Assembly: GCA_027619415.1 (NCBI GenBank)
Contig: JAQCFO010000003.1
Coordinates: 45,596-109,595 of the forward strand
DNA length: 64,000 nt
Source of the DNA: Bacteroidota bacterium
GTDB taxonomy: Bacteria > Bacteroidota > Bacteroidia > Flavobacteriales > Flavobacteriaceae
Reading direction: 5' to 3'
In this document: positions 1 to 64,000 of the stretch, piece after piece
How positions within the stretch are numbered: the stretch's first letter is position 1
Layout: the number at the start of each line of letters is the position of its first letter
The notes under the pieces: model-generated
The model's database searches: none
Told to the model about the DNA's origin: nothing
What the model saw: only the letters and a program-made list of their open reading frames with translations
Position numbers and translations under genes: made by a program

Positions 1-374
1 CCTACTTTATCCAACATCCAGTTTATCATAAAGCCTTCACAAGTTGCTCCAGCAGGACCCATTTCATATAATGAACTTGGATTGTTTATAGTCCCATGAA
101 TTAATTCAGGAATACCAGACAAATCATATGGGACCGCTACTTGATGCCCCATGTAATTAGGGTTACTTAAGTGGTTTGTGTTTTTTAAGTAATTTTTAAT
201 AAAATTTAATATTTCATTGTTATTTGAAAACCCTTTTTTAAGTAATTTTTTCAACTCAAGAGTCGCAGCAATTAACTCTGGACTTTGTTGATTTAAAACG
301 TAGTTTTTATTTTGTTTACTAGTCTTAATGTGGTTGGATAAAAGCTTACCTATATCGCCAATTATTTTATCCAT
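1..374 (-). CDS. PLP-dependent group II amino-acid decarboxylase, N-terminal 124 codons (3' part lies outside the window)
   Basis: Own reverse-strand translation from ATG 374-372: MDKIIGDIGKLL...NPNYMGHQVAVPYDLSGIPELIHGTINNPSSLYEMGPAGATCEGFMINWMLDKV. The xPxYxGHQ..P and YE..P..T..E....W pattern is typical of the N-terminal region of group II decarboxylases. Open to the window edge. Confidence 0.55.
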   Translation of the reverse strand, partial: MDKIIGDIGKLLSNHIKTSKQNKNYVLNQQSPELIAATLELKKLLKKGFSNNNEILNFIKNYLKNTNHLSNPNYMGHQVAVPYDLSGIPELIHGTINNPSSLYEMGPAGATCEGFMINWMLDKV

Positions 375-472
375 AATAACTATAATTTTATACTAAAAGT
401 AAATAGAAATTTTCAAAATGTAATGTTGTCTATAACTTCTTTTTATTAGCTTTGTTTATATACTTTTAAAAG

Positions 473-583
473 ATGAAAAAAAATGATTTTTTAATTTCGA
501 ACAATGTTTACGGTTTAATAGTCGTAAATATTGTTGTTTTAGTAATAGTAGCCGTTTTGGTTGCTCATTTTACATATCATTAA
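473..583 (+). CDS. possible 36-aa single-pass membrane peptide
   Basis: ATG 473, TAA 581-583: MKKNDFLISNNVYGLIVVNIVVLVIVAVLVAHFTYH, with one hydrophobic helix. Ends 10 nt before the ParB-like ORF. Too short for the ORF track. Confidence 0.25.
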   Translation: MKKNDFLISNNVYGLIVVNIVVLVIVAVLVAHFTYH

Positions 584-593
584 ATCGTAAATT

Positions 594-1037
594 ATGTACT
601 CCATTGATTTTAATCCTGAGATAATAAAAAGTTTAGAGCTAGTAGATGTAAACTTAATTTTTCCTCATGAAAAAATTATCGAAAAAAACACTTCTACAAT
701 AAGTAGTTTTCTAAAATCTTTTAACGATCATATCATTATTTCATCTATTTTGTGCTGTTCTAAAAGCATGGTAATTATAGATGGTCATCATAGATATTTT
801 AGTTTAAAAAAATTAGGGTTTACAAAAATCCCTGTAACTAAGCTCGATTATTTTTCTGATGACATTAAAACTTCTATAAATCCAAAATATTCTAAAGATC
901 AAATAATTGAACATGGACTAAGCGGAGTCTTAATAGAGCCTAAAAGTACTAGTCATATTATTTATTGCACTAAGTCTAAGCAGTGGCAACCTATAATGTT
1001 GCTTTCAAGTTTGTTTAAAGTGGACGTGAATAAATAA
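594..1037 (+). CDS. ParB/sulfiredoxin-like N-terminal domain protein (stand-alone, 147 aa)
   Basis: IIDGHHRYFSLKKLGFTKIPV matches the DGxHR core of the ParB/Srx fold. Confidence 0.6.
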   Translation: MYSIDFNPEIIKSLELVDVNLIFPHEKIIEKNTSTISSFLKSFNDHIIISSILCCSKSMVIIDGHHRYFSLKKLGFTKIPVTKLDYFSDDIKTSINPKYSKDQIIEHGLSGVLIEPKSTSHIIYCTKSKQWQPIMLLSSLFKVDVNK

Positions 1038-1038
1038 A

Positions 1039-1767
1039 TTATATTTTTTCTGGAAAATCTGTTATAATTCCATCGACACCCAGCTCTTTCATCCTTTTTA
1101 TTTGAGCTTCAGTATTTACAGTCCAGGTATAAATTTTAAGTCCTGATTTATGAATTTCAGTTATGTTTTTTTTATTTAAACTTTTATAAGAGGGGTTAAT
1201 AGCAACTGCATTTAGGTTTAACGCAGGGCTAATTGCCAGAATAGGATCTTCTTCAGTTATTAAAGCAATTTTTATTTGACTATCTAACTTTCTTAAATCT
1301 CTTAATTCATCCCAATTAAAACTTGAAAATAAAATGCTGTTATTGTTTTTAATATGTGTGTTAACAATTTTTAAAGATCCTTCTGCAGTATTACGCCCCT
1401 TAAGTTCAATATTTAGAAAAACACCTTCATCGATTGATTCAATTACTTCTAATAAGGTCGGTATTTGCTCTTGTGTATCTAAGACTCTAAGCTTTTTTAA
1501 TTCTTCTAATGTTTTTTCTTCAATAAGACCGGTTCCGCTAGTTAACTTATCTAAAATTTTATCATGAAAAACTACTATTTCTCCACTTAAGCATTTAAAA
1601 ACATCTATTTCTATTCCATCTGCTCCAAGGTCTATTGCTTTTTTAATCGAAGCTAAAGTATTTTCGGCCACATGACCTTTCGCTCCTCTATGGCCTATGT
1701 TTAATATATTCCTTTCGGCATAAGAGCAACTTGTTATCAAAAACACAAAGAAAATTATTTTTTTCAT
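1039..1767 (-). CDS. glycerophosphodiester phosphodiesterase with signal peptide
   Basis: HRGAKGHVAENTLASIKKAIDLGADGIEIDV is the GDPD family signature. N-terminal signal/lipobox ITSCSYA. Confidence 0.85.
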   Translation of the reverse strand: MKKIIFFVFLITSCSYAERNILNIGHRGAKGHVAENTLASIKKAIDLGADGIEIDVFKCLSGEIVVFHDKILDKLTSGTGLIEEKTLEELKKLRVLDTQEQIPTLLEVIESIDEGVFLNIELKGRNTAEGSLKIVNTHIKNNNSILFSSFNWDELRDLRKLDSQIKIALITEEDPILAISPALNLNAVAINPSYKSLNKKNITEIHKSGLKIYTWTVNTEAQIKRMKELGVDGIITDFPEKI

Positions 1768-1841
1768 ATAAAATCTTATTCTAGATTAAAAAGTAGACAT
1801 TGCAATTTAATTATATTTATTTGATTATATAAATTTATTAT

Positions 1842-2516
1842 ATGGACTTAATATTAAAAAACTTAATTAATGCTGAACAAAAAGCAGCAATGCTATTTGA
1901 CACAATTGAATCAAATAAAATTTTAATCCCAGGCAAAAGTGAAGAAGAAATTAACAAGGAGATCTATAATCTGGCTTTTGAAATGTTTGCAATTCAAAAA
2001 TATTGGCATAAAAGAATTGTAAGATGTGGGGAGAATACATTAATGCCCTACAAAGAAAATCCTAAGAATCTTATTTTGCTAGAAGATGATATTTTATTTA
2101 TTGATTTTGGGCCAATCTTTGAAAAATGGGAAGCTGATTTTGGAAGAACTTATGTAATGGGAAATGATCCATATAAAATAAAACTTAAAAATGATATTGA
2201 ATTGGCCTGGCATAAGGGTAAAAAATATTTTGAAAAACATATTGATATAACAGGAGCTCAATTATATGAATATTGTGTGAAATTAGCCTCAAATTATGGA
2301 TGGGAATTTGGTGGAGAAATTGCAGGTCATCTTATAGGTCAATATCCTCATGAAAAATTGGAGAAAGAAGATAAGACTAACTACATTCATCCCAATAATC
2401 TAGACAAAATGCTTGTTAAGGGTAAAAATGGGAAAATTAAAAACTGGATACTCGAAATTCATTTTGTAGATCGTAATAAAAAGATTGGTGGTTTTTTTGA
2501 ACAATTACTATTCTAA
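1842..2516 (+). CDS. M24-family (pita-bread fold) metallopeptidase-like protein
   Basis: Spacing of metal ligands as in M24: FIDFG, ADFGRT, GHLIG, ILEIH, EQLL. Confidence 0.65.
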   Translation: MDLILKNLINAEQKAAMLFDTIESNKILIPGKSEEEINKEIYNLAFEMFAIQKYWHKRIVRCGENTLMPYKENPKNLILLEDDILFIDFGPIFEKWEADFGRTYVMGNDPYKIKLKNDIELAWHKGKKYFEKHIDITGAQLYEYCVKLASNYGWEFGGEIAGHLIGQYPHEKLEKEDKTNYIHPNNLDKMLVKGKNGKIKNWILEIHFVDRNKKIGGFFEQLLF

Positions 2517-2563
2517 TTTAGGATCATTTTAGTAAATTTATTGATCTAATAAAAATTATAAAA

Positions 2564-2695
2564 ATGGGAAGTAAATTTTTTGGCAATCGAACTGAAAAAA
2601 AAACTGCTAGCAAAAAAGGTGTGAAACAAAATTTTAACAATAAAAATTCTAATGCCAAATCTGGGGGTGTTAGAAAAACAGGAAGAGGAAGCTAA
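2564..2695 (+). CDS. possible small basic protein (43 aa)
   Basis: ATG 2564, TAA 2693-2695: MGSKFFGNRTEKKTASKKGVKQNFNNKNSNAKSGGVRKTGRGS. Lies in an otherwise empty 227-nt gap. Confidence 0.3.
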   Translation: MGSKFFGNRTEKKTASKKGVKQNFNNKNSNAKSGGVRKTGRGS

Positions 2696-2743
2696 TTCTT
2701 TTTTTCATTCACTAATTAACAAATCTCTTATAAAACTCTAATT

Positions 2744-3310
2744 ATGACAATAATAAAACAATTATTATACTTTATCTGCTTTGGAACTTTTTTTCTTTCT
2801 GCACAAAAAACAACTTTAAATATTGAGCGAAGTACACTGAAATGGAAAGGAGAGCAGATTACTTCAAAAACACATTATGGATCTTTAAAGTTTGTTTCTG
2901 GAGAATTAAGTTTTGACAAAGAACTAATATCTTCAGGAAAATTTATTGTTGACATGACTTCATTAACTGTTGAAGATCTTGTCGGAAGCAGTAAAAAAAA
3001 ACTAGAGGGACATTTAAAATCAGATGATTTTTTCTCAGTAAGCAGCCATAATAAAGCCAAACTAACTATTTCCAGCTCAGTTAAAATAAAGGCAAACACA
3101 TACTTAGCGGAAGGAGATCTTACAATAAAAAATATTTTACACCCAGTACAGTTTACAATCCAAAAAGAAAATACTTTTTGGATTGCTAATCTTGTCTTCG
3201 ATAGAAGTAAATATAATGTTCAGTTTCGTTCTGGCAATTTCTTTGAAAATCTAGGAGATAAATTAATTTTAGACTCTATTAATCTAGATACTACCTTGTT
3301 TTTCAATTAG
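2744..3310 (+). CDS. YceI-like (polyisoprenoid-binding) periplasmic protein
   Basis: Signal peptide plus the HLKSDDFFSV motif and overall YceI pattern. Paralog of 36935..37498. Confidence 0.85.
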   Translation: MTIIKQLLYFICFGTFFLSAQKTTLNIERSTLKWKGEQITSKTHYGSLKFVSGELSFDKELISSGKFIVDMTSLTVEDLVGSSKKKLEGHLKSDDFFSVSSHNKAKLTISSSVKIKANTYLAEGDLTIKNILHPVQFTIQKENTFWIANLVFDRSKYNVQFRSGNFFENLGDKLILDSINLDTTLFFN

Positions 3311-3369
3311 TTATAGATCAAACCCTGCTTTTAATCTCTTAAATTAACTTTTTTATAGATAAAATATTT

Positions 3370-3377
3370 TATTTTTG
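3370..3377 (+). promoter_or_regulatory. Bacteroidota-type -7 box (TAnnTTTG) upstream of the GNAT-glmS pair
   Basis: TATTTTTG ends 9 nt before ATG 3387. Confidence 0.35.
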
Positions 3378-3386
3378 TGAGTAATA

Positions 3387-3788
3387 ATGAAAATTCGTCC
3401 CTTAGAAAATAAAGATATTGATCAAGTTGTAAAACTTTGGATTAACTCCTTTAGCGACAGATACGACCAAGCAATAAATCACAATCACATATCTGATACT
3501 AAATCAACTACTCTAGTTTCTGTTGAGAACAAGACTGTTACAGGAGTTGCCTCTTTATATGTAATCGAAAAATTAACAAGAAAATTAGGTTTAATTGAGG
3601 ATGTCGCTGTAAATGAAAAATTTAGAGGGAAAGGAATAGGAAAGCGACTTGTTCGAAAATTAATAGAAATAGCCGCCGCTAAAAACTGTGATAAAACTGT
3701 TTTAAATTCTTCTGAAGATAATCTAGAGTTTTATAACAAACTTGGCTTTGATAAAAATGAAATACAAATGATTATAAGAAAAAAATAA
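3387..3788 (+). CDS. GNAT N-acetyltransferase, GNA1-like (candidate glucosamine-6-phosphate N-acetyltransferase)
   Basis: GNAT motif A in IEDVAVNEKFRGKGIGKRLV. The C-terminal half resembles eukaryotic GNA1 as I remember it. Its stop TAA is followed directly by the glmS ATG. Confidence 0.75.
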   Translation: MKIRPLENKDIDQVVKLWINSFSDRYDQAINHNHISDTKSTTLVSVENKTVTGVASLYVIEKLTRKLGLIEDVAVNEKFRGKGIGKRLVRKLIEIAAAKNCDKTVLNSSEDNLEFYNKLGFDKNEIQMIIRKK

Positions 3789-5633
3789 ATGTGTGGAATT
3801 GTAGGATATATTGGTAATAAACCCGTTTATGATATTTTAATAACTGGATTAAAAAAGCTTGAATACAGAGGTTATGATTCTGCTGGGGTCATGATTTATG
3901 ACAAATCTCTTTTAATAAAAAAAAGCAAAGGTAAAGTTGCTGATTTAGAAAGTCTATTTGTTAATGACCAGGATAAAAAAGGATCTATTGGAATGGGCCA
4001 TACAAGATGGGCTACTCATGGGGCGCCAAACCAAATTAATTCACATCCACATGTGTCAAATTCAGGAGAAATTTCACTTGTACATAATGGAATCATTGAA
4101 AATTATCATTCTTTAAAGTCAGTCTTGTTAAAAAAAGGTTATGTTTTTAAGTCTGATACTGACTCAGAGGTGTTAGTCAACTTAATAGAAGACATTAAAA
4201 AAACTAAAAAAATAAAGCTAGGAAAAGCCACATACTTTGCCCTAAAACAAGTCGTCGGGGCTTATGCTATTGCAGTTTTTGACTCTACTAATCCTACTGA
4301 AATTATCACTGCCAAATTAGGGAGTCCACTTGCTATTGGAGTTGGTGAGTCAGAATATTATATTGGGTCAGACCCATCTCCCTTTTTAGAATTTACTAAA
4401 AGGTGTATTTATCTGAATGATAATGAAATGGCTATCATAAATCTAAAAAAAGGCCTTACTCTAAGAGATATAAAAAAAGATTCTATAATAGATCCTTTTA
4501 TTGAAGAACTTAAACATGATATTGAAGAAGTAGAAAAAGGAGGGTATGATCATTTTATGTTAAAAGAGATTTTTGAACAACCTAAATCTATAAAAGACAC
4601 TTTTAGAGGGCGTTTGCTTTCCCCATCTCTCCCTATTAAAATCTCATCTATTGAAATGCATTTTGATAAATTTAGGTCGGCCAATAGAATAATTTTTATT
4701 TCTTGTGGAACCTCTTGGCATGCAAGTTTATTAGCAGAATACTATTTTGAGGAACTTATTAGAATTCCTGTTAAAGTTGAATATGCTTCGGAATTTAGAT
4801 ATCGAAATCCAGTGATTAATAAAGGGGATATTGTAATTCCTGTTTCACAATCTGGAGAAACTGCTGATACTTTAGCGGCCATAAAAATGGCGAAGGAAAA
4901 AGGCGCTTTTTTATATGGAATTTGTAACGTAGTTGGATCAACTATTGCTAGGGAAACTGATACTGGTGTGTATACTCATGCTGGTTCTGAAATAGGAGTA
5001 GCCTCAACCAAAGCATTTAGTTGCCAAATTAGTTTACTTTTATTAATGGCTTTAGATATTGGCAAAAGACTTGGTAGAATTGAAGAAATTAGATATCAAA
5101 AAATCATTAAAGAGTTAGCTGCAATACCTAAAACTATTGAATCAGTTCTTTCAAAGAGCAAACATATAGAAGATATTTCTGAAAATTTTTTAGAGGCTTC
5201 TAACTTCATTTATTTAGGTAGAGGATACCATTTTCCAATAGCCCTTGAAGGAGCTCTTAAACTTAAAGAAATATCTTATATACATGCTGAAGGATATCCT
5301 GCAGCTGAAATGAAACATGGTCCAATAGCCTTAATTGATAAATACATGCCTGTAGTTATAATTGCAACAAACAAAAGTAATTACCATAAAGTCGTTAGTA
5401 ATATTATGGAAATAAAAGCAAGAGGAGGGCGAATCATAGCTATTGTTTCTAGCGGGGACACTGAAGTAAAAAAATTAGCAGAGTACACAATTGAGATTCC
5501 TAACTGTGATGAACTAATTGCGCCTATTTTGGCTAACATTCCTCTACAGCTATTGTCTTATTATATAGCTAACAAGAAAGGCTGTAATATAGATCAGCCT
5601 AGAAATTTAGCTAAATCTGTCACTGTGGAGTAG
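3789..5633 (+). CDS. glmS: glutamine--fructose-6-phosphate aminotransferase
   Basis: MCGIVGYIG N-terminal nucleophile, two SIS domains, C-terminal ...AKSVTVE, 614 aa. Confidence 0.97.
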   Translation: MCGIVGYIGNKPVYDILITGLKKLEYRGYDSAGVMIYDKSLLIKKSKGKVADLESLFVNDQDKKGSIGMGHTRWATHGAPNQINSHPHVSNSGEISLVHNGIIENYHSLKSVLLKKGYVFKSDTDSEVLVNLIEDIKKTKKIKLGKATYFALKQVVGAYAIAVFDSTNPTEIITAKLGSPLAIGVGESEYYIGSDPSPFLEFTKRCIYLNDNEMAIINLKKGLTLRDIKKDSIIDPFIEELKHDIEEVEKGGYDHFMLKEIFEQPKSIKDTFRGRLLSPSLPIKISSIEMHFDKFRSANRIIFISCGTSWHASLLAEYYFEELIRIPVKVEYASEFRYRNPVINKGDIVIPVSQSGETADTLAAIKMAKEKGAFLYGICNVVGSTIARETDTGVYTHAGSEIGVASTKAFSCQISLLLLMALDIGKRLGRIEEIRYQKIIKELAAIPKTIESVLSKSKHIEDISENFLEASNFIYLGRGYHFPIALEGALKLKEISYIHAEGYPAAEMKHGPIALIDKYMPVVIIATNKSNYHKVVSNIMEIKARGGRIIAIVSSGDTEVKKLAEYTIEIPNCDELIAPILANIPLQLLSYYIANKKGCNIDQPRNLAKSVTVE

Positions 5634-5766
5634 GATTAAGTGTTCGTTATTATTACCCCTCAATTACACAATTAACATTCACAATATCAGTTACTAACTC
5701 AAAACTTTAGGAATTTAATTGCCAACCATAATTGTTTGATAAAATCATCTGCTAAAATGCATTTAA

Positions 5767-7212
5767 TTAAAACTCTTCCCAAAAGTTTGTGGTAAACTCA
5801 TTCAAATATTCAGGCAACACTTTTATGTTTTCTTTTATGTTTTCAAAATTTTTGATGTCCATAGTTTTTAACTGAAAAATTTGCAGTTCTTGTTTGTTTA
5901 ATGAATTAATAATTAAATCTAACTTAAAAGAAATTTGATTTTGCTTTCTTCTTCCCTTTACATATTTGTTTTTTTCAATAACCTTAATTGGTCTATCAAT
6001 ACCAGATTTTCTCCCACTACTAACCTGAAAATAGCTCAAAGAATATTTTTCATTATTTAATTTTGAAAATACCATTCGACCCTCTTCCAAATAAACGTTT
6101 GTAGAAACTCCTAGTAATTTGAATTTAAATAAGGGTTTAACGTTTTCAAAATCAATTCTCACAACTGCAAAATCATCTGAATTTATATATAAAACACCCT
6201 TATAATTTTTTGACCCTTTAGGGAGGCAGGAAATTACATAAACTAACTGATTGCCTAAGTATGTTAATTCTGGATCGCCAAAACTATATCTGTTAGATTT
6301 TAAAATAAAATCTAATTTTGTGTCTTCATTATAAAAAAGATTAGAATAAATATTGGTTATTCTTGATTTTTGAGAAGATGCAAAGTTTTGTTTTCTTTTA
6401 AGCTCTAAATCTTCAGCTTGTTTTAATGCTTCTTGGTTAGTGCTGTCTATTTCCCAAAGTCCATTGATTGATAAATCTAACTTAAAAGGTAGTAAACCAG
6501 ACTTGATTTTAAAATATGAGTTTGATTTAAGGTTTTCCTGTAAAGCTTCTTTTAGTCTAGAATTTATTGAATTTAAAATATCATCATCTTTTTTATAAGT
6601 TACTCTAGATTTAATTAAATTAATTTTCTGCTTTCCCTCTTCTAAGTTGCCATAGTAATAACATAAAGTTTCTGTTGCGCCTTTATTTTCTTTAGGAACT
6701 CTAATTAACAAGCTGTCTAGAATAGAAGAATTAACCTGATCAATAGATGATTTAAATTTGTTAAGCTCGATCTTATCTATTTTCCAATTAGACTCATATC
6801 TATAGAATATTTTTTTTTCACTTATTTCTTTTTGATAGTTTTGGTCTATTCCTGCTTTTACTTTTTCTATTATTTCATTTGAACTTAGATTCCTATTTGT
6901 AACAACTACGTTCTCTAATGTTATGATTTCAGGAATCATATAGACTATACTGTCTTTAAAGCTGCTTATTTTCAAAGAGTTTTTTTTATAACCCATAGAC
7001 GAAATAAACAATGAATCGATATTGTCATATTGCTCGTTTATTAATTCAAAACGACCATCTTTATCAGTAATTATCCCTTTATTATTTGAAAAATATACAG
7101 TAGCAAATGATACTGGAGAAGAAGAAAGAGAATCTAACACTCTGATCGTTGAAGACTGAGCGTTACTATTTAATGAGAATAAAAATATAAAAGAATAAAA
7201 AAAGTTTCTCAT
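5767..7212 (-). CDS. secreted protein with N-terminal carboxypeptidase-regulatory-like domain
   Basis: Signal peptide, then IRVLDSLSSSPVSFATVYFSNNKGIITDKDGRFEL, typical of CarboxypepD_reg-like domains. The rest is uncharacterised. Confidence 0.55.
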   Translation of the reverse strand: MRNFFYSFIFLFSLNSNAQSSTIRVLDSLSSSPVSFATVYFSNNKGIITDKDGRFELINEQYDNIDSLFISSMGYKKNSLKISSFKDSIVYMIPEIITLENVVVTNRNLSSNEIIEKVKAGIDQNYQKEISEKKIFYRYESNWKIDKIELNKFKSSIDQVNSSILDSLLIRVPKENKGATETLCYYYGNLEEGKQKINLIKSRVTYKKDDDILNSINSRLKEALQENLKSNSYFKIKSGLLPFKLDLSINGLWEIDSTNQEALKQAEDLELKRKQNFASSQKSRITNIYSNLFYNEDTKLDFILKSNRYSFGDPELTYLGNQLVYVISCLPKGSKNYKGVLYINSDDFAVVRIDFENVKPLFKFKLLGVSTNVYLEEGRMVFSKLNNEKYSLSYFQVSSGRKSGIDRPIKVIEKNKYVKGRRKQNQISFKLDLIINSLNKQELQIFQLKTMDIKNFENIKENIKVLPEYLNEFTTNFWEEF

Positions 7213-7245
7213 AATAATTTAGAAAAAATGCAATATAAAAAAGGT

Positions 7246-7767
7246 TTAGTTTTTGTCTACTAGATACTTTTCTTTTAACACTTTAATATGATGAATGGAG
7301 TGTCCAAATGTTATAAATCCTAAAGCATTAACAGACATGTTGGTTTTGCCTATTCTGCCTACAGTTTTCATTTCTTTTTCAGTAAAGGACTTAAATAGGC
7401 AGTTTGTTGATTTTCTTATGTTTTTCCATTCTTCCAACATTTCTTTCCAATCCCTTAATGAAGCATCTCCATTATTTGCATAATCCTCTTGATCAAATTC
7501 AATTAAGGGCTTAGCCTCTTGCCTTGATATGCTTAGAGCTCTATATGACAATATTCTCTCTGTATCTATGACGTGTTGATAAAGTTGTTTTACAGTCCAC
7601 TTTCCCATATCGTAAGAATAATTCAGTTTTTCTTCAGTTATAGATTCCCAATAATTGCTAATTCTATCGTTATGTTCAATTAATAACTCATGATAGTTAT
7701 TCTCTTTAGTTAAACTGATATAATTTTGAAAATACTTTGAAAATTCATTTTTTATTGGTCTAGGCAT
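7246..7767 (-). CDS. DinB family protein
   Basis: Four-helix DinB pattern with His triad (QHVIDTE..., GHSIHHIKVL). Confidence 0.8.
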   Translation of the reverse strand: MPRPIKNEFSKYFQNYISLTKENNYHELLIEHNDRISNYWESITEEKLNYSYDMGKWTVKQLYQHVIDTERILSYRALSISRQEAKPLIEFDQEDYANNGDASLRDWKEMLEEWKNIRKSTNCLFKSFTEKEMKTVGRIGKTNMSVNALGFITFGHSIHHIKVLKEKYLVDKN

Positions 7768-7971
7768 CGAATGAATATAATACTAATTTAAACGAAACTT
7801 TGTTTTTTGAACCAGACTTTCAACTGAACAAAAGATAATAGATTTGTTTTCAATACTTATTTTATAAGCCAATTATAAATAGTTTTATTCTTGTAATAAC
7901 TGCAAAAGTAGGTTTTATTAAAATTAGAAAACAAACCTTTGTCGCATATACATTGTTACAGGCTGGTATTT

Positions 7972-9903
7972 TTAAGATTCCGTTTGGCTATATCGCGATT
8001 CTACGGCACTTAAAATTGCTTCAAGCATTTGAGAATAATCCATTCCCCTAAAACCACCCATTTTAGCTAAATGACCATCCCAACACCATCCTGGATTTGG
8101 GTTCACTTCTAAAATTTTAGGCTCTCCATTCGCATTCAACCGCCAATCGAATCGGCAATAATCCCTGCAATTCAGTCTTTCAAAAAGCTTAAGGCTATGG
8201 TTTGTCAATTCTTCTTCAGTGCTTGAAGGAATAGAAGCTGGTATAGATTTTAAGGTTTTCATATACGGAGAGTCTGTCAACCATTTAGCTTCATAGCCAC
8301 AAATCTTAGGCAGTCCTTCCGGTAATTCAGAAAAATCCTCCTCAATGATTGGGAGGACTGTGTAATTTTGCATATTTCCTATAATACCTACAGACAATTC
8401 GGCTCCAGTCAAAAATTCTTCTACTAATATTGGTTTAGAATATCCAAATTGCGACCTGATCCTCAGAATAGCATCTGCTAATTCTTCAATTGTATTGGCC
8501 ACATTTTTTTGAGTAATTCCGAAGCTGGAATCACCAAAATTAGGCTTAGCAATGACGGGGAACGGAATGTTGAGTTCAAATAAATTTTCATCAGCAGTAA
8601 TCATAAAAGCATCTGCAACAGGTACGCCTATTTCAGTAGCAATTCCTCTGATGAGTGACTTATCATAACAATACGCCAATGTCTGAGGATTAGAACCGGA
8701 ATAGGGTATTCTAGCTATCTCTAAAAGAGCAGGAACATGCAGTTCTTTTACTGCATCATTATCAAAACCTTCATCACATAGATTAAATACAAAATCTGTT
8801 TTTCCTTGCAATTTTTGCAAGTCAGAAACTAAGGTTTTATGATTGTTTAGATAACTGAATTTATATTTGTCCAACTTGCTCAAGGCAATTTTAAGTTTGG
8901 AAATAGTCTCAAAGTCATCAGAATCAAAAACAGCGTCTGGCTTAATTACATCATTGAGTGTAGGATCGCCCATGATGACGACGACATTTTTAACCTCCTT
9001 TTTAATCTTTTTTAGCGTCCATTCTTTTACTGATTTAGCGGTAAGGATGAACCTGTTTTCCATCATTCCCAAATCTTGATTGCGTAGAGATTCGGAACTA
9101 ATATTTCCATGAAAAGTCACCTCTTTAAAGTTTACATTTTTGAGCAGTTCAATTAAATCATCTTTTGCATATAATCTTTCTGCATAAAATTGGTCTACTA
9201 TTACACCTTTTTCTGTGTGGGTTATTACCTCTCTGGAAATAAGTCTCTGATTATCCGCAGCCATTGTTCTTTCTCTACAAACAAAATGCTTTTTGTCTAT
9301 CCACTCCCAACTCCTCGGGGTGTAACTTTTTCTTAAAAAATCACCATCGGCAATTTCCATTAGCAGTAGTCCACCAGGTTTTAATATCCTGAATATCTCA
9401 TTTAGAATTTTTGTATCATCATCCAATGTCTCAAAATAACCAAAGCTATTGCCTAAATTAGTTACGAAATCAAAAGTATCAGTAGGATAAGGCAGTTTTC
9501 TTGCATCACCTTCTTTATAATGAATAGATAATCCTTTTTTCTTGGATATATTTTTGGCTCTTTGAATTAAATAGCGAGAACGGTCCAAGCCATAAAGATT
9601 ATAATTCTTTCGGCTCTGTAGTTCTATTAAATGTCGTCCTTGTCCACATGCCAAATCCAAAAGAGTATCCCCTTCTTTTATGTTAATTATTTCCTGGAAT
9701 AGATCTACTTCTGTTTTGGTTATTTGACTGTCTTCTACCACATCTGCATCAGTTTTAAGATACATAGAATTGAAAATTCGCTTCCACCAATCGGGTTGCA
9801 AATTTTGCTCAAGGTTTGATATAGGTCCAATCGTTTTTTTGGAAACCATTTTTTTGTCAACCTTGCGATTAGAGCCTTGCCCTTTCGGGCTTTTTTGTTT
9901 CAT
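7972..9903 (-). CDS. fusion protein: class I SAM-dependent methyltransferase (N-terminal) plus D-Ala-D-Ala-ligase-type ATP-grasp (C-terminal)
   Basis: Methyltransferase motif I LLDLACGQGRHLIEL and post-I/II motifs in residues about 60-290. From about residue 305 there is a pre-ATP-grasp/ATP-grasp pattern (NLCDEG, HVPALLEIARIPYSGS, EEFLTGAELSVGIIG, ILEVNPNPGW). Confidence 0.8.
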   Translation of the reverse strand: MKQKSPKGQGSNRKVDKKMVSKKTIGPISNLEQNLQPDWWKRIFNSMYLKTDADVVEDSQITKTEVDLFQEIINIKEGDTLLDLACGQGRHLIELQSRKNYNLYGLDRSRYLIQRAKNISKKKGLSIHYKEGDARKLPYPTDTFDFVTNLGNSFGYFETLDDDTKILNEIFRILKPGGLLLMEIADGDFLRKSYTPRSWEWIDKKHFVCRERTMAADNQRLISREVITHTEKGVIVDQFYAERLYAKDDLIELLKNVNFKEVTFHGNISSESLRNQDLGMMENRFILTAKSVKEWTLKKIKKEVKNVVVIMGDPTLNDVIKPDAVFDSDDFETISKLKIALSKLDKYKFSYLNNHKTLVSDLQKLQGKTDFVFNLCDEGFDNDAVKELHVPALLEIARIPYSGSNPQTLAYCYDKSLIRGIATEIGVPVADAFMITADENLFELNIPFPVIAKPNFGDSSFGITQKNVANTIEELADAILRIRSQFGYSKPILVEEFLTGAELSVGIIGNMQNYTVLPIIEEDFSELPEGLPKICGYEAKWLTDSPYMKTLKSIPASIPSSTEEELTNHSLKLFERLNCRDYCRFDWRLNANGEPKILEVNPNPGWCWDGHLAKMGGFRGMDYSQMLEAILSAVESRYSQTES

Positions 9904-9955
9904 TGTTTTGTTAAATTTTATAAGTGATTAAATTTTTGCTTTAGTCGTTTTTTTG

Positions 9956-10015
9956 CTTATTTCTTTTTGATAGTCTTATTCTATCCCTGCTTTTACTTTT
10001 TCTGTTATTTCATTT
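9956..10015 (-). pseudogene. 60-nt relic homologous to an internal segment (6821-6880) of gene 5767..7212
   Basis: 55/60 identical, same orientation. Reads NEITEKVKAGIE*DYQKEIS versus NEIIEKVKAGIDQNYQKEIS in the intact gene. Overlaps the stop codon of 10010..10939. Confidence 0.7.
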
Positions 10016-10939
10016 ATTCTTGTTTATAAATTTTTTAACTATTTCTAAGCTTTCCATCGGCCTCTCTTCCATTGGGATATGTCCAGTTTTATCCATTATT
10101 GCAACTTCGCTATTTGGCAATAACTCATCAAATAACTTTGCGTTATTTACGGGAATCCAAGCGTCTTGTTTTCCCCACAAAATTAAAGTTGGAGTATGAA
10201 TTAACTTTAACCTAATAGAGTGGTCTATTGCTTTAATATAGGCTCTGTCAATAAATGATTGCCTGTTGTTTTCTCTTAAAATTAAATCTCTATACGTTTC
10301 AATTTTTTCATTGGTTAGCTTAGATTCATCATAATACACTTCTTTTAGATTCATCTTAATAAAACTCCTGGGAGTCACATATCTTAGTATTTTATTTAAT
10401 CCTGGTATTTTTGCTAATTTAAAAACAATTGGCGATTCTTTTTTAGAAAACCCGCCGGGGTTTAATAAGTGAAGCTGAGAAACCTGATCTTGATGAAATG
10501 AACTATAATACCAGGCTATTGTCCCTCCTAATGAATTACCCGCCATCATAAATTCATTAATCTCCAGTTTATTAAAAAATTCTTCTAAAAAAACTCGATA
10601 ATCATCTAATTGATATTTCTTTTGAGGGTGAGGTCCAGTAAGACCATATGCTGGCAGATCTAAACGAATCACACGGTAATTTTCGGAAAGCTCCTTAGTC
10701 CATTTATCCCAAGTATGTAAAGAAGCAGCTGTTCCGTGTAAAAGCACATATACAGGTCCTTCTCCTTCGTCTCTATAATGAATATTCATTCCTTGAATAT
10801 TAACAAATTTAGAATTTACATTAGTGTATTTTTTTTTAAGTTCTGATAAAGCAATATCAGGAGAAATCAAACTCCAAAAAATTAATACTATTCCAATAAT
10901 TATAAAAAAGAATTTAAATATTGGTTTTCTGTTTTTCAT
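10010..10939 (-). CDS. alpha/beta hydrolase
   Basis: HG oxyanion motif (LLHGTAAS), nucleophile elbow GNSLGG, C-terminal GH. Confidence 0.85.
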   Translation of the reverse strand: MKNRKPIFKFFFIIIGIVLIFWSLISPDIALSELKKKYTNVNSKFVNIQGMNIHYRDEGEGPVYVLLHGTAASLHTWDKWTKELSENYRVIRLDLPAYGLTGPHPQKKYQLDDYRVFLEEFFNKLEINEFMMAGNSLGGTIAWYYSSFHQDQVSQLHLLNPGGFSKKESPIVFKLAKIPGLNKILRYVTPRSFIKMNLKEVYYDESKLTNEKIETYRDLILRENNRQSFIDRAYIKAIDHSIRLKLIHTPTLILWGKQDAWIPVNNAKLFDELLPNSEVAIMDKTGHIPMEERPMESLEIVKKFINKNK

Positions 10940-10989
10940 ATAATAAATATAACAACTAAGATCACAAGTTTTTTTATCTTTAATATAAT

Positions 10990-11838
10990 ATGAAAAATTC
11001 TATTATCCACATCGTTATTTCTTTAATTGCTTTTTCCTTGTCTTATTTACTAGCCTACTCTACTGGATTGGTATTAGTACAGGTAACTGTTTTAATTGTG
11101 TTTACAATTCAATGGACTTTATTTATCCCCGCTTATTTATTTCGAACCGAAAAATTTTTTGATTTAGCTGGAAGTATCACTTATATTTTTGCTGTCTCAT
11201 TTATTATATATAAATCTAATAGTAACTTATTAAGCTACGATATTGGTAGTTTGATCCTTAGTACTGCTATCATTTTATGGGCTTTAAGACTAGGGAGTTT
11301 TTTATTTTTAAGGATAAAAAAAGCTGGCGAAGACAAGAGGTTTAAAAAAATTAAAACTTCCCCAACTAGATTTTTCATGACCTGGTCTCTTCAAGGAATG
11401 TGGGTGTCTCTATGTTCAGCATGTGCACTCACATCTTTAGCTAATCCAAATGGAATTCAAACAAATTTTTTATTCTATTTTGGATTATTATTTTTTTTGA
11501 GTGGTTTTATTTTAGAGATTATTGCAGACACTCAAAAATCTAAATTTAGATCAAATACAGAAAACAAAAACCAATTTATTAATACTGGGCTGTGGTCTTT
11601 TTCTAGACACCCCAACTATTTAGGAGAAATAATCCTTTGGCTTGGTATATCTATAATGTCCATTTCGTCATTAAGCGGATGGCAATATGTAACACTAGTT
11701 TCTCCTGTTTTTACTTATGTTTTACTAGTTTACATAAGCGGCATAAGACTTTTAGAAGAAAGTGGAAAGGAAAAGTGGGGGCATTTAGAAGAGTATAAAA
11801 CGTATTTGAAAAATACTCCATCACTTCTTATTAAATAA
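10990..11838 (+). CDS. DUF1295 / steroid 5-alpha-reductase-like membrane protein
   Basis: Multi-pass membrane protein with SRHPNYLGEIILWLG. Confidence 0.8.
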   Translation: MKNSIIHIVISLIAFSLSYLLAYSTGLVLVQVTVLIVFTIQWTLFIPAYLFRTEKFFDLAGSITYIFAVSFIIYKSNSNLLSYDIGSLILSTAIILWALRLGSFLFLRIKKAGEDKRFKKIKTSPTRFFMTWSLQGMWVSLCSACALTSLANPNGIQTNFLFYFGLLFFLSGFILEIIADTQKSKFRSNTENKNQFINTGLWSFSRHPNYLGEIILWLGISIMSISSLSGWQYVTLVSPVFTYVLLVYISGIRLLEESGKEKWGHLEEYKTYLKNTPSLLIK

Positions 11839-11839
11839 A

Positions 11840-12016
11840 ATGAAAGATCAAATTCCTAAAATTTTCAGAAAATCAAGCGGGCCAATAGTGGTCCAAGGAA
11901 AAGTTAAAGTAACTGATGAAGAAGGTAACGAAATCAAACACGGACCAAGGTTTAGCTTATGCGGCTGTGCTAAGTCTAAAACTCTGCCATTTTGCGATGG
12001 CGCACATAAATCTTAG
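11840..12016 (+). CDS. CDGSH iron-sulfur domain protein (58 aa, absent from ORF track)
   Basis: ATG 11840 lies 1 nt after the stop of 10990..11838. CGCAKSKTLPFCDGAH fits the consensus C-X-C-X2-(S/T)-X3-P-X-C-D-G-(S/A/T)-H exactly. Confidence 0.75.
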   Translation: MKDQIPKIFRKSSGPIVVQGKVKVTDEEGNEIKHGPRFSLCGCAKSKTLPFCDGAHKS

Positions 12017-12043
12017 TCCCAATTAATTAAGCCTAAATACGTC

Positions 12044-12068
12044 TCATTCTTGTGTTGGTCTAGAATGA
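12044..12068 (+). terminator. hairpin followed by T-rich tract
   Basis: TCATTCT (12044-12050) pairs with AGAATGA (12062-12068), followed by tttgcttttcttgtttttt. Confidence 0.45.
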
Positions 12069-12141
12069 CTTTGCTTTTCTTGTTTTTTAAAAGAAATTAG
12101 TATCTTGAATAATCTAAACAAACAACAACAAAAATTAAATT

Positions 12142-13365
12142 ATGGATCACTCTATTTCAAAAAATAAATTATTTACAGCTGCCTGTATTTCGTTAATTGT
12201 TACTGCGATGACTTTTGCAATTCGAGCAGGTATTCTAGGTCAACTAGGCGAAGACTTTGGTATAAATTCCACCCAACTAGGTTTCGTTAATGCTATGGCC
12301 TTTTGGGGATTCCCAGTTGCTACAATTTTTGGAGGATTTTTATATAATTTATTAGGGGCTAGAAAACTTATGATTATTGCTTTTATTTCTCATGTAGTTG
12401 GAATGATAATGACCATTTATGCTGGAGGGTTTGAAGCATTGTTAATCTCTTCTTTTTTTATCGGGTTTGCTAACGGGTCTGTAGAAGCGGCCTGTAACCC
12501 TTTAATTGCTGACATGTACACAAAAAACCGAACAACTATGTTAAACAAGTTCCATGTGTGGTTTCCTGGAGGAATAGTTATTGGCGCATTAACTTCAAAA
12601 TTTATGACTGACTTTGGATTGGGATGGCAATTACAAATAGCGGTTATGCTTATTCCTACTTTAATTTACGGATATCTGTTTTTTAAAGAAAAATTTCCTG
12701 AAAGTCAACATATAGAAACTGATACAAGTGTTAATATAAAGTCTTTAATTAACCCTTTGTTTATTTTTATTGCTATTTGCATGACTTTAACAGCTATTTC
12801 TGAGTTTGGCCCACAACAATGGATCGAGAAAATTTTAGGTAACTCAGGAACTAATCCAATGCTGATTCTTGCTATGGTTACTGGAATTATGGCTTTAGGA
12901 AGGTATTTCGCTGGACCTATAATTCACAAACTAAATCCAATAGGCGTTCTATTAATGTCTGCCATTTTAACTTCTGCGGCAGTATACTCAATGAGTATTG
13001 CTGAAGGAAACATGATCTATTTTGCAGCTATTTTGTTTGCTTTTGGAGTATGTTATTTCTGGCCAACTATGATTGGATTTGTTTCTGAATATCTTCCAAA
13101 AACAGGCGCCTTAGGAATGTCTCTTGTTGGAGGGGCCGGAATGTTTGCAACCGGGATTTGGAACCCTGTGATTGGTTCATGGATTGATGCAGAAAAAGAA
13201 ATAGCTCTAGCTTCAGGAGTGGCTCAAGAAGCAGCTGAATTAGTAGCTGGAAAAGCAGCACTTGGTAATATGGTTTATTTTCCGTTAGCGCTAGTTTTAC
13301 TTTTTGGAGTTTTATTTGCAGTTAGAAAAAAATTAGAGGAAAAAAGAATCCCTCAAGCAGTATGA
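12142..13365 (+). CDS. MFS transporter (sugar-type)
   Basis: About 12 TM helices. First gene of a three-gene module with an oxidoreductase and a TIM-barrel isomerase. Confidence 0.85.
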   Translation: MDHSISKNKLFTAACISLIVTAMTFAIRAGILGQLGEDFGINSTQLGFVNAMAFWGFPVATIFGGFLYNLLGARKLMIIAFISHVVGMIMTIYAGGFEALLISSFFIGFANGSVEAACNPLIADMYTKNRTTMLNKFHVWFPGGIVIGALTSKFMTDFGLGWQLQIAVMLIPTLIYGYLFFKEKFPESQHIETDTSVNIKSLINPLFIFIAICMTLTAISEFGPQQWIEKILGNSGTNPMLILAMVTGIMALGRYFAGPIIHKLNPIGVLLMSAILTSAAVYSMSIAEGNMIYFAAILFAFGVCYFWPTMIGFVSEYLPKTGALGMSLVGGAGMFATGIWNPVIGSWIDAEKEIALASGVAQEAAELVAGKAALGNMVYFPLALVLLFGVLFAVRKKLEEKRIPQAV

Positions 13366-13381
13366 TTTTAATATATAATAA

Positions 13382-14521
13382 ATGAATAATAAAATAAGAT
13401 TAGGAATTGTTGGTGGCGGTGGAGATTCGCTAATAGGAGTCTTACACAGGGTTGCTTCCGCTATGTTTGATCGTTATGAAATTGTTGGTGGCGTGTTCAA
13501 TCCTGACTTTAATGAAAATATTGCTTTTGCCAAAAAAATTGGATTAAATACTTCTAGAATCTATAAAGATTTTGAAACCATGGTTAGTGAAGAATCTAAA
13601 TTAGATGAATCTAAAAGAATGCAAGTAGTTTCAATACTGACTCCTAATTTTCTTCATTATCCAATGGCAAAAAAATTACTTGAAAATAATTTTAATGTCA
13701 TATGTGAAAAACCATTAACGACATCCTATCAAGAAGCTTTAGATTTAAAGAAAATTCAAAAAGAAAAAAATACTGTTTTCACCGTTACTTATACTTATAC
13801 TGGCTACCCAATGGTTAGGCAAATGACTAAAATGGTATCAGAAGGAATTATTGGTAACGTACAGAAAGTTGATGTTCAATATTTACAAGGTTGGCTTAAT
13901 CCTGTGATTCATGAAAAAGAAAAAAGATCTTCAACTTGGAGGCTAGATCCTAAAAAATCTGGTATTAGCTGCTGTGTTGGAGACATTGGAACTCATGCAT
14001 TTAATATGGTTGAGCTTGTGACAGGCATGAAAATAAATAAAGTTTTGGCAGATCTAAATACTTTATATGATGATAATCCAATGGATGTAGATGCCAATAT
14101 TTTGATTAGATTTTCCAATAATGCGAAAGGTGTTATTCGTTCAAGTCAAATAGCTACTGGAGAAGAAAACAACTTAAGAATTAGCGTTTACGGAGCAAAG
14201 GGAGGATTAAAGTGGGAACAAGAAAATCCAAATTATTTATATCATTTGTCAGATAATAATCCCGTTCAAGTTTTAAAGTCAGGTAACCCCTACAATGATC
14301 CATTATCTTTAGATGGAACAAAACTCCCTCCTGGACATCCTGAAGGTATTTTTGATTCAATGGGGAACATTTATAAGGGTGTTGCAAGAGCTATTAACAA
14401 AGAGTCTTATGACCCTGCAGAGTTCCCTTCTTTAGAAGATGGCGTTAGGGGAATGAATTTTATTGAAAAAACTATAGAATCAAACTCTAATGGAAATATT
14501 TGGGTTGAATTGAATAATTAA
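13382..14521 (+). CDS. Gfo/Idh/MocA family oxidoreductase
   Basis: N-terminal Rossmann IRLGIVGGGGDS and the EKP motif (VICEKPLT). Confidence 0.9.
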   Translation: MNNKIRLGIVGGGGDSLIGVLHRVASAMFDRYEIVGGVFNPDFNENIAFAKKIGLNTSRIYKDFETMVSEESKLDESKRMQVVSILTPNFLHYPMAKKLLENNFNVICEKPLTTSYQEALDLKKIQKEKNTVFTVTYTYTGYPMVRQMTKMVSEGIIGNVQKVDVQYLQGWLNPVIHEKEKRSSTWRLDPKKSGISCCVGDIGTHAFNMVELVTGMKINKVLADLNTLYDDNPMDVDANILIRFSNNAKGVIRSSQIATGEENNLRISVYGAKGGLKWEQENPNYLYHLSDNNPVQVLKSGNPYNDPLSLDGTKLPPGHPEGIFDSMGNIYKGVARAINKESYDPAEFPSLEDGVRGMNFIEKTIESNSNGNIWVELNN

Positions 14522-14525
14522 TAAT

Positions 14526-15578
14526 ATGAAAACTATAAAAGGGCCTGCTATTTTTTTAGCACAATTTGTTGGAGATGAAAAACCATTTAACAATCTGAAA
14601 AGTATTTGTGATTGGGCCAAAAATTTAGGCTATAAGGCTATTCAGATTCCTTCTTGGGATGACAGATTAATAGACATAACCAAGGCGGGAGAAAGCAAAG
14701 CATATTGTGACGAAATTAAAGGAATTGTAAATGAAGCTGGATTAGAAATTTGTGAACTAGCGACTCATCTTCAGGGTCAACTTGTCGCATCTCACTATGC
14801 ATATGACACCATGTTTGATGCCTTTGCTCCAAAAGAGTTGCAAAACAATGTGAAGGGACGGACGGGATGGGCTGTAAAGCAGATTAAATCCGCTGCGTCA
14901 GCTAGTAAAAATTTAGGAATTAACGTTATGGCTTCATTCTCAGGATCACTTCTATTTCATACAATGTATCCATGGCCACAAAGACCAAAGGGTTTAGTAG
15001 AAGCAGGCTTTAAAGAGCTAGCAAATAGGTGGACGCCTATTCTTAATCATTGTGAAAATAATGGCGTTGATATATGTTACGAAATTCATCCTGGCGAAGA
15101 TTTACATGACGGAGTAACTTTTGAAAGGTTTTTGAAGGCGACGAACAATCATTCGAGTGCAAAAATACTTTATGACCCAAGTCATTTTGTTTTACAACAA
15201 ATGGATTATTTAAAGTTCATTGACTATTACCATGAATATATAAAAATGTTTCACGTAAAAGATGCAGAATTCAATCCTTCTGGAAAATCAGGCGTTTACG
15301 GAGGTTATCAAGATTGGATAGATCGACCTGGAAGATTTCGATCACTTGGGGATGGTCAGATTGATTTTAAAAGTATCTTTTCGAAACTAAGTCAATATGG
15401 TTTTGATGGCTGGGCTGTTCTTGAGTGGGAGTGCTGTATTAAATCCCCCGAGCAAGGGGCAAAAGAAGGTTCAAAATTCATCAAAGATCATATTATTGAG
15501 GTGTCCAAAAAAGCATTTGATGATTTTGCTGGAGGAGATACTGATTCAAATCACATTAACCAAATTTTAGGACTTTAA
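14526..15578 (+). CDS. sugar phosphate isomerase/epimerase (xylose-isomerase-like TIM barrel)
   Basis: AP_endonuc_2-type pattern (YEIHPGE, HVKDA, VLEWE). Confidence 0.85.
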   Translation: MKTIKGPAIFLAQFVGDEKPFNNLKSICDWAKNLGYKAIQIPSWDDRLIDITKAGESKAYCDEIKGIVNEAGLEICELATHLQGQLVASHYAYDTMFDAFAPKELQNNVKGRTGWAVKQIKSAASASKNLGINVMASFSGSLLFHTMYPWPQRPKGLVEAGFKELANRWTPILNHCENNGVDICYEIHPGEDLHDGVTFERFLKATNNHSSAKILYDPSHFVLQQMDYLKFIDYYHEYIKMFHVKDAEFNPSGKSGVYGGYQDWIDRPGRFRSLGDGQIDFKSIFSKLSQYGFDGWAVLEWECCIKSPEQGAKEGSKFIKDHIIEVSKKAFDDFAGGDTDSNHINQILGL

Positions 15579-15586
15579 GGCTATAT

Positions 15587-15613
15587 AAAAACATTCTAAT
15601 AATAATGTTTTTT
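15587..15613 (+). terminator. rho-independent terminator of the sugar module
   Basis: AAAAACATT / AATGTTTTT stem with an 8-nt loop, running into a T tract. Confidence 0.6.
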
Positions 15614-15647
15614 ATTATATTTCGTTAGTTTTATAGTCTTAAAATAA

Positions 15648-15907
15648 CAAAATAAAACAACTAGTCTCTTTATTTTTAATCTCTCTGTTTTTTTTAACTG
15701 CAATGGTTCTATCGACAATTGTGGAGAAATTGACCGTAAATATGAAAAAAATGACCAGTATTTTTTCGCATTAATAATGCATGAAGACAATAATTCAAAT
15801 GATAGCGATGGTGGTGGTAGAGTATATAGTGATGTGACCGTTTCTGAAATGGATTATTTGTCAAAAAAATTGGCGATCAATATTGTGTTGAGCAGTAAAA
15901 AGATTTA
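15648..15907 (+). pseudogene. decayed paralog of the small lipoprotein 36200..36445 (no start codon, -1 shift in an A7 run)
   Basis: Own translation: ..SLFIFNLSVFFNCNGSIDNCGEIDRKYEKNDQYFFAL...DYLSKK, then KIGDQYCVEQ* in the next frame after A7 at 15863-15869. 25/70 ungapped identities with 36200..36445, including CGEI and YC. An in-frame TAA at 15645-15647 leaves no ATG/GTG/TTG before the signal-like segment. Confidence 0.55.
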
Positions 15908-15936
15908 ACTTTAGTCTATTAACTTAATAAAACTCT

Positions 15937-16128
15937 ATGGAAACTTATAAGTGTGATAAATGCGGGATGTCAGTTAACGCTTCTTGTGGAAAATGTGGAA
16001 TTCCTTTAGAAAACAGTCATATTATTCTTGACGACGGAACTAAAGTTCAGGTTTCAAAATGCCCTAGTTGTGAAGGCAAAATAAAATCGCCTTTATGTTG
16101 TGGAGAAGATATGAGTTGCTCTATTTAA
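15937..16128 (+). CDS. small Cys-rich (zinc-ribbon-like) protein, 63 aa
   Basis: Cys-rich: three CxxC pairs (CDKC, CGKC, CPSC) plus CC and further C-terminal Cys in 63 residues. Confidence 0.6.
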   Translation: METYKCDKCGMSVNASCGKCGIPLENSHIILDDGTKVQVSKCPSCEGKIKSPLCCGEDMSCSI

Positions 16129-16129
16129 A

Positions 16130-17095
16130 TTAAAGGCTAAATTCCATATTAATATCAGCCACATTAAAACCTTTAGAAATTACATTTTTAAAAGGACCTG
16201 AAGACTTGTTAATCACTGGATTAGTGTGATTAAGGTGGATAAAGTACACTTTGTTTTTGTCAAATATACTGAGATCCTTAAAAAGCGCTATACTTTCAAT
16301 AATAAAAGGGTGAGGAATTTCTGATATGTCCCTATTATTAATTTCTTTTGCATCATAAAAAGTGCCATCTAAAAATGCATAATCTACCTCTTTTATTAAT
16401 TCAACTATTGAAGTTTCCCACTTTTCCCACTTATCTATATCAGGAATAAAAAGAGCTGTTTTGCTAGGCCCAATTATTTTATAACCTACAGTCTCTGAAT
16501 ACTCGTCTCTATGTGGGACTAAAAAAGGAACTATACTTAAATTATCTTCTAAAACTTTTGGCTTATTATTAGTGATGCTTTTTAGATCCACATTCTTCAA
16601 TTTAACCAATTGATCCCAAGGGCCATTTGAGCTAATAAATTCCTGCATTTTAGGCATAACGAATAAAGGCACCAACGAACTGCTTAAAGATTCTCTTCCT
16701 AAATTTAAAAGTCCAGAATAATGCCCCATATGAGCATGAGTAATGAAAATTCCATTTAAAGATTTAGAAGGGTTCTTATCTTGCAACAAGGCTTTTAATT
16801 GATGGTTTATATCTGGACTAGCCTCAATTAAATAGTGTTTTTTATATTTTATGTTAGATATTCCTAAGCTAACTACTCTCTTGTTAGAAAACCCTTGATT
16901 GTAATAGTTTTTGCAACATTTTTTAGAACAACCTAAATGAGGCATTCCACCATCTTGGATTGTTCCTAGGATTTTTACAATAACCTCTTTATTTCTGACT
17001 TCAGTGTTTTTATTTGGAGTTTGACAGCTTAAAAAAATTAACAAAAAAACACTTAAAGTTATTATCAAGCGATTCTTTGAAATTAAGGATATCAT
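16130..17095 (-). CDS. MBL-fold metallo-hydrolase, PqqB-like, with lipoprotein signal
   Basis: THAHMGHYSG metal motif, N-terminal GGMPHLGCSKKCC resembling the PqqB-family Cys cluster, lipobox FLSC. Confidence 0.75.
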   Translation of the reverse strand: MISLISKNRLIITLSVFLLIFLSCQTPNKNTEVRNKEVIVKILGTIQDGGMPHLGCSKKCCKNYYNQGFSNKRVVSLGISNIKYKKHYLIEASPDINHQLKALLQDKNPSKSLNGIFITHAHMGHYSGLLNLGRESLSSSLVPLFVMPKMQEFISSNGPWDQLVKLKNVDLKSITNNKPKVLEDNLSIVPFLVPHRDEYSETVGYKIIGPSKTALFIPDIDKWEKWETSIVELIKEVDYAFLDGTFYDAKEINNRDISEIPHPFIIESIALFKDLSIFDKNKVYFIHLNHTNPVINKSSGPFKNVISKGFNVADINMEFSL

Positions 17096-17098
17096 TAT

Positions 17099-17608
17099 TT
17101 ATTCAAATAAAGCTTTTAGTTCTGTTGCATCTTTTGGAGAAAGCTTATTTGCCAAGACTAAGCTCAATTGTCTTCTTCTTAATGCTCCATTGAACCTCTT
17201 TTTTTCTAATGCAGATTCTGGGTGAATAGGTGGAATTTTAACTGGCTTCCCTTTTAAATCAATTGCAACAAATGTGAAAATTGCTTCATTCACTTTTGTT
17301 AATACTTTATTTTCCAATGATTCTATCCAGACATCTATAAAAACTTCCATAGAAGTGTTAAAAGCTCTAGATACTTTAGCTTCTAGAGTCAATACGCTTC
17401 CAACAGGTATTGGTTTAGAAAAAATAACATTGTTAATTGAAGAGGTTACTACAATTTGTTCTGCATGTCTTTTAGCTGCAATTGAAGCCACTTTGTCCAT
17501 TCTAGCCAAAAGCTCTCCCCCAAAAAGATTATTTATAGAATTTCCATTACCTGGTAGAACTATATCTGTGGTAACAGTTTTAGAATTTTCCGAAGTTTTA
17601 GATTGCAT
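17099..17608 (-). CDS. acyl-CoA thioesterase (hotdog fold, YciA-like)
   Basis: NLFGGELLARMD... pattern and a size of 169 aa. Confidence 0.85.
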   Translation of the reverse strand: MQSKTSENSKTVTTDIVLPGNGNSINNLFGGELLARMDKVASIAAKRHAEQIVVTSSINNVIFSKPIPVGSVLTLEAKVSRAFNTSMEVFIDVWIESLENKVLTKVNEAIFTFVAIDLKGKPVKIPPIHPESALEKKRFNGALRRRQLSLVLANKLSPKDATELKALFE

Positions 17609-17622
17609 CTTATACTTTTAGA

Positions 17623-18534
17623 CTAATTGGTTTTAAATAGCCACGCATCTTTATTTTCTTTTTTCTGAACAAGCCTCAAGTTAATAACTGCTTCAGTTCT
17701 ATTGGAATACCCTGAAAAAGCAACTGGACTTAATCCTTTTTCATTGAGTGGAAGTATTTTTGAATCATAGCCTTTTTTCTTAAGTTTTAAAACTAAGTTT
17801 TCAGCATTATTTGAAACTCTAAAAGCGCCAGCTATAATATAATATTGTTTTACTTCTCTTTTCACATTAAGAGTTAAAGAGGGTAAAGAACCTAAGTCAA
17901 AAATTGCTTTTTGCACCGCTTGCTTAGACTGATTTCTAGCTTCTTGTTGCTGAACCATTTTTTGTTCAAGAAAATTATTATTGATATTATAATATGATAA
18001 TAATCCTAGCCCAAAAATTAAGCAGGTCCATATAGCGGCTGTCTTGAAAAAGTTTGATTGATTAACTGGCTTCAAATAAGCAGGAATGTGCTTTACTTTA
18101 TCTGAATCTGCAACTTTCTGAGTCAGTTGAGAAATGTAAATTGGAGTTAATCCAAAAGAATCTTTCAAATGATTGACTGTTTTTATCGGTACAAATACAA
18201 TACTTTTTTCAGAATTCAAGTACAGTTCTCCTATACTTTTTAATAGAACAGTTTGATGTTGCAGCTTTTGACTCCAGCTAATAACTTCCTGATGAATTTT
18301 TTTTAAAGCATCATCATAACTCAAGTTTAATTCTGACGAAATTCGCTTAGCTAAAAGACCGTCATTGTCTTTAATTTGAGCGTTAAAAGATATTTGTTTA
18401 AAAGGAGGGTGAAATTTTTCTTCTTTAAAATCATATTCAGCAGATTTATAATTTCCTATAAAGCTCCCAAAACCTGGAACAGTTACACAATCGTGTTGAA
18501 ATAATAACTTGCTAATATGATTAGATAAATGCAT
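17623..18534 (-). CDS. SPOR domain protein with N-terminal HU-like domain
   Basis: C-terminal YYIIAGAFRVSNNAENLVLKLKKKGYDSKIL is SPOR-like, with one TM segment in mid-protein. Confidence 0.75.
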   Translation of the reverse strand: MHLSNHISKLLFQHDCVTVPGFGSFIGNYKSAEYDFKEEKFHPPFKQISFNAQIKDNDGLLAKRISSELNLSYDDALKKIHQEVISWSQKLQHQTVLLKSIGELYLNSEKSIVFVPIKTVNHLKDSFGLTPIYISQLTQKVADSDKVKHIPAYLKPVNQSNFFKTAAIWTCLIFGLGLLSYYNINNNFLEQKMVQQQEARNQSKQAVQKAIFDLGSLPSLTLNVKREVKQYYIIAGAFRVSNNAENLVLKLKKKGYDSKILPLNEKGLSPVAFSGYSNRTEAVINLRLVQKKENKDAWLFKTN

Positions 18535-18582
18535 TACTCAAAAATACATTTTTTTTGATATAAATTCTAAAATAATTAAGAC

Positions 18583-19554
18583 CTAATTATATCCTAGTTT
18601 TTCTCGAACTCTATTTAAAACTCCTTTTGCAACTTCTCGGGCTTTAATAGCTCCAATATTTAGAGCGTCATCTATTTCGTTAAGATTAGACATGTAGTAA
18701 TTGAATTTTTCTCTTTCTGAAGAAAATTTAGTTAAAATATAACCCAGTAATTCTTTTTTTGAATGACCATATCCATACCCTCCTTTTTTGTAATTTTCTT
18801 TTAGAGAATTAACAGAATCTTTATCCGCAATTAGTTCATACAGTTTAAACACATTACAGTTTTTAAAATCTTTTGGATCTTCTATTGACGTACTATCTGT
18901 TGCAATAGACATGATTTGTTTTTTAAGCTGTTTTTCAGAAAGAAAAATATCAATGACATTTCCTTTGGACTTACTCATTTTTTCTCCGTTAGTTCCCGTA
19001 ATTAGCTGAGTACTTTCGTTAACCTTGGCGCTAGGCAATACAAATGTTTCTCCATAAGAATTGTTAAATCTTGAAGCTACATCTCGAGTCATTTCAAGAT
19101 GCTGTTGTTGATCTTTTCCTACTGGGACATACTCCGCGTCATAAAGTAAAATATCCGCAGCCATGAGCATTGGGTATGTAAAAATTCCCGCATTAACATC
19201 GTCTAATCTGTCTGATTTATCTTTGAATGAATGAGCTAGTGTTAACCTTTGGTATGGAAAATGACAAGATAAAATCCAGGCTAGTTCAGTTGCTATAGGA
19301 ACATCACTTTGACGGTAAAAAATAGTTTTATTAATATCTAGCCCAAACGACAACCAGGCTGCTGCCGTAGCATAAGTGTTGTTTTTTAAAATTTCTTTGT
19401 TCTTTATTTGCGTTAAAGAGTGCATGTCTGCAATAAACAAAAAGGATTCATTTTTTGAATCATTAGACATCTCTATTGCTGGAATAATAGCTCCTAAAAT
19501 GTTTCCTAAATGTGGAGTTCCTGTACTTTGAACACCTGTTAAAATTCTTGACAT
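18583..19554 (-). CDS. trpS: tryptophan--tRNA ligase
   Basis: MSRILTGVQSTGTPHLGN (HIGH-type) and KMSKS. I prefer ATG 19554 to the track start at 19605, which adds 17 non-conserved residues. Confidence 0.93.
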   Translation of the reverse strand: MSRILTGVQSTGTPHLGNILGAIIPAIEMSNDSKNESFLFIADMHSLTQIKNKEILKNNTYATAAAWLSFGLDINKTIFYRQSDVPIATELAWILSCHFPYQRLTLAHSFKDKSDRLDDVNAGIFTYPMLMAADILLYDAEYVPVGKDQQQHLEMTRDVASRFNNSYGETFVLPSAKVNESTQLITGTNGEKMSKSKGNVIDIFLSEKQLKKQIMSIATDSTSIEDPKDFKNCNVFKLYELIADKDSVNSLKENYKKGGYGYGHSKKELLGYILTKFSSEREKFNYYMSNLNEIDDALNIGAIKAREVAKGVLNRVREKLGYN

Positions 19555-19623
19555 ATAAGTGTTGTTGTTAACAAAAGTAATAGATTTAAAAAACATATCG
19601 CTCATTTAATTACTTTTACATTA

Positions 19624-20370
19624 ATGCTAAGAATTATAAAAATCATTTTGTGCGGACTATATAATGTCTGGTTTTACATTTTAGCTGGGTCTGGATTATT
19701 AATTCTTTTACCAATTTTTTTTGTGTTATCGTATAAAGAATCCTATTATCCTCAATTTTTTTGGGTTGCTAGAAATATTTGGGCTAACCTTATTTTGTAT
19801 GGGATGGGCTTAATTCCCAAAATAGAATACAAGGAGCCTTTTATTAAAGGCAATAACTATATGCTGGCGGCTAATCATAAAAGTATGATTGACGTAATGT
19901 TAATGCTAAGAGTGAGTAAAATTCCTTTTGTTTTTGTAGGGAAAAAAGAGCTCGTCAGACTCCCTATTTTCGGATACTTCTACAAAAGAGTCGCAATCAT
20001 GGTTGATAGAGATAGTATTGAAAGTAGAAAAAATGTCTACAAACATGCTAAAAGAAGATTAGATCAAGGCTTAGGAATTTGCATATTTCCAGAAGGTGCT
20101 GTATTTGGTCCAGAAATTAAATTAGCTCCATTTAAAAATGGTGTGTTTAGATTTTCTACAGATTTTCAAATGCCAATAGTTCCCATGTCTTTTCTAGATT
20201 GTGAAAAAAGATATCCTTACCATTTTTCTTATAATCATTTTGTAGGAGGGCCGGGATTTTTAAGAGTTCGTGTTCACAACCACATAAGCACAAATGGATT
20301 AGGCGAAAAAGATAGAGAGTTTTTAAAAAAACAAGTTTATGATTTGCTTTGGAATGACTTAGATGACTAA
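19624..20370 (+). CDS. plsC: 1-acyl-sn-glycerol-3-phosphate acyltransferase
   Basis: NHKSMIDV (HX4D) and FPEG motifs. N-terminal TM helices. Confidence 0.85.
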
Positions 20371-21365
20371 GATTTAAGTGCTTCGACAATTTTTACTTCT
20401 AACTCATCACACAGCTCTGGATTATCAATAAGAATCGCCTTCACTGAATCTCTTCCTTGACCAAGTTTTGTTTCACCATAACTAAACCAAGATCCGCTTT
20501 TATCTATAATTCCGTGCTCAACCCCTAAATCAATGATTTCTCCCAACTTAGAAATTCCTTTTCCATAAATAATATCAAACTCACTTAATTTAAAGGGGGG
20601 AGCAACCTTATTTTTCACGACCTTAACTCTAGTTCTATTGCCTAAAACATTTCCATTAGTGTCTTTAATTTGAGTTGATCTTCTAATATCAAGTCTAACT
20701 GAAGCATAAAATTTTAATGCGTTTCCACCTGTTGTAGTTTCAGGATTTCCAAACATAACTCCAATTTTCTCTCTAAGCTGATTAATAAAAATTACTGTAC
20801 AGTTAGTTTTACTTATGTTAGAGGTTAATTTTCTTAATGCTTGAGACATTAATCTTGCATGAAGTCCCATTTTAGAATCTCCCATTTCACCTTCAATTTC
20901 ACTTTTCGGAGTCAATGCCGCTACAGAATCAATAACGATTATATCAATGGCACCTGATCTAATTAAGTTATCTGTGATTTCAAGAGCTTGCTCACCGTTA
21001 TCAGGCTGAGAAATAATTAGTTCATCAATATTAATACCAAGATTTTGAGCGTAAAATCTGTCAAAAGCATGCTCTGCATCGATAAAAGCTGCTATTCCAC
21101 CTGCTTTTTGAGCCTCAGCTATTGCATGAAGTGTTAAAGTTGTTTTCCCAGATGATTCAGGTCCATAAATTTCTATTACCCTTCCTTTCGGATATCCACC
21201 TACACCCAAAGCGTAGTCTAAAGTTAATGATCCGCTAGAAATAGATTCAATTTCTTGAATTGGCGAATCGCCCATTTTCATAACTGTTCCTTTGCCGTAA
21301 GTTTTATCCAGTTTATCAAGCGTTAGCTGAAGTGCTTTTTGCTTTGATTCTTTATCTTCGCTCAT
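20367..21365 (-). CDS. recA: recombinase RecA
   Basis: [10 protein letters not shown] Walker A plus full-length RecA pattern, 332 aa. Confidence 0.98.
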
Positions 21366-21494
21366 GAAATAATTAAATTAGGTTGATAGCTAAAGTACAA
21401 TTTATTTAAATTATCTCATAGCGTCATAAGGTCGATTTTTATAAGAATTATTAAAATATTATTTTAGCATTCTTTATCATATTTAGTTGTAATA

Positions 21495-22535
21495 ATGGAA
21501 TTATACAATAAACTTAGTGCCAAACAAAGAGCCTCTTTAATAGAAGAGGCCGGAAGTAAACGCCTGACACTGTCATTTTACAAATACCACTTAATAAAAA
21601 ACTGCCAATTATTTAGAGATCACCTATATATTAATTGGGATGAGCTAGGCGTACTAGGCAGAATTTATATTGCTAAAGAAGGAATTAACGCACAACTTTC
21701 TGTTCCTTCAGAAAATTTTAAAAAATTTAAACAAAGTCTTGATGAAATTTCTTTTTTAAAAGAAGCCAGATTAAACATCGCTATAGAGCAAAATGATTTT
21801 TCGTTTTTAAAATTAAAAATTAAACTAAGAAAAAATATTGTTGCTGATGGATTAGATTCGATTAACATTGACTTAAATAATACTGGAGAGCATCTAAATG
21901 CTAAGGATTTTAATGCTATTATAGAAAGTCCTGAGACTCTTCTTGTCGATATGAGAAATCATTACGAAAGTGAAATTGGTCATTTTAAAGGGGCTGTCTT
22001 ACCTGATGTTGATAGTTTTAGAGAATCGCTGCCTATAATTGAAAAAGCTTTTGAGAAGCATAAAAAATCTAAAAATATTGTGATGTATTGTACTGGAGGT
22101 ATTCGCTGTGAAAAAGCAAGTGCTTTTTTAAAACACAAAGGTTATGATAATGTTTACCAACTCGAAGGCGGCATTATTGAGTATACCCGTCAAGTTAAAG
22201 ATCAGGGAATCGAAAATAAATTTTTAGGAAAAAACTTCGTGTTTGACCAAAGAAGAAGCGAAGTTATAACAGGCAATGTTGTGTCTAATTGCCATCAGTG
22301 TGGATCAAAAAGTGATGAGCATGTAAATTGCGCCAACGAAGCTTGCCACCTGTTGTTTATTCAATGTGAAAGTTGCTCTAAAAAGTACGATACCTGCTGC
22401 TCTTTTGAATGTCAAAAAATCAACTCCTTGCCTTTTGAAGAACAGAAAAAATTAAGAAAAGGAAAAGGTAATAGCAACAAAATATTTAAAAAAGGAAGAT
22501 CAGAGGTTCTAAAGTTTAAAAAAACATCTTTATAA
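21495..22535 (+). CDS. trhO: rhodanese-domain tRNA uridine(34) hydroxylase (UPF0176/YceA family)
   Basis: YCTGGIRCEKASAFL rhodanese active-site loop. C-terminal Cys-rich extension. Confidence 0.88.
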   Translation: MELYNKLSAKQRASLIEEAGSKRLTLSFYKYHLIKNCQLFRDHLYINWDELGVLGRIYIAKEGINAQLSVPSENFKKFKQSLDEISFLKEARLNIAIEQNDFSFLKLKIKLRKNIVADGLDSINIDLNNTGEHLNAKDFNAIIESPETLLVDMRNHYESEIGHFKGAVLPDVDSFRESLPIIEKAFEKHKKSKNIVMYCTGGIRCEKASAFLKHKGYDNVYQLEGGIIEYTRQVKDQGIENKFLGKNFVFDQRRSEVITGNVVSNCHQCGSKSDEHVNCANEACHLLFIQCESCSKKYDTCCSFECQKINSLPFEEQKKLRKGKGNSNKIFKKGRSEVLKFKKTSL

Positions 22536-22598
22536 TAGTTTTGAGTTAGCAGCTTAAATTACCTAACTTTAAAGTCTAATAAATCACAATAATCATCT

Positions 22599-23738
22599 AT
22601 GGGCTGTTCAAGTTGTAGCACTAATTCAAGCGGAGTTCCTGGTGGATGTAAAAACAACGGAACTTGTGGAACAGACGGATGTAATAAGCTAACTGTGTTT
22701 GATTGGCTTTCCAATATGGAGCCTGTTGGTGATAAAGAACATTCAAAAATAATTGAAGTGCGATTCAAAAACGGAAGAAAAGAATACTATAATAATTCTT
22801 CTGATTTAACAATTTCTATTGGTGATTTGCTTGTTGTAAAAGCTGAAAAAGGTTATGATGTTGGCTATGCCACATTAAAGGGCGGACTTATTGCTCTACA
22901 ATTAAAAAAGAAAAGAATTAATCCTAAGTCAACTAAGTTTCTTGAAATAATAAGAAAAGCTTCTCAAAAAGATATTGATATCTGGACGCGCGCCAGAGAA
23001 AGAGAAGAAGATGTGAAAAAGAAATCTAGGCAATTGGCTATTTCTTTAAATTTAAAAATGAAAATTTCCGATGTTGAATTCCAAGGAGACGACAGCAAGG
23101 TTACTTTTTATTATACTGCTCCAGGCAGGGTTGATTTCAGGCAGTTAATTCGTGATATGGCCAGACAATTCAACACTCGAATTGAGATGAAACAAATTGG
23201 CCTTAGAGAAGAGGCTTCAAGGCTTGGAGGAATTGGATCTTGCGGACGAGAGTTATGTTGCTCCACTTGGCTTACTGACTTTAGATCTGTCACTACATCA
23301 GCAGCAAGATATCAGCAGCTTTCTTTAAACCCTCAAAAACTAGCAGGTCAATGTGGAAAACTAAAATGCTGTTTAAACTATGAACTTGATTTTTATCAAG
23401 AAGCTTTAAAAGATTTTCCTAAATCCGATTCTAAAATTTTAACCGAAAAAGGAATTGCTTTTTGTCAAAAAATTGACATATTTAAAGGCCTTTTATGGTT
23501 TGTTTATAAAAATGATAGCGTTACTTGGCACCAGTTAAGTGTTGAGAAAGCAAAAGAAATTTTAAAAATTAACGCTAAAGGAGAAAAAATAGAAAGCTTA
23601 GAAGAATACGCCACTTACGAAGACAACTCTAATGATGTTAGTTTTGAAAATGTTGTAGGGCAGGATAGCTTAACTCGTTTTGACAACAAAAATACCCGAT
23701 TCAAAAACAAGAAAAAGAAAGTTTGGAAGAAAGCATAA
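22599..23738 (+). CDS. PSP1 domain protein
   Basis: Cys/Gly-rich N-terminus (MGCSSCS...GCNKLTVFDWLSNM) followed by a PSP1 C-terminal domain. Confidence 0.85.
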   Translation: MGCSSCSTNSSGVPGGCKNNGTCGTDGCNKLTVFDWLSNMEPVGDKEHSKIIEVRFKNGRKEYYNNSSDLTISIGDLLVVKAEKGYDVGYATLKGGLIALQLKKKRINPKSTKFLEIIRKASQKDIDIWTRAREREEDVKKKSRQLAISLNLKMKISDVEFQGDDSKVTFYYTAPGRVDFRQLIRDMARQFNTRIEMKQIGLREEASRLGGIGSCGRELCCSTWLTDFRSVTTSAARYQQLSLNPQKLAGQCGKLKCCLNYELDFYQEALKDFPKSDSKILTEKGIAFCQKIDIFKGLLWFVYKNDSVTWHQLSVEKAKEILKINAKGEKIESLEEYATYEDNSNDVSFENVVGQDSLTRFDNKNTRFKNKKKKVWKKA

Positions 23739-23749
23739 TTAAGCACGTT

Positions 23750-24238
23750 ATGAAAATTAAAAATAGTCTTTTTTTTCTTTTATTTATTTTCTGTATTGGA
23801 TCATGCTCTTCTCCTTATTTCTTAGAATTTTTCGAATTTCCTGAGGGCTGGAAAAATACACAAACTGTTGAGTTTAACTTTAAAGCAGGATTAAGCTCTA
23901 AAAATATGTCTTTAATTTTAAGACATAATAACGATTATAATTACGCTAATATTTTTTTAATAACCGAATTAAGTTCTAATCGATCTTTAATACAAGCTGA
24001 TACTTTAGAGTTTTTATTAAGTAAGCCTAACGGACAATGGCTTGGAGATAAAAAACTAACTTTAGTAGAGCACAAACTTTCTTATAAAGAAAATATTATC
24101 TTAGAAAAAGACAGTCTCTATTCATTAAAGGTAAGAACTTCAATGAGGCTTAATGATCGTATTATGCCAATTGCTAATTTGGAAGGGATTGTAGGTTTAG
24201 GGCTATTAATTGAAGACGATACTAATGAAAAAAAATAA
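23750..24238 (+). CDS. gldH: gliding-motility lipoprotein GldH (candidate)
   Basis: Lipobox FCIGSCSS and about 160 aa. As I recall, a position between the PSP1 and PBP1A genes is common in Flavobacteriia. I prefer ATG 23750, which avoids overlap with PSP1, to the track start at 23723. Confidence 0.6.
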   Translation: MKIKNSLFFLLFIFCIGSCSSPYFLEFFEFPEGWKNTQTVEFNFKAGLSSKNMSLILRHNNDYNYANIFLITELSSNRSLIQADTLEFLLSKPNGQWLGDKKLTLVEHKLSYKENIILEKDSLYSLKVRTSMRLNDRIMPIANLEGIVGLGLLIEDDTNEKK

Positions 24239-26546
24239 AAACAAAGAAATTCCAAAAAAATACAAGCTGTATTATTACGGCTTTTGGATGATTTTTATTT
24301 TAGGAATTCTATCTGTTTCTGGTATTTTTTACTCTGCTTCAGTTGGTGCCTTAGGGGAAATGCCTGACTTTAGGCAGCTTGAAAATCCTAATACCAATTT
24401 AGCAACTGAGATCATTTCTTCGGATAATAAGATTTTAGGAAAATTTCATTTTGGAGAAAATAGAACTCCAGTTGAGTTTACTGACCTTCCAAAGCATTTA
24501 GTCGATGCCTTGATTTCAACTGAAGACGAAAGGTTTTATGGACACTCAGGAATTGATTTTAAAGCTACCGTTAGAGCAATTGTTTATCTCAACAAAAGAG
24601 GAGGGGCTAGTACAATTTCCCAACAATTAGCCAGACAACTATTTGTGGGGGTTCGTTCAAAAAATATTTTTGAAGCACTCACTCAAAAAGCAAAAGAATG
24701 GGTTCTTGCCGTTAGACTAGAGAAGCAATATACTAAAGAGGAAATCATAACAATGTATCTTAATATTTATGACTTTGGATATAATGGTGATGGAATAAAA
24801 TCAGCCTCAAGTATTTTCTTTGGCAAACAAATTAATGATTTAAGCATAGAAGAATCAGCGGTTCTTGTTGGAATGCTAAAAAACTCATCCTATTACAATC
24901 CGATTCGAAGACCTGAGCTGGTTAAGTCAAGGCGAAATATCGTGTTTAGTCAAATGAGAAAAAGCAACCACCTTAATGACAAACAACTGGACTCTTTAAA
25001 GCAACTTGCTCTTGAAATTAATTATACTCCTCAATCCCACAGAGAAGGTTTAGCGACTTATTTCAGGGCTTATCTTCAAAATTTTATGAAAAATTGGACC
25101 AAGAACAACACAAAAAGTGATGGATCTAATTATAATATTTATTTAGATGGTCTAAAAATTTATACTACTATAAATTATCAGATGCAGCAATATGCAGAAG
25201 AATCCGTCAAGCTTCACATGACCAATCTTCAAGAAGAATTTTTTAAACAAAACACAAAAAAACTAAACCCAACAGCGCCTTTTTTAGAAATAGAAGAAGA
25301 AGAAGAAGAAATGATTTTCAAAAGAGCCATGCAAAGGTCTGAGAGGTGGAGAAAAATGAAAATTTTAGGGAAATCTGAACAAGAAATGTTTGATTCATTT
25401 CAGGTTGAAGTACCCATGACTATTTTTTCATGGAAAGGAGATATTGATACGATAATGAAACCTATTGATTCTATTCGTTATTACAAGCATTTTATGCAAG
25501 TAGGAATGATGTCTATGGAGCCTCAAAGTGGCCATGTAAAAGCGTGGGTAGGAGGAATTAATTACAAACATTTTCAATACGATCATGTTAAACAAGGAAA
25601 AAGACAAATTGGATCCACATTTAAACCTTTTTTATATGCCACAGCAATTGATCAGTTAAAACTATCGCCCTGTGATTCTCTTCCAGATGCCCTTTATTGT
25701 ATTGAGCCTAATAAATATGGCAATCCCGAGCCTTGGTGTCCTACTAATTCAAGCGATAAATATGGAGGAATGAGAACCTTAAAAAATGCATTGGCTAATT
25801 CCAAAAACACCATTAGCGCTCAGTTAATGGATAAAGTTGGGCCTAAACCTGTTGCCGATTTAGCTCGTAATTTAGGAATCGAGTCCTTCATTCCCAATGT
25901 TCCCGCTATAGCGCTAGGAACACCAGATTTAAGCGTGTATGAAATGGTGGGTGCTTATGGCGCTTTTGCTAATAAAGGGATTTATGTGAAACCTACTATG
26001 ATTTCAAGAATTGAAGATAAAAACGGAATACTCCTTTATCAATCCTCACCTCAAACCAAAGATGTTATTAGCGAAGAATCCGCCTATGTCACAGTTAACC
26101 TTTTAGAAGGTGTTACCAAGTTTGGATCTGGAGCTAGATTACGTCATAATATTCCAGAAAGTGAAAGAAACCCTGTTTATAGAGACGTGGTAACGGGTTA
26201 CCCTTATGCTTTTGATAATGCCATTGCAGGAAAAACAGGAACAACACAAAATCAAAGTGACGGATGGTTCATGGGAATGGTTCCTAACTTAGTAACGGGA
26301 GTTTGGGTTGGTGCTGAAGACAGAGCTACTCACTTTGAAACAATTGCTTACGGACAAGGAGCGACTATGGCTCTTCCTATATGGGGAATGTTTATGAAAA
26401 AATGTTATGAAAATGAAGAGCTTGGAATTTCAAAAGAAGATTTTCTTCCTCCTGAAATTTTAAATATTCCTATTGATTGTGAAGCTATAAAGCCTGTTAA
26501 CAATTTTCCTTCTGAAGCTGAAGACATCAAAGGATTGGGATTATAA
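24225..26546 (+). CDS. mrcA: penicillin-binding protein 1A (transglycosylase/transpeptidase)
   Basis: GT51 motifs (EDERFYGHSGID, GASTISQQLAR) and transpeptidase motifs STFKP, SKN, KTGTT. The track start at 24210 is TTG; the first ATG is at 24225. Confidence 0.93.
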   Translation: MKKNKNKEIPKKYKLYYYGFWMIFILGILSVSGIFYSASVGALGEMPDFRQLENPNTNLATEIISSDNKILGKFHFGENRTPVEFTDLPKHLVDALISTEDERFYGHSGIDFKATVRAIVYLNKRGGASTISQQLARQLFVGVRSKNIFEALTQKAKEWVLAVRLEKQYTKEEIITMYLNIYDFGYNGDGIKSASSIFFGKQINDLSIEESAVLVGMLKNSSYYNPIRRPELVKSRRNIVFSQMRKSNHLNDKQLDSLKQLALEINYTPQSHREGLATYFRAYLQNFMKNWTKNNTKSDGSNYNIYLDGLKIYTTINYQMQQYAEESVKLHMTNLQEEFFKQNTKKLNPTAPFLEIEEEEEEMIFKRAMQRSERWRKMKILGKSEQEMFDSFQVEVPMTIFSWKGDIDTIMKPIDSIRYYKHFMQVGMMSMEPQSGHVKAWVGGINYKHFQYDHVKQGKRQIGSTFKPFLYATAIDQLKLSPCDSLPDALYCIEPNKYGNPEPWCPTNSSDKYGGMRTLKNALANSKNTISAQLMDKVGPKPVADLARNLGIESFIPNVPAIALGTPDLSVYEMVGAYGAFANKGIYVKPTMISRIEDKNGILLYQSSPQTKDVISEESAYVTVNLLEGVTKFGSGARLRHNIPESERNPVYRDVVTGYPYAFDNAIAGKTGTTQNQSDGWFMGMVPNLVTGVWVGAEDRATHFETIAYGQGATMALPIWGMFMKKCYENEELGISKEDFLPPEILNIPIDCEAIKPVNNFPSEAEDIKGLGL

Positions 26547-26566
26547 ATAATTTGTAACTTGAATAG

Positions 26567-27649
26567 ATGAATTCAAGATTAATTTCATTAGATTTTTTTA
26601 GAGGATTAACAATAGCTTCTATGATTGTGGTGAATGACCCTGGTAGCTGGGCTCATGTTTATCCTCCATTAAGACACGCTACTTGGCATGGTGTAACCCC
26701 AACTGATCTTGTTTTTCCTTTTTTCTTATTTATTGTAGGCGTCTCAATTGTTCTTGCGCTTTCAAAGGCTAAAAACTCCAAATCTTCTATTTATTTTAAA
26801 ATTATAAAAAGAACCATAATTATTTTTTCAATAGGGTTGTTTTTAGCTTTATTTCCAAATTTTGATTTCGAAAATCTTAGAGTAGCCGGAGTGCTTCAAA
26901 GAATCGCATTAGTCTATCTCTTTTGTTCCGTAATTTATCTTAATTCCTCATTTTTAGTTCAGATTTGGATTGGGGTTATTTTACTTATTCTCTATTGGTT
27001 TTTTATGACTAAAGTTCCTTTTGGAGATTCATTGGCTGGCACACTAGACCCTGGAAATAATTTTGCTGCATGGTTAGACCAGTTTATAACTCCTGGAAGA
27101 ATGTATCAAAAAACATGGGATCCTGAAGGTTTCTTTAGCACTATTCCTGCAATAGCTACCGGAATAACGGGGATGTTCTGTGGTCATGTAATTTTGAATA
27201 AATCAAAAGATTTGAAAGATAAAATCATATTAATTTTTGTAGCTGGATTTAGCACAATTTGTTTAGGAATGTTATGGGACTTTAGTTTTTCTATGAACAA
27301 GCACATATGGACAAGCTCATATGTTTTATTTAGCTCTGGCCTTGCGATGCTATTCTTAGCTTGTTGTATTTGGATAATAGATTTAAAAAAGAAAACAAAG
27401 CCTTTTCATTTTGGAATTGTATTTGGTTCCAACGCCATCTTTGCCTACGTGCTTCATTCAATGCTGGGGAGGCTTTTTCATTTACCCATTATAGGTGGAA
27501 AAGGAATTCAGCAAAGTTGGATGGATTTTGGAATATGGACGGGAATTGATCCTCAGTTATTTTCATTTTCTTGGGCTCTTTTTTATACATTGTTTATTTA
27601 TATAATAATAAAAGAAATGTATAAACGTAAAATCTTTATAAAAATTTAA
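26567..27649 (+). CDS. DUF5009 / heparan-alpha-glucosaminide N-acetyltransferase-like membrane acyltransferase
   Basis: RLISLDFFRGLTIASMIVVNDPGSW and about 10 TM helices. Confidence 0.75.
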   Translation: MNSRLISLDFFRGLTIASMIVVNDPGSWAHVYPPLRHATWHGVTPTDLVFPFFLFIVGVSIVLALSKAKNSKSSIYFKIIKRTIIIFSIGLFLALFPNFDFENLRVAGVLQRIALVYLFCSVIYLNSSFLVQIWIGVILLILYWFFMTKVPFGDSLAGTLDPGNNFAAWLDQFITPGRMYQKTWDPEGFFSTIPAIATGITGMFCGHVILNKSKDLKDKIILIFVAGFSTICLGMLWDFSFSMNKHIWTSSYVLFSSGLAMLFLACCIWIIDLKKKTKPFHFGIVFGSNAIFAYVLHSMLGRLFHLPIIGGKGIQQSWMDFGIWTGIDPQLFSFSWALFYTLFIYIIIKEMYKRKIFIKI

Positions 27650-27659
27650 ATATCTATAC

Positions 27660-28159
27660 ATGAAAAATTATTTCTTAGGGTGTTTAATTCTTATTATTAG
27701 CGCTTGCACAACAAACTCTGAACCTAGCAGTGGCTTTGTTAATTTATCTTCCGATAAATTTCAAATAGGTTCCGATAAAACAGTAGATTTATTTAAGGAT
27801 TTTATTTAGCCTGGGCTAATCAAGATTATGCTTCTTTAGAGGATATGGTGTTCTCAGACGCTTCTTTTGAATTTCATGATGGAAGAATCGCTAATGGCGC
27901 AGAAGAATTTATTGCTTTGATTAAAGATGAAGCCGCGGCCGAACAAGCATTAGGAATCACTTTTAGTTGGACTTCTGAATATGCTATTTCTCTGAGATTA
28001 GCTTCTGATAATTACGGCGAATGGGTGAATGCTGGGTTTACCGCAAAGGCTGATAACTCTCAGGATGGAGTGGTTAAAAAAGTTTATAACGAGTGGTATT
28101 ACTTTAAAGACGGCAAACTAGAACAGTGGTATCAAACAATTCGAAAAACTAAGGATTAG
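27660..28159 (+). pseudogene. NTF2-like lipoprotein gene interrupted by a 1-nt frameshift near 27797-27809
   Basis: ATG 27660 gives MKNYFLGCLILIISACTTNS...DLFKDFI* (stop 27807-27809). The next frame, open from 27797, continues LAWANQDYASLEDMVFSDASF... to 28159. The joined product parallels 33403..33972 (ELWDNYISAHNAKDLDVIREM...). Confidence 0.6.
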
Positions 28160-28202
28160 TCTAGTTTATTACTGAAAATTTTTACGTAAGCTAATGGCTC
28201 AG

Positions 28203-28229
28203 AACTTAATTCTAATAGATAATTAAGTT
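28203..28229. terminator. bidirectional hairpin between convergent genes
   Basis: AACTTAATT / AATTAAGTT 9-bp stem with a 9-nt loop. Overlaps the stop of 28223..28690. Confidence 0.45.
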
Positions 28230-28690
28230 TTATTATTATATGGGAAAGATGAGTGGTGCAGGTTAATTTTAAGGGGGCCTTTCAATTGTCGGATATATGA
28301 AAAAGTATATTCTACCTTTACCTGAAGCCCGTTAGGGTCCGTAAAAAAGTAATTCCCCATTGCAAGGGCATTCTCATTATTTAAAATAACAGAGGAATTC
28401 TTAAACTTTACTTGAACCCAAGGCTGCAAAGCAAATCCAATGTCTTCCTTAAAGCTATTATCTCCTCCGATAAAATAAGATTTAGCAGCTTCAAGATTTA
28501 ATCTAAATTGAATTTCTGCCGCTTTTGTTGGTTTGAATAAAACTTTTCCTAAATCGAAAGCATACAGCTCATTAAGCATTGATTCAGTTGCTTTTTCACT
28601 GGCATTTCTGTTCGTTTTAAGGGATCCTATTTTAATTAAATTTTCACCCCATTTAGCTTGAGCTAGCTCGATATCTTCAATTGAAATCAT
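28223..28690 (-). CDS. conserved hypothetical protein, probably NTF2/SnoaL-like fold
   Basis: 155 aa with no signal peptide. The fold guess rests only on size and pattern. Confidence 0.5.
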   Translation of the reverse strand: MISIEDIELAQAKWGENLIKIGSLKTNRNASEKATESMLNELYAFDLGKVLFKPTKAAEIQFRLNLEAAKSYFIGGDNSFKEDIGFALQPWVQVKFKNSSVILNNENALAMGNYFFTDPNGLQVKVEYTFSYIRQLKGPLKINLHHSSFPYNNKT

Positions 28691-28776
28691 GTTTTTAAAA
28701 TATGCTTTATAAGCAAATTTAATTATTTCTATTGATTTTTAAATATTATAGTAGTTTTACAAAATAAAATTGACCT

Positions 28777-29427
28777 ATGAGCAAACATTCTTTTACTGTT
28801 TCAAAAAAAGCCAGATATTATCAAATAGGAGATGCTTCTCCTGTAATAAAGAAAGTTTGGATAGTTTTACATGGGTATGCGATGTTAAGTGAGTTCTTTA
28901 TTAAAAAATTTAAAAACTTAGATGATGGGGAAACTTTAGTTGTGGCTCCTGAGGCTTTAAATAGGTTTTATATTGATAGCTCTTACAATCGGGTTGGAGC
29001 TAGCTGGATGACAAAAGAAGAGAGAATAACTGATATTAAAGAAAACAACGATTATTTAAACTCTTTAGCTAATATCATTTTTAATAAAATTGGTCATGAC
29101 AATTTTTCTTTAAACATATTAGGGTTCTCACAGGGAGGAGCGACAGCCTGTAGATGGGTTTTTTCATCACCAATGAAAGTCAGCAATTTAATTCTATGGG
29201 CTGGAGGCATTCCAGAAGATACACTTACATCTGAAAATAAAGAAAAATGGTCTAACATTAACACTCATTTAATTATGGGGAAACAAGACTATTTAATCCC
29301 AGAAGACTATAAGGCCAGGTTTATAGAATTAATTAAAAAATATGGTATAGATTATTCTGTAACTCAATATGAAGGGGGTCATAAAATATATCCTGAAGTA
29401 TTATTAAACTTTTCTAAATCCTTGTAA
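28777..29427 (+). CDS. alpha/beta hydrolase (phospholipase/carboxylesterase-type esterase)
   Basis: HGY..., GFSQGG nucleophile elbow, C-terminal GGH. Confidence 0.75.
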   Translation: MSKHSFTVSKKARYYQIGDASPVIKKVWIVLHGYAMLSEFFIKKFKNLDDGETLVVAPEALNRFYIDSSYNRVGASWMTKEERITDIKENNDYLNSLANIIFNKIGHDNFSLNILGFSQGGATACRWVFSSPMKVSNLILWAGGIPEDTLTSENKEKWSNINTHLIMGKQDYLIPEDYKARFIELIKKYGIDYSVTQYEGGHKIYPEVLLNFSKSL

Positions 29428-29952
29428 ATGAATAATTCTATTTTACAAGACTTAGAAAGGCACCGTTTAACTCTTTTTGATGATTTATCTAGCTTAAATC
29501 AAGCTCAGTTAAATTATTCTAAAAAAGGATGGTCAATTAAGGAAATTCTATATCACACTTGGCTAGTTGAAGAATCTTCAGAAAAATACATTCGAACAAA
29601 AACTAAATTTCCTGAAACAATTTTAAAAATAAAATGCTCTACTTATTTAAGGTTGTTTTTAGTAAAATTATTCCTTCAACTAGGGCTTAAGGCTAAGGCT
29701 CCTATGGCAACTCAATTATTCCCAAAAGAAATTAATTTAAAAGAATTAAATAATAAGTGGGCGACATCTAGACGGTCTTTTGATTCACTCATCACAGAAT
29801 TAAAAGAAAAGAAATTAAACAATAAAGCCGTGTTTAGACATCCTTTAATTGGAAGAATTAATATAAACCTAACTCTCGCTTTTTTTGAATTTCATTTTAA
29901 ACATCATCAAAAACAAATCAACACTTTAAAAAAGCAGGTTCAAGATTTTTAA
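29428..29952 (+). CDS. DinB family protein
   Basis: DinB_2-like helices with His residues (YHTWLVEES, FEFHFKHHQKQ). ATG directly follows the upstream stop. Confidence 0.7.
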   Translation: MNNSILQDLERHRLTLFDDLSSLNQAQLNYSKKGWSIKEILYHTWLVEESSEKYIRTKTKFPETILKIKCSTYLRLFLVKLFLQLGLKAKAPMATQLFPKEINLKELNNKWATSRRSFDSLITELKEKKLNNKAVFRHPLIGRININLTLAFFEFHFKHHQKQINTLKKQVQDF

Positions 29953-31481
29953 AGCCCTCCTTTTCTTTGTGGACTTCTTTGAGTAGGCCAAGTTCCTTGC
30001 TTTCCAGATCTAGAATTGATAGGCATAATTATCCTTTCTCTTGATGTTTTACTGTCATCTTCACTAGCCATATAAGCTAAAACAGCCGTAAGAATAACAT
30101 TGTTTCTTACATCATCAAAAATAATTTTATCGTAAGTATCTCTATTTGTATGCCAAGTATAATCCCAATAAGACCAGTTTAAAGAACTTAAATTAAACGC
30201 TGGGACACCTGCAGCTACAAAAGAAGCATTATCAGAACCTCCCCCACTTGGACTTCCCGGGAATGAAGTTTCAATGTGTTTTGTTACATCTTTAGGAACA
30301 GAATTTAACCATCTGGATATGTATTCATATGAGTGTAAAAAACCTGCACCGTTAATACTTACTACACGACCTGTTCCGTTATCTTGATTAAATACAGCTT
30401 GAGTGTTTTCAACAATTTTAGGAAAATCTTCTACAAAAGCTCTAGACCCATTCAATCCTTGCTCTTCACTTCCCCAATGTCCTACTAAAATTGTTCTTTT
30501 AGGGTTAGGATACATTTTCTTTAAAACTCTCATTGTCTCCATCATAACTAACGAACCTGTTCCATTGTCAGTTGCACCTGTCCCTCCATCCCACGAATCA
30601 AAATGAGCAGATAATATAACATATTCATCTGGCTTTTCAACTCCCTTTATCTCGGCAATCGTATTAAAAGTTTGTACAACTCCATGTTCCTTAGACTTTG
30701 ATATTACTTTAATTTTAGGATTGTCACCATACTCAACCATTCTGTAAAGCATCGTATAATCTTCTAATTCTAAATCAATTGTTGGAATTTTTTTAGTTCT
30801 TGCGCTAAAAATTTTATTTACTCCAAATCCTCTTGACCAATTAGAGGAAATGATTCCAACAGCACCCGCCTCTTCAATAGCCTGATCAATACCTCGACCA
30901 TAGCCTGTTTTTCTAAGGTTTTCTCTCCATTCACTTGTTTGGTTATTTCTTTCTTCTTTCATTTTTTCAAAAGATTCAGCAGTAGCAAATTCTTCCCAAT
31001 TATAATCTGGTCTTCCAGTAGGTTGCTTCATATCTTTCATTACAAATTTTCCTTTAACGCCTTTAAGCCATTTGTCAAACGCAGCTTTGTTTGAAACCAT
31101 AGGCATAACTTCTAACTCTGCTGTTACTCCATTTTTTTTAGTCGAAGGGCTCCAGGCTAATTGCATTCCTGTTAAACTTCTATTTCTAGGATGAATCATG
31201 TCCACTTGAGTCGATATTCTTTCCCAGCCTCTCCACTCTCCCCACTGATGAAGTCTGGAGGGAATTCCCCAAGATTCATATTTTTTAATAGCCCAATCGT
31301 GAGCTGTTTTCATTTGTGGAGTCCCTACAAGTCTAGGGCCTATTACATCTAATAGTTCATGAGCTAAATGCTCTAATTGTGAGTTTTCGGTGGCTTCTTT
31401 AATTATACTATCAACTGTTTCCAGTTGACCAAAAGCATTAATAGTGATAAAGAAAAGGATAATAGAAAGATGTTTTTTCAT
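29949..31481 (-). CDS. M28 family metallopeptidase, secreted
   Basis: HFDSWDGGTGATDNGTGS and GSEEQGLNGS metal-ligand motifs, plus a signal peptide. Confidence 0.88.
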   Translation of the reverse strand: MKKHLSIILFFITINAFGQLETVDSIIKEATENSQLEHLAHELLDVIGPRLVGTPQMKTAHDWAIKKYESWGIPSRLHQWGEWRGWERISTQVDMIHPRNRSLTGMQLAWSPSTKKNGVTAELEVMPMVSNKAAFDKWLKGVKGKFVMKDMKQPTGRPDYNWEEFATAESFEKMKEERNNQTSEWRENLRKTGYGRGIDQAIEEAGAVGIISSNWSRGFGVNKIFSARTKKIPTIDLELEDYTMLYRMVEYGDNPKIKVISKSKEHGVVQTFNTIAEIKGVEKPDEYVILSAHFDSWDGGTGATDNGTGSLVMMETMRVLKKMYPNPKRTILVGHWGSEEQGLNGSRAFVEDFPKIVENTQAVFNQDNGTGRVVSINGAGFLHSYEYISRWLNSVPKDVTKHIETSFPGSPSGGGSDNASFVAAGVPAFNLSSLNWSYWDYTWHTNRDTYDKIIFDDVRNNVILTAVLAYMASEDDSKTSRERIIMPINSRSGKQGTWPTQRSPQRKGGL

Positions 31482-31557
31482 TTTAATAAATTTATGATAT
31501 TATAAATGTAAGGAGTATTCTTAATATTACAACAAAAATAAATATAACTGGTTTAAA

Positions 31558-32412
31558 ATGAATGTTGAAAAAAATTTAATTCTTGAAGAAAAAAACAAAA
31601 AATCCATTGTTTATGATGTTTTTCATCTTAATAATTCTATTAGAAAGCCTCTAGTTGTTTTTTCTCATGGATACAAAGGCTTTAAAGACTGGGGCCCCTG
31701 GGACCTTGTTGGAAAAGAATTTGCTAAACATAATTTCGTTTTTGTAAAATTTAACTTTTCACATAATGGAGGAACCCTAAACAATCCTATTGACTTTCCA
31801 GATTTAAAGGCTTTTGGAAATAATAATTACACTCACGAATTAGACGACATAGATAGGGTTTTAAATTTTTTTAAAACCTCTAACCCTTATTCTAAAAACA
31901 TTGATTTAAATGCTATTATTTTAATTGGACATAGTAGAGGGGGGGGGTCTATTTTGATAAAAGCTTCAGAAAATTTATTAGTTAAGGGTGTAATTACTTG
32001 GGCAGGAGTCAGTGATTTTAAAGCTAGGTTCTTAAAAGAAAATACTCCAGGTTTTAAAGCTTGGAAAGATAAAGGAGTAACGTATGTTAAAAATCAGCGT
32101 ACCGAACAATCCATGCCTCATTTTTTTCAGTTTTATGAAGATTTTAGAAAGAACGAGAAAAGATTAAACATTAGGTCTGCTGTGGAAAAATTAAAAATTC
32201 CATACTTAATCATTCACGGAGACAAAGACCAATCAGTCCTTCCTTTTGAGGCAGAGAATTTGATGTCTTGGAATAAATTAAATAAACTTTTAATACTTGA
32301 GGAGGGGAATCATACTTTTTCTGCGAAACATCCTTGGCCATTTAATTATTTGCCAAAAGAGTTGAAACAGGTTACTCTTTCTAGTATAAAGTTTATTAAA
32401 TCTAATTTTTGA
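31558..32412 (+). CDS. alpha/beta hydrolase
   Basis: Nucleophile elbow GHSRGG, C-terminal HGDKD...GNH. Confidence 0.75.
   Translation: MNVEKNLILEEKNKKSIVYDVFHLNNSIRKPLVVFSHGYKGFKDWGPWDLVGKEFAKHNFVFVKFNFSHNGGTLNNPIDFPDLKAFGNNNYTHELDDIDRVLNFFKTSNPYSKNIDLNAIILIGHSRGGGSILIKASENLLVKGVITWAGVSDFKARFLKENTPGFKAWKDKGVTYVKNQRTEQSMPHFFQFYEDFRKNEKRLNIRSAVEKLKIPYLIIHGDKDQSVLPFEAENLMSWNKLNKLLILEEGNHTFSAKHPWPFNYLPKELKQVTLSSIKFIKSNF
31939..31947 (+). repeat. G9 homopolymer inside the GHSRGGGS nucleophile-elbow codons
   Basis: agt aga ggg ggg ggg tct, read directly. In frame as sequenced. Confidence 0.95.
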
Positions 32413-32422
32413 TTGAGTTAAG

Positions 32423-33289
32423 CTATGCTTTTAGAGATTTCATGTAATTGAAATTATCTTTAGCTGATTCCAGCTGGCTTGTATATCTGTATTGCTCCTG
32501 CTCAACTATATGGGTTTTAAGACCTTTTGTTTTGCCATGGGCTAAGATAGTAGGGAAGTCAATAGACCCCTTTCCAAGCGTACAAGATTCAAACTTATTG
32601 TCAGGAAGACTTAAATAATCTTTAACATGACAGTATTTAAATCTGTCAGGATGTCTATTAAACCATTCTATTGGATCCTCCCCTGCAGCGACAACCCAGT
32701 ATATGTCCATTTCAAAATCAACTAAACTTTTGTCTGTGTTGTTCATTAAGACATCTTGAAGGTATTCTCCTTCAATTTTTTTAAAAGAATAATCATGATT
32801 ATGATAGGCAAATTTCATTCCATTTTGTTGAGATATTTCTCCACATTTATTAAAAATTTCAGCATTTATTAAAAATTGATCTACGGTCCTCTCTCCATCC
32901 GCCCATGGGCATATCAAATACTTCATCCCAATTTCACCTGCTTCAGCAGACTTCTTCTTAAAGCTTTCTAAATTGTTTGCGTCTCCACAATGACTAGAAA
33001 TCATAGTTAGCCCTAAATCGTCCAGAAATTGTTTAAATTCTAAATTTGTCATCCCCCAAAAAAGACCTAGATTCCCTTCATATCCTTCAATATACTTGTA
33101 TCCATAAGATGCTAACTTTGTTAAAGTTTCTTTTGGATTCTTAGTCATCTCATCTCTCAATGAATATAGCTGAACTCCAAAGATGTTTTTTGGAATGCCT
33201 TCATAAGAACTACACGCGCTAATAGAAAGCGGTGCTATAATTGATGCTGACATAATTGAAGTGTTTAAAATAAATTCTCTTCTTTTCAT
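32423..33289 (-). CDS. Tat-exported sugar phosphate isomerase/epimerase (xylose-isomerase-like TIM barrel)
   Basis: MKRREFILNTS twin-arginine signal and TIM-barrel motifs (HVKD, VEQE). Confidence 0.85.
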   Translation of the reverse strand: MKRREFILNTSIMSASIIAPLSISACSSYEGIPKNIFGVQLYSLRDEMTKNPKETLTKLASYGYKYIEGYEGNLGLFWGMTNLEFKQFLDDLGLTMISSHCGDANNLESFKKKSAEAGEIGMKYLICPWADGERTVDQFLINAEIFNKCGEISQQNGMKFAYHNHDYSFKKIEGEYLQDVLMNNTDKSLVDFEMDIYWVVAAGEDPIEWFNRHPDRFKYCHVKDYLSLPDNKFESCTLGKGSIDFPTILAHGKTKGLKTHIVEQEQYRYTSQLESAKDNFNYMKSLKA

Positions 33290-33402
33290 TTTTTAATGTT
33301 AGAATGTGTGTCCCTTTAATCTCTAAGATATGTAAAATACTTTAAAAAAAATGGAATGAATTCCATTTACTATATTTACCATAACCTTTAAAAAATATTC
33401 TT

Positions 33403-33972
33403 ATGAAAAAATTATTATTATTACTTACACTAGGTTTTTTAAGTTCTTGTAACAACACTGCTGTTCAAAAAATGGTAGGAGCAATAACTCCAGAAGCTGA
33501 AGTCATTGAGGTTGAAGTTAATACTCCTGCTGGATATTTGTCTACAGCTGATGGCAGGTCTAATGTTAATGACGGGAATCCTGCTAATTTAGAGCTGTGG
33601 GATAACTATATCAGTGCTCATAATGCCAAAGACTTAGATGTTATTCGTGAAATGAATGCAGATTCAACACAACAGTTTGGTGGTTTCAAAATTTATGATG
33701 TAGATGGGTCTGTTATCGATGGATCTGATAGTCATATAGAACTATTAAGTGGATGGTTTGAAGCTGAAAATCCTAAATGGGATACATTCTTTTCTTATAC
33801 TATGAAAGTTGATGGCCAGATTGGTGAGTGGGTAATTTCAGGAGCTTCTGTTACAACAACTTTAGATGGTGAAGAAAAAACTAAATATAATTTGGCTGAT
33901 GTTTATATTGAGGATGGGAAAATAGGTGCTTTTTGGATTTATTCAAGAGCTGCCGTTCTTTCTGAAGAATAA
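33403..33972 (+). CDS. lipoprotein, NTF2-like
   Basis: Lipobox GFLSSC. Distant paralog of the frameshifted gene 27660..28159. Confidence 0.55.
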   Translation: MKKLLLLLTLGFLSSCNNTAVQKMVGAITPEAEVIEVEVNTPAGYLSTADGRSNVNDGNPANLELWDNYISAHNAKDLDVIREMNADSTQQFGGFKIYDVDGSVIDGSDSHIELLSGWFEAENPKWDTFFSYTMKVDGQIGEWVISGASVTTTLDGEEKTKYNLADVYIEDGKIGAFWIYSRAAVLSEE

Positions 33973-33994
33973 GCTTATTAAATAGATTAAAAAA

Positions 33995-34022
33995 AGCCCT
34001 GTCTAAAATTTTAGACAGGGCT
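33995..34022. terminator. bidirectional rho-independent terminator
   Basis: AGCCCTGTCTAAA / TTTAGACAGGGCT perfect 13-bp inverted repeat, flanked by an A run upstream and a T run downstream. Lies between convergent genes. Confidence 0.8.
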
Positions 34023-34052
34023 TTTTTTATTAGATTAATAAAACTAAATCGT

Positions 34053-34826
34053 TTAGCTTGATTTAAATGGCAAATAAGGACTTTTTATCCAGTTAAATAA
34101 AGAACTTAAAATTCCATAAAAGAAGCTATAAAAAGCTAATGCTACATAAAGTTGCGCTAAAATAATTGCTACTTGAACATATTCCCAACCAACTGCTAAT
34201 GCACCATCAAGGTTATAACCTGTTGCTTCAGATCCTGTAACGTCCCACGAAAAGAAGTCAGCAATAAATCCTCCAACAAATTCAAGTCCAAGCATTCCCA
34301 TAAAGGCTGCCATTGCATCCACTGGTAAGGCGTAAGAGTAAGCAAATCCATCAGTTAAATCAACGCCAATAGACATCCCATCAGAAGCTAGTACCCATCC
34401 GATAGTTGCACAAAAAGCGCCAAACAAAGCAACTAAAGCTGTAATGTGACCTAAAGCTTTAATGTGAGCAACGATAACATCTTTAAAAAAGAAATCTACC
34501 ATTCCACTTTTAGATGCAGCTAATGAATCCCCTGCAGATCTGATTACTTGAGCAATAGGAAAAGCAGCATAAATTAAAACCAACGTACAAAGCCCTGCAG
34601 ACAATTTCCCTAGTCCATCAGCTGCGTTTAAAGCATCCATACCTCCAGTAATAACTGAAATAAGCATTCCTACAAGTACAACTAATGCTCCAACTTTGAA
34701 TATTTTTCCTGTCCAGTCACTAACTGACCCTTCAGAGTTATCCATCATTTCGTTAAAGCAATTCTTTGGAAGTTTTTGGTTCACCATATTGGGGAAATCC
34801 AAAATTTGATCAATAATTTTATTCAT
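34053..34826 (-). CDS. multi-pass membrane protein of unknown function
   Basis: 257 aa, Ala/Gly-rich, with about 5-6 hydrophobic segments. I recognise no motif. Confidence 0.6.
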   Translation of the reverse strand: MNKIIDQILDFPNMVNQKLPKNCFNEMMDNSEGSVSDWTGKIFKVGALVVLVGMLISVITGGMDALNAADGLGKLSAGLCTLVLIYAAFPIAQVIRSAGDSLAASKSGMVDFFFKDVIVAHIKALGHITALVALFGAFCATIGWVLASDGMSIGVDLTDGFAYSYALPVDAMAAFMGMLGLEFVGGFIADFFSWDVTGSEATGYNLDGALAVGWEYVQVAIILAQLYVALAFYSFFYGILSSLFNWIKSPYLPFKSS

Positions 34827-34999
34827 AATATTTTTTTTAGTTATATATTGAATTTACATAAAATTTATTAAATAGTTACTTTATTAACATTTATTAACAC
34901 ATTTACTAATCAAATTAGTAGTTTTAAAATAGAATTATTGACCATTATATAATCTTATAATTAATCCAAATTATACTTTAAAATAGAGTTAATAATTCT

Positions 35000-35007
35000 T
35001 AAGTTTG
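35000..35007 (+). promoter_or_regulatory. TAnnTTTG -7 box for the tRNA gene
   Basis: TAAGTTTG lies 25 nt upstream of tRNA position 1. A perfect 8-bp hairpin (35010-35028, GTTCGTTA/TAACGAAC) sits in the leader. Confidence 0.4.
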
Positions 35008-35032
35008 ACGTTCGTTATTTTAACGAACAAAA

Positions 35033-35106
35033 GGTCCTATAGCTCAGTTGGTTAGAGTAGTTGACTCATAATCAATTGGTCCCAGGTTCGAGTCCTGGTG
35101 GGACCA
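35033..35106 (+). tRNA. tRNA with anticodon CAT, most likely lysidine-modified tRNA-Ile2 rather than elongator tRNA-Met
   Basis: Hand-folded cloverleaf: acceptor GGTCCTA/TGGGACC, D arm GCTC/GAGT, anticodon arm GTTGA-CTCATAA-TCAAT, T arm CCAGG-TTCGAGT-CCTGG, discriminator A. The G27-U43 wobble and TGGTC variable loop resemble E. coli ileX as I remember it. It lacks initiator features. Confidence 0.9.
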
Positions 35107-35111
35107 CCCTT

Positions 35112-35139
35112 AAAACCCTTCTTAATTGAGGGGTTTTTT
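35112..35139 (+). terminator. rho-independent terminator after the tRNA
   Basis: AAAACCC...GGGGTTTTTT hairpin with a T tract. Confidence 0.65.
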
Positions 35140-35600
35140 GTTTTTAGATGTTTAGCAACAACTTACTTAAAGGTATAAAAACTTGGCAACTATGTGGCAA
35201 CTGCAATTATTTCGTCAATAACTTTCTTGTTTCGTTAATAAATATTGTTTCAAAACACAAAATAAACCCTTAACTACGTTATATAATTAAATGGATCTAA
35301 ACTTGGCACATAGAATCCATTAAGACGTTAGAGAACCAAGATATTTTCTACAAAGAACCTTTTAGATTCCCAATAAGGTTCAACGTTGTAAACTCGCATA
35401 GAGTACACAAGTGGGTAAGTGTAGCAGTTTTTCCTGTGTCAGTATTAATAGACACCGATTGAATAGGTTTTCTGCCTTGATGTTGATGGAGGGTTCTTCA
35501 TATAAAAAGAATAGTATCTTTTTTAAATGAGGTGTGTCGTAGTTTAATTAGATAAAGTGCCCTAGCGGGCAGATGTTTACGTAAAGTAGTTTAAAATAGT

Positions 35601-35900
35601 ATGAATACAACAGGTAAAAAGTATGGAGGAAGAACTAAAGGAACTCCTAATAAATTAAGTAATGAAATTAAAGAAAGATTAGCCACCATTCTAAATGAAG
35701 CAATGGATAGTATTGATGTAAAAACATTAACAGTTTCTGAACGATTAAAGTTAATTCAGATTAGTGTTCAATATGTTATTCCAAGATTAAAACAGGTTGA
35801 AGATGTTACTGATGAGATGCCTACAAACTTTCAAATAGAAATAATAGATTCCTTGAGTAAATATTCAGATAAAGAATTGGATCAAGCTATTAAGGGTTAA
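35601..35900 (+). CDS. hypothetical protein (99 aa), phage/mobile-element flavour
   Basis: N-terminal GGRTKGTPNK basic motif, then a helical region. No homolog recognised. Confidence 0.5.
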   Translation: MNTTGKKYGGRTKGTPNKLSNEIKERLATILNEAMDSIDVKTLTVSERLKLIQISVQYVIPRLKQVEDVTDEMPTNFQIEIIDSLSKYSDKELDQAIKG

Positions 35901-36199
35901 TAGTCAATTAAAGGAGCAAGTATTTCAAATAATTTTTTCATAGTAACAATCAAGAACCTCCCCAACTATCTTGAAAAAAAATTCCAACGCCAAGTTCAGC
36001 CCACAAGTATAAAAATAAAATTATTACAAATATTATAATTGCTTTTTTCTTATTCACAAACTAAATATAATGTTTTTAAAAACACCCAATCCAAGAACTG
36101 CTGTAATACAAAGTTATAATCGTCCAGTACTTTATAAAAACCACATACTATTAAATGTTGCAGTTGTAGTTAGGTTTAGATAATGACTATATTTATATT

Positions 36200-36445
36200 A
36201 TGAGGAAATTTCTTCTTTTATTGGCAATTATTTTTGTGTTTGGATGTGATGGGTTAGTAAAAGATTGTGGTGAGATTTATGCAAAGTATTCAAATGATGG
36301 AGAATACTTTCTGGCAGTAAACCTTAGTAGTTCAAAATATAGTAAAGATGGTGAGCAAGGTGGAGAAATACTAGCTGACGCTGTAGTTACTAAATCAATA
36401 TACGATTCAGTAAATGTTGGAGATGATTACTGCTTTGAAAACTAA
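36200..36445 (+). CDS. small lipoprotein (81 aa)
   Basis: Lipobox IFVFGC. Paralog relic at 15648..15907. Confidence 0.6.
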   Translation: MRKFLLLLAIIFVFGCDGLVKDCGEIYAKYSNDGEYFLAVNLSSSKYSKDGEQGGEILADAVVTKSIYDSVNVGDDYCFEN

Positions 36446-36508
36446 TATCTTCTACTGTCAATTCAGCTACTTCTAATCCTCGTAAGTAGGTTAATAAGGT
36501 TTATATAA
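36445..36508 (+). repeat. cassette-end repeat copy R1
   Basis: ata tct tct act gtc aat tca gct act tct aat cct cgt aag TAG, plus tail gttaataaggtttatataa. Overlaps the stop of 36200..36445. Confidence 0.9.
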
Positions 36509-36516
36509 TTCTTATA

Positions 36517-36825
36517 TTAAGATTTCTTTATCCAATCTTCAATTGTTTTAAAAACTGAACATAAGCCATCTGCTTTTGTAGTTAAAGAATACTCAACTTT
36601 TGGAGGTATTTGTTGATATTGTTTTCTTGAAATAAGATTATCACCCTCTAAACTTTTTAATTGATCCGTTAAAACCTTTCTAGAAATATTTGGAATAGAT
36701 GATGCAAGTTGACCGAACCTTACAACCCCCCTGTTTATTAAGGTATTAATTATAATCAATTTCCACCTGCCTCCTAGCATTTCTGTAAAGGATACAACCG
36801 GACATATATCATTAGTTACTTTCAT
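36517..36825 (-). CDS. HxlR (DUF24) family transcriptional regulator
   Basis: CPVVSFTEMLGGRWKLIIINTL...PPKVEYSLT, with the conserved N-terminal Cys of redox-sensing members. Confidence 0.9.
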   Translation of the reverse strand: MKVTNDICPVVSFTEMLGGRWKLIIINTLINRGVVRFGQLASSIPNISRKVLTDQLKSLEGDNLISRKQYQQIPPKVEYSLTTKADGLCSVFKTIEDWIKKS

Positions 36826-36863
36826 AATACTGTTTTAGTAACCTGTAAGTTTCTAGAAAATTA

Positions 36864-36890
36864 AAGTTACTTAAAGGTAACAAGTTACTT
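36864..36890. promoter_or_regulatory. candidate HxlR operator: nested GTTAC/GTAAC palindromes in the divergent intergenic region
   Basis: GTTAC(36866)-N6-GTAAC(36877) and GTAAC(36877)-N2-GTTAC(36884). AAGTTACTT is repeated at 36864 and 36882. Extra half-sites at 36838 and 36815. Confidence 0.4.
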
Positions 36891-36934
36891 TATATAACCA
36901 AACGTAGTAATATTGCTTGAACAAAAAAATAAAT

Positions 36935-37498
36935 ATGAAAACAAAAACTTTATTATCACTACTTCTACTTACTCTATCATCACTTTCCTTTGCACAGTCT
37001 GAATTTAATTTAGAGTCAAGCGAAATACAATGGAAAGGCACAAAAATCACAAATCAATCTCATACCGGGACTCTAAAATTTAAAAAAGCAGATATAAAAA
37101 TTAAAAACAAATACGATGTTTCAGGTGAATTTAAAGTTGATATGAGTAGTTTAAAAAATGATGATTTATCAGGTGAATGGAAACAAAAAATTGAGGGTCA
37201 TTTAAAATCAGATGATTTTTTCTCTGTTGAAAAACATCAAGAAGCAACTTTAGTCATAAAAAAAGTAACTTCTAAAAAGAATAATTCATATGAACTAACA
37301 GGGGATTTAACAATTAAAAGCATTACCCATCCTGTTAATTTTGTTTTGTTAGTTTTTAACGACAGAATTGAAAGTAAATTAACTTTTAATAGGTCAAAAT
37401 ATGACATTCGATTTGCTTCAGGCAGCTTTTTTGAAAATTTAGGTGATAACTTGATAAATGATGAAATTAATCTAGAAATAATATTAAATAAAATATAA
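36935..37498 (+). CDS. YceI-like periplasmic protein (second copy)
   Basis: Signal peptide and HLKSDDFFSV. I prefer ATG 36935 to the TTG at 36917 used in the track. Confidence 0.85.
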   Translation: MKTKTLLSLLLLTLSSLSFAQSEFNLESSEIQWKGTKITNQSHTGTLKFKKADIKIKNKYDVSGEFKVDMSSLKNDDLSGEWKQKIEGHLKSDDFFSVEKHQEATLVIKKVTSKKNNSYELTGDLTIKSITHPVNFVLLVFNDRIESKLTFNRSKYDIRFASGSFFENLGDNLINDEINLEIILNKI

Positions 37499-37503
37499 TA
37501 AAT

Positions 37504-37596
37504 ATGATTTACAAAAAACAAGACCGTCCAAAGTGTGGATGCGGAAATACACTAGACCCAAATGGATATTGTGATGGCTCACACTTAAACAATTAA
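37504..37596 (+). CDS. micro-ORF 1: 30-aa CDGSH-like Cys3His knuckle peptide
   Basis: MIYKKQDRPKCGCGNTLDPNGYCDGSHLNN. Starts 5 nt after the YceI stop. Not in the track (under 60 aa). Confidence 0.45.
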   Translation: MIYKKQDRPKCGCGNTLDPNGYCDGSHLNN

Positions 37597-37634
37597 AATA
37601 CCACCCTCCTATGGAGATCTTTTATATTAATGGC

Positions 37635-37684
37635 ATATCCATAGCTGTCAATTCAGCAACTTCCAAACCACGTAAGTAGGCTAA
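37635..37684 (+). repeat. cassette-end repeat copy R2
   Basis: ata tcc ata gct gtc aat tca gca act tcc aaa cca cgt aag TAG gctaa. Preceded by a 7-bp inverted repeat CTATGGA(37609)/TCCATAG(37638). Confidence 0.9.
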
Positions 37685-37760
37685 AATAGAGTGTCAAATT
37701 TTTTTAATCTAGTTTCATTCTAAAGTGTCTTAATATTATATTTACATTAAAATCATACTT

Positions 37761-37847
37761 ATGTCAAATAAACCTAAATGTGGATGTGGAAATACTCAAA
37801 ATCCTGATGGATTTTGTGATGGTTCTCACAACAACCAAGAAGATTAG
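37761..37847 (+). CDS. micro-ORF 2: 28-aa CDGSH-like Cys3His knuckle peptide
   Basis: MSNKPKCGCGNTQNPDGFCDGSHNNQED. Paralog of micro-ORF 1. Confidence 0.45.
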   Translation: MSNKPKCGCGNTQNPDGFCDGSHNNQED

Positions 37848-37862
37848 ATAAAAAGCATTAAA

Positions 37863-37922
37863 GCTGTACTATACAACAACATAGTTTTCTATAAAGTATG
37901 TAAATTAATAAGGTTTAGATAA
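37863..37922 (+). repeat. degenerate cassette-end repeat copy R4
   Basis: The head gctgta.. aligns weakly. The tail at 37896-37922 is 23/27 identical to the R1 tail at 36482-36508. Confidence 0.55.
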
Positions 37923-37985
37923 AGCTATTAATAGTTAATTGCCTAATAAGATTTTTTTTAATTCAGGAATACTTAAATTCGATGG

Positions 37986-38360
37986 GTGAATAAATTAAAT
38001 AGTCTTTTAAAAAACAAATGTCCTAAATGTGGAAATGGTGATTTTTTTATTAATAGAAATCCATACTTAAATATTTTATTTCACAAAGGAAATCATCATA
38101 AAAATTGTTCTTCTTGTAAATTGAAATACGAATTAGAACCAGGCTTTTTTTACGGAGCGATGTATGTTAGTTATGCTTTAGCTATTGGCTTAGGATGTTT
38201 TCTTTTAATTCTATTTATAGGCATTCTAGGTAAAGAAGACGTTTCAATTCTAATTGCCATAATAGGTTTTAGTGTTTTGATTTTTTCGCCAATAAACTAT
38301 TACTTATCAAGATTGCTGTGGATTAATATATTTATTGATAAAAACAACCCTAAACCATAG
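37986..38360 (+). CDS. DUF983 family membrane protein
   Basis: CPKCGNGDFF...CSSCKLKYELEPGFFYGAMY followed by two TM helices. GTG start. Confidence 0.8.
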   Translation: MNKLNSLLKNKCPKCGNGDFFINRNPYLNILFHKGNHHKNCSSCKLKYELEPGFFYGAMYVSYALAIGLGCFLLILFIGILGKEDVSILIAIIGFSVLIFSPINYYLSRLLWINIFIDKNNPKP

Positions 38361-38362
38361 AC

Positions 38363-38413
38363 ATCTCTTCTACAGTCAATTCAGCAACTTCAAACCCTCG
38401 TAAGTAGGTTAAA
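38363..38413 (+). repeat. cassette-end repeat copy R3
   Basis: atc tct tct aca gtc aat tca gca act tca aac cct cgt aag TAG gttaaa. Begins 3 nt after the DUF983 stop. Confidence 0.9.
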
Positions 38414-38501
38414 CTCACGTTTAAATTGAGTGCCCCATAGCTTTTTGTAGCTTGGTAAATGACCCTGTTCTTTTAAAGGCTTCTATTGCAATAAGTTCTC
38501 T

Positions 38502-38509
38502 TACATTTG
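38502..38509 (+). promoter_or_regulatory. TAnnTTTG -7 box
   Basis: TACATTTG ends 4 nt before ATG 38514. Confidence 0.35.
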
Positions 38510-38513
38510 TAGA

Positions 38514-38759
38514 ATGAAATTAACAAACAATGTTATTTTGAAAAAACTACGTGTAGCTCACAAACTTCGCGATACGGATATTGTAGAAATTTGTGCTTTA
38601 GTAGATTTTAAGGTTAGCAAAGGGGAATTAGGAGCATTATTTAGAAACGAAGAGCACGATAAATATATGGAATGCGGAGATCAAATTTTACGTAATTTTT
38701 TAAACGGACTGGTCATTCACTTGAGGGGTCCTATGCCTAAAAAAGGAGAAAAAAAATAA
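38514..38759 (+). CDS. DUF1456 (YehS-like) protein
   Basis: ILKKLRVAHKLRDTDIVEI...ILRNFLNGL repeat pattern, 81 aa. Confidence 0.75.
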   Translation: MKLTNNVILKKLRVAHKLRDTDIVEICALVDFKVSKGELGALFRNEEHDKYMECGDQILRNFLNGLVIHLRGPMPKKGEKK

Positions 38760-38771
38760 ATTTATAGCGCT

Positions 38772-39371
38772 TTATAACTTTTGTAATATTATTCCGGAAT
38801 ATCGTTTGAATTTACCGCATACTTCTGCATTATTTTTCTTTGTAGTTAGTATGTTAAAAACACAATCTGTCTGCATTTCTTGGCTTACTATTTCTATATT
38901 GTATTTTTTTATGATAGGCATTACTTTGTTCATGCTAGGATAGTCGAATTTTATTTGGACTGGAATGATAATTTCTTTAGTAATAATTTCGCTTGCTTCC
39001 AGAGTCTGTTTTGCACATTCTTTATATGCAAAAGCCAATCCCCCGATTCCTAATTTAATTCCTCCAAAATAGCGAACTACAACAATGAGAATATTTGTAA
39101 TCTCAAATGATTGTATTTGGCCATATATTGGAATTCCTGCGCTATTTCGAGGTTCTCCATCATCATTTAACCGATACACTGTGTTTGTTACTCCAATTTG
39201 ATAAGCATAACAAAAGTGCCTAGCTGAGTGGTGTTTTTTCTTGAGTTTCTCTATCTGTTTTTTTATGTCTTCGTGTTCTGAAACAGGAAATGCATATCCA
39301 AAAAATTTACTTTGTTTTTCTTTAAATAAAAATTCTGCTTTTATATTAATAGTGCGATATGTGTTTTTCAT
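38772..39371 (-). CDS. IMPACT/YigZ family protein (UPF0029)
   Basis: SKFFGYAFPV...HFCYAY...DDGEP..SAG.PI pattern, 199 aa. Confidence 0.85.
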   Translation of the reverse strand: MKNTYRTINIKAEFLFKEKQSKFFGYAFPVSEHEDIKKQIEKLKKKHHSARHFCYAYQIGVTNTVYRLNDDGEPRNSAGIPIYGQIQSFEITNILIVVVRYFGGIKLGIGGLAFAYKECAKQTLEASEIITKEIIIPVQIKFDYPSMNKVMPIIKKYNIEIVSQEMQTDCVFNILTTKKNNAEVCGKFKRYSGIILQKL

Positions 39372-39461
39372 TACTCTATATATAGCCGCCTATCAATATA
39401 GCCATTTTACGAATTCATGCTAAGAGATTTTAAAATAGCTGTAGAAATGAAACGCTTGAAA

Positions 39462-40496
39462 TCAATTACTTCCAAAAGTGATGTTGTCAAAGTAAATCAC
39501 ATTGTCTATTGTTCTAGCATTAAAATCAGGAAAAATAATTATTTGATCAATTATACCTGTAATTCCTTTGCCAATACTCCCTGATAAATCAAAAGCTAAT
39601 TCTTCCCATTCATTAATTTTTGTGTTAGCGACTTTTACTTCTGGCTGCGCCTCTCCATTTACTTCAGAAAATTTTAAGCCTACATCACTAATCACGGTCT
39701 TATAAACCATTATTTTAACGATGCTGTTGTTTGCGTCAAATTTAAAAGAACCAATATCAGACCCGTGTTGAGATTCACATCCTGCATACGGTGCTCCATT
39801 TTTTAAAGCAGTAAATTTTGCCACTTTAGAAGAAGTGTTTATTCCAGAAGAATTAGGGTTTGCCACAATTTCTAAGGATGGATCTGAGTCGTTTTCAAAC
39901 ACCTTCCATGTCCAATCAGCGCCATAACCCCCAACTTCAAAATCAATTGGACTATTAGAAACAGTTCCACTTCCTCCGCCTCCACCCGTGTCTTCTTTTT
40001 TAAATATTGATTTAACAAGTTTATTTGAATTTAAAGTAATTATATATGGGTTTTTATTCCCTGAAATATCTCCTTTCCATTCGTTAAATTTCCAGCCATC
40101 TGAAGGAATAGCTTCAAGTTCAATTACTGTTCCGCTGTTATAGTCTGTTATTGCTCCCGATTTGATTACCGTCTCTTTTATTGACCCTTCTCCCTCAACT
40201 TCAGTGCTAAGTGTATACTTTTTTTTAATAAAATTAGCGGTAACTAATTTATCCTTATCCATTACAACACTAGTATTAAAATCAATTCCTGAAGCACCCG
40301 TCCAGCTTTGAAACACAAATTCTGATGAAGCGGTTGCTGTAATTTCAGCTGATTCTCCATTGCCATACTCTGCCATAGATGGGCTTACTAATCCGCCGTT
40401 TATTGGGTTAGAGGACGTAAATAATGTGTATATAACGGGGTCTTTAGAGCAAGAGGTTATAGAAATAAACACTAGTAATAAAAATATTTTTTTCAT
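39462..40496 (-). CDS. surface lipoprotein: two InlB-B-repeat-like domains, Gly linker, C-terminal putative carbohydrate-binding module
   Basis: Lipobox ITSCS, repeated ..GG.V.P....Y..G..V...A.P..G..F..W.G motifs, a GGGGGSG linker, and a C-terminal W..L.FD....I..I.IFPD...YFDNI pattern. Confidence 0.65.
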   Translation of the reverse strand: MKKIFLLLVFISITSCSKDPVIYTLFTSSNPINGGLVSPSMAEYGNGESAEITATASSEFVFQSWTGASGIDFNTSVVMDKDKLVTANFIKKKYTLSTEVEGEGSIKETVIKSGAITDYNSGTVIELEAIPSDGWKFNEWKGDISGNKNPYIITLNSNKLVKSIFKKEDTGGGGGSGTVSNSPIDFEVGGYGADWTWKVFENDSDPSLEIVANPNSSGINTSSKVAKFTALKNGAPYAGCESQHGSDIGSFKFDANNSIVKIMVYKTVISDVGLKFSEVNGEAQPEVKVANTKINEWEELAFDLSGSIGKGITGIIDQIIIFPDFNARTIDNVIYFDNITFGSN

Positions 40497-40562
40497 TTAT
40501 TAAATTGTAAAATTATTTAATTGCATTTTACAATAAATAAAAAATATTAAAAAAATAAATAA

Positions 40563-40665
40563 ACTATACATAGGGTTAGAGGCAAGAATAAAAGGCTGAA
40601 TAAAAGAGGGGGTTTAAGCAAGGGCATTCAAAGTGCGCTTTATAAAAAGAATTTTAATGTATAGT
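40563..40665. other. 103-nt purine-rich element bounded by a 9-bp inverted repeat
   Basis: ACTATACAT (40563-40571) and ATGTATAGT (40657-40665). Non-coding, within a 299-nt intergenic gap. Confidence 0.5.
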
Positions 40666-40795
40666 TAATGTATTGTTATTAAAAGATTTTTGAAAAATAA
40701 ATTTGTGGAAAACAGCTCTTTCTAGTTCTTTTATTGAGGCTGAATCTATAGTAAGTAGCATTAACTTTGCTTTTTTAACAGCCAACCATTAAGTT

Positions 40796-41218
40796 TTAAA
40801 AACACAGAGCCTTAATTGAGCTTGATATTTTTTGCTCTGCTAAAAAAGGGGTTTTATACTCTCCTGCTACTAAATCGTCAATATCATTAATTTTTCTAAT
40901 TGCTTCCACTTCTTTTCTGTATAGAAATAGCTTTGACTTTGTAGTATTGCCATTATTGCAAGTTGCTATAATCTCAATTACTAAGTTTTTTAAATCCGTT
41001 TGAAAAAGGTCGGCTTGAATGATTTTTTTTTCTAAAAAATAACTTCCAAATTTGGATTCCAAATCATTAAGATTTTTAAAAGACCTTCTTTTGGTGAAAC
41101 TGTTCATATCCTTGTTAATAAAGCTACTTGCCTTATCAGAGCTTGATACTTGTGATGACATCTCCGTATAAGATCTTTTATCATCTGTAAAATAGCCTGT
41201 ATTGTCTTCAATTATCAA
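40796..41218 (-). CDS. hypothetical protein; probably the 3' part of a longer frameshifted gene starting at ATG 41357
   Basis: The track start is TTG. The frame stays open upstream to 41341 (..ILLLSHDFYGQSRKEIRQQKTILKKQ..). An ATG at 41357 (MNYCLSF..) is one base out of frame across a T5 run (41336-41340). Confidence 0.45.
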   Translation of the reverse strand: MIIEDNTGYFTDDKRSYTEMSSQVSSSDKASSFINKDMNSFTKRRSFKNLNDLESKFGSYFLEKKIIQADLFQTDLKNLVIEIIATCNNGNTTKSKLFLYRKEVEAIRKINDIDDLVAGEYKTPFLAEQKISSSIKALCF

Positions 41219-41399
41219 CCATTCTGCTAATTGATTGTTTAATTTTTGTATTGTTTTTTGTTTTTTTAATATTGTTTTTTGTTGCCTTATTTCCTTTCTT
41301 GATTGTCCATAAAAATCATGGCTTAGTAAAAGAATAAAAACTTAAACAATAATTCATAATCTAAATATACTAACGCATAGAGTGATTAGGTTTAGCAAA

Positions 41400-41531
41400 T
41401 TATTTTATTTTTAACAGCATTTTTTTATCTTGAATTGGTCGACAAGTAACTGATCCAAAAGAACAGTAGACGCAGCATTCACCTTGATTTGATTTCAAAG
41501 TTTTTTACAGCTCGCATTCGTGAAAAACTTA
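41400..41531 (-). pseudogene. relic of a small Cys-rich GDCCVxC-type gene (C-terminal about 43 codons, two in-frame TAA)
   Basis: Own translation: VFHECEL*KTLKSNQGECCVYCSFGSVTCRPIQDKKMLLKIK*. The GECCVYCSFGSVxCxPIQ end matches the GDCCVxC domain family as I recall it. Confidence 0.5.
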
Positions 41532-41577
41532 AGAACTAGATTGACTCTCTAATGCTTCTAGCGCTTTTATTTAAAAA

Positions 41578-42348
41578 TCAAAACTTTAAATGCCTAACCG
41601 TGTCTTCATTGTTGATTATCTGTTTCAAGGATTCTATACCAATTAACAAATGTTTTTTATCAAATAACGCAGAATTTATGTCATCTTTTAGCCCCGTCTT
41701 GACTCCTTCAGGAATCATTGGCTGATCTGTAACCAGCAACAAAGCTCCAATAGGAATTCTGTTATGAAACCCTACTGTAAAAAGTGTTGCGGTTTCCATG
41801 TCAATCGAGTAAGCTCTAACTAATTTTAAATAGTTTTTAAATTTTGTGTCAAACTCCCAAACTCTTCTATTGGTTGTAAACACCGTTCCGGTCCAATAAT
41901 CAATTTTTTGATATTTTAATGCAGAAGAAATCGCTCTTTGAAGTGAAAAAGAAGGCATCGCAGGGACTTCTATTGGAAAATAATCATTAGAAGTTCCTTC
42001 CCCCCTAATGGCTCCAATTGGCAAAACAAAATCTCCAAGAGCAATTCTCTTTTTTAGACCTCCACATTTTCCCAAAAACAAGACTGCTTTAGGTTTTATT
42101 GCGATAAGCAAGTCCATAACTGTCGCCGCATTAGGGCTGCCCATTCCAAAGTTTATTATGGTTATGTTGTCGTGGGTAGAGGAAGACATGTTTTTGTCTG
42201 GGCCATCTACTTCAACGTTATTAAGCAAGGCAAACTCTTCAACGTATTTTTGAAAATTTGTCAATAATATAAAGGCTCCAAAAGAATCTATCTGTACTCC
42301 TGTATATCTTGTTATCCAGTCCTTGACTATTTCTTTTTTTGTTTTCAT
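41578..42348 (-). CDS. PNP_UDP_1 family nucleoside phosphorylase / short AMP-nucleosidase-like protein
   Basis: INFGMGSPNAATVMDLL, GKCGG and IDMETATLF motifs. Confidence 0.72.
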   Translation of the reverse strand: MKTKKEIVKDWITRYTGVQIDSFGAFILLTNFQKYVEEFALLNNVEVDGPDKNMSSSTHDNITIINFGMGSPNAATVMDLLIAIKPKAVLFLGKCGGLKKRIALGDFVLPIGAIRGEGTSNDYFPIEVPAMPSFSLQRAISSALKYQKIDYWTGTVFTTNRRVWEFDTKFKNYLKLVRAYSIDMETATLFTVGFHNRIPIGALLLVTDQPMIPEGVKTGLKDDINSALFDKKHLLIGIESLKQIINNEDTVRHLKF

Positions 42349-42350
42349 GT

Positions 42351-44537
42351 TTATTCTTTGTCAAATGTAAAGTTTTTTGGGGGTTCTAGCCCTTTTAAAT
42401 GTTTTACAAAATAATCCCATTTTCTTCTTGTCATGTAGTTAGCCATATCTCCATATCCGTGTCTTTTATTTGGAAATAATATTAGATCAAAGTCTTTGTT
42501 GGCTTTAATCAAGGCGTCTACTACGATCATTGTGTTTGAGGGAGGAACATTGTCGTCTAGCATCCCGTGAGTAATTAACAGCTTTCCTTTTAAGTTTTCT
42601 ACTAATAGTTGATTTGCTTGAATATCATAATTAGTCTTGCTTACGTCATATTCTGTTTTACCGTCTTGAACTTCTAAGTCCAACGTTGTTAACAATCCGT
42701 GCCACTTCTCGCCCCAATCTGCCTCATAATTTCTATTGTCATGGTTTCCTGAACTAGAAACAGCTACGTCGTAAAAATCTGGATAACGCAACAAAGCTGC
42801 AGTTGATGCAAATCCCCCTCCAGAATGACCCCAAATTCCAACCCTAGAAATATCCATCGCCTTATATTCTTCTGACAGCTGCTTAATCGCTGTGATGTTA
42901 TCTGGCAATCCGTTATCGCCCATGTTTCCATAATAAGCATCATGAAAAGATTTAGATCTTCCAGGAGTTCCCATGGCATCAACGCTAACTACAACAAACC
43001 CAAGCTCTGCTAAGGCCTGATGATCTCGTCTTGCAACATTAAAAGAATAGTCTCCAACACTTCCTGATTGAGGCCCTGGATAGATATAATTTAATACAGG
43101 ATATTTATCTCTTTCATTATAATAGCTTGGAATGTATATTATCCCAAACAAATCTGTTTTATTGTCTCTTGCTTTTACTGAAAACTCTATTGGCTTTTGC
43201 CACCCATTTGTTATTAAATCTGATATATCTCCAGATGAAAGTTCTGATATTTTTTCTCCATTTCTGCTTTTTAATATAGAAACGGGAGGATTAGTTGTTG
43301 TTGAATAGGTTGTTACAAAATAGTTCCAATCAGGCGAAGGGTTAATTGTGTGTGTTCCCTTCTCGGGAGTTAAACAAACTAAGTCAGTTCCGTCAAAATT
43401 AACTTTGTAAAGGTATACATGATATGGATTGCCTTGCTCTTTTCCCCCAGCAGTAAAAAACAGCTCTCTTGAATCAAGGTCAATGTGCCTTAAGCTTCTA
43501 ACTAACCAATTTCCCTTTGTGATTTTATTTTTTAATTTCTTAGTTATTAAATCATAAAGATATAAATGGCCCCAATTCTCTTTTTCAGAGTACCAAATAA
43601 ATTCATTTGAATCAAAAAGAACCTTCCAGTTCTCACTTCTCAATCCAGATTCAAAATACGTTTCTACACTCTCTTTGTGAATTGATGAAATCTTACCTGT
43701 TTTTGCATCCGCCATTTGTAAATGCGCCTCTTTATGATCTCTTGAAGAAGAAACAAAAGCCAACTTTGACCCATCTTTACTCCATTGGGCATCTAACAAC
43801 TCCCCTCCTCTGCCTGCAATATGGTCCGTAGTTGTGGAGCGTTGAAAATCGTTTTTCATTTTAAACTTAATGATTTTGTTGTTCGACTTTAGGTCTATAA
43901 TTAATCGCTCTATTTCAAATATTTTATCATCTCCTGGCAAAGCATATTTCCAGGCTTGAAGTTTTGGGTGCCCAACATTAGTTGTTGTTAAGTACATTTC
44001 GCCAACGCCTCTCGCGTCTTGTTTAAAGGTAGCGATCTTGTCAGATTTTGGACTCCATTTAAGTACTGGCCCATCTGATTTTGTCCAGCCTGCGTTGTTA
44101 GTGGCATATCCATGGTTTTTTTGCCCGTCAAAAGTTAATTGAGTTTTTACATTTGTCTCTGTATTTCTAATCCATAAATTATAACTTTTTATATATGCGG
44201 CCAGCTTTCCGTTTGGAGAAAGAAACTCTTTTCTGTTTCTTGACGAATATTGGTTAGTCTCGTTTTCGCTTTCTGATTTCGAAACTTCCCCGTTTAGCAA
44301 GTTAATCCTGTAACTATTAAATCCTGTTTTTTCTTTTATTTTATACAAAAGAAAATCTTCATTGTCCCATTTTTGATAACTTACAACAGAGTTTACGTGT
44401 TGTCTTAGATTTTCACTAAAGTGTTTTGCTGCGTTTTCGTAATCACTTTTATCAAGAGACTCTTGATTGTTTAAATTGCACGAGTTAAATATTAGCAAAA
44501 AAAATACTATACAGATGTTTAAAAGAATGTTTTTCAT
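42351..44537 (-). CDS. S9 family peptidase (dipeptidyl-peptidase IV-like: beta-propeller plus alpha/beta hydrolase)
   Basis: DPP-IV N-terminal propeller pattern and catalytic GHSGGG, D and H motifs. I prefer ATG 44537 (MKNILLNICIVFFLLIFNSC signal) to the TTG at 44669. Confidence 0.9.
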   Translation of the reverse strand: MKNILLNICIVFFLLIFNSCNLNNQESLDKSDYENAAKHFSENLRQHVNSVVSYQKWDNEDFLLYKIKEKTGFNSYRINLLNGEVSKSESENETNQYSSRNRKEFLSPNGKLAAYIKSYNLWIRNTETNVKTQLTFDGQKNHGYATNNAGWTKSDGPVLKWSPKSDKIATFKQDARGVGEMYLTTTNVGHPKLQAWKYALPGDDKIFEIERLIIDLKSNNKIIKFKMKNDFQRSTTTDHIAGRGGELLDAQWSKDGSKLAFVSSSRDHKEAHLQMADAKTGKISSIHKESVETYFESGLRSENWKVLFDSNEFIWYSEKENWGHLYLYDLITKKLKNKITKGNWLVRSLRHIDLDSRELFFTAGGKEQGNPYHVYLYKVNFDGTDLVCLTPEKGTHTINPSPDWNYFVTTYSTTTNPPVSILKSRNGEKISELSSGDISDLITNGWQKPIEFSVKARDNKTDLFGIIYIPSYYNERDKYPVLNYIYPGPQSGSVGDYSFNVARRDHQALAELGFVVVSVDAMGTPGRSKSFHDAYYGNMGDNGLPDNITAIKQLSEEYKAMDISRVGIWGHSGGGFASTAALLRYPDFYDVAVSSSGNHDNRNYEADWGEKWHGLLTTLDLEVQDGKTEYDVSKTNYDIQANQLLVENLKGKLLITHGMLDDNVPPSNTMIVVDALIKANKDFDLILFPNKRHGYGDMANYMTRRKWDYFVKHLKGLEPPKNFTFDKE

Positions 44538-44736
44538 TTTTAATAGCGTTAGTTTACTTAAAGTTATGGTATTTAAAACTTTAACAGGATTAAAGTTTTG
44601 TTTATTAAACCCATTAACAATATGGCTGTAGTTGAGTTTGTTTAAGTTTTTAAAATTATTTTTTAACAACTTGACCGGTTCTTAATTTTTTGGTATATTA
44701 TTTGCTTAAATACTTTTGTTTATTATATCCTAAATT

Positions 44737-44895
44737 ATGAATATCACAGAGAAACACTATCAAAAAGCTATTTCAAAACTAGATAAGGGAGCAACAATTA
44801 ATGAGCTATATGAATTACTCTATAAACACGAAAGGATGGAAGATTATAATGCATGTGCTGGCATTTTTAAAGCAATTAAAAGTAAGTCTTCCTAG
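44737..44895 (+). CDS. possible small protein (52 aa)
   Basis: MNITEKHYQKAISKLDKGATINELYELLYKHERMEDYNACAGIFKAIKSKSS. Not in the track. Overlaps the 5' extension of 44801..45226. Confidence 0.4.
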   Translation: MNITEKHYQKAISKLDKGATINELYELLYKHERMEDYNACAGIFKAIKSKSS

Positions 44896-45226
44896 TTTGA
44901 CAAAAACAGTCTTCTTGGTGTTTTTTTTGTTTACCTTTTTCTCTTGCAGCGAGGATTACAGAAAAATTTCTTCTATTTCGGAAATAGAAGGATTTTGGGG
45001 AAACGATAAAAAATCTTTTCGAGTTGATGTGGAAAAAATGATCATTACTTGCTCTGATTCTACTTTATTAACTTTAACTTCTAGGCCGTATGATCGATCC
45101 AAAATAACCGTGTCTACTGGAAGTATTATGTTGTTTGATGCTTATGTTTTTATTGATAGTAGCGGCTCCTCTATTAAAATATCTAAGATTAACAAAAAAG
45201 AATCCTCCATATACTCAAAAAAATGA
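44801..45226 (+). CDS. hypothetical lipoprotein (start uncertain: ATG 44849 or TTG 44897 more likely than 44801)
   Basis: FLFTFFSCSED lipobox. The N-terminal 32 codons overlap the small ORF 44737..44895. Confidence 0.45.
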   Translation: MSYMNYSINTKGWKIIMHVLAFLKQLKVSLPSLTKTVFLVFFLFTFFSCSEDYRKISSISEIEGFWGNDKKSFRVDVEKMIITCSDSTLLTLTSRPYDRSKITVSTGSIMLFDAYVFIDSSGSSIKISKINKKESSIYSKK

Positions 45227-46158
45227 AAAACTTTATAATAATCCTGATGCTGCTATCATTATCCCAAATTCACTGTCAAATAATAACAGAAAAGTTGGTG
45301 GAAAAACACCTGGCTACTCTTTCTGATGACTTAATGGAGGGCAGAAGAATAGGAACAACAGGGATTGAAAAAGCTGCTCAATATATTGAATCTGAATTTA
45401 TTCGGATTGGGCTAAGTAAATTTAAACCTCTAAAATCATATCGACAAGAATTTAAACACAAAGAAATACATCTTAGCAATCTAATTGGTGTTTTAAAGGG
45501 GAAAAGCAAAGCAGATGAATATGTTGTTATTTCTGCCCATTATGATCATCTTGGGATAAGTTCAAGCAAAGACGACTTTAATGGTGACCTTGTTTTTAAC
45601 GGGGCTAATGATAATGCTTCTGGAGTGAGCGCTGTTCTTGCTTTAGCGGAACATTACAAGGCTCTTGATGTCAATGAAAGAAGCATTTTGTTTGTAGCTT
45701 TTACAGCTGAAGAAGCTGGGTTACTCGGGTCTAGTTATTTCGGAAAACAAATCAATTCAAAAAATATTATTGCTGGAATTAATGTAGAAATGATTGGTAA
45801 AGAATCCCCCTTTGGTCCAAAAACAGCATGGCTAACAGGTTTTGATCGTTCAGATTTCGGAAAAATTGTTCAAAAAAATCTCATCAACTCTAACTACAGT
45901 CTTTATCCGGATCCTTATAAAGATTTTCGTTTGTTTTTTAGATCTGATAATGCCTCTTTAGCGAGGCTTGGGGTGCCAGCACACACTTTTTCAACAAGCC
46001 CAATGGACAAAGACCTTGACTATCATAAGGTTTCTGATGAAATCAATACGCTTGATCTTTTTACTGTTTCAGAAACCATTAAAGCTATAGCTATGGGAAT
46101 TCTTTCTATTATTAAGGGAGATGATACGCCTACGCGAGTTATAATGCAAAAAGATTAA
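45223..46158 (+). CDS. M28 family metallopeptidase
   Basis: HYDHLG, NDNASGVSAVLALAE and FTAEEAGLLGS motifs, plus a signal peptide. Confidence 0.85.
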   Translation: MKNFIIILMLLSLSQIHCQIITEKLVEKHLATLSDDLMEGRRIGTTGIEKAAQYIESEFIRIGLSKFKPLKSYRQEFKHKEIHLSNLIGVLKGKSKADEYVVISAHYDHLGISSSKDDFNGDLVFNGANDNASGVSAVLALAEHYKALDVNERSILFVAFTAEEAGLLGSSYFGKQINSKNIIAGINVEMIGKESPFGPKTAWLTGFDRSDFGKIVQKNLINSNYSLYPDPYKDFRLFFRSDNASLARLGVPAHTFSTSPMDKDLDYHKVSDEINTLDLFTVSETIKAIAMGILSIIKGDDTPTRVIMQKD

Positions 46159-46245
46159 CCTTTTTAACAATTCTCCTTAGAGGTTATGTTAATTACTAAT
46201 ATTATATTACATTTAATTAAGAGAACTAATCAAAAGAAGTGAATT

Positions 46246-47697
46246 ATGAATTCAAAAAAATCTAGAAGAACTTTTATAAAAAAATCATCGGTCTTTGGAG
46301 CTGGGGTTTTTATTGTTCCCAGAAACGTTTTAGGTGGGCCAGGATACACCCCTCCCAGTGATCAATTAAACTTAGCGGCGATTGGATCTGGAGGAAAAGG
46401 AATTAGTGATATTTATAATTCTTCAGTAAATGGGAGAGAAAGAGTAGTTTCTCTATGTGATGTTGATTTTTCTGGCAGCGCCTCAGATTCTGTCAAAAGA
46501 TTTCCAAAAGCAAAACTATATACTGATTTTAGAATAATGCTAGATAATGAAAAGGACATAGACGCTGTAACGATTTCAACACCTGATCATGTTCACGGCC
46601 CTGCTGCTGTTTATGCAATGGAAAGAGATAAGCATGTTTATGTTCAAAAACCGATTACTCACAATATTAGAGAGGCAAGACTTCTTACTAAACTTGCTAG
46701 AAAACAAAAAGTAGTTACACAAATGGGTAATCAAGGAGGGTCTAACCCTTTGCTGAAAATGGTCCAAACGTGGATAGACTCTGGAAGAGTTGGCAAAATT
46801 TCTGAAGTTAAAGTTTGGACTAATAGACCTGTGTGGCCTCAAGGAGTTGAAATGCCTAGTCCCAATGCCAGTCTTAAACCAGAATCTTTAGACTGGAATT
46901 TATGGCTAGGGCCTGCAAGAGAAAAACCTTATATTCCAAGTCTACATCCCTTCAATTGGAGGGGATGGTGGGAGTATGGAACTGGAGCGCTTGGAGATGT
47001 AGGCTGTCATCTAATTGACATTCCTTTTAGAACATTGGGATTAAGGTATCCTAAAGATGCTGAATGTAGTGTTGGAAGTGTTTTTACTAAAATGTGGAAT
47101 CCTGACTATCACCCAGAGGGGTGTCCGCCTTCATCTTTAATTACTTTAAATTTTGATTCAACAGAAAAGAACGATTCCCCTATGCAACTAACTTGGACGG
47201 ACGGAGGAATAAGGCCTCCACATCCAGACATAATTCCTCCAAACAGCGATATTGGCGGACCTGGTGGTGAAAATGGCGTATTAATGATTGGAGAAAAAGG
47301 TATTATTTCTACCAATATAAATGACAGTTCACCCCTTACGCCTAAGCTATATCTTTATGATGGAGACACTGAGTTTAGCCCAGAAAAAGAAGAAATGTCT
47401 GAGCCTGAATACGGGCACCAAAGAAAATGGGTTGACGCATGTAAAGCGGGGTTTAACAGTAACGAACATCTTGATTTAACCTCCTCTTTTGATTACGCAG
47501 GGCCTATGACAGAAACTGTCTTAATGGGAAATTTAGCTATTAGGAGTTATATGCTAAGAAAAGAAAGTGCAAATGGAGGCTTTGACTTTTTTGGTAGAAA
47601 AAAACTTCTTTGGGATGGAGAAAACATGAGAATAACCAATCTAGAAGAGGCAAATCAATTTGTAACTAGAGATTACAGGTCTGGATGGAAGATTTAA
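46246..47697 (+). CDS. Tat-exported Gfo/Idh/MocA family oxidoreductase
   Basis: SRRTFIKKSSVFGAG twin-arginine signal, Rossmann LAAIGSGGKG, and VQKP motif. Confidence 0.88.
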   Translation: MNSKKSRRTFIKKSSVFGAGVFIVPRNVLGGPGYTPPSDQLNLAAIGSGGKGISDIYNSSVNGRERVVSLCDVDFSGSASDSVKRFPKAKLYTDFRIMLDNEKDIDAVTISTPDHVHGPAAVYAMERDKHVYVQKPITHNIREARLLTKLARKQKVVTQMGNQGGSNPLLKMVQTWIDSGRVGKISEVKVWTNRPVWPQGVEMPSPNASLKPESLDWNLWLGPAREKPYIPSLHPFNWRGWWEYGTGALGDVGCHLIDIPFRTLGLRYPKDAECSVGSVFTKMWNPDYHPEGCPPSSLITLNFDSTEKNDSPMQLTWTDGGIRPPHPDIIPPNSDIGGPGGENGVLMIGEKGIISTNINDSSPLTPKLYLYDGDTEFSPEKEEMSEPEYGHQRKWVDACKAGFNSNEHLDLTSSFDYAGPMTETVLMGNLAIRSYMLRKESANGGFDFFGRKKLLWDGENMRITNLEEANQFVTRDYRSGWKI

Positions 47698-47902
47698 ATT
47701 TGATTTTATAAAAGGCTTTTTTTAACGTTAAGGATTTAATGATATTGTTTGTAAAAACTTTCATAATGGCACAAATAATGGAATGACTCTTGCCGGCGAG
47801 GCGTGGATACGGGACTCTTTTTAAGTTAAAATAACTTCACGCTCTTTTTGTTATATAGTATTCCTAGTTAATTACCTTTATCGTGCTGTTTTATAAAATT
47901 CA

Positions 47903-48619
47903 ATGAAACCAAATCAATCGCTTAGTTCTTCTAAAAAAACTCAAATTGAAAACATGTTTGATTCCATTTCTGTTGAATATGATTTTTTAAACCGAATCAT
48001 TACTTTTGGAAATGATCTAAGATGGAAAAAGAAAATGTGTTCGATTGCAAAAAGCTATAATCCTAAAAAACTTTTAGATATTGCTACAGGAACTGCTGAC
48101 ATTGCCTTAGAGCTTGCAAAAATAAAAAACGCGAAAACCATCGGAGTAGACATTTCTAAAAAAATGTTGGAAGTAGGAAGGAAGAAAATTGTTGATCAAA
48201 ACTTATCTGACAATGTTGTTTTAAAATCTGGTGATGCAGAAAATCTTAATTTTTCCGATTCATGTTTTGATGTGGTAACTATTGGTTTTGGGGTAAGAAA
48301 TTTTCAGAATTTAGAAAAGGGGTTAAAAGAAAGTTGCCGCGTTCTTAAAAAAGATGGTGTTTTAATCGTTCTAGAAACCTCTGTTCCAGAAAACGCTATA
48401 ATTAGGTTTTTTTACTTTTTGTTTAGCAGATCTTTCATTCCATTTGTTGGCTCACTATTCTCTAAAGACAAACGGGCATATGAATATCTTCAAAAATCCG
48501 CTGAGAAATTTCCTAGCGGCAAGAAGTTTGTTTCTGTTCTTGAAGACTGCGGGTTTAAAAACATTACTATTAAACCCTTAATGCTTGGAGCAACTTCAAT
48601 TTATGTGGCTCTCAAATAA
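47903..48619 (+). CDS. ubiE: demethylmenaquinone methyltransferase (UbiE/MenG)
   Basis: MFDSISVEYDFLNRIITFGNDLRWKK plus SAM motif LLDIATGTAD. Confidence 0.92.
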   Translation: MKPNQSLSSSKKTQIENMFDSISVEYDFLNRIITFGNDLRWKKKMCSIAKSYNPKKLLDIATGTADIALELAKIKNAKTIGVDISKKMLEVGRKKIVDQNLSDNVVLKSGDAENLNFSDSCFDVVTIGFGVRNFQNLEKGLKESCRVLKKDGVLIVLETSVPENAIIRFFYFLFSRSFIPFVGSLFSKDKRAYEYLQKSAEKFPSGKKFVSVLEDCGFKNITIKPLMLGATSIYVALK

Positions 48620-48636
48620 TTTTTCTTTAATTATAA

Positions 48637-49686
48637 ATGATTTCTAATAACGCTTTTTTTCATCAAGTACGTTTTTTAATAAAAGAGAAACGCTCATTTG
48701 CAGCATTTCGAAATCCTGAATCAAATTTACTAGAGTGTTATGTAAGCTCAGATAAAATTCCAAAAAAAGAAGCAAACCCGTCTGGTTCTGGATTTATTAT
48801 AAAACCGTTTAACCCTACTAGTGGAGGGTACCTTATTTCATCTAACAATATTGTTTCAACTCACTATTTAAAAAACAAAGAATCAAGGGCCTTGTCTTTT
48901 TTTGAAGAGAAATTTCCTTTAGATTTTAAAAAAAATAAAAAACAATATATTGATGATGTTACAAGCATCGTGGATCAAATTTCTTTCTCAGATTTAATAA
49001 AAGTTGTTTATTCTAACTGTTTTGAGTTTCCTCTTAAATCTGAAAACACCATTGAATATTTTAAAAATATTTTAGATCTGTACCCAGTTGCATTTTGTTA
49101 TTTGTTTTTTCATCCTGAAGAGGGTTTTTGGATCGGAGCAAGCCCTGAAACTCTAGTTGAGATTCAAGACAATAAAATTTCAACAATGGCTTTAGCGGGA
49201 ACAAAAATCCTAACTGATTCCAATTGGAGCGAAAAAGAGCTCCTTGAACAAAAAATAGTTGAAGACGAAATTAAAAAAACATTGAATCCTCATTGTCAAA
49301 ATTTAACTTCCCAAGAACTCCAAACCTCAAAGGCTGGTAAAATTGAGCATTTAAAAACTCTCATCACAGGATTTACAAGTAAATCTCCTAAAGAAATAGT
49401 AGCAGCTCTGCACCCAACTCCTGCAGTTGCCGGTGTCCCAAAAAACAAGGCCATTTCAATTATAGCTGAAAAAGAAAAGCACGACAGATCCTTTTATTCG
49501 GGTTATTTAGGTAAAATTGATTCTAAAAACTGCGCCCTTTTTGTAAACCTTAGGTGTCTACAAATAAAAGACAACAACGCTAGGCTATTTGTTGGAGGAG
49601 GAATAACCAAGGATAGTATTCCTGAAAAGGAGTGGGAAGAAATAATACACAAGTCTCGAACGATGATAGATGCTCTTTTTAAGTAG
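48637..49686 (+). CDS. menF: isochorismate synthase
   Basis: Chorismate-binding C-terminal motifs ALHPTPAVAGVPK, SFYSGYLG and GGGI. Confidence 0.85.
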   Translation: MISNNAFFHQVRFLIKEKRSFAAFRNPESNLLECYVSSDKIPKKEANPSGSGFIIKPFNPTSGGYLISSNNIVSTHYLKNKESRALSFFEEKFPLDFKKNKKQYIDDVTSIVDQISFSDLIKVVYSNCFEFPLKSENTIEYFKNILDLYPVAFCYLFFHPEEGFWIGASPETLVEIQDNKISTMALAGTKILTDSNWSEKELLEQKIVEDEIKKTLNPHCQNLTSQELQTSKAGKIEHLKTLITGFTSKSPKEIVAALHPTPAVAGVPKNKAISIIAEKEKHDRSFYSGYLGKIDSKNCALFVNLRCLQIKDNNARLFVGGGITKDSIPEKEWEEIIHKSRTMIDALFK

Positions 49687-49719
49687 CTCATTAATTCATT
49701 TACTACATTTGTATCCTTA

Positions 49720-51492
49720 ATGATGTATCCAACAATTCCTTCTGCTCAAACAATTTTGCTTTACTGCTTGAAGTTCAACATAACTGATGTCGTTATTTCT
49801 CCAGGCTCTAGGAATATTCCTTTGGCAATCGGATTCTCTTCTAATAAGGCGTTTAATTGCTATAGTATTGTTGACGAAAGATCTGCAGGATTTTTTGCTC
49901 TTGGCATGGCTCAACAAACAAAAGTTCCAGTAATATTGTTGTGTACTTCAGGAACCGCTTTATTAAACTATTCTCCTGCAATAGCCGAAGCGTATTATAG
50001 TAACATCCCTTTAATAATTCTTTCTGCAGATAGGCCAACATACCAAGTCAATATAGGAGATGGTCAAACAATTGACCAAAATAAAGTTTTTGGCAACAAT
50101 GTTTTATCCTCCTGTTCTCTTCTACAAGATGTAACTCATCACACTGACGCTATTCTAAAAAGCAATATTCAAAATTTAATTAAAACTCCTTTCAGTGTAG
50201 CTTCGATAAAAAAACAACAATCAAAAATTCAAAATTTTAATGAAAAGCTTATTTCTTCTTCTTTTTTAAAGGCAATACAATTAAAAAAGCCCCTACATCT
50301 TAACGTCCCCTTTGAAGAACCCTTGTATGATTTTAATTCTATTGAGTCTATTAAAATCTCTAAAAAACCAATCCTTTTTGACGCTTCTGATCAGGAAATA
50401 AATTTAGGGGAGCTTAAGGCTTTGTTTGAAAAAAAATATAAGACATTACTTTTAGTAGGCTGTTCGAAACCCAGTTATTTGTCGAAAAAAACTCAACAAA
50501 AGTTAGCAGAAAAAACTGGAATTGTTGTGCTAACTGAGTCTACTTCCAATTTAAATCACAAAGCTTTTTTTGGAAATATTGATCAAATAATCGCCCCTAT
50601 TGAGGCTTTAAAAGATAAAAAAATTATCTTTTCAAATTTAAAGCCTCAAATATTAATTACACTAGGAGGAATGGTTGTTTCAAAAAAAATCAAACAATTT
50701 CTGAGGGATTATTCTCCGCTACATCATCTGCATGTTGGACTTGACACACCCTATGACACTTACTTTATTGGAGTAAAACACATAAAATCAGATCCTAATT
50801 TATTTTTTGAAAAAATACTTTTACATACTAATATAGATTTAACATACAGAAATTCATGGACGGAATTATCTAATAGGCGCCAGTTATTTCACGAGGATTT
50901 TATTAAACAGGCTCCCTTTTCAGATTTGATAGTGTTTTCTGTTATGTCTTCTAAAATTCCTGCTAATTATCAAGTGCATATTGCTAATAGTTCTCCTATA
51001 AGATATTTACAGCTTTTTAAAATGTCTAATCCTAATGCCGTTTATTGCAACAGAGGTACTAGCGGAATTGACGGCAGTACTTCTACTGCTGTTGGGGCAT
51101 CAGTTGTAAATAATGTCCCAACGCTATTAATAACGGGAGATTTAAGTTTTTTCTATGACGCCAATGGTCTTTGGAATAATTATGTTAATTCAGATTTTAG
51201 AATTATTATAATCAACAATCATGGTGGTGGAATCTTTAGGATATTGCCCGGCCATAAAGAAAATAAGTTGTTTTCTTCTTTTATTGAAACTAAGCACAAC
51301 TTGAGCGCTAAACAAATTGCGAAAATGCATGGATTTATATATCAAAACAAGAAAACTAAGCTTGGGCTAAGGGTTTCTTTAATGCGTTTTTTTAGAAAAT
51401 CAAGCGCTCCTAGAATTTTAGAAATAACCACTTCCTCTAAACTTAGTTCTGAAACTTTAAAAAATTATTTTAAATTTTTGTCTAATTCTTAA
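49720..51492 (+). CDS. menD: 2-succinyl-5-enolpyruvyl-6-hydroxy-3-cyclohexene-1-carboxylate synthase
   Basis: ThDP enzyme pattern: VISPGSRNIPLA, ERSAGFFALG, SADRP, GTSGIDG, GDLSFFYD. Confidence 0.92.
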   Translation: MMYPTIPSAQTILLYCLKFNITDVVISPGSRNIPLAIGFSSNKAFNCYSIVDERSAGFFALGMAQQTKVPVILLCTSGTALLNYSPAIAEAYYSNIPLIILSADRPTYQVNIGDGQTIDQNKVFGNNVLSSCSLLQDVTHHTDAILKSNIQNLIKTPFSVASIKKQQSKIQNFNEKLISSSFLKAIQLKKPLHLNVPFEEPLYDFNSIESIKISKKPILFDASDQEINLGELKALFEKKYKTLLLVGCSKPSYLSKKTQQKLAEKTGIVVLTESTSNLNHKAFFGNIDQIIAPIEALKDKKIIFSNLKPQILITLGGMVVSKKIKQFLRDYSPLHHLHVGLDTPYDTYFIGVKHIKSDPNLFFEKILLHTNIDLTYRNSWTELSNRRQLFHEDFIKQAPFSDLIVFSVMSSKIPANYQVHIANSSPIRYLQLFKMSNPNAVYCNRGTSGIDGSTSTAVGASVVNNVPTLLITGDLSFFYDANGLWNNYVNSDFRIIIINNHGGGIFRILPGHKENKLFSSFIETKHNLSAKQIAKMHGFIYQNKKTKLGLRVSLMRFFRKSSAPRILEITTSSKLSSETLKNYFKFLSNS

Positions 51493-51537
51493 CGATTGAT
51501 TTCTCTCTTGAAAATCTTATCTTTATAAAAAAAATTC

Positions 51538-52356
51538 ATGACAGCTAAGTGGGTACATATTAAAAAATATTCTGATATAAAATTTGAGCTTTATATGGGG
51601 GTTGCTAAAATAACTATCAATAGACCAAAAGTTTACAATGCTTTTAGGCCAGAAACTAATATTCAAATGCTTGAAGCTATTGATCTTTGCCGTGAAAGAA
51701 GCGATATTGATGTTGTTGTTTTTACTGGTGCAGGCGACAAAGCTTTTTGTAGCGGAGGGGATCAAAATGTAAAAGGGTCTGGAGGTTATATAGGGGATGA
51801 TGGTGTCCCAAGATTAAATGTTTTGGATTTACATAAAAAAATAAGAGAAATCCCTAAGCCTGTTATAGCTATGGTTAATGGGTATGCTATCGGGGGAGGG
51901 CATGTTTTGCATGTTGTTTGTGACTTGACCATTGCTAGTGAAAATGCCGTTTTTGGACAAACCGGACCTAAAGTCGGCAGCTTTGACGGAGGGTTTGGGG
52001 CATCATATTTAGCTCGCCATGTAGGGCAAAAAAAAGCTAGAGAAATTTGGTTTTTATGTCAACAATACTCTGCAACAGAAGCGTTCGAAATGGGAATGGT
52101 AAATAAAGTTGTTCCTTTAAAAAAACTAGAAGAAACGGTTTTAGAATGGTGCTCTATTATGCAACAAAGAAGTCCACTGGCTCTTAGAATGATTAAGCGA
52201 AGTCTTAATGCAGAGCTTGATGGCCAACACGGGCTAATGCAACTTGCCGGAGACGCTACTTTATTGTACTATTTAACAGAAGAGGCTCAAGAGGGTAAAA
52301 ATGCTTTTCTAGAAAAACGAGCGCCCGACTTTAAGAAATTTCCTAAATTTCCTTAA
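51538..52356 (+). CDS. menB: 1,4-dihydroxy-2-naphthoyl-CoA synthase
   Basis: Crotonase fold with [24 protein letters not shown] and GSFDGG. Confidence 0.96.
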
Positions 52357-52369
52357 TCATAATTAAAAA

Positions 52370-53296
52370 TTGTTGTCAAAAAATACTGTTTTAAAATTTA
52401 ACGCTTGGGTTTCTGCCGCCAGGCTAAGAACGCTTCCTTTGTCAGTGTCAGGGGTTTTTATTGGCTCTTTTGCATCTTATAGCACTCTCAATTTTAACTT
52501 ATTAATTTTTATACTTGCTGTAGCAACCACTATATCATATCAGGTTCTTTCCAATTTTGCAAATGACTATGGTGACGGAATAAAAGGGGCTGACAAAGAC
52601 AGAATTGGGCCAGAAAGAGCTCTTCAGTCGGGAATTATTGGCCCTCAAGAAATGAAAAGAGGAATAATAACAACGTCTGTTATATCTCTTTTTTTAACAG
52701 TTTTATTAGTTTACATCTGCTTTAGCAAAGATTTTTTCTCTTTTGTCATGTTTATTGGATTAGGAGTTTTAGCAATTGTTGCCGCAATAAAATATACTGT
52801 AGGTAAAAACGCTTATGGGTACAGTGGCTACGGAGATCTTTTTGTATTTGTTTTTTTTGGATTGGTTAGCGTTTTAGGCTCTAATTTTTTATTTACATCC
52901 TCTTTAAATTTTTCGCTTTTTTATCCGGCCTGTACGGTTGGGCTTTTAGGAGCTGGTGTGTTAAATTTAAACAACATGAGAGATTTGGAAAATGATCAAT
53001 TAATGGGAAAAAAAACTCTGGCCGTTTGTCTTGGAGGTCACTTTTCTAGACGATATCACTATCTTTTAGTTTCTGTTTCCATTGTTTTAATGGTTGTGTT
53101 TTTGTTTAAATTAAACCCAAACTCTTCTTTGTTAACAGGGCTTTTTGCATCAATTATTTTATGGTTAATTGCGCATCTGATCCAAATATCTAATATTATT
53201 GAGCCTAAAAACTTTGATGATTTTTTAAAACCTCTTGTCTTTGCTGTTGTTTTTTACTCGATGGTTTTATCCTTACATTACTTAGAATATTTCTAG
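52370..53296 (+). CDS. menA: 1,4-dihydroxy-2-naphthoate polyprenyltransferase
   Basis: UbiA family NDYGDGIKGAD and NNMRDLENDQ motifs. TTG start, with no nearby ATG. Confidence 0.9.
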   Translation: MLSKNTVLKFNAWVSAARLRTLPLSVSGVFIGSFASYSTLNFNLLIFILAVATTISYQVLSNFANDYGDGIKGADKDRIGPERALQSGIIGPQEMKRGIITTSVISLFLTVLLVYICFSKDFFSFVMFIGLGVLAIVAAIKYTVGKNAYGYSGYGDLFVFVFFGLVSVLGSNFLFTSSLNFSLFYPACTVGLLGAGVLNLNNMRDLENDQLMGKKTLAVCLGGHFSRRYHYLLVSVSIVLMVVFLFKLNPNSSLLTGLFASIILWLIAHLIQISNIIEPKNFDDFLKPLVFAVVFYSMVLSLHYLEYF

Positions 53297-53299
53297 TTA

Positions 53300-54352
53300 A
53301 TGAAAGCGTATTATTTTAGACATTTATTGAACTTTAAAACTCCTGGAGGAACTTCAAGAGGGGTCTTAAATTCTAAAGAAAGTTGGTTTCTGGTAATCGT
53401 TGATAATAATAGCTATGGCATTGGAGAATGCAGTTTAATAAACGGGCTTAGCCCAGATCCACAATCTACATTTGAAGACAAATTATCTGAAGTGTGTTGT
53501 AACATTTCTCTTGGTTTTGAGAAACTAAAATCTAAGCTTGAACCCTATCCTTCCATTGTTTTTGGTCTTGAAACAGCTTTTTTGTCTTTAAAATGTTCTG
53601 ATCCATTTATTTTACAAAATTCTGATTTTGTTAAAGGAGAAGATTCAATTCCTATTAACGGATTAATTTGGATGGGCGAAAAATCTTTTATGATAAAGCA
53701 GATAAAAGAGAAAATTGATAATGGGTTCGACTGTATTAAAATTAAAGTTGGTGCTTTAAATTTTGATTTAGAATGTGAGGTTCTAAAATTTCTTAGACTT
53801 GAATATTCTTTGAATGATATAGAAATTAGAGTAGATGCTAACGGTGCTTTTAGCACTGTCTCTGCTCTTGAAAAGTTAAAAAAACTGTCTGAATATGACC
53901 TTCATTCTATAGAACAACCTATAAGGCCTAAAATGCATGAGGAAATGGCTTTTTTATGTGAAAAATCTCCTTTAGCAATTGCATTAGACGAAGAATTAAT
54001 AGGGGTTACAAAGATTAAGGATCAGAAGAAAATGCTCGATGAAATAAGGCCTTCTTATGTCGTTTTAAAGCCAAGTTTGATAGGGGGGCTAAAAGCAGCA
54101 GATTCTTGGATTGAAATTGCCAATTCACAAAAAATAAAATGGTGGTCAACCAGTGCTCTTGAAAGTAATGTTGGCTTAAATGCTATTTCTCAATGGGTGT
54201 TTAAAAAGGGCTCTATAATGAAACAGGGCCTTGGGACTGGAACACTCTATTCAAACAACATAAATTCACCTTATTATATTGAAAAAGGGCGCTTAAAATA
54301 CAATCCGAAAAAAAAGTGGGAAACAAAATTGTTTAATAATTTGATTTTTTAA
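53300..54352 (+). CDS. menC: o-succinylbenzoate synthase (enolase superfamily)
   Basis: KIKVG, VDANG, IEQP and LDEE motifs, plus its position in the men block. Confidence 0.85.
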   Translation: MKAYYFRHLLNFKTPGGTSRGVLNSKESWFLVIVDNNSYGIGECSLINGLSPDPQSTFEDKLSEVCCNISLGFEKLKSKLEPYPSIVFGLETAFLSLKCSDPFILQNSDFVKGEDSIPINGLIWMGEKSFMIKQIKEKIDNGFDCIKIKVGALNFDLECEVLKFLRLEYSLNDIEIRVDANGAFSTVSALEKLKKLSEYDLHSIEQPIRPKMHEEMAFLCEKSPLAIALDEELIGVTKIKDQKKMLDEIRPSYVVLKPSLIGGLKAADSWIEIANSQKIKWWSTSALESNVGLNAISQWVFKKGSIMKQGLGTGTLYSNNINSPYYIEKGRLKYNPKKKWETKLFNNLIF

Positions 54353-54357
54353 ACTCT

Positions 54358-55413
54358 ATGGCCGAAATAAATTTTCTTATTCATCCGAGTTTTAAATTAC
54401 ATGGCGTTTCATATAACAAGCGTTCTTTAATTGAACATTGCAGTAAGTCATTATTTAAAGATAATGAAGTTTTTGTTTTTATTTTAGATTGGTTAAGCGA
54501 TGACTTAAACATTAAGATTCAGTCTTCTGGTTCGACAGGGCAAAAAAAAGTTTTTTTAGCTCAAAAAAATGCAATGATTCAGTCAGCAATAAATACTGGA
54601 AAATTTTTTAAACTAAAAGAAGGAGACAGGACCTTGCTGTGTTTGCCCATTAGTTTTATTGCAGGGAAAATGGTGGTGGCTAGAGCCTTAGTTTTAGGTT
54701 TGGATTTGTTTGTTCAAAAGCCTGATGACAGCCCAATCAAAGACTCGTCTAAAAGCTTTGAATTTGTTGCTATGACTCCTTACCAGCTAGAGAAATCCAT
54801 TCCCTATATTAATAAAATTAATTGTTTAATTGTGGGGGGAAGTCCTACCAGACCTGCGCTTCAAAAACAGCTTTTCAACAACTCTTCAGGGGTTTTTGAG
54901 ACTTACGGAATGTCCGAAACCCTGTCTCACGTAGCCATAAAGAGTTTAAGTAAGGGGGAAAATGGGTTTACGGCAATTCCTGGTGTTTCTTTTAAATCCA
55001 GACAGGGCTATTTGGAAATTAACGCTCCTTATCTTTCTAATCTCCCTATCATAACAAAAGATAAAATCGAGCTTGTTTCTAAGACAAAGTTTATTTGGAT
55101 TGGCAGAGGTGACTTTATAATTAATTCTGGAGGCATTAAGATTTTGCCAGAAGAAGTTGAAAGAACCTTAAGCTTTTATTACTTGGAAAGTTTTGCGATT
55201 TGCGGGGTGCCTGATAAAGTTCTTGGAGAAAAATCTGTTTTAGTCTTTGAGGGAAAAATTCCTAGCGATGCGGTTAATGCTTTTCAAAATTTGAAGAAGT
55301 TTGAAAGACCTAAAAACATCTATTGTTTAAAAAAATTCGAGAGAATTAACGGAAAAATAAATCGTTTACAGCTTAAAAAAAATCTTTTAAAATTAATTAA
55401 TGAACGAAACTAA
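54358..55413 (+). CDS. menE: o-succinylbenzoate--CoA ligase (short AMP-binding enzyme)
   Basis: SSGSTGQKK, ETYGMSET and GRGDFIINSGG motifs, plus men context. Confidence 0.8.
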   Translation: MAEINFLIHPSFKLHGVSYNKRSLIEHCSKSLFKDNEVFVFILDWLSDDLNIKIQSSGSTGQKKVFLAQKNAMIQSAINTGKFFKLKEGDRTLLCLPISFIAGKMVVARALVLGLDLFVQKPDDSPIKDSSKSFEFVAMTPYQLEKSIPYINKINCLIVGGSPTRPALQKQLFNNSSGVFETYGMSETLSHVAIKSLSKGENGFTAIPGVSFKSRQGYLEINAPYLSNLPIITKDKIELVSKTKFIWIGRGDFIINSGGIKILPEEVERTLSFYYLESFAICGVPDKVLGEKSVLVFEGKIPSDAVNAFQNLKKFERPKNIYCLKKFERINGKINRLQLKKNLLKLINERN

Positions 55414-56023
55414 AGAAGAAGAATTTTGGAACACACTTACTCACTTTATTGGGTTTGTTCTTAGCTTAATTGGCCTGCCTATTTTGCTTTTTTACAATCA
55501 AAACCTTGAGGTTTTTAGCACTGAAAGTATTTTGTTTTTTGAGTTTGGTATGATTTGCCTCTATGCGGCGTCAACATTATATCATTATGCTGCCGATATA
55601 AGGCTAAAAAGCAAGCTTAGGATATTTGATCATGTAAGTATTTTCTATCTAATTGCGGGTTCATATGCTCCAATTTGTTTAATAACTTTATATGATGGGA
55701 GTGGGGCTGAAATCTTTATTGCGGTTCTGGCAATTGCCTTGATTGGAACAGTGTTTAAAATTTTTTTTACTGGAAAATTTGAAAAACTTTCTCTGGCACT
55801 TTATCTTGCAATGGGATGGCTGGTTATTCTAGATTTTAAAAGTGTTTTTAATGTTCTTGAGTTTAACGGTTTATTGTTGTTGATTTTAAGTGGTCTTTTT
55901 TATTCTTTTGGCACTGTTTTTTATAGTCTTGGCAAAATGAAATATTCACATGCTATTTGGCATTTATTTGTTCTTGGAGGAAGTATCTCTCATTATTTGT
56001 TAGTTTTATTTTATATTATTTAA
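55400..56023 (+). CDS. hemolysin III / PAQR family membrane protein
   Basis: Seven TM helices, FDHVSIFYLIAGSY and HAIWHLFVLGGS. Confidence 0.88.
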   Translation: MNETKEEEFWNTLTHFIGFVLSLIGLPILLFYNQNLEVFSTESILFFEFGMICLYAASTLYHYAADIRLKSKLRIFDHVSIFYLIAGSYAPICLITLYDGSGAEIFIAVLAIALIGTVFKIFFTGKFEKLSLALYLAMGWLVILDFKSVFNVLEFNGLLLLILSGLFYSFGTVFYSLGKMKYSHAIWHLFVLGGSISHYLLVLFYII

Positions 56024-56053
56024 CTTAAAGGATATTTTATAAACTCTGTTTAA

Positions 56054-57100
56054 ATGATTAAAAAAAACTCTCGTAGATCTTTTATTAAAAAAGCCTCTTT
56101 AGCGGCTTCTATCCCCTTATACATACCTTCTCTTTATGGCTTCTCCAAGTTAACTTTAGATGACCCTATCGGACATGGTGACTTTAAGTTTATAGTCAAT
56201 AAAGGTTGGGGGGTTCAAAACTCAAATGCTTATCCTGTAAATCACTGTCACGAAATGGTTATGGATTCCAAAAACAGGATTCTTTTAACTACCACACATC
56301 CTAAAAATAATATTTTAATATATGATCGTTCTGGAAAAATTTTAGATTCTTGGGGTTTAAATTATCCTGGTGCTCATGGCCTTTCCATTATTGATCAAGG
56401 GGGAGAGGAATTCTTGTTTATTACCGACCCAGACTCTAATAGGTTTTGCAAAACAACTCTTAAAGGCGAGAAACTTATAGAATTATCCTATCCTAAAGAG
56501 GTTAAAGCTTATGCTAATGCCTCACAGTTTAAGCCTACAGAAATTGCCATTGCAGAAAATGGTGATTTTTATGTCGCAGATGGATATGGATTAGATTATG
56601 TCATTCAATACGATAGTAAAGGGAATTATATTCGTCATTTTGGAGGCCACGGCGATGGAAATGATTTGTTTGATTGTTGTCATGGAATAACAATAGACAG
56701 TAGAGACAGCTCTAACCCTACTCTATTAATCTCTTCAAGAAGTAAAAATGAATTTAAACGATTTTCTCTTGACGGAAAATGGATAGAAACTATTAAGCTT
56801 CCTGGCTGCTACGTTTGTAGGCCAGTAATTAAAGGTGACTTTCTGTTGTTTGCAGTCATAGTCACTAAAGATTGGGGAGTGTATGATGGAATGCTTGCCA
56901 TTTTAGATAAAAACAATAAAGTTGTTTCATTTCCAGGAGGTAGCTCTCCTTTATATTATGAAAAAACACTTGTGAAGCCTGAATATGATCAAGTCAGTTT
57001 TAGAAACCCTCACGATATTTGTATTGACAACGACTGGAATCTTTATGTTCCTCAATGGAATTCTGGAAAAACATACCCAATTAAATTAGCTCGAGTATAA
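56054..57100 (+). CDS. Tat-exported six-bladed beta-propeller (NHL-repeat / peptidyl-alpha-hydroxyglycine lyase-like) protein
   Basis: SRRSFIKKASLAAS signal and repeated YVADGYG / HGITID type blades. Confidence 0.65.
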   Translation: MIKKNSRRSFIKKASLAASIPLYIPSLYGFSKLTLDDPIGHGDFKFIVNKGWGVQNSNAYPVNHCHEMVMDSKNRILLTTTHPKNNILIYDRSGKILDSWGLNYPGAHGLSIIDQGGEEFLFITDPDSNRFCKTTLKGEKLIELSYPKEVKAYANASQFKPTEIAIAENGDFYVADGYGLDYVIQYDSKGNYIRHFGGHGDGNDLFDCCHGITIDSRDSSNPTLLISSRSKNEFKRFSLDGKWIETIKLPGCYVCRPVIKGDFLLFAVIVTKDWGVYDGMLAILDKNNKVVSFPGGSSPLYYEKTLVKPEYDQVSFRNPHDICIDNDWNLYVPQWNSGKTYPIKLARV

Positions 57101-57105
57101 ATTTT

Positions 57106-57648
57106 ATGTCTAAATATTTGTTTTTTTTATTTTCAATCACTATGTTTTCTCAACAACCCGAAACCCAACAATACATTATTGTAAAATCAATGGACGGTGT
57201 TGATATAAGGTATTATCCGCCGTCGATGAAGGCAAAAGTCACTTCTAATAATAATTTTTCAAAGCTGTTTAAATATATCAGTGGACATAATTTAGATAAC
57301 ACAAAAATTGCCATGACTACTCCTGTTTACATGACTAACAAAGGGGGTTTAAGCACCATGGAGTTTGTTCTACCTTCTAGGTATTTGGATACAAGCGTTA
57401 TTTTGCCTAAAGACAATAGTATTGAAGTTTATCGCTCTAAAGAAGGGGTGTTTGCTGCTATTTCATATGGCGGATATTCTAACTCAGAAAAGATCGCAAA
57501 AAACTATCGGTTGCTAATTGAAAAATTAACACAAGAAAATATAATGATGATTAGCGACTCGCCCATTGTACTCTCCTATGACGCTCCCTATAAGGTTTTT
57601 AATAGAAGAAATGAAATTCTGCTTGAGGTTGTTTATGGGACTAATTAG
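57106..57648 (+). CDS. SOUL heme-binding family protein
   Basis: IAMTTPV and MEFVLPS motifs, signal peptide, 180 aa. Confidence 0.78.
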   Translation: MSKYLFFLFSITMFSQQPETQQYIIVKSMDGVDIRYYPPSMKAKVTSNNNFSKLFKYISGHNLDNTKIAMTTPVYMTNKGGLSTMEFVLPSRYLDTSVILPKDNSIEVYRSKEGVFAAISYGGYSNSEKIAKNYRLLIEKLTQENIMMISDSPIVLSYDAPYKVFNRRNEILLEVVYGTN

Positions 57649-60265
57649 AGCTTGGTGTTGAAAAGGGCGTTTCCGAACTCATCATTTCTAGTATTAGTTT
57701 TTTTAAGCCCTTTTCAAATTCGTCAATATGAGAAACATTAATAAAGCTTGTTTTCTCTGTTGTATTATTTACTGTCAATTTCATCAGTCCGCTATTTAAA
57801 TCTCTCAAAGAAATAATTCCTGCTTCTAGCCCTTTAAGACTTGGACTGCTCTTTAAATACATGCTCGAGTAACACATTAATTGCATTGCTTTAGTTTGAG
57901 ATGAGTTGTTGCAAAGAGTAGATGGGTGCTTTATTTTTAAATCCCCAGAATTCATTAGCCCTGTTTTATAGTCAATTATCCTGATGGTTTCGTTTCTAAT
58001 ATCAACCCTGTCTATAACACCTTTTAGCTTAACTGGATAGTTTAATTCGCTAATCTCTATGGACTGACTAATTCTTTGCTCTAGAGCCATGATCTTGATG
58101 GTGTTTCCTTTTTTTAAATCTTCCATCTCCATTAAGACGAATTTTTTAATTGCATTTTTAATCACTTCAAATGCAATAAGATTTTTTCCAGAATTAAACT
58201 CTAGTTCATGATTATTGACAAAGCCCGACTTAACAGCGCCCTCTATTTTATTTAACACAACGCCTAACAACTGAGTGGTGATTGTTTTATTTACCAGAGG
58301 CTTATAAAGCTCTTCAATGGATTCGTGAAAAATAAGCCCAACAATTCTTGAGCTAATCGATTCTTCTTCGTCATTATTAGAATTTAATTTATGGACCTTT
58401 GAGTAGTAAAAATCCTCAGGATCTTTTAAATAAGCTTCTAATGAAGATGGGGAGAATCCGCTAATAGCGAGTTGTTTTAGCAATTCTAAACATCGAGGTG
58501 ATTTTGCAATTTCTCTTTCATCGTTGTTGTCTGACAAGTTTGGTGTAGTTCTTTTATAAATCAACTGATGATTATCAAGCCCTTCCATTTCTAGCTGATG
58601 GATAAGTCTGCTTTTTTCTCCTCCTTTAATTCCTTCATTAATCCCGTTGTATATCAAGTATATGTTTTTTGCTCTTTGAAGAAGCCTATAAAAGTGGTAC
58701 GTATTCGTTTTATCTCTTTCGTTAAAGGTTAATAATTTATATTTTTTTCTAAGATCAAAAGGGATTAATGAGTCAAAGCTTTTGCTTTTCGGAAGAAACC
58801 CTTCATTTACGGAGCTTATAATAACCGTTTCAAAGTCTAGCGCCCGGGTTTCTAAAAGTCCCATAATTTGAGTCATGGCCGTGATGTCAGATTCATAAGG
58901 GAGATGTATTTCATCTAAAAATGTAACTAAAACATCTTTTAAAGCCTTAATGTTGTTGATGTTTTTGTTTTCTTTTATTAATGTCTTTGATTCTGATAGA
59001 ATTTCTAAAATTAATTTTGACTCTTTAAGATCTGTTTCGTTAAAACTTTTATTAAGAGACAACTCTTCTACAAAGCAAATAAGATTGTCTAGGGCTTCTG
59101 CTGGTGATTTCCATTTTTTTAAAATTAGTGATAAAAGAATGTTTTTGTTTTCTGCGTTTAAATCCTGGGAAGCGGTTCTAATGATTCTAGAAGAAAGTAT
59201 TGAATCTGTTTGTTTGTTTGTTTTAATTTTTAAGTTATTTAACTGTCTTTCTAGGGTCAGCTTTAAAAGTTTTTTTAGCTCTAGCATGCTAGAAGGGATT
59301 GCTGAACCAATGCTAATGTCTTTTATGTTGCTGGGCAGGTGATTCAAAACAGGCTCAATTATAGTTTCATCTCCCAGAATCACAGCTACTTTTTTTAATT
59401 TGTCCTTGTTAAGAACAAAGAGTATTTCTCCTATTTCCTTTGCTTGTCCAATAGACTTTGTTGCTTCTATAATGCTAATTGTCTTTGATCCCTTAAACTC
59501 TTCTGAAACCCAGTTAAACGGATTCCTAATGTAATGATCCCAGCTGTTTTTGTATTTTTTAATGAAGTGTGCTGCTCCATGATTTTTGTTGTCCATAAAA
59601 GACCGGTCAATGTCCCAATAAATCTCCCCTTGATTAAAGCTCAACAGCTCTTTAATAATTAATTCTTCCGATTTACTTAGTGCATTTAAGCCTATGAAAA
59701 CATGTTGAGTGTTTTTGTTCGTCTCTTTGTAATGTTCTAAATTTTTTTGAGCTTCACTATAGCAAATTCCTTTTGTTCCCTCTTGATTGTCTATTAGTTT
59801 TTTTTTAAAATCTTCATAAAGCTTAGGCAGTTGTTCCCAAAAAAGATCAGTTTCTATATTGTTTTCTCCCCAGTTTTTTATTTTATTGATTTCTGCTAAT
59901 TCTTTTAACACAACTTGCGCGTCTAGCAGATTTTGTTCAATTTCAATTGTGTCGTTAATAAATGTTCCTCCCCAATCGCTGAAGGTTTGTATATTTTTGT
60001 TTGTTTGTTTGTTTGTAGAGCAATATGCTGAGAACAACTTAAGTTGAGCTCTTGAGTTTTTTATTTCTTTTAATCCTGATATTCTAATAATAAACGAATC
60101 TATGCTTTCGGTTCTTGGAGCAAAAAAAGGACGTTTCGTTTGTGCTAAAAGAAGGCTTCTAAACGCCATTGATGAGCGCTTATTAGGAAATACGAAGCAA
60201 GCTTTTTCTATGTTAATATCTTTTCTTTGTACGTCTTCTAAAACTTTGTCTAAAAAAGGCTTCAT
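57641..60265 (-). CDS. PD-(D/E)XK nuclease family protein (AddB/RexB-like)
   Basis: 874 aa with C-terminal nuclease motif ...RVDIRNETIRIIDYKTG. Partner of the helicase at 61786. Confidence 0.8.
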   Translation of the reverse strand: MKPFLDKVLEDVQRKDINIEKACFVFPNKRSSMAFRSLLLAQTKRPFFAPRTESIDSFIIRISGLKEIKNSRAQLKLFSAYCSTNKQTNKNIQTFSDWGGTFINDTIEIEQNLLDAQVVLKELAEINKIKNWGENNIETDLFWEQLPKLYEDFKKKLIDNQEGTKGICYSEAQKNLEHYKETNKNTQHVFIGLNALSKSEELIIKELLSFNQGEIYWDIDRSFMDNKNHGAAHFIKKYKNSWDHYIRNPFNWVSEEFKGSKTISIIEATKSIGQAKEIGEILFVLNKDKLKKVAVILGDETIIEPVLNHLPSNIKDISIGSAIPSSMLELKKLLKLTLERQLNNLKIKTNKQTDSILSSRIIRTASQDLNAENKNILLSLILKKWKSPAEALDNLICFVEELSLNKSFNETDLKESKLILEILSESKTLIKENKNINNIKALKDVLVTFLDEIHLPYESDITAMTQIMGLLETRALDFETVIISSVNEGFLPKSKSFDSLIPFDLRKKYKLLTFNERDKTNTYHFYRLLQRAKNIYLIYNGINEGIKGGEKSRLIHQLEMEGLDNHQLIYKRTTPNLSDNNDEREIAKSPRCLELLKQLAISGFSPSSLEAYLKDPEDFYYSKVHKLNSNNDEEESISSRIVGLIFHESIEELYKPLVNKTITTQLLGVVLNKIEGAVKSGFVNNHELEFNSGKNLIAFEVIKNAIKKFVLMEMEDLKKGNTIKIMALEQRISQSIEISELNYPVKLKGVIDRVDIRNETIRIIDYKTGLMNSGDLKIKHPSTLCNNSSQTKAMQLMCYSSMYLKSSPSLKGLEAGIISLRDLNSGLMKLTVNNTTEKTSFINVSHIDEFEKGLKKLILEMMSSETPFSTPSSN
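59208..59223. repeat. (GTTT)4 tetranucleotide repeat inside the AddB-like gene
   Basis: Read directly. Encodes KTNKQT on the minus strand. Confidence 0.9.
59996..60015. repeat. (TTTG)5 tetranucleotide repeat inside the AddB-like gene
   Basis: Read directly. Encodes TNKQTNK on the minus strand, about codon 85. Confidence 0.9.
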
Positions 60266-60280
60266 AGATTTAAAACAAAA

Positions 60281-60307
60281 AAGCGTCTAATTTAAAATTA
60301 GACGCTT
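60281..60307 (-). terminator. rho-independent terminator of ompA
   Basis: AAGCGTCTAAT / ATTAGACGCTT 11-bp stem with a 5-nt loop. On the minus strand a T-rich tract (complement of 60271-60280) follows it, ending 6 nt before the next gene's ATG. Confidence 0.75.
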
Positions 60308-60330
60308 TTAATATGATTTTTATTTCTTAA

Positions 60331-61704
60331 TTAGTCTACTACCTTGAATTCAACTCTTCTATTGTTGATTCTCCCTTTTCTAGTGCCATTAGAGGCATTG
60401 GGCTTGTCTTCACCAAAACCTATGGTTGACATTCTGTCAGAGCTAATTCCTAAATTGACTAGGTAATCTTTAACCGAGCTTGCTCTTTCTTCTGAAAGTT
60501 TTTGATTAAAGGTTTTAGGCCCTGAATTATCCGTGTGACCTTCAAGAATAAATATAGTTTGAGAATAGTTTGTCATTATTGAGGCAACTTCATCCAGAAG
60601 ACCCTTTACTTTCGGTCCTAGTTTAGCCTTGTTTAATTCAAATGGGATCATCGCTCCAATTGCATTCAATTTTGCTATAATTTCTTCAGAAGGTTGAGGG
60701 CAGCCAAAATTATTTGCTAAACCTACAACGTTAGGGCATTTATCATCCTTGTCTAAAACAGTATCTCCGTCAGTGTCTGGCCACGGGCAACCATTGTTTT
60801 CGGTTGGTCCTGCTACGTCATCACATCCGTCAACATTGTCAGAAACTCCATCTCCATCAGAATCAGGACAGCCTCCCATTTCTATTGACCCAGCCTCATT
60901 TACGCAAGCATCTTTTGCGTCAGGGGTTCCATCACCATCCGTATCAGGACAGCCATTAAATTCTAATAACCCAGCAACATCAGGACATGAATCTTTGCTG
61001 TTTTCTATTCCATCACCGTCATTATCTGGACAGCCATTAAAAGCTGGCAAACCAGGCTGATTAGGGCAATCGTCATATTGGTCATAAACTCCATCTCTGT
61101 CTGAATCCTTTCCTCCAAAATTAACCGCTACCCCAACGTTGTGCTGAAAGTGAGCTCTTAAGTCTTGCATGTCATTAAAAGCATGCTTGTATGTTGAGTT
61201 TAATTTTATCGAAACCTTGTCATTAACTGGAAAACTCACTCCCATTCCTGCATTCATTGTCATAGATTTTTGATTTCCAAACCAAGTATATCCTGTTCCT
61301 GCTTCAAGAAAAGGATCAATATTGCAAATTGAAAAAAATTCTGGCAAATTATACGCTACAACTAGGTCTAAACTTGCAATTCTTTTTCCAGACATTCTGT
61401 CATTGCCCATTCTAGAAATTGAGTTTAACGATCCTCTTAGCCCATAAGAAACAGCTTCTGTACCATACCTTGACAAGGCAATAGTGTTTATTGCTGTTTG
61501 TGTGTTCCAGTTCTCTTGAATGTTAAAATATTCACTGAACCACTGTCCTGTAGCGTTGTTTCCGCTATCTGTTCCAACTGGGTGGAAGTCCACGGCGTTA
61601 GTCCCAAAAGTTATCTCCCACTGATTGTTTTTATCTTGCGCCACAGTAGCGCTTACATAAAACAGTACCGCAAAAACTAATATTATTTTTCCTAATTTTT
61701 TCAT
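60331..61704 (-). CDS. OmpA family outer-membrane protein with thrombospondin type-3 repeats
   Basis: Signal peptide, beta-barrel region, six or more DxDxDGxxDxxDxCP repeats, and a C-terminal OmpA domain (LEGHTDNSG...NRRVEF). Confidence 0.9.
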   Translation of the reverse strand: MKKLGKIILVFAVLFYVSATVAQDKNNQWEITFGTNAVDFHPVGTDSGNNATGQWFSEYFNIQENWNTQTAINTIALSRYGTEAVSYGLRGSLNSISRMGNDRMSGKRIASLDLVVAYNLPEFFSICNIDPFLEAGTGYTWFGNQKSMTMNAGMGVSFPVNDKVSIKLNSTYKHAFNDMQDLRAHFQHNVGVAVNFGGKDSDRDGVYDQYDDCPNQPGLPAFNGCPDNDGDGIENSKDSCPDVAGLLEFNGCPDTDGDGTPDAKDACVNEAGSIEMGGCPDSDGDGVSDNVDGCDDVAGPTENNGCPWPDTDGDTVLDKDDKCPNVVGLANNFGCPQPSEEIIAKLNAIGAMIPFELNKAKLGPKVKGLLDEVASIMTNYSQTIFILEGHTDNSGPKTFNQKLSEERASSVKDYLVNLGISSDRMSTIGFGEDKPNASNGTRKGRINNRRVEFKVVD

Positions 61705-61785
61705 TATAATTTTTTTTAAAAATTTTATATCTACAAACTTAATAAATTTATAGAATATAAAATGTTTATTCTTAGGCTTTTTGCC

Positions 61786-64000
61786 CTACTTAACATCTAC
61801 AACATCTATTTGAGGTTTAAAATACACTATCAAAGTCTTTTCTATCGTATAGCCCATTTTTCGTAAAACATCTGAATAATCTAATGCTTGTTTAAAGTCT
61901 TTTGCTCTTTTGTTTCCTGTTTTATAGTCTACGATTGTGCAGTTTTTTATTCCTTTTATTACTATTCTGTCAGGTCTAATTATCTTGTTTTCATTAACAA
62001 AAATTTCTTTTTCACAAATTACAGTGTTTTTTGCGTCAAACAACTGTTTTAAATCTGGATGGATTAAAAGCTGCTCAACCAGCCTGATAATTTCCTCTTT
62101 ATTTATTCCTTTAATGTTTTTAGACTTTCTGAAATCTGCAATTTCCCTTTCTAATTGATACGAATATTGAATTTTAGACATTATTTCATGAAAAGTTTTT
62201 CCAAATAAAATGTGCTCATCCTGAAACTCTCTTTTCCCTTTTGACTTGTAAGCTTGTTTCTGGTATTTAACGCTTGTCTTTTCTTCAAAAAGAGGGGTTT
62301 TAGGTTGCTTATTGCTTTCTTTTCCCCAAAAATAAACTAGCTTATCCTCTTCCCAGAATCTTTCGCTCTCCAAAAAAGATCTAAACATCTCATTGTGTGA
62401 GTTGATAGACTTTTTTTTGGGGTATTTTGAAATTATATGAAGCTCTTCAACTGCTCTAGTTAAGGCGACGTACAGAATGTTTGTGTTGTCTAATTCTTGT
62501 TGATCCCTTCGTTCATTAAAAATCTTTTTTCCGCTCTCTCCGTAGGCTTGAATTGCTTTTGTAAAAGGGATTAATAATTCAATACTGTTTTTCTTGTCGC
62601 TAACAGGCAGCCATGTCTTTTCAGAAAACGATCTAAAAGTAGCAGAATCTGCAAAAGGATAAATTACAACTGGGAACTCTAGTCCTTTGGCTTTATGAAT
62701 TGTCAATATGGTTACAGCTTCTTGATTTCCGCCCATTACAATGCTCCTTTTATCTTTGTTCTTCTCCCAATAGTCTAAGAACTCCGTTTCGTCTATTCCA
62801 TTTTTTAGAACGAACTCAAAAAGCTCTTCTTTTAAAAAATGAATAAACCCGTCATTTTTTTCGTCTAAATTCAGAGACAAGACTGCAATTTCTATTGCTT
62901 TTATAAAAGGTATTTTTAAAAAATCTTGAAATGACATGATTCCTAGTTTTTTAAAAATATTCTCTGGAGATTCTTTAATCAATTGTTCGAAATACAAGCA
63001 CTCGTCCTTTGGATTTTCTTTTTGTATTAAAAAATTAATAATTGTTTTTCTAGAAAATTGGTTTGATGGATCAGTCCTAAATCTAATTAACTCAATTAAA
63101 AATTTAACTTTGTTTGAACTGTTTAAAAGCAGTGTTTCTGACGAAATAACTGGTATTTTTTTTGAAATTAAATAGCTGGCTAAAGCTGCTGCCTGCTTTT
63201 TTGTTCTAACTAAAATTCCAAAATCTAAATAAGAATATCCCCTGCTTTTACAGGATTTTATTTTTTGAAAAGTTTTTTCTAAATACTCTTCGTCGTTTTT
63301 ATTTTTTAAAAACTCTAAAGAAACGTGCCCCTCTTTAGTTTTGCTAATTTCTTGTTTAGTGCCTGCTTGATAAATCTGCTTGTTTACAGGGTTTTCCATT
63401 ATCTGCGAAAGATGTTGAAAAAAACTATTATTAAATTCTATAATTTCTTTATTGCTTCTGTAATTTTTTGGAAGCATTTTGTTTGATTTGAGGACACTAA
63501 AAGGATTTGCTTTAAGAATAAGAGAAATAAAGATGTCTGGATTTGCAGCCCTCCAACGATATACTGACTGCTTGGGGTCTCCAACCAGAAGCAACGATCC
63601 TTTTTTGCCTGAAATGTCTTCTGACTCTAAGGCGTGTGATATAAGGGGGATTAAATTACTCCACTGTAACAAGGACGTGTCTTGAAACTCGTCAATCATA
63701 TAGTCTTTGAACTTTGTGCCTATCTTTTCGTAGATATACGGCGCAGGATGATCTTTTATTTCTTCGCTTATTCTTTGATTAAATTCTGACAATAGCAGCT
63801 CGCCTTTTTCTTTTTGTATTTCTTTTGAGTTCTTTTTAATTAGGCTCAAAACAGCTGCAGGAATAATAGCAAGGCTAAATGATTTTAAAACCATTTTTTC
63901 CAACAATAACTCTTTTGTTTTAACAAACAATTCATTCAGGCTTTTAATTAATTGTCCTCCTAATTCCGGAGAATCTTTAAGGCTTTTTTTAGTTATTATT
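61786..64000 (-). CDS. UvrD-type helicase / PD-(D/E)XK nuclease (AddA/RexA-like), 5' end outside the window
   Basis: IDEFQDTS (helicase motif III), VGDPKQSVYRWR, TIHKAKGLEF, and C-terminal IVDYKTG nuclease motif. My translation shows the frame stays open from 63930 to the window edge, so the track's TTG start is not the real start. Confidence 0.85.
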   Translation of the reverse strand, partial: IITKKSLKDSPELGGQLIKSLNELFVKTKELLLEKMVLKSFSLAIIPAAVLSLIKKNSKEIQKEKGELLLSEFNQRISEEIKDHPAPYIYEKIGTKFKDYMIDEFQDTSLLQWSNLIPLISHALESEDISGKKGSLLLVGDPKQSVYRWRAANPDIFISLILKANPFSVLKSNKMLPKNYRSNKEIIEFNNSFFQHLSQIMENPVNKQIYQAGTKQEISKTKEGHVSLEFLKNKNDEEYLEKTFQKIKSCKSRGYSYLDFGILVRTKKQAAALASYLISKKIPVISSETLLLNSSNKVKFLIELIRFRTDPSNQFSRKTIINFLIQKENPKDECLYFEQLIKESPENIFKKLGIMSFQDFLKIPFIKAIEIAVLSLNLDEKNDGFIHFLKEELFEFVLKNGIDETEFLDYWEKNKDKRSIVMGGNQEAVTILTIHKAKGLEFPVVIYPFADSATFRSFSEKTWLPVSDKKNSIELLIPFTKAIQAYGESGKKIFNERRDQQELDNTNILYVALTRAVEELHIISKYPKKKSINSHNEMFRSFLESERFWEEDKLVYFWGKESNKQPKTPLFEEKTSVKYQKQAYKSKGKREFQDEHILFGKTFHEIMSKIQYSYQLEREIADFRKSKNIKGINKEEIIRLVEQLLIHPDLKQLFDAKNTVICEKEIFVNENKIIRPDRIVIKGIKNCTIVDYKTGNKRAKDFKQALDYSDVLRKMGYTIEKTLIVYFKPQIDVVDVK

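Follow-up and report, generated by a model that had tools for sequence, protein, structure and literature searches.

The direct repeats of a 64,000-nt stretch of DNA from a Flavobacteriaceae member (Bacteroidota bacterium, GCA_027619415.1, contig JAQCFO010000003.1, 45,596-109,595, forward strand; hereafter the window) are copies of the 3' end of a gene for a tyrosine integrase, its final ~19 codons, read on the opposite (minus) strand. Judging from the sequence, they probably belong to an integron-like cassette platform whose recombination site is placed within the last codons of the integrase itself, a reading to which a probability of about 0.6 is assigned. The wider proposal, that marine Flavobacteriia, and perhaps other Bacteroidota, possess an integron-analogous gene-capture system of independent origin, with the last ~19 codons of a non-IntI integrase as the insertion site, has about an even chance of being correct. 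If it is, each cassette carries a spare integrase tail, and the C-terminus of the enzyme is rewritten at every capture. No published description of such an integrase-tail cassette system was found in the literature. The features of the locus are as follows.

35033..35108, plus strand: complete tRNA(CAU) gene (ARAGORN; Rfam tRNA, 71.6 bits)
35150..35310, strand not applicable: repeated motifs T(T/A)GCAAC / CTTGGCA, just past the tRNA terminator (sequence reading; repeat family D16)
35601..35900, plus strand: ORF99, island-associated, found at the far end of the arrays in relatives
36150..36190, minus strand: R0, degenerate site copy (flank alignment to R1 and to copies in loci L005, L047 and L064)
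36200..36445, plus strand: cassette 1, lipoprotein-like gene, 81 aa (ORF list)
36432..36506, minus strand: R1, site copy (T of the Tyr codon at 36488; profile E = 1.5e-14, profile positions 11-64)
36517..37596, mixed strands: cassette 2 as a whole, three genes (HxlR, YceI and a CDGSH-like ORF)
36517-36825, minus strand: HxlR regulator of cassette 2 (Pfam PF01638)
36917-37498, plus strand: YceI of cassette 2 (Pfam PF04264)
37504-37596, plus strand: CDGSH-like ORF of cassette 2, 30 aa (ORF list)
37622..37696, minus strand: R2, site copy (T of the Tyr codon at 37678; profile E = 6.7e-14)
37762..37848, plus strand: cassette 3, CDGSH-like ORF, 29 aa (repeat family D2; paralog of 37504-37596)
37863..37925, minus strand: R4, degenerate site copy (alignment; flank TTAATAAGGTTTAGATAA kept, core decayed)
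37986..38360, plus strand: cassette 4, DUF983 membrane protein (Pfam PF06170)
38350..38424, minus strand: R3, site copy (T of the Tyr codon at 38406; profile E = 1.5e-17, profile positions 2-75)
38425..~38490, minus strand: integrase pseudogene remnant (six-frame translation), reading ..AIEAFKRTGSFTKLQKAMGHSI

The pattern GTCAATTCAGCNACTTCNAANCCNCGTAAGTAG matches the window without mismatch at 36457-36489, 37647-37679 and 38375-38407, always on the plus strand, and matches none of 100 dinucleotide-preserving shuffles (chance expectation 0); de novo repeat detection recovers the same family. The three clear copies in one orientation described in the initial annotation are thus confirmed, and the repeats do mark module boundaries, as it had proposed. 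It had also placed the four variable sites at third codon positions of a plus-strand frame. These sites indeed fall on every third base among R1 to R3, but the wobble positions of the minus-strand frame lie on the same bases, and the variation fits both frames equally. Read on the minus strand, each copy gives ..LTYLRG(L/F)EVAELT..*, which is how a PF00589 tyrosine integrase ends: the region of the catalytic tyrosine, then the C-terminal tail. The minus frame is the real coding frame of the repeat, and the plus-strand peptide VNSATS(N/K)PRK* only mirrors YLRGLEVAELT in antisense. The suggestion that the 3' end of a coding gene has been copied repeatedly was sound, with strand, frame and peptide in need of correction.

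The complete site is 75 nt long, starting 18 nt upstream of the catalytic-tyrosine codon and ending at the integrase stop codon. On the minus strand R1 reads LTYLRGLEVAELTVEDI; its homology stops at +45 and the stop codon is missing, so that R1 is a decayed copy. R2 reads AYLRGLEVAELTAMDMPLI followed by the stop, and R3 reads NVSLTYLRGFEVAELTVEEMSMV followed by the stop. R3 is the terminal portion of an integrase pseudogene, and its end is overlapped in antisense by the final codons of the DUF983 gene. The remnant extends ~65 nt beyond R3, is frameshifted relative to it, and lacks ~290 upstream codons; it shares 56-85% identity with the C-termini of metagenome integrases, two of them with PF00589, and aligns with intact integrases. 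The last ~45 codons, frameshifted, are what is left of an integrase in the window, and the earlier statement that the window holds no integrase was to this extent mistaken. In R0, the flank and a promoter-like part (GGTTTAGATAAT..TATATTTA) alone survive, directly 5' of the start of the lipoprotein gene. The flank TTAATAAGGTTTAGATAA accompanies R1 and the copies in L005, L047 and L064, and both R0 and R4 align with it. A fourth copy at 37863-37922 and a split tail at 36163-36186 had been suggested before; both have partial support, from the flank alignments, and the site-profile search of the window detects neither R0 nor R4.

Intact relatives of the remnant are integrases of 345-360 aa, in which the PF00589 domain ends at the tyrosine and is the sole domain (E = 1e-11 to 1e-12, residues 179-331 of 347); they also match PHROG 1 'integrase' at 1.5e-21. 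The window remnant and the relics retain ..GHS..LTY(LRG), and the homologs have FRH(S/T)G upstream, which places the family among the tyrosine recombinases (PF00589), marked by conserved Arg..His-x-x-Arg..His/Trp..Tyr residues. The integrase is not of the IntI type: NCBIfam TIGR02249, for which the cut-off is 265 bits, gives scores of 20.0 and 25.6. Nor are the sites attC-like, a possibility considered in the initial annotation: ten site copies folded as single-stranded DNA, with both strands represented, had z-scores between -0.65 and +1.15 relative to shuffles. The site copies are instead conserved at the sequence level, and no clear dyad-symmetric core was found in the site.

When one genome per species was scanned for the 75-nt site, 222 copies were recovered in 82 loci, nearly all from marine Flavobacteriaceae, with one to three loci per sampled genome and up to 13 copies in 8 kb. 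Neighbouring copies share their orientation in 137 of 139 pairs and lie a median of 715 nt apart, with about one gene per interval; the repeats are 85-100% identical to one another. The main ORF is on the strand opposite the integrase in 108 of 134 cassettes (81%), the median coding fraction is 0.82, and 116 cassette proteins match 71 Pfam families, mostly singletons. Where the integrase gene is intact, extra copies are found on its downstream side only (17 versus 0). Conservation among the relics climbs from about -18 and breaks off sharply where the integrase frame stops. Of the 74 pattern-defined relics, most are homologous to the 1-kb gene only from about -18, and thus share a left boundary; 'half copies' retain only +19..+57 and no recognisable left half. 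In addition, 55 of 185 copies have a TAnnTTTG box next to the site on the strand of the cassette gene, in 37 cases at 10-19 nt from the site; the opposite strand has 4, and the rate in random windows is 6.9%. In general, the relatives hold co-oriented, mostly single-gene cassettes beside an integrase, with variation by whole cassettes, which is the arrangement of an integron-style array; the array of the window has four cassettes, lacks a functional integrase and does not vary among 14 contigs.

Gain, loss and reassortment of cassettes take place exactly at the repeats in related genomes, in keeping with the cassette-like behaviour proposed in the initial annotation. Ten metagenome contigs from natural populations encode one identical integrase protein (the DNA differs at 0-8 of 1044 nt) followed by different cassette orders, namely int-A-B-C.., int-A-B-D-E, int-B-D-E-K, int-B-C and int-A'-J, and the differences terminate at site copies. 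Between near-identical loci, 69 of 130 homology breakpoints lie inside site copies, which make up ~3.5-7% of the sequence. The loci L100 and L099 are 99.9% identical up to 3 nt beyond a site copy and then diverge, and one cassette stands after an intact integrase in L024 and after a bare relic in L044. Exchange within the sites maps to the final ~80 nt of the integrase gene, and pairs that share a flank locate it near +18..+24.

These observations would be accommodated if the living form were a tRNA-integrating island with a single integrase gene, at which small circular cassettes enter and leave through a site within the last codons of that gene. Each cassette would consist of a single gene, in many cases under a Bacteroidetes-type promoter of its own, and one site copy. 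Insertion would supply the integrase with the tail of the incoming cassette (about AELKEEDMPMV*), and the old tail would shift one position down the array each time. Because the incoming tail would become the end of the integrase, every site copy would have to complete the integrase frame, and for this reason non-coding relics would stay open in frame, end in a stop codon and show substitutions like those of codons. In fact, the stop codon is kept in 97 of 136 distinct relic tails, and AELKEEDMPMV* is encoded exactly by 31 different DNA sequences; the stop is lost in 39 of the 136, and premature stops occur in 19, so the coding constraint is only partial. The data show what the repeat is, how the arrays are built, their polarity with respect to the integrase, variation by cassettes at site copies in natural populations, and exchange within the site. 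That the integrase catalyses the exchange and that the cassettes move as circles are inferences, and the need to finish the integrase frame is the presumed reason for the constraint on the tails.

An unlikely alternative, though the strongest of those considered, is that the repeats are kept for some other reason, possibly because they provide the neighbouring gene with a promoter or terminator module, or because they supply 3' UTRs antisense to the integrase mRNA, and that the shuffling is ordinary homologous recombination or gene conversion between 75-nt repeats, with the integrase uninvolved. The TAnnTTTG box beside the site would suit such a module, and the identity among the repeats suffices for RecA-mediated exchange. 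Moreover, in the P0055 population the integrases of the int-B and int-A-B arrays differ at -22, +2, +6, +8 and +32; this patch of divergence in otherwise identical integrases resembles a conversion tract, and a single simple crossover between the observed sites did not produce it, which also counts against the cassette-platform reading. Part of the exchange is due to gene conversion or to homologous recombination, acting on the 75-nt repeats or on integrase alleles, and these processes might suffice. However, this explanation does not account for the identity of the repeat with the integrase tail, for arrays that always begin at the integrase 3' end, for the kept reading frame and stop codon, or for the clustering of exchange near +18..+24 instead of a spread over the whole repeat. 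Homologous recombination can remove cassettes that lie between repeats but is a poor means of adding new ones, and this explanation leaves unexplained why the integrase-less array is static and integrase-bearing arrays are variable.

The island context bears on a second alternative, somewhat less probable again, in which whole integrase-bearing elements integrated serially (at the tRNA, or in the Mx8-like manner with attP in int), their integrases were deleted, and the arrays are graveyards of 3' stubs. Relatives carry a full tRNA at one end, corresponding to the tRNA(CAU) end of the array, and a partial tRNA by the integrase at the opposite end; such partial copies stand by nearly every integrase (in L014, L018, L024, L030, L031, L050, L068, L072, L079 and L082, for example), as in islands of the Islander-type definition. 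The window has the full tRNA, an integrase stub and no partial copy: no second copy of the tRNA(CAU) 3' end occurs in the 64 kb, where the tRNA was also the sole family to reach threshold in an Rfam scan. Passive accumulation of debris would agree with these classical tRNA islands, with the well-known tandem accretion of tycheposons, and with integrase remnants of varied length (16-37 open codons, in seven loci and window R3). On the other hand, random deletion does not predict a common left boundary of the relics at about -18, and the intervals, mostly with one opposite-strand gene, are so short that an integrase can never have fitted into them. No tRNA fragments lie between cassettes in any array examined, which also excludes a tycheposon-like accretion island. 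Whole-element integration of the Mx8 type would put the relic upstream of the integrase, whereas copies are found downstream only, and identical integrases are followed by different first cassettes. Single-cassette differences with no intervening integrase remnant are, furthermore, already seen in metagenome contigs. The weakest alternative, a plus-strand gene ending in ..VNSATS(N/K)PRK* or a genome-wide REP/MITE-like intergenic repeat, can be set aside as very improbable, since beyond the period-3 variation with its common TAG, the plus frame is open for just 17-35 codons, the search for an intact protein with this terminus found none, the minus frame extends into full-length PF00589 integrases in relatives, and a repeat with three clustered copies in 64 kb, one to three loci per assembly, no significant fold and the sequence of an integrase 3' end is not of the REP/MITE kind.

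Under the cassette-platform reading, the tRNA-derived att on the 5' side of the integrase is a site separate from the tail site, and no significant similarity was found between the two; one enzyme would need two specificities. This speaks against the reading, as do the half copies, the partial nature of the coding constraint and the lack of a clear dyad-symmetric core. The T(T/A)GCAAC / CTTGGCA motifs are candidate arm-type binding sites at the left end of the island, and similar TGGCA direct repeats adjoin integrase starts and partial tRNAs in L003, L024 and L028. ORF99, with no Pfam or NCBIfam match and only weak matches to PHROGs of unknown function, has homologs that adjoin site copies or integrases in nine loci (tblastn). 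The counterpart of cassette 3 adjoins a site copy in L070 (tblastn, common flank), and the lipoprotein-like protein of cassette 1 has no Pfam match. The window array itself, with no working integrase and the same structure in 14 contigs (at least 99.4% identity, module order unchanged), is consequently a fossil: a decayed, frozen remnant composed of tRNA(CAU), ORF99, four cassettes, five site copies, of which two are strongly decayed and one is truncated, and a frameshifted integrase stub. A fixed arrangement among relatives had been named in the initial annotation as evidence against its proposal; this locus is fixed, but the family varies.

As in integrons, a tyrosine recombinase gene heads an array of small, mostly single-gene cassettes, uniformly oriented with site copies between them, highly diverse in content, mostly of unknown function, and subject to presence, absence and reassortment among close relatives. 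Unlike integrons, the integrase is non-IntI, with generic PF00589 only; the sites are 75-nt sequence-conserved integrase 3' ends and not structure-conserved attC hairpins; insertion would occur inside the integrase ORF and not at an upstream attI; the integrase gene is directed into the array, convergent with the cassette genes; many cassettes have their own promoter box; and the platform lies within a tRNA-integrating island. SCCmec-type composite islands (rlmH) and ICESt/CIME elements (fda) grow by accretion at a gene 3' end, with direct repeats that are the last nucleotides of the target gene, and their recombinase-less modules are mobilised in trans. The tandem modules and the repeats that each copy a gene's last nucleotides are similar here, but the target is the recombinase itself instead of a host housekeeping gene, and the modules are single genes of 0.3-1.5 kb, at most 13 in 8 kb. 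Acinetobacter pdif modules are also small gene modules bounded by tyrosine-recombinase sites and shuffle between replicons; their 28-bp XerC/D sites alternate in orientation and serve the Xer proteins of the host, whereas the present sites are direct repeats from the coding end of a dedicated integrase. Tycheposons are tRNA islands of marine bacteria with a tyrosine recombinase and modules of several kb that carry replication genes and are separated by partial tRNAs (bioRxiv 10.1101/2020.12.28.424599). Marine streamlined genomes, a tyrosine recombinase, cargo genes, accumulating degraded elements and seeding at tRNA genes, including Met-CAU, Arg-TCT and Ala-GGC, are common to both, but the arrays described here contain no tRNA fragments and their repeats are integrase tails. 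Finally, in IntP of the Myxococcus phage Mx8 the att lies within the integrase gene and recombination alters the integrase 3' end (PMC6070905; PMC4383910, citing Tojo 1996), and SSV-type archaeal integrases have a recombination site in the integrase gene, which recombination splits (PMC7253208). A recombination site within the integrase coding sequence would be shared with these systems. In them, however, it is the whole element that enters a tRNA attB, with the change to the integrase, altered or split, as a by-product, whereas here the tRNA att is separate, the partner sites would be further copies of the integrase tail that form arrays of integrase-less cassettes, and replacement leaves the amino-acid sequence of the tail unchanged.

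In the window, the three direct repeat copies described in the initial annotation were all recovered: pattern matches with 0 mismatches lie at 36457-36489, 37647-37679 and 38375-38407, 0 of 100 shuffles match, and a separate repeat search of the window returned the same repeat family. The small gene modules were also borne out, namely an 81-aa lipoprotein-like ORF; HxlR, YceI and a 30-aa ORF; a 29-aa paralogous ORF; and DUF983. The features are as follows.

35033-35108: tRNA(CAU), the sole tRNA in the window
35601-35900, plus strand: ORF99, an island gene
36150-36190: R0, degenerate copy
36432-36506, minus strand: R1, clear copy; translation LTYLRGLEVAELTVEDI.., stop codon lost
37622-37696, minus strand: R2, clear copy; translation AYLRGLEVAELTAMDMPLI, ending in a stop
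37863-37925: R4, degenerate copy
38350-38424, minus strand: R3, clear copy; translation NVSLTYLRGFEVAELTVEEMSMV, ending in a stop
38350-~38490: integrase remnant

The initial annotation had read the copies as a plus-strand tail peptide. This reading is rejected, and it is the minus strand that reads an integrase tail; period-3 variation cannot separate the two frames, because the third positions of the minus-strand codons coincide with those of one plus-strand frame. The minus strand continues upstream of R3 as AIEAFKRTGSFTKLQKAMGHSI, with one frameshift, and this peptide matches 17 metagenome proteins at 56-85% identity, all of them short, two carrying PF00589 and one named 'integrase'; their consensus is ..LYSFRHTGAIEIFKRTGSLTKLQKAMGHSSLNVSLTYLRGLEVAELTVEDMPMV followed by a stop. 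Therefore, the repeat is the catalytic-tyrosine region and C-terminal tail of a tyrosine integrase, and the TAG common to the copies on the plus strand is just the complement of C followed by TA where the Thr and Tyr codons meet. An integrase had been described as absent from the window, but a remnant of one is present, comprising R3 and the sequence up to ~38490. The degenerate copies R0 and R4 keep only the flank common to R1 and the copies in three relative loci (L005, L047 and L064), but a site profile search of the window finds R1-R3 only. In general, the earlier observation is confirmed and its interpretation is partly right.

One genome per species was scanned with a codon-degenerate pattern for YLRGLE(I/V)AEL, which yielded 82 loci, nearly all in marine Flavobacteriaceae and other Bacteroidota MAGs (Polaribacter, Formosa, Ulvibacter and Kordia among them). 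Approximately 14 pattern matches are the ends of intact integrase ORFs of ~345-360 aa, and ~74 are preceded by fewer than 60 open codons and count as relics, which with few exceptions still read YLRGLE(I/V)AELKEEDMPMV and then a stop, 18 codons past the tyrosine. Relic conservation rises from ~-18 nt (counted from the catalytic-tyrosine codon), keeps period 3 throughout and ends exactly at the integrase stop codon. With a site profile spanning -18 to +60 and a threshold of E < 1e-3, 222 copies were counted, the densest group being 13 copies in one 8-kb Polaribacter chromosome block, with two more in the adjacent block. Neighbouring copies are co-oriented in 137 of 139 pairs, at a median spacing of 715 nt (10-90% range, 264-1490 nt). 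The integrase family comprises 3120 clusters at E 1e-30 or better, none named beyond 'site-specific integrase'. In known phages and plasmids, tblastn of the intact integrase found no close relative, only ~25%-identical integrases (best 27%), and the degenerate pattern had no match among the viral contigs of IMG/VR. MAGs with the labels Nitrospirae, Rokubacteria, Porticoccaceae and Rhodobacteraceae contain intact integrases with the same tail as well (L031, L065, L040 and L082), and the L031 copy encodes the same peptide in GC-rich codons; either the family extends past Bacteroidota or these bins are contaminated.

The intervals between copies are organized as gene cassettes. The largest ORF runs opposite to the integrase strand in 108 of 134 intervals and fills a median 82% of the interval. 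The 116 non-redundant cassette proteins fall into 71 Pfam families, almost all matched once, including DUFs, T9SS sorting domains, outer-membrane beta-barrels, TonB_C, a sulfatase and a beta-lactamase fold; 56% of the proteins start with MK, and the products are mostly secreted, outer-membrane and unknown proteins. On the cassette-gene strand, the Bacteroidetes -7 box (TAnnTTTG) follows 55 of 185 copies, compared with 4 boxes on the other strand and 6.9% of random windows; in 37 of the 55 its distance from the site is 10-19 nt, and the ATG follows after a median 10 nt. In L010, L026, L039, L074, L077 and L105-L110 (e.g. L077 3540-3572), the box and the start codon of an opposite-strand cassette gene directly abut the integrase-proximal site edge. 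Such cassettes appear to bring their own candidate promoter, from which transcription would continue, in antisense, into the integrase tail or whichever site comes next. In the surroundings of 17 intact integrases, all additional copies are downstream of the 3' end (17 in 61 kb vs 0 in 50 kb upstream); the integrases of L003, L036, L030 and L068 have no array.

The integrases are themselves placed at tRNA genes. Almost all intact integrases have a partial tRNA copy (Met/Ile2-CAU, initiator Met, Arg-TCT, His, Asn or the 5' part of Ala) next to their 5' end, and in nine loci a homolog of ORF99 stands at the array end. In these relatives, the complete arrangement is that of a conventional tRNA-integrating island, ordered as full tRNA, terminator, TGGCA-type repeats, ORF99-like gene, cassette array, integrase (reading back toward the tRNA) and partial tRNA. 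In the window, no second copy of the tRNA(CAU) 3' end was found as an att repeat within 3 mismatches. Just downstream of the tRNA terminator, at 35150-35310, T(T/A)GCAAC / CTTGGCA motifs recur ~11 nt apart and are candidate arm-type sites of the island; TGGCA direct repeats are also present by integrase start codons and partial tRNAs in L003, L024 and L028. Furthermore, the tRNA-like sequences by the integrases of L024 (5430-5470) and L068 (~1630-1670), which belong to two tRNA types (CAU and His), have in common a 21-25-nt block, TAAGCG(A/T)AGCG(C/T)GTCGAAGAC, placed between a D-arm-like TAGCTCAGTTG.TTAG and the anticodon arm.

Comparison of related loci places the exchange of cassettes within the site. 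Site copies account for ~3.5-7% of the sequence and contain 69 of the 130 internal homology endpoints found between loci of at least 93% identity. L024 and L064+L044 are 100% identical over 2.9 kb, yet differ by whole cassettes, and one cassette (98% identical) lies behind an intact integrase in L024 and behind a bare relic in L044. Thirteen cassette families are found in more than one assembly; one of them is next to the integrase in L014 and L072 and lies inside the array in L001. In copy pairs with only the downstream flank in common, mismatch stays at background level through +18 and is low from ~+21; pairs with only the upstream flank in common show the reverse. These opposite patterns place the exchange zone at ~+18 to +24, in the codons Glu-(Ile/Val)-Ala-Glu, and 'half copies' retaining just +19 to +57 agree with this boundary. 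By eye, a 6-bp CTAYTT..AARTAG stem and a 9-7-9 arrangement can be seen around +18 to +24, both of them weak.

A further comparison is offered by one exact integrase protein, P0055, which is encoded on ten contigs from different samples with integrase DNA differing at 0-8 of 1044 positions. In its arrays, site copies form all the junctions, and no cassette gene is on the integrase strand.

Arrays behind integrase P0055 (int, integrase; letters, cassettes; each hyphen, a site copy)
int-A-B-C-F-G-H-I
int-A-B-C
int-A-B-D-E
int-B-D-E-K
int-B-C
int-B
int-A'-J

Likewise, the 99.9% identity of L100 and L099 runs through the integrase, one cassette of 2.6 kb and the site behind it, and the two diverge 3 nt after the stop codon of that site. 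In L100 (3853-5374) the array stops after this second site and is followed by a terminator, an opposite-strand tRNA and cas1-cas2; at this array end, the sister contig L099 carries more cassettes.

Based on these comparisons, we favour, with a probability of roughly 0.6, an integron-like cassette exchange at the integrase's own tail. The integrase would recombine copies of the 75-nt site, the first of which is its own 3' end, and a circular cassette with one site would insert there. On insertion, the integrase would keep its left half and gain the right half of the cassette's site as its new last ~11 codons, and the old right half would end up behind the inserted cassette. Any right half may eventually sit in the integrase, where copies unable to complete the ORF would inactivate the enzyme. 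The partial coding-type conservation of relic tails would be explained, because each tail may have to complete the integrase ORF: the stop codon is kept in 97 of 136 distinct relic tails, exactly AELKEEDMPMV and a stop is encoded by 31 different DNA sequences, and the differences by codon position number 222, 130 and 313. From the exchange inside the site, we infer that this integrase would catalyse it via circular intermediates; one enzyme would then have to serve both the tRNA att and the 75-nt site.

Some gene conversion or homologous recombination must take place as well, whether among the repeats or among integrase alleles, and its share in the process could in principle be larger. The P0055 integrases of int-B and int-A-B differ only at -22, +2, +6, +8 and +32, and this patch covers the left half of the site as well; the sequences do not fit a derivation of int-B from int-A-B by a single crossover between the sites seen. 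An origin of the arrays by serial integration at the tRNA site is rejected, because tRNA fragments are absent between cassettes. Mimicry of the tRNA by the integrase-tail site (D-arm/anticodon-arm look-alikes, e.g. TAGCTGA) was also rejected; in local alignment, the site matches its own adjacent tRNA region no better than shuffles (z -1.3 to +1.8). REP/MITE elements, which the initial annotation had kept in view, do not fit copies clustered at one to three loci per genome.

The check proposed in the initial annotation, for module presence or absence among relatives, is positive for the integrase family, on the P0055 contigs, but negative for the window's own locus: its 14 contigs, from at least eight samples, are at least 99.4% identical, have one module order and show no strain variation. 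The R1 stop codon is lost, R0 and R4 are nearly gone, and decay grows with distance from the integrase stub. The window array, without an integrase, is frozen; it is a fossil, pointing to a widespread cassette system in marine Flavobacteriia. Seven of the 14 own-species metagenome contigs (L084-L086, L090, L091, L093 and L095) start or stop within the array or by the tRNA, at window ~35628, 36226, 36355, 36618, 37490 and 37810, some beside repeat copies, which hints at assembly-graph branching, though all spanning contigs keep one order. Adjacent cassettes carry paralogous 29-30-aa ORFs (37504-37596 and 37762-37848) with the motif CGCGN..P.G.CDGSH, resembling CDGSH-type iron-sulfur mini-proteins; a homolog adjoins a site copy in L070, and the DUF983 N-terminus (38022-38038) has a CPKCGNG-coding repeat in common with them (families D2 and D7). 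Outside the array, a perfect-centre 42-nt inverted repeat (33967-34050, 79% complementary) is found where the convergent genes 33403-33972 and 34053-34826 meet; it has no relation to the direct repeats and probably acts as a bidirectional terminator.

Flavobacteriia are central to marine polysaccharide turnover, and the proposed system would supply a concrete mechanism for part of their flexible genome. It is unusual for a recombination site to be part of the coding end of its recombinase; this design makes non-coding DNA evolve in a gene-like manner and could couple cassette capture to changes in the enzyme tail. The 75-nt site is a simple marker for such arrays in metagenomes, and the integrase together with its site could become a compact tool for recombination in Bacteroidota, which are hard to engineer. 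A full-text literature search, of incomplete coverage, found no published description of this cassette system, which appears to be widespread in marine Flavobacteriia and undescribed.

To our knowledge, no well-established system other than integrons stockpiles and shuffles cassettes of single genes, and a second, unrelated platform, if true, would show that the solution arose more than once. The present system works alike, but its integrase is not IntI (TIGR02249 scores of 20-26 bits against a cut-off of 265, with a generic PF00589 domain only) and its sites are not attC: an attC-like hairpin is rejected, single-strand folds of site copies giving z -0.65 to +1.15. SCC/CIME-type islands also accrete at a gene's 3' end, whereas here that gene is the recombinase itself. 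The tRNA-island setting resembles that of tycheposons, but here tRNA repeats are absent between modules. Finally, a recombination site inside the integrase ORF is described for Mx8 IntP (PMC6070905 and PMC4383910) and for the SSV integrases (PMC7253208), where it serves whole-element integration; the present integrase probably has such a site too, which would be used here for cassette arrays.

Follow-up and report, generated by a model that had tools for sequence, protein, structure and literature searches.

The CDGSH module has been described by Lin et al. (2011) as the motif PhiCxCxx(S/T)xxxPPhiCDG(S/T/A)H, with C2, C4, S/T7, P11, C13, D14, G15, S16, and H17 as the ligand and loop-maintaining residues, and as requiring a β-sandwich with an N-strand and a lid-proline (P) motif (PMC3174974). 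The initial annotation of the DNA considered here, according to which CDGSH proteins need a flanking dimerization fold, agrees with this description. MitoNEET, which has been studied more thoroughly than any other member, is reduced by FMNH2 and oxidized by ubiquinone (PMC9490426). The proteins mitoNEET, CISD2, and CISD3 are medically important, while the bacterial CDGSH relatives are without known function. The YceI lipocalins, which constitute the second family of concern here, bind ubiquinone-8 or octaprenyl compounds, and the proteobacterial yceI gene is co-transcribed with cytochrome b561, proposed to re-reduce the bound quinone in lipid-peroxyl detoxification (PMC9113575).

Our literature search yielded no report that links CDGSH with YceI or describes micro-CDGSH proteins. 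Earlier CDGSH surveys chose their sequences by the strict motif or by the Pfam model, and either criterion would leave out the family described below. In the structural literature the 17-residue cluster loop is unable to stand alone, whereas the present family is large, natural, and essentially that loop.

Two micro-ORFs with a CDGSH-like loop

The window, i.e., the whole stretch of 64,000 nucleotides of Flavobacteriaceae DNA that was analyzed, contains two micro-ORFs next to a yceI-like gene (Table 1). Re-reading of the sequence places both where the initial annotation had put them, at 37504-37596 and 37761-37847. They carry the arrangement C-x-C-x9-C-x3-H, the canonical C-x-C-x8-C-x3-H having one residue fewer, and are 74% identical at the nucleotide level over 72 nt (D2); within the core of 17 codons, there are 5 synonymous and 4 non-synonymous codon differences. 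A third micro-CDGSH copy, 82% identical to copy 2, is located on another contig of the same assembly (G000:C61:14002-14085, minus strand).

Table 1. Features of the window discussed in the text, in order of position
Feature	Coordinates	Strand	Remarks	Sequence
Canonical 58-aa type-4-like CDGSH protein	11840..12016	+	PF09360, E 2.2e-15	
HxlR-family regulator	36517..36825	-	PF01638, E 5.1e-27; N-terminal Cys (DICPV); divergent from yceI-micro	
YceI-like lipocalin	36935..37498	+	PF04264, E 2.6e-23; signal peptide; upstream cistron of copy 1	
Micro-CDGSH copy 1	37504..37596	+	30 aa, type A, YceI-linked	MIYKKQDRPKCGCGNTLDPNGYCDGSHLNN
Weak degenerate hairpin and U-rich tail	37605..37625	+	after copy 1 (CCUCC-UAU-GGAG-AUCUUUU)	
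D1 dispersed repeat, copy 2	37645..37719	+	left boundary of the copy-2 interval	
Micro-CDGSH copy 2	37761..37847	+	28 aa, type B, solitary	MSNKPKCGCGNTQNPDGFCDGSHNNQED
DUF983 membrane/zinc-ribbon protein	37986..38360	+	PF06170, E 7.2e-5	
D1 dispersed repeat, copy 3	38373..38447	+	right boundary of the copy-2 interval	

The alignment of 61 distinct family members gives the consensus xxKxDRPKCGCGNTQDPNGYCDGSHxNx, with 11 invariant positions (Pro, Cys, Cys, Gly, Asn, Gly, Cys, Asp, Gly, Ser, and His). These comprise the Cys3His order C-x-C...C-x3-H and the CDGSH signature, i.e., C11, C13, C23, D24, G25, S26, and H27. The initial annotation had described the motif as the CDGSH ligand loop with one extra residue, and this is precisely what is obtained when the family profile (A2) is aligned by hhalign with a canonical profile (A3) built from eight CDGSH proteins of the same bacterial family (95%, E 3.6e-8, 22 columns, a single 1-residue gap). 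The first row of A3, and our standard of comparison, is the 58-aa protein of the window, a bona fide zf-CDGSH protein as had been stated (Table 1). By this profile comparison, the micro-proteins are homologous to the 17-residue cluster-binding loop of the CDGSH iron-sulfur domains.

The micro-proteins retain all the ligands and all the residues that maintain the loop (G, T, P, aromatic, D, G, S), among them T7 and the aromatic residue preceding the third Cys. The strict 17-residue consensus is nevertheless not matched, as the spacing is x9 instead of x8. The Pro lies three residues before the third Cys rather than one as in the canonical motif, and Phi1, the residue before the first Cys, is Lys, or Met/Thr, in place of a hydrophobic residue. 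With 5-10 residues before the motif and 1-4 after it, the β-sandwich, the N-strand, and the P motif are absent; a possible substitute for the lid proline is the invariant Pro located two residues ahead of the first Cys. The same one-residue-longer D-P-x-G-F/Y loop occurs in the first motif of the protein P0121, a protein clearly homologous to the type-6 CISD 3tbn (E 1.3e-21) and to human CISD3, so that a genuine CISD fold can accommodate the insertion. Bare tandem proteins of two and three knuckles are also found (P0023, P0024, P0030, P0035, and P0044), with linkers of 2-15 residues and no intervening strands, an observation that speaks for an autonomous knuckle and for the pairing of such units. 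Taken together, the micro-proteins are best classed, as judged from their sequences, as a sandwich-less variant of the CDGSH module that is real and widespread.

The best profile matches in the PDB, 3tbm, 7yvz, and 3tbn, are all CDGSH proteins but are non-significant (E 0.4-4.7). The AF2 model is of moderate confidence (pLDDT 64) and has no secondary structure and no strands of 3 or more residues; the sole match to it found by Foldseek is 3tbm_A, again non-significant. In view of the pLDDT and of the non-significant Foldseek match, no structural argument is built on this model. An identity as a SEC-C/SecA metal-binding motif or a zinc ribbon was also considered and rejected, since there is no Pfam SEC-C match at E<=1 and the spacing differs.

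The chief rival to a cluster-binding module is a Zn-binding adaptor knuckle, in which the CDGSH loop would have been re-purposed as a structural finger, a Zn(II) or mononuclear-Fe Cys3His site that binds a partner protein without cluster chemistry. Possible partners would be the YceI precursor or membrane anchor, the FMN reductase, or the HxlR/MarR regulator. The cluster-cradle residues T7, P, D14, G15, and S16 are invariant or nearly so, and a simple Zn site needs none of them; moreover, the longer loop is shared with P0121, a bona fide two-domain CISD, and no Pfam zinc-finger or SEC-C family matches the peptides. On the other hand, 26-30 residues is the usual size of a zinc knuckle, the protective β-sandwich, N-strand, and lid-proline are missing, and the phage fusions to Rho_N/SAP-like and nuclease-like domains (see below) resemble adaptor modules. 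In addition, the CDGSH domain was first annotated as a Zn finger, a label that persists in IMG. The size and the missing protective fold thus favor Zn, while the conservation of the cradle favors Fe-S, and we regard the Zn knuckle as possible but doubtful.

Coding status and distribution

A degenerate-pattern scan covering one genome per GTDB species identified a relative of the micro-ORFs in 259 species. The ORF is intact, with a start codon, in all 80 genome loci that were fetched, and 79 of the 88 tabulated ORFs (the 80 fetched loci and 8 from the first genome search) are 26-31 aa long. For 81 distinct nucleotide versions of the 17-codon core, the mean entropy at codon positions 1, 2, and 3 is 0.27, 0.19, and 1.23 bits, respectively. 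Such dominance of the third position indicates purifying selection on the protein. Selection at the protein level had been claimed in the initial annotation from the two copies of the window, and conservation of the reading frame in relatives had been named there as the check; the codon-position entropies and the intact frames bear out the former and the latter, respectively. We conclude from this sequence pattern that both ORFs are conserved protein-coding genes of a family of 26-31 residues and not chance ORFs.

The opposite proposal would be that these are chance frames or decayed, unexpressed fragments of a full-length CDGSH gene. The ORFs are indeed very short, and copy 2 is too short for common gene callers, whose limit is 90 nt, and is missing from the protein collection. 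However, frame, start, and stop are kept across more than 250 species and 173 viral contigs, in addition to the intact fetched loci, and the variation is dominated by third codon positions. By this conservation pattern, as read from the sequences, the proposal is effectively refuted.

At least one copy is present in 16 of 24 genus relatives, the genomes of which are mostly incomplete. The micro-gene occurs without a detectable canonical CDGSH gene in 6 genus relatives, but those MAGs are incomplete. Family-wide, strong matches were obtained in 9 of 201 genera, every one with a small genome (1.5-2.7 Mb), and there was no match among 400 genomes sampled across the phylum. The carriers belong to abundant, streamlined marine Flavobacteriales (Flavobacteriaceae, Crocinitomicaceae, Cryomorphaceae, Formosa, Polaribacter, and Arcticimaribacter), and for most of them the genome is an incomplete MAG or SAG. 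When 1.84 billion representative proteins were searched exhaustively with an HMM, 208 clusters passed a cut-off of E<=1e-3 and 44 one of E<=1e-10; most are 28-60 aa long.

Standard annotation overlooks most members, because they fall below the Pfam threshold and often below the length limits of gene callers. The zf-CDGSH score of copy 2 is 13.9 bits (E 0.069), to be compared with the gathering threshold of 29.5 bits, while the Pfam scan of copy 1 gave no zf-CDGSH match at all; the NCBIfam search of the two peptides was negative, and the genome-wide PF09360 scan of 41 relatives detected canonical genes only. Exact-sequence look-ups show that copy 1 has already been called as a protein on 5 public contigs and that several family members have been called on hundreds of contigs. 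By the same look-up, copy 2 (28 aa) is absent from the public protein collection, i.e., it has never been called. Some members are auto-labeled 'CDGSH-type Zn-finger protein' by IMG, and one is named 'Uncharacterised protein' by NCBI. The initial description of the ORFs as unannotated applies to the family only in part, as some members carry the IMG label.

Other identities of the locus were considered as well. A structured-RNA element was rejected, as Rfam gave no credible match over 36400-38500 and only chance-level eukaryotic ones. A RiPP precursor was rejected because no modification enzyme recurs beside the gene, and a trp leader because the peptide has no Trp and trpE is the next gene in only 15 of the 80 loci.

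Genomic contexts and phage copies

Copy 1 starts 5 nt past the YceI stop (the YceI ORF ends at 37498), as had been noted initially. In the ORF list the YceI frame opens at TTG 36917, but ATG 36935 is the likelier start; the N-terminus is hydrophobic. In 55 of the 80 loci, the gene immediately upstream on the same strand is YceI, with gaps of -4 to 62 nt and a median of 5 nt, and this synteny, together with the natural fusions described below, supports the coupling to YceI. The genome has three YceI genes, of which only the HxlR-linked one is followed by a micro-ORF.

The arrangement found in the window, a divergent HxlR gene followed by YceI and the micro-ORF, is one of four, and the HxlR divergence recurs in at least 17 loci. 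In the second, a rhodanese gene is divergent from MarR-YceI-micro-TrpE; in the third, HxlR is divergent from micro-DoxX, with overlapping stop and start codons; and in the fourth, the order is YidC-micro-NADPH-FMN reductase-pirin. One locus combines YceI, the micro-ORF, FMN reductase, and pirin in this order. Regulators of the HxlR/DUF24 and MarR types that have an N-terminal Cys, FMN reductases, DoxX, and pirin are typical of quinone/electrophile stress regulons.

Terminator-like hairpins are found within 70 nt past the micro-ORF at 31 of 78 loci (40%), compared to 1.7% of random control windows. Clean intrinsic terminators are present at the orthologous loci L033 and L039, with hairpins of -11.1 and -12.6 kcal/mol, respectively. 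The position of the terminators 3' of the micro-ORF shows that the operon ends there and not after yceI, and copy 1 is thus the last cistron of the HxlR-controlled yceI operon. A sigma-70 promoter scan, which does not cover Bacteroidota promoters, gave 11 sites versus 11.9 expected.

These contexts bear on the idea of a regulatory leader or coupling ORF, the translation of which would affect a neighbor (trpE, doxX, or the FMN reductase) while the peptide itself would be functionless. The micro-ORF does lie directly upstream of the next gene or overlaps it in L055 and L070 (DoxX), in L059 (FMN_red), and in the MarR-YceI-micro-TrpE arrangement. The commonest context, however, is that of a last cistron followed by a terminator, and solitary and phage copies exist. 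Furthermore, it is the amino-acid sequence itself that is conserved and that is homologous to a protein domain, and in-frame YceI fusions occur in two clusters. A leader function is thus highly improbable.

In the two protein clusters of fusions, which have 130 and 10 members at 90% identity, the knuckle is followed by a hydrophobic (TM) segment and by YceI. Since P0144 and P0168 lack an internal Met between knuckle and TM segment, the knuckle-TM-YceI fusion is probably real. As judged from this domain order, the fusion implies a knuckle that would reside in the cytoplasm, tethered to a membrane-anchored periplasmic YceI. A hydrophobic segment and a signal sequence are both lacking from the stand-alone peptides.

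The two copies of the window represent different paralogue types. Type A (copy 1) is YceI-linked and ends in ...GYCDGSHLNN, while type B (copy 2 and the C61 copy) has the form xKPKC...DGFCDGSHNNQ[VE]D. Type-B orthologues in 8 genus relatives are solitary genes with variable neighborhoods. Copy 2 is likewise a solitary paralogue, located in a repeat-rich island adjoining tRNA-Met. It had been assigned initially to a repeat-bounded module of its own; copies of the D1 repeat, which occurs 8 times genome-wide, do flank it, but the DUF983 gene lies inside the same interval (37986-38360), so that this assignment holds only in part. A DUF983 gene is also found downstream of the micro-ORF in L039 and L114.

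The IMG/VR scan identified a relative in 173 viral contigs, either as a bare ORF of 25-28 aa or as a protein of 108-109 aa with an N-terminal knuckle. The neighbors on these contigs match PhoH, GroEL, endolysin, DNA primase, and Erf in PHROGs, which indicates that the contigs are genuinely viral. The phage peptide of L125 shares 93% identity with copy 1, and the 108-aa phage protein has a type-B-like N-terminus. PHROGs has no match for the bacterial peptides, the phage peptides, or the 108-aa protein, and tblastn with three queries found none among GenBank/INPHARED phages; the phage copies are thus known only from uncultured IMG/VR contigs. In apparently phage-derived fusions, the knuckle is joined to a Rho_N/SAP-like domain or to a nuclease-like domain, the latter recognized by eye. 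The phage copies and the solitary type-B copies have no redox-gene context. Carriage by phages suggests a role during infection.

It is also conceivable that the peptide, being rich in thiols, acts as a sacrificial scavenger or as a metal buffer, similar to a small metallothionein, which would be induced by an electrophile-sensing regulator and would take up quinones, aldehydes, or soft metals. This would be in line with the three Cys in about 27 residues and with the regulons of the electrophile-stress type, i.e., HxlR with a conserved N-terminal Cys, MarR, FMN reductase, DoxX, and rhodanese. A scavenger would, however, be expected to drift, yet the 11 positions invariant across the 61 distinct sequences include non-Cys residues and the exact CDGSH spacing is retained; the phage copies would also be hard to account for. 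We consider this explanation improbable. The scavenger, leader-peptide, and chance-ORF readings are all much less likely than the metal-binding ones.

Proposed function and comparison with known systems

The reading we put forward, which in our estimate has about an even chance of being correct, is that of a minimal cytoplasmic Cys3His metal module. The peptide would bind metal through the three Cys and the His, most likely as a labile [2Fe-2S] cluster, and would probably pair as a back-to-back dimer, since CDGSH modules are always paired and tandem proteins of two and three knuckles exist in nature. Its place of action may be the inner membrane, on the cytoplasmic side, where it would serve as a small module for redox, electron transfer, or sensing. 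The setting would be a quinone/electrophile/lipid-peroxidation stress unit that comprises an HxlR or MarR regulator and the quinone-binding YceI lipocalin, to which DoxX, NADPH-FMN reductase, and pirin would be added in other genomes. The role might thus be parallel to that of mitoNEET, with electrons passing from FMNH2 to ubiquinone, and to that of the cytochrome b561 partner of the proteobacterial YceI genes. As YceI is exported and the peptide has no signal sequence, an electron path between the two would need a membrane component. It should be kept in mind that a peptide of 27 residues would leave a cluster exposed, and that such a cluster might be too labile; this would speak for Zn.

A more far-reaching proposal, which we offer only tentatively, joins these elements with the phage copies. 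The free peptide of 26-30 residues would form a dimer without a sandwich and in this form assemble a Cys3His [2Fe-2S] cluster, and the family would then represent the smallest natural Fe-S cluster proteins. The peptide would be the cytoplasmic redox partner of the periplasmic or membrane quinone-binding YceI, doing the job that cytochrome b561 has in proteobacteria, and marine phages would carry it to manipulate the redox or Fe-S status of the host. If this were true, it would overturn the β-sandwich requirement and provide a natural model for primordial Fe-S peptides. Even cluster binding by itself, if correct, would make the peptide a natural minimal Fe-S protein, of interest for the design of Fe-S proteins and for ideas on how the CDGSH fold arose in ancient times. 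The tight YceI coupling and the fusions offer a testable lead on two poorly understood families, the bacterial CISDs and the YceI lipocalins.

Among the known systems, the SEC-C motif (C-x-C-x8-C-H/C) resembles the micro-proteins in having a short C-x-C...C-H metal site of about 20 residues and in occurring also as a small appended module, but it has another spacing and no D-G-S-H signature. The type 4 bacterial CISDs (Ralstonia RsCISD, PDB 3TBM, and the 58-aa protein at 11840-12016) share with the micro-proteins the Cys3His order C-x-C...C-D-G-S-H, the G/T at motif positions 5-7, and the aromatic residue before the third Cys, and both kinds occur in Bacteroidota. Type 4 proteins have some 38 N-terminal residues, which form a five-stranded, strand-swapped β-sandwich with N-strand and lid-proline motif, whereas the micro-proteins have 5-10 polar N-terminal residues, the extra loop residue, the Pro shifted by two positions, and Lys at Phi1.

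In the type 6 CISDs (Magnetospirillum MmCISD, 3TBN, and human CISD3/MiNT, 6AVJ), each chain contains two knuckles packed back to back. The longer D-P-x-G-F/Y loop of the micro-proteins is shared by some homologues (P0121, P0120, and P0126), and the bare tandem proteins P0023, P0024, P0035, and P0044 resemble a stripped type 6. The latter retains four β-strands between and before the motifs, while the micro-proteins and the bare tandem forms have only linkers of 2-15 residues.

The BcnA (YceI lipocalin)-LcoA (cytochrome b561) pair of Burkholderia (PMC9113575) likewise combines yceI with the gene of a small redox-cofactor protein, in a unit that is stress-induced and linked to quinones and lipid radicals. 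The partner there is a heme b561 membrane protein that is encoded upstream, whereas here it is a soluble Cys3His peptide of 27-30 aa that is encoded downstream. In the present genome, which is 86% complete, YceI is found (PF04264), the gene linked to it is the micro-CDGSH one, and there is no PF01292 (cytochrome b561) match above the cut-off; given this completeness, the absence is weak evidence. A functional equivalence of micro-CDGSH to LcoA is speculative.

Finally, mitoNEET/CISD1 (type 1) has the CDGSH Cys3His motif in common with the micro-proteins and differs from them in its length of 108 aa, its own TM helix, the β-cap, the C-terminal helix, and the x8 loop. It is a membrane-held cytosolic module that passes electrons from FMNH2 to ubiquinone (PMC9490426), and this fits both the FMN reductase, YceI, and DoxX neighbors of the micro-proteins and the knuckle-TM-YceI fusions. 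On the basis of this analogy, we infer a functional parallel between the micro-proteins and mitoNEET.

The dispersed repeat D1

The repeat that flanks the second micro-ORF of the window, here termed D1, has the core TCAATTCAGCWACTTCNAANCCNCGTAAGTAGG and occurs eight times in the genome, whereas the reversed control gives no occurrence. A further copy is found in a locus from a single amplified genome (L033), where it lies beyond the terminator of the micro-ORF, so that the repeat may mark the boundaries of the cassettes. The variable positions of D1 are spaced by multiples of three, which fits a remnant of coding sequence that would read ...NSATS(N/K)PRK* if it lay on the + strand, or YLRGLEVAEL if it lay on the − strand.

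Coordinates of the repeat copies, genes and gene groups discussed in the text
Feature	Location	Remark
D1, window	36455-36529; 37645-37719; 38373-38447	
D1, elsewhere in the assembly (G000)	contigs C38, C13, C17, C59; C18:40559	
D1, L033	about 3150-3185	3' of micro-ORF terminator
Second YceI gene, window	2744-3310	
MarR, micro-ORF, TrpE	L095:2570-3090	
HxlR-divergent micro-ORF, DoxX	L055:3004-3488; L070:3004-3488; L093:903-1385	
Membrane protein, micro-ORF, endolysin	L175:2604-3815; L183:2588-3604; L186:1292-2161	phage contigs
Phage protein of 108-109 aa	L148:3007-3333	example

YceI and the micro-ORF apart from each other

The second YceI gene of the window has no micro-ORF on its 3' side, where a gene judged by eye to be GNAT-like is located, and no HxlR/MarR-type regulator was identified alongside it. 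A third YceI gene is present on contig C7. Locus L095 lacks the YceI gene of the otherwise conserved MarR-YceI-micro-TrpE order, the micro-ORF coming straight after MarR and ahead of TrpE; TTG is the only start of this micro-ORF (LKANRPKC...). YceI is likewise absent at three loci where a C-terminally extended micro-ORF of 30-35 aa, with HxlR divergent, is followed by a gene for a DoxX-family membrane protein. The micro-ORF stop overlaps the DoxX start in L055 and L070, while in L093 the two are separated by about 10 nt.

Bare knuckles in phages

On several phage contigs, a bare micro-ORF has a small membrane protein on one side and an endolysin of the M15 type on the other (the endolysin being PHROGs-confirmed in L175 and assigned from sequence similarity for L183 and L186), and thus lies within what looks like the lysis cassette. 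The viral loci L148, L159, L160 and about 30 others encode a conserved protein of 108-109 aa with a bare knuckle at its N-terminus (MSDKPKCGCGKSQDPDGFCDGSHKNN...); the C-terminal domain, about 80 aa long, is uncharacterised, and the protein has no match in Pfam or PHROGs. In L159 and L160, its gene adjoins an ORF that has a GroES-like look by eye.

Fused and tandem knuckles

In the called protein P0046 (86 aa), the micro-ORF is continuous with the N-terminus of the FMN reductase (..CDGSHNKINEKIVAFGASSSKNS..). This is a natural fusion unless a frameshift or an artefact of assembly has produced it. Five proteins matched in the profile search (P0023, P0024, P0030, P0035 and P0044), all metagenome-derived, consist of two or three tandem bare knuckles and nothing else. 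The N-terminal presequence of P0024 (94 aa) resembles an organellar transit peptide, which suggests, from the sequence, an origin in a eukaryotic alga.
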